From positions 1 through 5,430 of IMG/VR virus record IMGVR_UViG_2778261420_000005: DNA of 5,430 nt. One strand, written 5' to 3'. A program made the translations under genes and the position numbers. The notes under the pieces are model-generated. The model saw nothing but the letters and a program-made list of their open reading frames with translations. It was not told the DNA's origin and did no database searches. The stretch comes from a virus (taxonomy: Duplodnaviria; Heunggongvirae; Uroviricota; Caudoviricetes). Shown piece by piece: positions 1 to 5,430 of the stretch. The number at the start of each line of letters is the position of its first letter. Positions within the stretch are counted from its first letter, which is position 1.

Positions 1-128
1 CCGTTTTCGTTCAGTGCTGAAATAATATTTGTTGAATAATAGTTCTCGCACAATCCCTCATTCGCCGGAATTTGTCGGAACCCTTCCAGATTAATAATAT
101 TCAAAATATTCCCCTTATTTAGTTTCTA

Positions 129-1226
129 TTAAGCAGCAGATAAAACCGCAAACTGCAGTACTGCCCGATCTACTGTCAGTGGCTCATTGGTTTGATATGC
201 TGGTACAAAGAAGGCTCTGTTAACTGCTACCGGCTCGCTCATCAGGAGTCCGGTTTGTAATTGCATGGTGTTAATGGTTATCGGTTCATGGGTGTTGCGC
301 CCTGACTGAACAAATTTTCTGTTAATTGTTAAAGGCCCCCTTGTCTGTTCCCCGGACTGAAGCAGCACTCTGTTGATTTGCAGAGCGGGCTTTGGCGTTT
401 CTGACGGAATTTCTGGTGGAATGACGGGCGCACCCTGAGAAGCCAGAGCCTCCGCGATTAACGCGCGTACAAATGCAGCATTGGCTATCTCATTACCGGA
501 TGCATCCGGTGGAGGTACTGGAGACATCGGGGTTCCCGTAAATTCAGGGCTGTCCAGCGATGCTTTTTTCTGCGTTTCATCCATCACTAACTTTACCGCC
601 TTCGAGGTCGCTGCAAGCGTTTCTGACTCACTGTCCGTGGCGCTGCTCAGCCGCACAATCCCGTTGTGTTCCGTACTCGCATCCTCTGCAGTATATTTCC
701 TGTCAGCGAGATCATATGCTGCTTTTACCGCCTTCGGGGTCGCTGCAAAATCTTCACTGCCGCTGTCCGTATCGCTGCTCAACTGCACCAACCCCTTTTG
801 GGTTGTGGTGGCATCCATTGTTCTTATGCTGTCGAAAATCTTCTTTACACTTTCTGCATATTCGGCTGCCGCTTCCGCATTCGCCCTGGCGTGAGACACC
901 AGTTCCTCAAGGTGGATTATCACTTCAGGCCTGGCATTCTGCTCAGTGAATTTCAGTAAAAAATCATTCAGCGCCCCAGGCTGAGAATCTTCGTAAACGG
1001 TGATGTCCCCTATATTCGATGGTGGATAACCATCAACCAACAGGGTGACGCTGTACTGTCCATACTCAACGTCCATACTGTAACGCCCGGTTTCATCCGA
1101 TCTGACTGAAGCTACAGTACTTGCCAGCACCGTGGTGCTGTGACGCCTTGCCGTCAGCTGAATGATGCCATTCTGTATTGGTTTACCTGCACCGTCTTTC
1201 AGCACACCTGAAATCTTTACTGCCAT
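129..1226 (-). CDS. Side tail fibre-like protein (prophage tail-fibre N-terminal domain, two phage tail-fibre repeats, P2 gpH/Stf-like conserved motif), 365 aa counted from the ATG
   Basis: ORF track gives 129..1232 with a GTG start (MNMAVK...), but that GTG overlaps the only good Shine-Dalgarno (GGGGAG, plus 1232..1237). I call the ATG at 1224..1226 (MAVKISGVLKDGAGKPIQNG...), 5 nt downstream of the SD. The N-terminus resembles the MAVKISGVLKDG... start of StfR-type prophage tail-fibre proteins. Two copies of a G(I/L)VxLSSxTDSxSE..AATxKAVK repeat lie at residues ~147-170 and ~191-214. The motif SPEFTGTPMSPVPPPDASGNEIANAAFVRALIA resembles the conserved SPxLTGTPTAP...QIATTAFV block of P2 gpH / lambda Stf-type fibres. 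Stop TAA = plus 'tta' at 129..131. Confidence 0.8.
   Translation of the reverse strand: MAVKISGVLKDGAGKPIQNGIIQLTARRHSTTVLASTVASVRSDETGRYSMDVEYGQYSVTLLVDGYPPSNIGDITVYEDSQPGALNDFLLKFTEQNARPEVIIHLEELVSHARANAEAAAEYAESVKKIFDSIRTMDATTTQKGLVQLSSDTDSGSEDFAATPKAVKAAYDLADRKYTAEDASTEHNGIVRLSSATDSESETLAATSKAVKLVMDETQKKASLDSPEFTGTPMSPVPPPDASGNEIANAAFVRALIAEALASQGAPVIPPEIPSETPKPALQINRVLLQSGEQTRGPLTINRKFVQSGRNTHEPITINTMQLQTGLLMSEPVAVNRAFFVPAYQTNEPLTVDRAVLQFAVLSAA
132..386 (-). repeat. Five degenerate tandem 51-bp (17-codon) in-frame repeats forming the C-terminal 85 residues of the tail-fibre protein
   Basis: Seen in the translation: ALQINRVLLQSGEQTRG / PLTINRKFVQSGRNTHE / PITINTMQLQTGLLMSE / PVAVNRAFFVPAYQTNE / PLTVDRAVLQFAVLSAA, consensus P-x-x-(I/V)-N-R-x-x-x-Q-x-G-x-x-x-x-E. 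At DNA level the plus strand shows a recurring 'ctgttaa(c/t)tg' / 'gtgttaatgg' motif every ~51 bp. The protein ends directly after the fifth unit. Confidence 0.5.
564..806 (-). repeat. Two tandem copies of a phage tail-fibre repeat inside the tail-fibre CDS (period 132 bp / 44 aa), visible at DNA level
   Basis: Seen in sequence: plus ~591..660 (ctttaccgccttcgaggtcgctgcaagcgtttctgactcactgtccgtggcgctgctcag...) and plus ~723..792 (ttttaccgccttcggggtcgctgcaaaatcttcactgccgctgtccgtatcgctgctcaa...) align at roughly three-quarters identity by eye. They encode ...LSSDTDSGSEDFAATPKAVKAAYD... and ...LSSATDSESETLAATSKAVKLVMD... Confidence 0.6.
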
Positions 1227-1241
1227 ATTCACTCCCCAAAC

Positions 1242-1265
1242 AAAAAAGGCACCATTTCTGGTGCC
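1242..1265 (-). terminator. Candidate rho-independent terminator (minus strand) 20 nt downstream of the J stop: GC-rich 6-bp stem, 6-nt loop, then T6
   Basis: Seen in sequence: plus 'ggcacc' (1248..1253), loop 'atttct', 'ggtgcc' (1260..1265), preceded on plus by 'aaaaaa' (1242..1247). Minus-strand RNA: GGCACC-AGAAAU-GGUGCC-UUUUUU, immediately followed by the GGGGAG Shine-Dalgarno and start of the next gene. The stem is short, so efficiency is uncertain. Confidence 0.5.
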
Positions 1266-1284
1266 CTTATCCAGGTTATAAAAT

Positions 1285-4200
1285 TCAACTGATACTGATA
1301 CCTGCTGTTGATTTCTTCATCACCACAACCAGTAAATCGCTGATACTTGCTGTGGGATACCAGCCATTTACCAGCCATGCTGACACAGAAAATTCCAGCG
1401 TCATGTGACCGTGACCGGCAGGCATATCAATAACGCCACTGTAAATCAGCGTATTATCCAGCGCAGTACGGTTATAAATTTCAGCACCGTTTTTCCGCAC
1501 TATCAGACGGCATGAGGAGTAAATATCAGTATGATTTCGCTCATGCTTAGCGCCGCTGAATGCCACCGCCGGAATAACAATCTGTCGGTCAAACGGCTGA
1601 TCGTCATAAATCCTGACGGTAATGGTCCCTGATGGCCACCGTTCCGGTGCACGGGAGTCCCGGGGGAAAGCTTTACCCACTGTTTTAACGAGATCGCCTT
1701 CAATCTGGTTCGCGGACAGTTTTCCCAGAACCCGGCAGTTCTTGTTAATCGTGACGTTGTTGAGCGTCCCGGCGTTCGCATTCACGTTACCGCTGATATC
1801 CGCATTTCTCGCCGTCAGTCGCCCGTCCGGTGTCAGGGAAAATGCCGGAGGATTGCCACCACTGGTAATGGTGGGGGCCGTCAGGCGTTTCAGGAACACG
1901 TCATTCATGAATATCTGATCACCCTGCGCCACAAACATCGGCGTTTCATTTCCGTTTGCCGGGTCAATAAACGCGATACGGTTAGCGGCAACCAGGAACT
2001 GGCTCAGTTTACCTTCCTCCGTGTCCTCCATGCTGAGGCCAATACCCGCGACATAATGTTTGCCGTCTTTGGTCTGCTCAATTTTGACGCCCCACATGGC
2101 ATTCCATTTATCGTTGGCATCTTTCCACTCTTTCGAAAACGCCTCCAGTTTGCTGGCGTTATCCTCCGTCAACTCGACTTTTTCCAGCAGCTCTTTACCG
2201 AGATGGGATTCGGTTATCTGGCCTTTGAAAAAATCCAGGTAACCTTCGGCATCATCGCTCGCCCGACCGACAGCCTCCACAAATGCCGATTTGCCAACGG
2301 TGTTCACACTGCGGATGTAAAAATAATAATCATGGCCCGGTTTGATATTGATACTGGCAGCTATCCAGTACAGCGCCGTGCCAAGATAGCGGGCTGTAGT
2401 TTCAACCTGCCTGATATCCGCAATCCGCTTTTCCGAGAACCAGAACTCAAACTGTACCGTCGGATCATAAACGGCAAGATGGGGCGTGGCGGTTATCTGA
2501 AAATAGCCCGGCGTCAGCTCAATCCGCGACGGCGCTGCCGGTGCGGCAATCCGGAACGATACCGATGCAGGATCGCCCTGCTGCCCCCAGGCATTTGCCG
2601 CCCGGACTGTCAGCCTGTAGCTTCCCAGCGCCAGCTGCCTGAAGCGGTATGTGGTTTCCGTCGTCCGGGCCGTGCTGACCAGCCGCTCACTGCCGTCATC
2701 CGCTGCCACGGTCAGGCGAAGCATAAAGCTCACACCCTTCACCACCTTCGGCGTATCCCAGCGCGCCAGCACCTGATATTCCCCGCTGTCTGCGGTGACT
2801 TCTGCGGTCAGGTGCTGCACCGCTGGCGGCGTGACACCATTCACCGTGCCACTCTGTTCGCCGTCAAAGTGCGCCCCGTTATCCACGATGGCCTCTTTTT
2901 CCGGCACATGCTGCACGGCGGTGATGGCATACGTGCCGTCGTCGTTCTCACGGATACTCACGCAGCGGAACAGTCGCTGGCGCAGCGTCGGCAGCTTCAG
3001 CCCCCATACGCTGTATTCAGCAACACCGTCAGGAACACGGCTCACTTTTACCTTCACGCCGTCGGTGACGGACTGAACCTCCACGCTGACCGGATTGCCA
3101 CTTCCGTCAACCAGGCTTATCAGCGTGGTACCGGAGGATGGCAGCGTGATTTCACGGTCGAGCGTCAGCGTCCGGGTCTGGCTGTTCACCGCCAGCACAC
3201 GACCACCGGTGCTGATACCGGCATAGTCATCATCACAGATTTCAATAACATCGCCCGGTACATGGCGAAGCCCTTCTGCGCCGACGCTGAAATCCACGGT
3301 CTGCGTTTCCAGCAGTTCTGTTTTAATCAGCCACAGCCCGGCGCGGTGTGCCTGCCCCCGACTGGTACAGCCAAAGGCATCCATCTTCGTGACGTTACGA
3401 CCGTAACGGGCAATGGCCTGCGTGTCCTCCACAAGCTCTGTCGCCGTCTCCCAGCCGTTATCCGGGTCAATCCAGTTCACCTCAACGGCATTATGGCGAT
3501 CCTTCAGGGCGCTGAAACTGTAGCGGAACGGCGCGCCATCATCCGGCATCACCACATTACTGCGGTTATAGGTCCATACCTTATCCGATGGCCGGTCCTG
3601 CACGAACGTCAGCGTCTGCCCGTTCCATACCGGCATACAGCGCATCGCCGAACAGAAATCGCTGAGCACATCCCACGCCTTGCGCTGTGTGGTCAGCCAG
3701 GCATTACAGGTGATGCGCGGCTCCGTGCTGCCAAAGCCGTCCGGCACCGACTGGTCGCAGTAGTGGCCGATAACATACAGCGCCCATTTATCCACATCTG
3801 CCGCACCAAGACGTTTCCCCATGCCGTAGCGCGGGTGGGTCAGCATATCCCACAGACACCAGGCCATGTTGTTGCTGTATGCCGGTTTAAACGTTCCGTC
3901 CCAGATACCGCTGTATTGCCGCGTCTGCGGGTTATAATTCGACGGCACCTGCAGAATACGCCCGCGCAGATGATAATTACGGCTCACCTGCTGGCTGCCG
4001 AACTGCTCCGAATCCACCTGTACGCCGACCAGTGCCGTGTTCGGGTAGCACTGTTTCACATCGATGATTTCGGTGTATGACGACCAGAGCGTTTTGTTCT
4101 GCAGCTGGTCTGTGGTGCTGTCCGGCGTCATCCTGCGCATCCGGATATTGAACGGGCGCGGAGGCAGGTTATCCACCACCACCGAGGCCAGATACTGCGA

Positions 4201-4680
4201 GGTGGTTTTGCCCTTAATGGTGATGTCTTTTTCCGTCACCCAGCCACCGTTACGCTGTATCTGAACCAGCAGGCGAACTTCCGACGGATTCCTGTCTCCC
4301 TTTGAGGTGGTTTCCACCAGTGCCTGTACACCGAAGGTAAAGCGCAGACGGTCGATGTTTGCCGACGTGATGGTGCGGGTGATCGGCGTGTCATATTTCA
4401 CTTCCGTACCCAGCACCGTCTCGGAGCCGGAGGATTCAAACCCCTCCGGCGGAGTCTGCTCCTGCTCACCTGCCCGGAACACCACCGTGACACCGGAGAT
4501 GTTGGTATTCCCCTCACTGTCCAGCACCGGCGTACTGTTCAGCAGCACGCTTTTTAAGCCATCCACCGGACCTTCAATCGGCCCTTCGCTGATGGCATCA
4601 ATCACACTCAGCAACTGCGTGGACTTCAGGTTGTCCTTCGCTTCGCGCGGGGTATGCCCCTTACTGCTGCCTTTACCCAT
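1285..4680 (-). CDS. J: Host specificity protein J / tip attachment protein (central tail fibre), lambda gpJ family, 1131 aa
   Basis: ORF track 1285..4680 (-). Start ATG (reverse complement of 'cat' at 4678..4680) preceded by GGAG/GAGGA. N-terminus [38 protein letters not shown]... and most of the length match my recollection of lambda gpJ (1132 aa) nearly residue for residue. The last ~155 residues are homologous but clearly divergent. Stop is TGA (plus 'tca' 1285..1287). Confidence 0.95.
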
Positions 4681-4702
4681 TCCTCACGCTCCATAAACGA
4701 CA

Positions 4703-4722
4703 AAACCGCCCGCAGGCGGTTT
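4703..4722 (-). promoter_or_regulatory. Intercistronic stem-loop between I and J: 8-bp stem with 4-nt loop, followed on the minus strand by a U-rich stretch (TTTTGTCGTTTAT), just upstream of the J ribosome-binding site
   Basis: Seen in sequence: plus 'aaaccgcc' (4703..4710), loop 'cgca', 'ggcggttt' (4715..4722), a perfect inverted repeat. Minus-strand RNA would read AAACCGCC-UGCG-GGCGGUUUUGUCGUUUAU, then GGAGCGUGAGGA and the J AUG. Function is inferred: weak terminator/attenuator or RNA-stability element. Confidence 0.35.
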
Positions 4723-4740
4723 CACATAAAACATTTTGCA

Positions 4741-5388
4741 TCAGCGACCAATCACCACAACCTGACCACCGTCCCCTTCGTCTGCCGTGCTGATCTCCTG
4801 AGAAACCACCCGCGACCCCACACGCATTTCACCGTACAGAACAGGCAAAACATTGCCCTGAGCAACCATGTTATCCAGTGAGGAGAAATAGGTGTTCTGT
4901 TTGCCGTTATCTGTACTGGCTGCCGTGGGCGTCCTGGCTTTCGGTGCCAGCATCTGCGCCACACCGCCCAGGATCATACTGGCCCCTGCCGCATACATGC
5001 CCGATACAGCCGCGGCACCCAGCCAGCCCACAGGGTTCCACCATGCCACCGCAATCAGCGCCGCCCCCAGCACCACCTGAAATACACCGCCACTTTTAGC
5101 TCCCGCCAGACGCGGCACGATATGGATCACGGCACCATTTGCCAGCGGCTCATTAAGACGGGCAGATAATTCGGTTTCACCTGCATCACGCCCGGCAATG
5201 CGCACCTGATACCAGCCGTCATTCAGCTTCTGACGAAACGCCGGGAGCTGTGTGGCCAGCGCCCGGATGGCTTCGGCCCCCGTTTTCACACGAAGGTCGA
5301 TGCGGCGGCCAAATCGTTGCAAATCCCCGTAAAGGCAGATGCGTGCCATGCCCGGTGACGCCAGAGGGAGTGTGTGCGTCGCTGCCAT
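4741..5388 (-). CDS. I: Tail tip assembly protein I (lambda gpI family), 215 aa
   Basis: ORF track 4741..5388 (-), ATG = reverse complement of 'cat' at 5386..5388. Protein (MAATHTLPLASPGMARICLYGDLQRFGRRIDLRVKTGAEAIRALATQLPAFRQKL...YFSSLDNMVAQGNVLPVLYGEMRVGSRVVSQEISTADEGDGGQVVVIGR) matches my recollection of lambda gpI (about 223 aa), including a central Gly/Ala-rich hydrophobic segment. Synteny K-I-J supports it. Confidence 0.88.
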   Translation of the reverse strand: MAATHTLPLASPGMARICLYGDLQRFGRRIDLRVKTGAEAIRALATQLPAFRQKLNDGWYQVRIAGRDAGETELSARLNEPLANGAVIHIVPRLAGAKSGGVFQVVLGAALIAVAWWNPVGWLGAAAVSGMYAAGASMILGGVAQMLAPKARTPTAASTDNGKQNTYFSSLDNMVAQGNVLPVLYGEMRVGSRVVSQEISTADEGDGGQVVVIGR

Positions 5389-5430
5389 TTGTCGGTATAC
5401 CTCTCTCGTTTGCTCAGTTGTTCAGGAATA
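5286..5430 (-). CDS. Tail assembly protein K-like, C-terminal fragment only (5' end lies beyond the window). Reading frame runs from 5429 down to a TGA stop at 5288..5286 and overlaps the I start by 103 nt in a different frame.
   Basis: Seen in sequence: minus-strand frame open from the window edge, translating ...IPEQLSKRERYTDKWQRRTHSLWRHRAWHASAFTGICNDLAAASTFV*, stop = reverse complement of plus 'tca' at 5286..5288. Established knowledge: in phage lambda, K sits immediately upstream of I and overlaps it by about 100 nt. Not in the ORF track because no start codon is in the window. Identity as K is inferred from position and overlap, not from recognised residues. Confidence 0.5.
   Translation of the reverse strand, partial: IPEQLSKRERYTDKWQRRTHSLWRHRAWHASAFTGICNDLAAASTFV

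What the first reader, a model, noticed from the sequence alone, without database searches (positions are those of the whole stretch)
129..1226. Short tail-fibre protein ending in five tandem 17-residue repeats instead of a typical receptor-binding domain
The protein begins like StfR-type side tail fibres (conserved N-terminal domain, fibre repeats, the P2-gpH-like ...IANAAFVRALIA block). Where those proteins usually continue for several hundred residues into a receptor-binding region, this one ends after only ~105 more residues. Those residues are a Pro-rich linker plus five degenerate 17-aa repeats (PxTINRxxxQSGxxxxE-like), an arrangement I do not recognise from characterised fibres. The gene is followed by an AT-rich segment rather than an obvious tail-fibre assembly/chaperone gene. 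It could be a novel compact receptor-binding tip, a recombinational truncation of a longer fibre gene, or a mosaic junction.
Basis: partly seen in the sequence, partly recalled or inferred. Interest (0 to 1): 0.6.

Follow-up and report, generated by a model that had tools for sequence, protein, structure and literature searches.

The report
Portable repeat tail docking a lectin-like protein
The short prophage tail-fibre gene is complete, and its five 17-residue repeats form a rare, portable C-terminal module that is always encoded with a separate lectin-like protein, so they most likely hold that protein on the fibre.

Summary
Window 1226..129 (minus strand) encodes a 365-aa lambda-Stf-type fibre protein that ends in five 17-aa repeats (period 17 only; z=14 against shuffles).

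The "AT-rich segment" downstream is a window-edge artefact. It is the start (TTG at 104) of a 349-aa gene. In the full locus a 369-aa fibre gene and a Tfa chaperone gene follow.

The repeat tail is not a truncation scar. The identical protein is on record on 107 contigs. The same tail (3-7 units, consensus P-L-x-[IV]-N-R-x-x-L-Q-S-[GA]-x-x-[TS]-x-E) sits at the extreme C-terminus of three unrelated anchor families: lambda Stf N-domain, P2 tail-collar N-domain and the Mu gp48 baseplate protein.

All 50 partner-selected gene clusters carry a repeat tail. All 20 assessable tails found without reference to the partner have the partner gene nearby.

The partner folds confidently (pLDDT 91) as a two-domain beta protein. 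Its large domain is a ConA-like lectin/glucanase jelly-roll. It is under purifying selection. Its closest structural matches are tail-cluster proteins of siphophages.

Best reading (confidence 0.6): the repeats are a docking adaptor that mounts a separately encoded, probably glycan-binding, receptor-binding protein. Physical binding is inferred, not shown. I found no description of either family.

The parts
129..1226 (-). Complete 365-aa side-tail-fibre proximal protein (stop codon 131-129)
   Evidence: ORF and RBS. Pfam PF08400 and PF03406. Identical protein on 107 contigs.
840..1226 (-). Anchor: lambda Stf-type N-terminal collar domain (aa 1-129)
   Evidence: PF08400 E 1e-52. Residues 1-93 match 9e7m at E 3e-39. 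In Ur-lambda this domain docks on the gpV-gpM junction (PMC12617516).
561..815 (-). Shaft: two Phage_fiber_2 repeats (about aa 138-222)
   Evidence: PF03406, two stretches. Match to Mu S structures 5yvq and 8ju3.
441..557 (-). Conserved hinge block LDSPEFTGTP...IANAAFVRALIAEAL (aa 224-262), which is the recombination breakpoint
   Evidence: Similarity to P2-like prophage loci L004 and L007 begins here, at L001 nt 12864. The block is also present in P0002, P0005 and P0007.
387..440 (-). Pro-rich linker (aa 263-280)
   Evidence: Read directly from the sequence.
132..386 (-). Five 17-aa repeat units (aa 281-365). The last one is a distinct C-terminal cap (...LQFAVLSAA).
   Evidence: Periodicity and z=14. 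Unit consensus from 49 distinct units. Only 6 true matching cluster representatives among 1.84 billion.
111..116 (-). Ribosome-binding site (AAGGGG) of the partner gene
   Evidence: Sequence. RefSeq CDS start in L001.
1..104 (-). First 34 codons (TTG start) of the 349-aa partner gene, cut off by the window edge
   Evidence: phrog_8291 matched end to end.
1285..4680 (-). gpJ tail-tip / central fibre gene (1131 aa), context only
   Evidence: Pfam J domains.
1245..1268 (-). Terminator-like hairpin (10-bp stem plus T-run) between J and the fibre gene, context only

Best explanation
The 365-aa protein is the complete proximal piece of a multi-gene side tail fibre. Its N-terminal collar domain fixes it to the tail, as in Ur-lambda; this step rests on homology. 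A short shaft and the conserved hinge lead to a Pro-rich linker and five 17-aa units. These units form a portable docking adaptor. They are probably disordered on their own and become ordered, most likely as short beta-strands, when they bind the protein encoded 24 nt downstream; this step is inferred. That 349-aa partner has two beta domains, the larger being a ConA-like lectin/glucanase jelly-roll. It is proposed to be the distal, glycan-recognising receptor-binding subunit, or possibly a glycan-cleaving one; this step is inferred from the fold. Anchor, tail, the two partner domains and the downstream fibre+Tfa are exchanged as separate recombination blocks. That lets the same tip be mounted on siphovirus fibres, myovirus fibres, or directly on a baseplate wedge protein.
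Confidence: 0.6

Rival explanations
1. The repeats themselves form the fibre tip (for example a trimeric beta-spiral or beta-helix that binds the receptor). The 349-aa protein is their dedicated assembly chaperone, playing the Tfa or gp38(T4) role, and may or may not stay bound.
For: Fibre genes are typically followed by their chaperone (own knowledge). The two genes are strictly adjacent and co-occur. The tail does not fold as a monomer. The unit has a Pro/Gly-punctuated alternating hydrophobic pattern like fibre shaft repeats.
Against: The partner has no Caudo_TAP or other chaperone signature. It is a 350-aa two-domain lectin-like protein whose structural relatives are virion proteins. The tail is most often fused to Mu gp48, a wedge protein present as one copy per wedge (own knowledge of Mu, T6SS and T4 baseplates), where a homotrimeric tip could not form. 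In L050 a fibre+Tfa separates the tail from the partner.
Confidence: 0.2
2. The repeats dock the N-terminal adaptor domain of the downstream short fibre (the 369-aa protein, with its Tfa) and not the 349-aa protein. The 349-aa protein would then be an accessory.
For: In the window's own locus type and in Mu-like loci, a 369-aa or 267-aa fibre with a distinct N-terminal domain plus Tfa lies in the same cluster. In L050 it directly follows the gp48-repeat gene.
Against: That fibre is absent from the P2-like, L008, L010, L012 and L039-type clusters, which still keep tail plus partner. It is therefore not the constant companion of the tail.
Confidence: 0.1
3. The gene is a non-functional truncated remnant of a longer Stf gene, and the repeats are a meaningless recombination scar in a decaying prophage.
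For: Only 8 of 5,426 complete E. coli genomes carry the full gene. The TD225-C4 prophage has a broken tape-measure gene, and L002 and L003 carry deletions. Tail dN/dS is 0.54, based on few substitutions.
Against: The identical protein is on 107 contigs. The tail motif is conserved across 49 distinct units and three anchor families, in E. coli, E. albertii and Raoultella. It is always terminal and always paired with a partner under purifying selection.
Confidence: 0.03

Closest known systems
Lambda Stf / Tfa side tail fibre (Ur-lambda; PDB 9e7m)
   Same: N-terminal collar domain (E 3e-39), Phage_fiber_2 shaft repeats, position just downstream of J, and a Tfa gene in the cluster.
   Different: Lambda Stf is one long polypeptide ending in a gp37-like receptor-binding domain. 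Here the polypeptide stops after the hinge with a 17-aa repeat tail, and the distal functions are on separate genes.
T2/T6/S16-type gp37 fibre plus gp38 adhesin (own knowledge; PMC3157838 listed)
   Same: A separately encoded protein, encoded immediately after the fibre gene, is mounted on the fibre's C-terminal end and determines host recognition. This is the closest functional analogy.
   Different: No sequence or fold relation: gp38 has glycine-rich motifs in a polyglycine sandwich, while the partner is a ConA-like jelly-roll plus a second beta domain. The docking element here is a tandem 17-aa repeat, and it also works on a baseplate wedge protein.
T4 long tail fibre gp34-gp35-gp36-gp37 (own knowledge)
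   Same: A fibre built from several gene products joined end to end. The gene order proximal piece, connector of about 350 aa, distal piece, chaperone resembles Stf-N(365), 349, 369, Tfa in the window's locus.
   Different: No homology to gp35 or gp36 was detected. In most contexts the 349-aa protein is terminal and not followed by a distal fibre, so a connector role is not general.
Branched or adaptor-based RBP systems (Ackermannviridae TSP complex, G7C gp63.1/gp66, Klebsiella dual-RBP phages; PMC11414711 and PMC13579863 listed)
   Same: A conserved docking module allows exchangeable receptor-binding proteins to be plugged onto a tail-attached anchor.
   Different: Those systems use folded N-terminal adaptor domains on tailspikes. 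Here the adaptor is a C-terminal tandem repeat on the anchor, and the cargo is a lectin-like monomer-sized protein.
Lactococcal baseplates BppU-BppA-BppL (TP901-1, Tuc2009) and CBM-decorated 'evolved' Dit/Tal proteins (own knowledge)
   Same: Separately encoded or inserted beta-sandwich carbohydrate-binding modules hang from a tail-attached scaffold and mediate saccharide recognition.
   Different: Different phage lineage and host group, and no repeat tail.
Triple beta-spiral / beta-helix fibre shaft repeats (adenovirus fibre, reovirus sigma1; own knowledge)
   Same: Repeats of about 15-20 aa with a conserved Pro/Gly and alternating hydrophobic residues.
   Different: Those repeats are obligate homotrimers inside long shafts. 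Here the repeats are terminal, few, variable in number, and also fused to a protein expected to be single-copy per wedge. The monomer AF2 model was uninformative.

Membership tests
Lambda Stf-type side tail fibre | N-terminal collar/attachment domain (PF08400; 9e7m fold) | tested here: met
   PF08400 E 1e-52. 9e7m E 3e-39 over residues 1-93.
Lambda Stf-type side tail fibre | Phage_fiber_2 shaft repeats and the conserved hinge block | tested here: met
   PF03406, two stretches. The hinge is shared with P2-like proteins.
Lambda Stf-type side tail fibre | C-terminal gp37-like receptor-binding region on the same polypeptide, folded by the adjacent Tfa | tested here: not met
   The protein ends at residue 365 with the repeats. 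The C-terminal 113 aa match no PHROG. The gp37-like tip is on the separate 369-aa protein.
T2-type gp37/gp38 fibre-adhesin pair | Adhesin gene immediately downstream of the fibre gene | tested here: met
   24-nt gap in the window's locus, 12-32 nt in 47 of 50 loci.
T2-type gp37/gp38 fibre-adhesin pair | gp38 sequence or fold (glycine-rich motif sandwich) | tested here: not met
   No Pfam or NCBIfam hit. The fold is a ConA-like jelly-roll.
T2-type gp37/gp38 fibre-adhesin pair | Physical attachment of the adhesin to the fibre tip in the virion | not testable with these tools
   Needs multimer modelling, pull-down or cryo-EM.
Caudo_TAP tail-fibre assembly chaperones (for the 349-aa partner) | PF02413 domain, about 175-200 aa | tested here: not met
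   No Pfam hit for the partner. The true Tfa (176 aa, PF02413 E 4e-20) is a different gene in the cluster.
ConA-like lectin/glucanase superfamily (for the partner's large domain) | Beta-jelly-roll fold similarity | tested here: met
ConA-like lectin/glucanase superfamily (for the partner's large domain) | Identifiable sugar-binding or catalytic residues | not tested
   The invariant residues are listed but were not mapped onto known sites.
Trimeric beta-spiral / beta-helix fibre repeats (for the 17-aa units) | Confident repetitive beta-solenoid or beta-spiral structure | tested here: inconclusive
   Monomer AF2 gave pLDDT 35. A trimer could not be modelled.

The most novel reading that the evidence does not exclude
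The 17-aa tandem repeat is a universal, copy-number-tunable 'plug'. It recruits one or several copies of a lectin-like receptor-binding protein onto any tail-attached scaffold: trimeric siphovirus fibres, myovirus fibres, or a single-copy baseplate wedge protein. This would be a previously unrecognised way for temperate enterobacterial phages to swap or multiply host-recognition tips, and a ready-made handle for engineering phage host range.
Probability: 0.25. Interest if true: 0.8.

Novelty: new variant of a known kind. Interest (0 to 1): 0.62.

Why it matters
Host range in tailed phages is set by receptor-binding proteins, and modular ways of mounting them are wanted for phage engineering. 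This is a compact tag of about 50-120 aa, paired with a cognate 350-aa protein, that evolution has already moved between lambda-like, P2-like and Mu-like tails. It is mostly found in human-derived E. coli, including ETEC strain B7A. If the docking is real, it is a natural plug-and-socket system that works independently of the anchor's oligomeric state. It would also explain many fibre and baseplate genes that are currently annotated as truncated or pseudogenes; RefSeq marks the B7A gp48 fusion as 'missing C-terminus'. Finally, it assigns a likely role to phrog_8291, a family of unknown function.

Tried and rejected
- Stop-codon readthrough or fusion of fibre and partner. The two are in the same frame in L001 and L004 but separated by tandem TAA TAG. 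They are in different frames in L006 (coordinates). Rejected.
- Partner N-terminal strand (MNIINLEGFRQ) as a mimic of a repeat unit. The unit HMM scores 0 of 25 partners positively in the first 25 residues. Rejected.
- DNA-level tandem duplication. TRF finds nothing, and unit DNA identity is 29-57%. The repeats are old and diverged, although some other loci have recent identical units (L010, L033).
- Sequence homologues in phage genomes and plasmids. tblastn of the tail and of the partner against 50,697 phage records found no match. A related repeat tail (that of P0005) found no match against plasmids.
- The search for homologous proteins with the tail alone found nothing, not even a self-hit. 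A tail profile returned only fragments. The exhaustive HMMER search was needed.
A custom DNA pattern replaced it.
- Context of P0005 was not on record.
- The AFDB50 fold library was unavailable.
- Literature searches found no description of the module.
- Simple tail-partner co-variation. Near-identical partners pair with tails only about 36% identical (L001 versus L006), so no clean co-evolution signal beyond broad co-divergence.

Full report
**1. What is in the window**

The 5,430-nt window is a lambdoid tail module on the minus strand. It holds an I-like gene (4741-5388), a gpJ gene of 1131 aa with all J domains (1285-4680), and the gene in question at 1226-129.

That gene has a good RBS and an ATG start, and it encodes 365 aa.

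- Pfam finds the prophage tail-fibre N-terminal domain (PF08400, residues 1-129, E 1e-52) and two Phage_fiber_2 repeats.
- Residues 1-93 match the solved Ur-lambda Stf collar domain (9e7m, E 3e-39), and residues 174-225 match Mu fibre protein S.
- In Ur-lambda, the collar domain docks on the gpV-gpM junction. Three collar domains feed one trimeric side fibre through flexible linkers (PMC12617516).

After the conserved hinge (LDSPEFTGTP...IANAAFVRALIAEAL, aa 224-262) come a Pro-rich linker (263-280) and five 17-aa units (281-365).

The periodicity is statistically solid:

- Among periods 5-35, only 17 and its multiple 34 give a positive BLOSUM autocorrelation.
- The sum-of-pairs score is 213 against -137 +/- 25 in 20,000 shuffles (z=14).
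- The units share only 29-57% DNA identity, and TRF reports nothing. The repeat is therefore old and maintained at the protein level.

**2. The 'AT-rich segment' is a gene**

Twenty-four nucleotides after the stop codon, an AAGGGG RBS (116-111) precedes a TTG at 104. This opens an ORF (MNIINLEGFRQIPANEGLCENYY...) that runs off the window.

The window's 1-1420 region is 100% identical to E. coli TD225-C4. There the order is J, the 365-aa gene, a 349-aa 'hypothetical protein', a 369-aa 'phage tail protein', a Tfa chaperone (PF02413), a DUF4376 remnant, and then tRNA-Ser and hyaA.

The lack of a downstream fibre or chaperone gene was therefore a window-edge artefact. There is no convincing terminator between the fibre stop and the TTG, so the genes are probably co-transcribed.

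**3. How rare is it?**

- The N-terminal part of the gene has relatives in 4,714 of 5,426 complete E. coli genomes, but only 8 carry the full gene.
- The C-terminal 113 aa match no PHROG and no deposited phage genome.
- An exhaustive HMMER search of 1.84 billion cluster representatives returned just 7 hits, 6 of them genuine.
- The identical 365-aa protein is nevertheless on 107 contigs, always under generic names. It is a stable allele and not a one-off truncation.

**4. The tail is a portable module on unrelated anchors**

The genuine hits and the loci I fetched show the same kind of tail, always at the extreme C-terminus, on three anchor families:

- lambda Stf N-domains (PF08400);
- a 285-aa P2-type tail-collar fibre N-domain (PF12571), present as a second short fibre gene after a complete fibre+Tfa in a P2-like myovirus prophage of E. 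coli and E. albertii;
- Mu gp48 baseplate proteins (PF10076), which are the most common carriers. One example is ETEC B7A, where RefSeq marks the gene as a pseudogene 'missing C-terminus'.

Unit number ranges from 3 to 7. It differs even between near-identical prophages (L031 has 5, L032 has 4).

From 49 distinct units the consensus is P-L-x-[IV]-N-R-x-x-L-Q-S-[GA]-x-x-[TS]-x-E. The final unit is usually a distinct hydrophobic cap (L-x-F-A-[VF]-[VL]-[ST]..).

**5. The tail is always paired with one protein family**

The 349-aa downstream protein matches phrog_8291 (unknown function) end to end. It has no Pfam or NCBIfam hit and no match in phage genomes. It belongs to a small family of 28 clusters at 41-96% identity. 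Almost all are from E. coli, and one is from Raoultella.

Partner-first test:

- I fetched 50 partner-encoding loci with upstream DNA from E. coli genomes, assemblies, IMG/VR and metagenomes.
- In 47, a repeat tail ends 12-32 nt before the partner.
- In the other three, the cluster still has a gp48 with seven units, but a short fibre+Tfa lies between it and the partner.

Tail-first test:

- I scanned IMG/VR with a partner-independent DNA pattern: three P-phi-x-[IVM]-N motifs spaced 17 codons apart.
- This gave 33 hits, of which 23 are true tails by a unit HMM.
- All 20 with enough flanking DNA encode a partner (E <= 1e-55). The remaining 3 lie at contig ends.

In the data available, the two components therefore never occur apart.

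**6. Mosaic structure**

DNA comparison gives sharp block boundaries.

- The Mu-like B7A locus is 98.4% identical to the window's locus type, starting one base before the partner's start codon and running through the partner, the 369-aa fibre and Tfa. Its tail is only about 36% identical.
- The P2-like loci share similarity from the hinge (aa 224) to the partner's stop and no further.
- Inside the partner there is another breakpoint near codon 185-190: dS is 0.05 for the N-domain and 0.80 for the C-domain between L001 and L004. The two domains shuffle independently across the family.

The exchangeable blocks are thus anchor | tail | partner N-domain | partner C-domain | downstream fibre+Tfa.

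**7. What the partner looks like**

- AF2 with the family alignment gives a confident model: pLDDT 91.3, pTM 0.90, all-beta, two domains.
- Foldseek against all PDB chains finds only single-domain lectin-type matches and no solved two-domain relative.
- Against predicted viral structures, the whole protein matches (TM 0.6-0.66, 12-16% identity) proteins of about 350 aa in siphophages. These include Achromobacter AchV4 ('virion structural protein'), three paralogues in Serratia JS26, Providencia Kokobel1 and Stilesk, and Cronobacter JC01.
- In AchV4, several 35-37 kDa proteins flanking the tail-fibre gene were detected in virions by LC-MS/MS (PMC7996906).
- The partner is under purifying selection, with dN/dS about 0.2.

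**8. What the tail looks like**

As a monomer with a shallow alignment, AF2 gives pLDDT 35. That fits a segment which orders only on binding or oligomerisation, but it does not discriminate between models.

Mu gp48-type proteins are, to my knowledge, present as one copy per baseplate wedge (TssG/gp7-like). An obligate homotrimeric fibre repeat is therefore hard to reconcile with the commonest carrier.

**9. Interpretation**

The best-supported model (confidence about 0.6) has three parts.

- The 17-aa repeats are a docking adaptor.
- The 349-aa lectin-like protein is the cargo, most likely a glycan-recognising receptor-binding tip.
- The 365-aa protein is therefore a complete proximal fibre piece.

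Several points support a tip role over a connector role for the partner. It is the last fibre-related gene in the P2-like, Raoultella, L010 and L039-type contexts. It has a carbohydrate-recognition fold. Its structural relatives are virion-associated.

In the window's own locus type, the partner + 369-aa fibre + Tfa block looks imported from a Mu-like prophage. Whether the 369-aa fibre also assembles on the lambdoid tail is open.

Shown: the anatomy, the repeat, its portability, the two-way co-occurrence, the mosaic boundaries, the partner fold and the selection regime.

Inferred: physical docking, stoichiometry, glycan binding, and presence in virions.

**10. Rivals**

- Partner as a dedicated chaperone for a self-sufficient repeat tip: 0.2.
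- Repeats docking the 369-aa fibre instead of the partner: 0.1.
- Non-functional truncation scar: 0.03.

The arguments for and against each are in the Rival explanations section.

**11. Novelty**

The concept of a separately encoded tip on a fibre, or of adaptor-mounted RBPs, is known. Examples are T2 gp37/gp38, the T4 multi-protein fibre, branched tailspike systems and lactococcal Bpp proteins.

However, the docking element, the partner family and their use across three tail architectures are not described in any library or paper I could search. I rate it a new variant of a known kind, with interest about 0.6.

**12. Caveats**

- The module is confined to Escherichia/Shigella, plus one Raoultella example.
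- No isolated phage carries it.
- The TD225-C4 prophage has a broken tape-measure gene, and deletion derivatives exist.
- All mechanism claims rest on comparative genomics and monomer models.

Noticed in passing
window 1245-1268 (minus strand): A strong terminator-like hairpin (10-bp stem, 5 G-C pairs, T-run) sits between the J stop (1285) and the fibre start (1226), just upstream of the fibre RBS.
   Followed up: no
window 1227-1284; compare H12-H25 and L010 4277-4876: There is no lom (Ail/Lom) gene between J and the fibre gene here, whereas most related E. coli prophages and Stx phages have one at that position.
   Followed up: no
L001 14397-15506 (outside the window): The 369-aa fibre combines a distinct N-terminal domain of about 110 aa (MHRIDTPTAVKDKFGPGKNGF...; matches phrog_2617 'short tail fiber' N-terminus; no Pfam hit) with a gp37-like tip that is homologous to the tip of the 566-aa P2-like fibre in L004. 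What its N-domain attaches to on a lambdoid tail is unclear.
   Followed up: partly
L006 5018-5977 (ETEC B7A) and L029, L038, L050: gp48-borne tails contain an internal cap-like unit (PLAINHTGVHFAVVPALTGK) followed by more units. It looks as if a complete [units+cap] block was duplicated in tandem. RefSeq annotates this gene as a pseudogene 'missing C-terminus'.
   Followed up: partly
L008 5794-5988 and L009: Next to the most divergent partner (41% identity), the tail-like sequence (...PLVIKHAVVSVGHENVLPVLTGRTWLTYLIQN) is on a free-standing 64-aa ORF. This ORF follows a 257-aa Stf-N protein with an unrelated C-terminus, in a prophage whose J is truncated (939 aa).
   Followed up: no
L054 5780-5896 and L083 2832-2948 (IMG/VR metagenome contigs): An unrelated 17-aa tandem repeat (PISVNGITTAAYNRSxA, at least 5 copies) lies near the C-terminus of 421-432-aa ORFs. 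It does not match the unit HMM and no partner is nearby.
   Followed up: no
L001 4758-6679; L002 8195-9160; L003 8195-8970: There are signs of prophage decay. The tape-measure gene is truncated in TD225-C4. The fibre gene has an internal rearrangement in strain cS51a. Strain E400634 has a deletion running from mid-fibre to mid-partner.
   Followed up: partly
window about 2056-4080 (plus strand): A 674-aa ORF lies antisense to J. It is most likely a by-product of J's high-GC codon usage and not a gene.
   Followed up: no

Follow-up and report, generated by a model that had tools for sequence, protein, structure and literature searches.

Gene J in the window, the 5,430-nucleotide stretch of E. 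coli prophage DNA analysed here, is a mosaic of a lambda-type trunk and a 1A2/Sakai-type tip that most likely docks on OmpC (Table 1). The mosaic comprises the trunk at aa 1-941 and a VT1-Sakai-type cassette at aa ~946-1131, joined by homologous recombination within a universally conserved 18-residue stretch. The 3' edge of the cassette is formed by a conserved 19-residue C-terminal end and a terminator hairpin. The cassette is predicted to fold into three beta-prism layers and an Ig-like domain, with distal loops contacting a trimeric porin. The trimeric tip would dock on OmpC rather than LamB, and OmpC binding would then open the tail by way of the lambda-type trunk, in the manner reported for lambda and LamB.

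Table 1. Features of gene J and its surroundings, in window positions.
Feature	Residues	Position	Strand	Basis or remark
Gene J (tail tip / central tail fibre protein)	1131 aa + stop	1285..4680	minus	ORF list, Pfam, RefSeq gpJ annotation
Lambda-type trunk of J: hub domains, FNIII domains, helical shaft, most of central straight fibre	1-941	1858..4680	minus	97.4% aa and 96% nt identity to lambda J
Recombination joint zone, 12-residue stretch conserved in all J types	942-953	1822..1857	minus	Informative sites
Exchanged C-terminal module: lowest beta-prism fibre layers and receptor-binding domain	~946-1131	1288..1845	minus	nt identity, VT1-Sakai versus lambda
Predicted Ig-like receptor-binding domain proper	1001-1131	1288..1680	minus	Pfam PF12421, fold match
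Subfamily-specific segment (10 residues)	1008-1017	1630..1659	minus	A8/phi330/phage 21 subfamily 4 residues shorter here
Hypervariable beta-hairpin (12 residues), predicted receptor-contact loop	1044-1055	1516..1551	minus	Sequence entropy and model
Variable loop PAGHGHM	1087-1093	1402..1422	minus	1090 (H/R/S/Y) and 1092 (D/G/H/V) hypervariable in subfamily
Variable loop (10 residues), predicted receptor-contact loop	1102-1111	1348..1377	minus	Variable at 1102-1106
Terminator-like hairpin just past J stop, 3' edge of exchanged module		1245..1268	minus	Terminator scan: 10-pair stem, then T run
Tail assembly protein I gene		4741..5388	minus	Pfam Lambda_tail_I; context for J
Side-tail-fibre N-terminal gene (stf-like)	365 aa	129..1226	minus	Pfam phage_tail_N and Phage_fiber_2; context

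The J protein belongs to the lambda-type tail tip proteins (gpJ/TipJ), and its homology, domain series and cluster position all fit. Six gpJ-specific Pfam domains follow one another in order, each scoring above its cut-off (FNIII-A_GpJ, Phage-tail_3, Ig_J, Ig_J_second, Phage_Tail_Tip and Ig_GpJ_C), and the global alignment of the protein with lambda J (J02459) is colinear, with a single gap in 1132 columns that lies near the end. RefSeq genomes with an annotated gpJ match the window at 99.9-100% identity, and near-identical genomes carry the complete cluster V-G-T-H-M-L-K-I-J-stf-tfa. In the window itself, the I gene is upstream of J and the stf-like gene lies directly after J, with no lom gene between the two, and the J-stf junctions of phage 21 and the window align nearly base for base. 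The terminator hairpin at the J end is also found after J in phage 21 and VT1-Sakai, but lambda does not have that form. An Rfam scan of the whole window gave no match, a tandem-repeat scan of 1-1300 found none, and no promoter-like sites were seen within 1100-1900. The overlapping ORFs at 1622-1918 (plus), 1503-1781 (minus, in another frame) and 1178-1408 (plus) were taken as chance ORFs inside the conserved coding frame.

The divergence of the J C terminus from lambda is real and far beyond chance. In the protein alignment, 929 of 954 residues (97.4%) are identical over aa 1-954, compared to 73 of 146 (50%) over aa 955-1100 and 56 of 125 (44.8%) over aa 976-1100. A maximum chi-square change-point test against lambda J puts the protein break at aa 978 (chi2 384), a value that none of 1000 permutations reached, the largest permuted value being 17. 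The DNA of J nt 1-2826 matches lambda J at 96.0% and that of nt 2827-3300 at 58.9%, and the blastn alignment ends at J aa ~978 with no DNA alignment beyond. On the identity over aa 976-1100 and the loss of the blastn match, the tip falls outside the LamB-binding lambda type. The first-pass annotation had called residues 1 to ~975 almost identical to lambda gpJ and the last ~155 divergent, and the pairwise alignment with lambda J bears out both statements. The translation of window 1285-1755 (ending in TAGISIS and the stop) is the same as the C-terminal sequence quoted there, minus its first N.

In a three-way comparison of lambda, VT1-Sakai and the window, the sharp switch in similarity is identified as a recombination joint. 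Informative sites are lambda-like up to J nt 2826 (aa 942) and VT1-Sakai-like from nt 2838-2859 (aa 946-953) on, with isolated lambda-matching exceptions at nt 2880 and nt 2962. The exchanged module has 89-98% nt identity to VT1-Sakai J versus 49-56% to lambda. Over the trunk, by contrast, VT1-Sakai J matches at only 29-85% of nt, an island at aa 720-800 excepted. A recombination breakpoint had been suggested from the similarity drop, and the comparison agrees, with a change of parentage at aa 942-953. The divergence placed from 1755 onward is also genuine, but that position is not the switch, which lies ~25-35 codons upstream at window 1822-1857; the interval 1288-1755 corresponds to the 3' five-sixths of the exchanged module. 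The first ~30 residues of the exchanged segment look lambda-like at the protein level because they are conserved in all J types.

The C-terminal segment is, judging from its sequence profile and modelled fold, the receptor-binding part of J with a gpJ-tip fold, as had been proposed earlier from the likeness to lambda. Pfam PF12421 (Ig_GpJ_C) matches aa 1001-1131 with 129.8 bits against a gathering cut-off of 26.2 (E 9.5e-38, profile positions 1-135 of 135). The AlphaFold2 model, a monomer with low confidence for the prism part, has block-mean pLDDT of 70-96 over most of the domain and ~51 at the C-terminal end. Its top PDB fold matches are the tips of A8 gpJ (9wca/9wcb, with OmpC) and lambda gpJ (8xck/8xcj, with LamB), with E values of 2e-19 to 5e-17 and TM ~0.65, and the next matches after these four have E > 4e-5. 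Sequence matches in the PDB are 'A8 gpJ 713' (9wca, E 4.6e-83) and lambda gpJ (8xcj, 8iyk).

Variation within the tip subfamily is concentrated in predicted loops. Sequence entropy is highest at positions 1047-1053, within the hairpin aa 1044-1055, whose tip lies between model strands 103-107 and 110-122. This hairpin is 5 aa shorter than its counterpart in the A8/phi330/phage 21 subfamily, and the equivalent hairpin of phi330 (E953-S962) has been modelled pointing into the OmpC barrel (PMC12502783). The loop aa 1102-1111 lies between model strands 151-162 and 175-181, and the PAGHGHM loop between strands 136-145 and 151-162. Two substitutions in the hairpin, K1048R and E1049N, and one in the loop aa 1102-1111, N1106G, set the window apart from Sakai/1A2.

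Amino acid identity of the tip is 95% with Sakai, 70-72% with phi330 and phage 21, 52% with 434 and 49% with lambda. Compared with the VT1-Sakai type, which 1A2 matches, 9 of 190 positions differ, and 3 of these are in predicted contact loops. The gpJ-1A2 C-terminus (PMC11338833 supplement) is identical to the window at 166 of 180 unambiguous positions (~92%) and to VT1-Sakai at 175 of 180, as read by a frameshift-tolerant protein-to-DNA alignment from a machine-read PDF that has frameshift errors and ~10 unreadable positions. The window tip groups with the 1A2/VT1-Sakai subfamily, having no indels and all three signatures: the 11-residue segment, the short KHE..HTDIYSS hairpin and the SAWLVN.WYP loop.

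The receptor of the window tip is most likely OmpC, not LamB, because the tip is nearly identical to that of gpJ-1A2. gpJ-1A2 is a lambda J(1-964)::prophage-tip chimera with which DNA is delivered via OmpC in lamB-deleted cells (Brodel et al., Nature 2024, PMC11338833). With this chimera, delivery exceeds 90% in lamB/ompC-deleted MG1655 carrying the EDL933 OmpC (variant G17), and at the top MOI it reaches at least 76% for 20 of the 23 natural OmpC variants. It is ~2% with K-12 OmpC and 5% on LamB-bearing wild-type MG1655 (PMC11338833). These figures come from Extended Data Fig. 1 of that paper, with G17 taken as the EDL933 OmpC per the 9wcb title; G1 shows values identical to those of the MG1655 panel. 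Panel C of Extended Data Fig. 2 was left out, because its source data for 1A2 and A8 duplicate those of panel B. A8 gpJ is bound to OmpC according to the title of 9wcb, and the lambda gpJ trimer with LamB binds the trimeric porin and tail opening is triggered (PMC11101478). Sequence similarity is an imperfect receptor guide in the gpJ tip family, because the tips of phi330 (OmpC) and phage 21 (LamB) are 83% identical and one substitution permits the phage 21 tip, a LamB user, to use OmpC (PMC11336670). For the window allele, we infer both the use of OmpC and the range of OmpC alleles. The earlier suggestion had been either a different outer-membrane receptor or a different LamB allele. The former is the better option, given that the ~92% identical 1A2 tip is a LamB-independent OmpC user, and nothing supports the latter. 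A search of the literature found no receptor data for the phages PhiR47_1, PhiR55_1 and 2G7b; PMC13190303, the sole paper in which PhiR phages are named, deals with a defence system. Nor did it find a paper on PDB 9wca/9wcb from which contact residues could be taken.

That the C terminus of a lambda-like ancestor diverged in situ, through fast point mutation under diversifying selection and without recombination, has next to no chance of being correct, and the three-way comparison effectively refutes it. Positive selection is known to act on receptor-binding loops, and the variation here is loop-centred, but DNA identity to lambda falls abruptly from 96% to 59% with the conserved core strands included, identity to VT1-Sakai climbs to 89-98% over exactly the same segment, and nearly identical cassettes occur on unrelated J trunks. 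It is also very improbable that J is a relic in a defective prophage with a tip that is no longer functional. Strain TD225-C4 (99.9% identical) does have truncated tape-measure and gpM genes in the same prophage; however, J itself is an intact 1131-aa ORF with all domains, and strain E200086 has the same tail region with intact tape-measure and M genes, and its tail gene set looks complete. Moreover, isolates obtained on E. coli C and ECOR13 include phages with the same trunk and tip.

The tip could still bind LamB, either generally or as an allele other than that of K-12, since lambda (49% tip identity) and phage 21 (72%) natively use LamB and one or few substitutions can change receptor choice in this family. 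This is improbable, as 1A2, the closest tested tip (~92-95% identical), works in lamB-deleted cells given a suitable OmpC and reaches only 5% delivery on LamB-bearing wild-type MG1655, and the window lacks the long NFNSNNQQSYW hairpin common to phage 21 and its relatives. An unlikely alternative, though one with several observations in its favour, is that the tip binds another outer-membrane protein (such as OmpF or another porin), or that it uses OmpC but, through K1048R, E1049N and N1106G, a different range of alleles from 1A2. These three changes fall where the loops vary most, A8 and 1A2 are already distinct in the OmpC alleles they accept, and the OmpC of one lysogen, E200086, is neither K-12-type nor EDL933-type, being closest to PDB 2xe1, then to EDL933 and then to K-12. 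Against this, the remaining domain, most loop residues included, is identical to the Sakai/1A2 type, and no subfamily relative is known with a receptor other than OmpC. Docking of a 1A2/Sakai-type tip on OmpC is the preferred reading, and within it the nine differences from Sakai, including the three in predicted contact loops, may change the set of OmpC alleles that the tip accepts. The allele with R1048, N1049 and G1106 might, as a speculation with some chance of being right, recognise other OmpC alleles than 1A2 does, such as the O6-type allele of its own lysogen, or K-12 OmpC, which 1A2 cannot use. If so, the window tip would represent a natural fine-tuning of specificity that could serve to redirect lambda-based delivery particles.

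Tips of the window type are the commonest J tips among natural E. coli prophages, and the lambda tip is a rarity. Of 5426 complete E. coli genomes, 3380 carry the tip domain family and 98 carry lambda's own tip; the tips of these 98 are all at least 99% identical, and the five records listed among them are laboratory K-12, B and DE3 strains. These counts call for a correction of the first-pass framing, a divergent tip on an otherwise lambda-like backbone, because such a tip is not unusual; it is lambda's LamB-binding tip that is the exception among E. coli prophages. The combination of trunk and tip is itself already known, from RefSeq genomes, from a published engineered chimera and from sequenced phages, since PhiR47_1, PhiR55_1 and 2G7b, all isolated, have the same lambda-type trunk with this tip.

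The window J is a clean natural example of lambdoid host-range change, in which a ~190-codon receptor-binding cassette with conserved sequence on both sides is swapped between otherwise unrelated J genes. The natural joint is within 10-20 codons of the one that engineers chose to retarget lambda particles to OmpC for gut delivery. Its practical value is modest, as it adds one more natural allele, with three loop substitutions, of an already exploited tip.

The window J is in effect a natural version of the gpJ-1A2 construct. Both have a lambda-type trunk and a tip of the same subfamily, joined in the same conserved stretch, and the swapped segments align with no indels. The engineered joint is at lambda aa 964, whereas the natural joint at aa 942-953 is ~10-20 codons upstream, and the trunk is 100% lambda in the construct and 97% in the window. 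The tips differ by S970A, E980K, V1024I, K1048R, E1049N, N1106G, A1124S and T1129S. The functional measurements are those of 1A2.

VT1-Sakai (Sp15, Stx1 prophage), Stx2a_WGPS2, JLK-2012, PPompW and P-EibA have J C-terminal modules that are 95-97% identical to that of the window and are followed by the same terminator, but their J trunks have only 29-85% nt identity to the window trunk. The J gene of VT1-Sakai itself is split by mutation and followed by lom. gpJ-A8 and phi330 J (OmpC; 9wca, 9wcb) and phage 21 J (LamB) share the fold, the conserved flanks and a 20-residue C-terminal end with the window at 64-72% identity. They form a sister subfamily, in which the segment before the first domain strand is 4 aa shorter, the central hairpin (NFNSNNQQSYW) is 5 aa longer and the last loop is different. 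gpJ-A8 also uses K-12 OmpC, but 1A2 does not.

Phage 434 J is another lambda-type trunk with a non-lambda tip and is an OmpC user; its tip, however, is 52% identical, has other loop lengths and belongs to a separate tip lineage. The lambda J tip (LamB; 8xcj, 8xck) has the same Pfam family, the same Ig-like fold and the same place at the fibre end, but it is only 45-50% identical, all four of its distal loops are different and its receptor is LamB. Because the two tips occupy the same site on this fibre, the signal through the trunk is presumably triggered in the window J as it is in lambda.

The window carries a tail-tip gene, J, whose product joins a lambda-type trunk (aa 1-941) to an exchanged C-terminal tip. 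All genes of the window are on the minus strand, and the complete series of lambda gpJ domains is present in J (Pfam). Aligned to lambda J from J02459, the window J has 97.4% protein identity over aa 1-954, 50% over aa 955-1100 and 44.8% over aa 976-1100, with a single gap close to the end. In the maximum chi-square change-point test, the strongest break along the protein falls at aa 978 (chi2 384), and none of 1000 permutations came near this value, the highest being 17. DNA identity drops at J nt 2826 from 96.0% to 58.9%, and blastn did not extend the lambda alignment beyond J aa ~978. The first-pass annotation had described window 1288-1755 as a divergent region on a lambda-like backbone; this interval is J aa 976-1131, the protein sequence quoted for it matches its translation, and the alignment and change point bear out the divergence.

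Features of the window and of the J protein
Feature	Window position	J residues (aa)	Strand	Basis
Tail assembly protein I gene	4741-5388		minus	ORF list and Pfam
Gene J, 1131 aa	1285-4680		minus	ORF list and Pfam
Side-tail-fibre N-terminal gene (stf-like, 365 aa)	129-1226		minus	ORF list and Pfam
Ig_GpJ_C, "C-terminal receptor binding domain"		1001-1131	minus	Pfam, 129.8 bits against a cut-off of 26.2
Recombination joint, conserved 12-residue stretch	1822-1857		minus	Lambda-to-Sakai switch of informative sites
Terminator hairpin	1245-1268		minus	Terminator scan; common to phage 21 and VT1-Sakai
Entropy peak, tip of beta-hairpin in model		1047-1053
Entropy peak, loop in model		1090-1092
Entropy peak, loop in model		1102-1106

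The joint was mapped in a three-way DNA alignment of J from the window, lambda and VT1-Sakai (the Stx1 prophage Sp15). Up to aa ~930 the window shares 88-100% identity with lambda and 29-85% with Sakai, except for an island at aa 720-800, whereas from aa ~972 the values are 49-56% for lambda and 89-98% for Sakai. Sites that split lambda from Sakai mostly match lambda up to nt 2826 (aa 942) and, with isolated exceptions, match Sakai from nt 2838-2859 (aa 946-953), which places the joint in a 12-residue stretch kept in every J type examined. Divergence of the tip in place does not account for an abrupt fall in identity to lambda that coincides with a rise to another J, and the sharp change read earlier as a likely recombination breakpoint is indeed one. 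The joint lies ~25-35 codons upstream of the start proposed at first, because the protein sequence of the exchanged segment is conserved in its initial part. Conserved sequence also forms the 3' edge, namely the 19-residue protein end, the stop codon and the terminator hairpin; the exchanged unit is therefore a cassette of ~190 codons bounded by conserved sequence. In the island (window ~2280-2520), the J genes of the window, lambda and VT1-Sakai are all 90-98% identical in DNA and the Sakai flanks 29-80%; it either marks a second joint of the mosaic or is a part of J that is strongly conserved.

The "divergent" tip is the norm and lambda the outlier, as judged from complete E. coli genomes (n=5426), protein clusters and sequenced phages. 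The 471-nt tip segment of the window has matches in 3380 genomes, at 7375 places, and the phi330/A8 type in 2936. Lambda's own tip matches only 98, each with at least 99% identity; among these, the five listed records come from K-12, B and DE3 laboratory strains. One 90%-identity protein cluster, 99% identical to the window tip, has 4135 member sequences, and the phages PhiR47_1, PhiR55_1 and 2G7b already combine a lambda-type trunk with a window-type tip. Prophage regions of two human E. coli isolates are 99.9% identical to the whole window, with J annotated as "phage attachment tail tip protein J". The 99.9%-identical tail region occupies different chromosomal sites, adjoining tRNA-Ser and hyaA in TD225-C4 (L002 16768-18689), with truncated tape-measure and gpM genes, and yecD and aspS in E200086 (L006 4295-7689), where both genes are intact.

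The cassette is a receptor-binding segment, as first proposed, based on the Ig_GpJ_C match and the modelled fold. Its PDB sequence matches are "A8 gpJ 713" (9wca/9wcb, E 4.6e-83) and lambda gpJ (8xcj/8xck, 8iyk, E ~1e-61). In an AlphaFold2 model of aa 942-1131, most of the Ig-like domain reaches block-mean pLDDT of 70-96, and the N-terminal prism strands, for which the trimer is required, have low confidence. The top four Foldseek matches (E 2e-19 to 5e-17, TM ~0.65) are A8 gpJ closed (9wca) and open with OmpC G17 of E. coli EDL933 (9wcb), and lambda gpJ closed and LamB-bound (8xck and 8xcj); no other Foldseek entry was better than 4e-5. The lambda domain inserts four distal loops into LamB, and the binding signal travels up the fibre and opens the tail (PMC11101478).

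Over the 190-aa module, the window tip is 49% identical to that of lambda (receptor LamB), 52% to 434 (OmpC), 70% to phi330 (OmpC; PMC12502783), 72% to phage 21 (LamB natively, with OmpC added by one J substitution; PMC11336670) and 95% to VT1-Sakai. VT1-Sakai J (L005:1550-5022), the closest named relative of the window tip, is probably not functional, since its annotation gives two overlapping ORFs "truncated by a mutation". The receptor assignment turns on the tip of gpJ-1A2, an engineered lambda J(1-964)::prophage-tip chimera (Brodel et al., PMC11338833), which was aligned by a frameshift-tolerant protein-to-DNA method because its machine-read text carries frameshift errors. Of its 180 readable positions, 175 agree with VT1-Sakai, all five mismatches being at visibly garbled spots, and 166 agree with the window, without indels; the gpJ-A8 tip, of phi330 type, is 64% identical to the window.

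The 1A2 chimera gave 98% delivery into MG1655 lacking lamB and ompC and carrying OmpC variant G17 (the EDL933 allele, per the 9wcb title). With 20 of 23 natural OmpC variants, its delivery at top MOI was at least 76%; it was ~2% with variant G1, for which the values are the same as in the MG1655-OmpC panel, and 5% on wild-type MG1655, where LamB is present (PMC11338833). OmpC is thus the receptor of the 1A2-type tip, which distinguishes between OmpC alleles and makes no use of K-12 LamB. Of the two earlier proposals, that of a receptor other than LamB is probably right, OmpC being likely, and we infer the same three properties for the window allele. This is not certain, because the receptors of the phi330 and phage 21 tips differ despite 83% identity, and because nine positions differ between the window and Sakai/1A2 (K958R, S970A, E980K, V1024I, K1048R, E1049N, N1106G, A1124S and T1129S). 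In the source data for Extended Data Fig. 2 of PMC11338833, the panel C (OmpC-EDL933) values for 1A2 and A8 equal those of panel B (OmpC-MG1655), in conflict with the text and with Extended Data Fig. 1, so the deposited table probably contains a copy error.

In an alignment of 20 database relatives, entropy within the window's subfamily peaks at three places, all in loops of the AlphaFold2 model. Two of these, aa 1047-1053 and 1102-1106, are counterparts of the phi330 hairpins placed in the OmpC barrel and on its rim in an AlphaFold3 model (PMC12502783). Three of the nine window-Sakai differences (1048, 1049 and 1106) are inside these predicted contact loops and may alter which OmpC alleles are recognised. 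OmpC of the E200086 lysogen (L008:27432-28559, 375-aa precursor) scores higher against PDB 2xe1 (780 bits) than against EDL933 OmpC (9wcb, 721) or K-12 OmpC (2j1n, 698), and is a third allele class, which is compatible with OmpC-allele tuning of the tip and not decisive. The domain family, the modular exchange at the joint, the subfamily receptor and even the exact sequence are already in the literature and databases, and none is new.

In the stf-like protein, Pfam matches are confined to the N-terminal and Phage_fiber_2 parts. Its final ~85 residues (window 129-390, minus strand) resemble five ~17-aa repeats, such as LTINRKFVQSGRNTHEP and ITINTMQLQTGLLMSEP. In near-identical genomes the gene is followed by ORFs encoding a hypothetical protein of 349 aa, a phage tail protein of 369 aa and a tail fibre assembly protein, and because of these three further ORFs the side fibre may be split or multi-part. 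Upstream of it, the J stop, terminator hairpin and stf start all fall inside 58 nt (window 1227-1284), with no lom gene. Lambda, 434, VT1-Sakai and phi330 differ in having lom between J and the side-fibre gene, whereas the J-stf junction of phage 21 is nearly base-for-base the same as that of the window.
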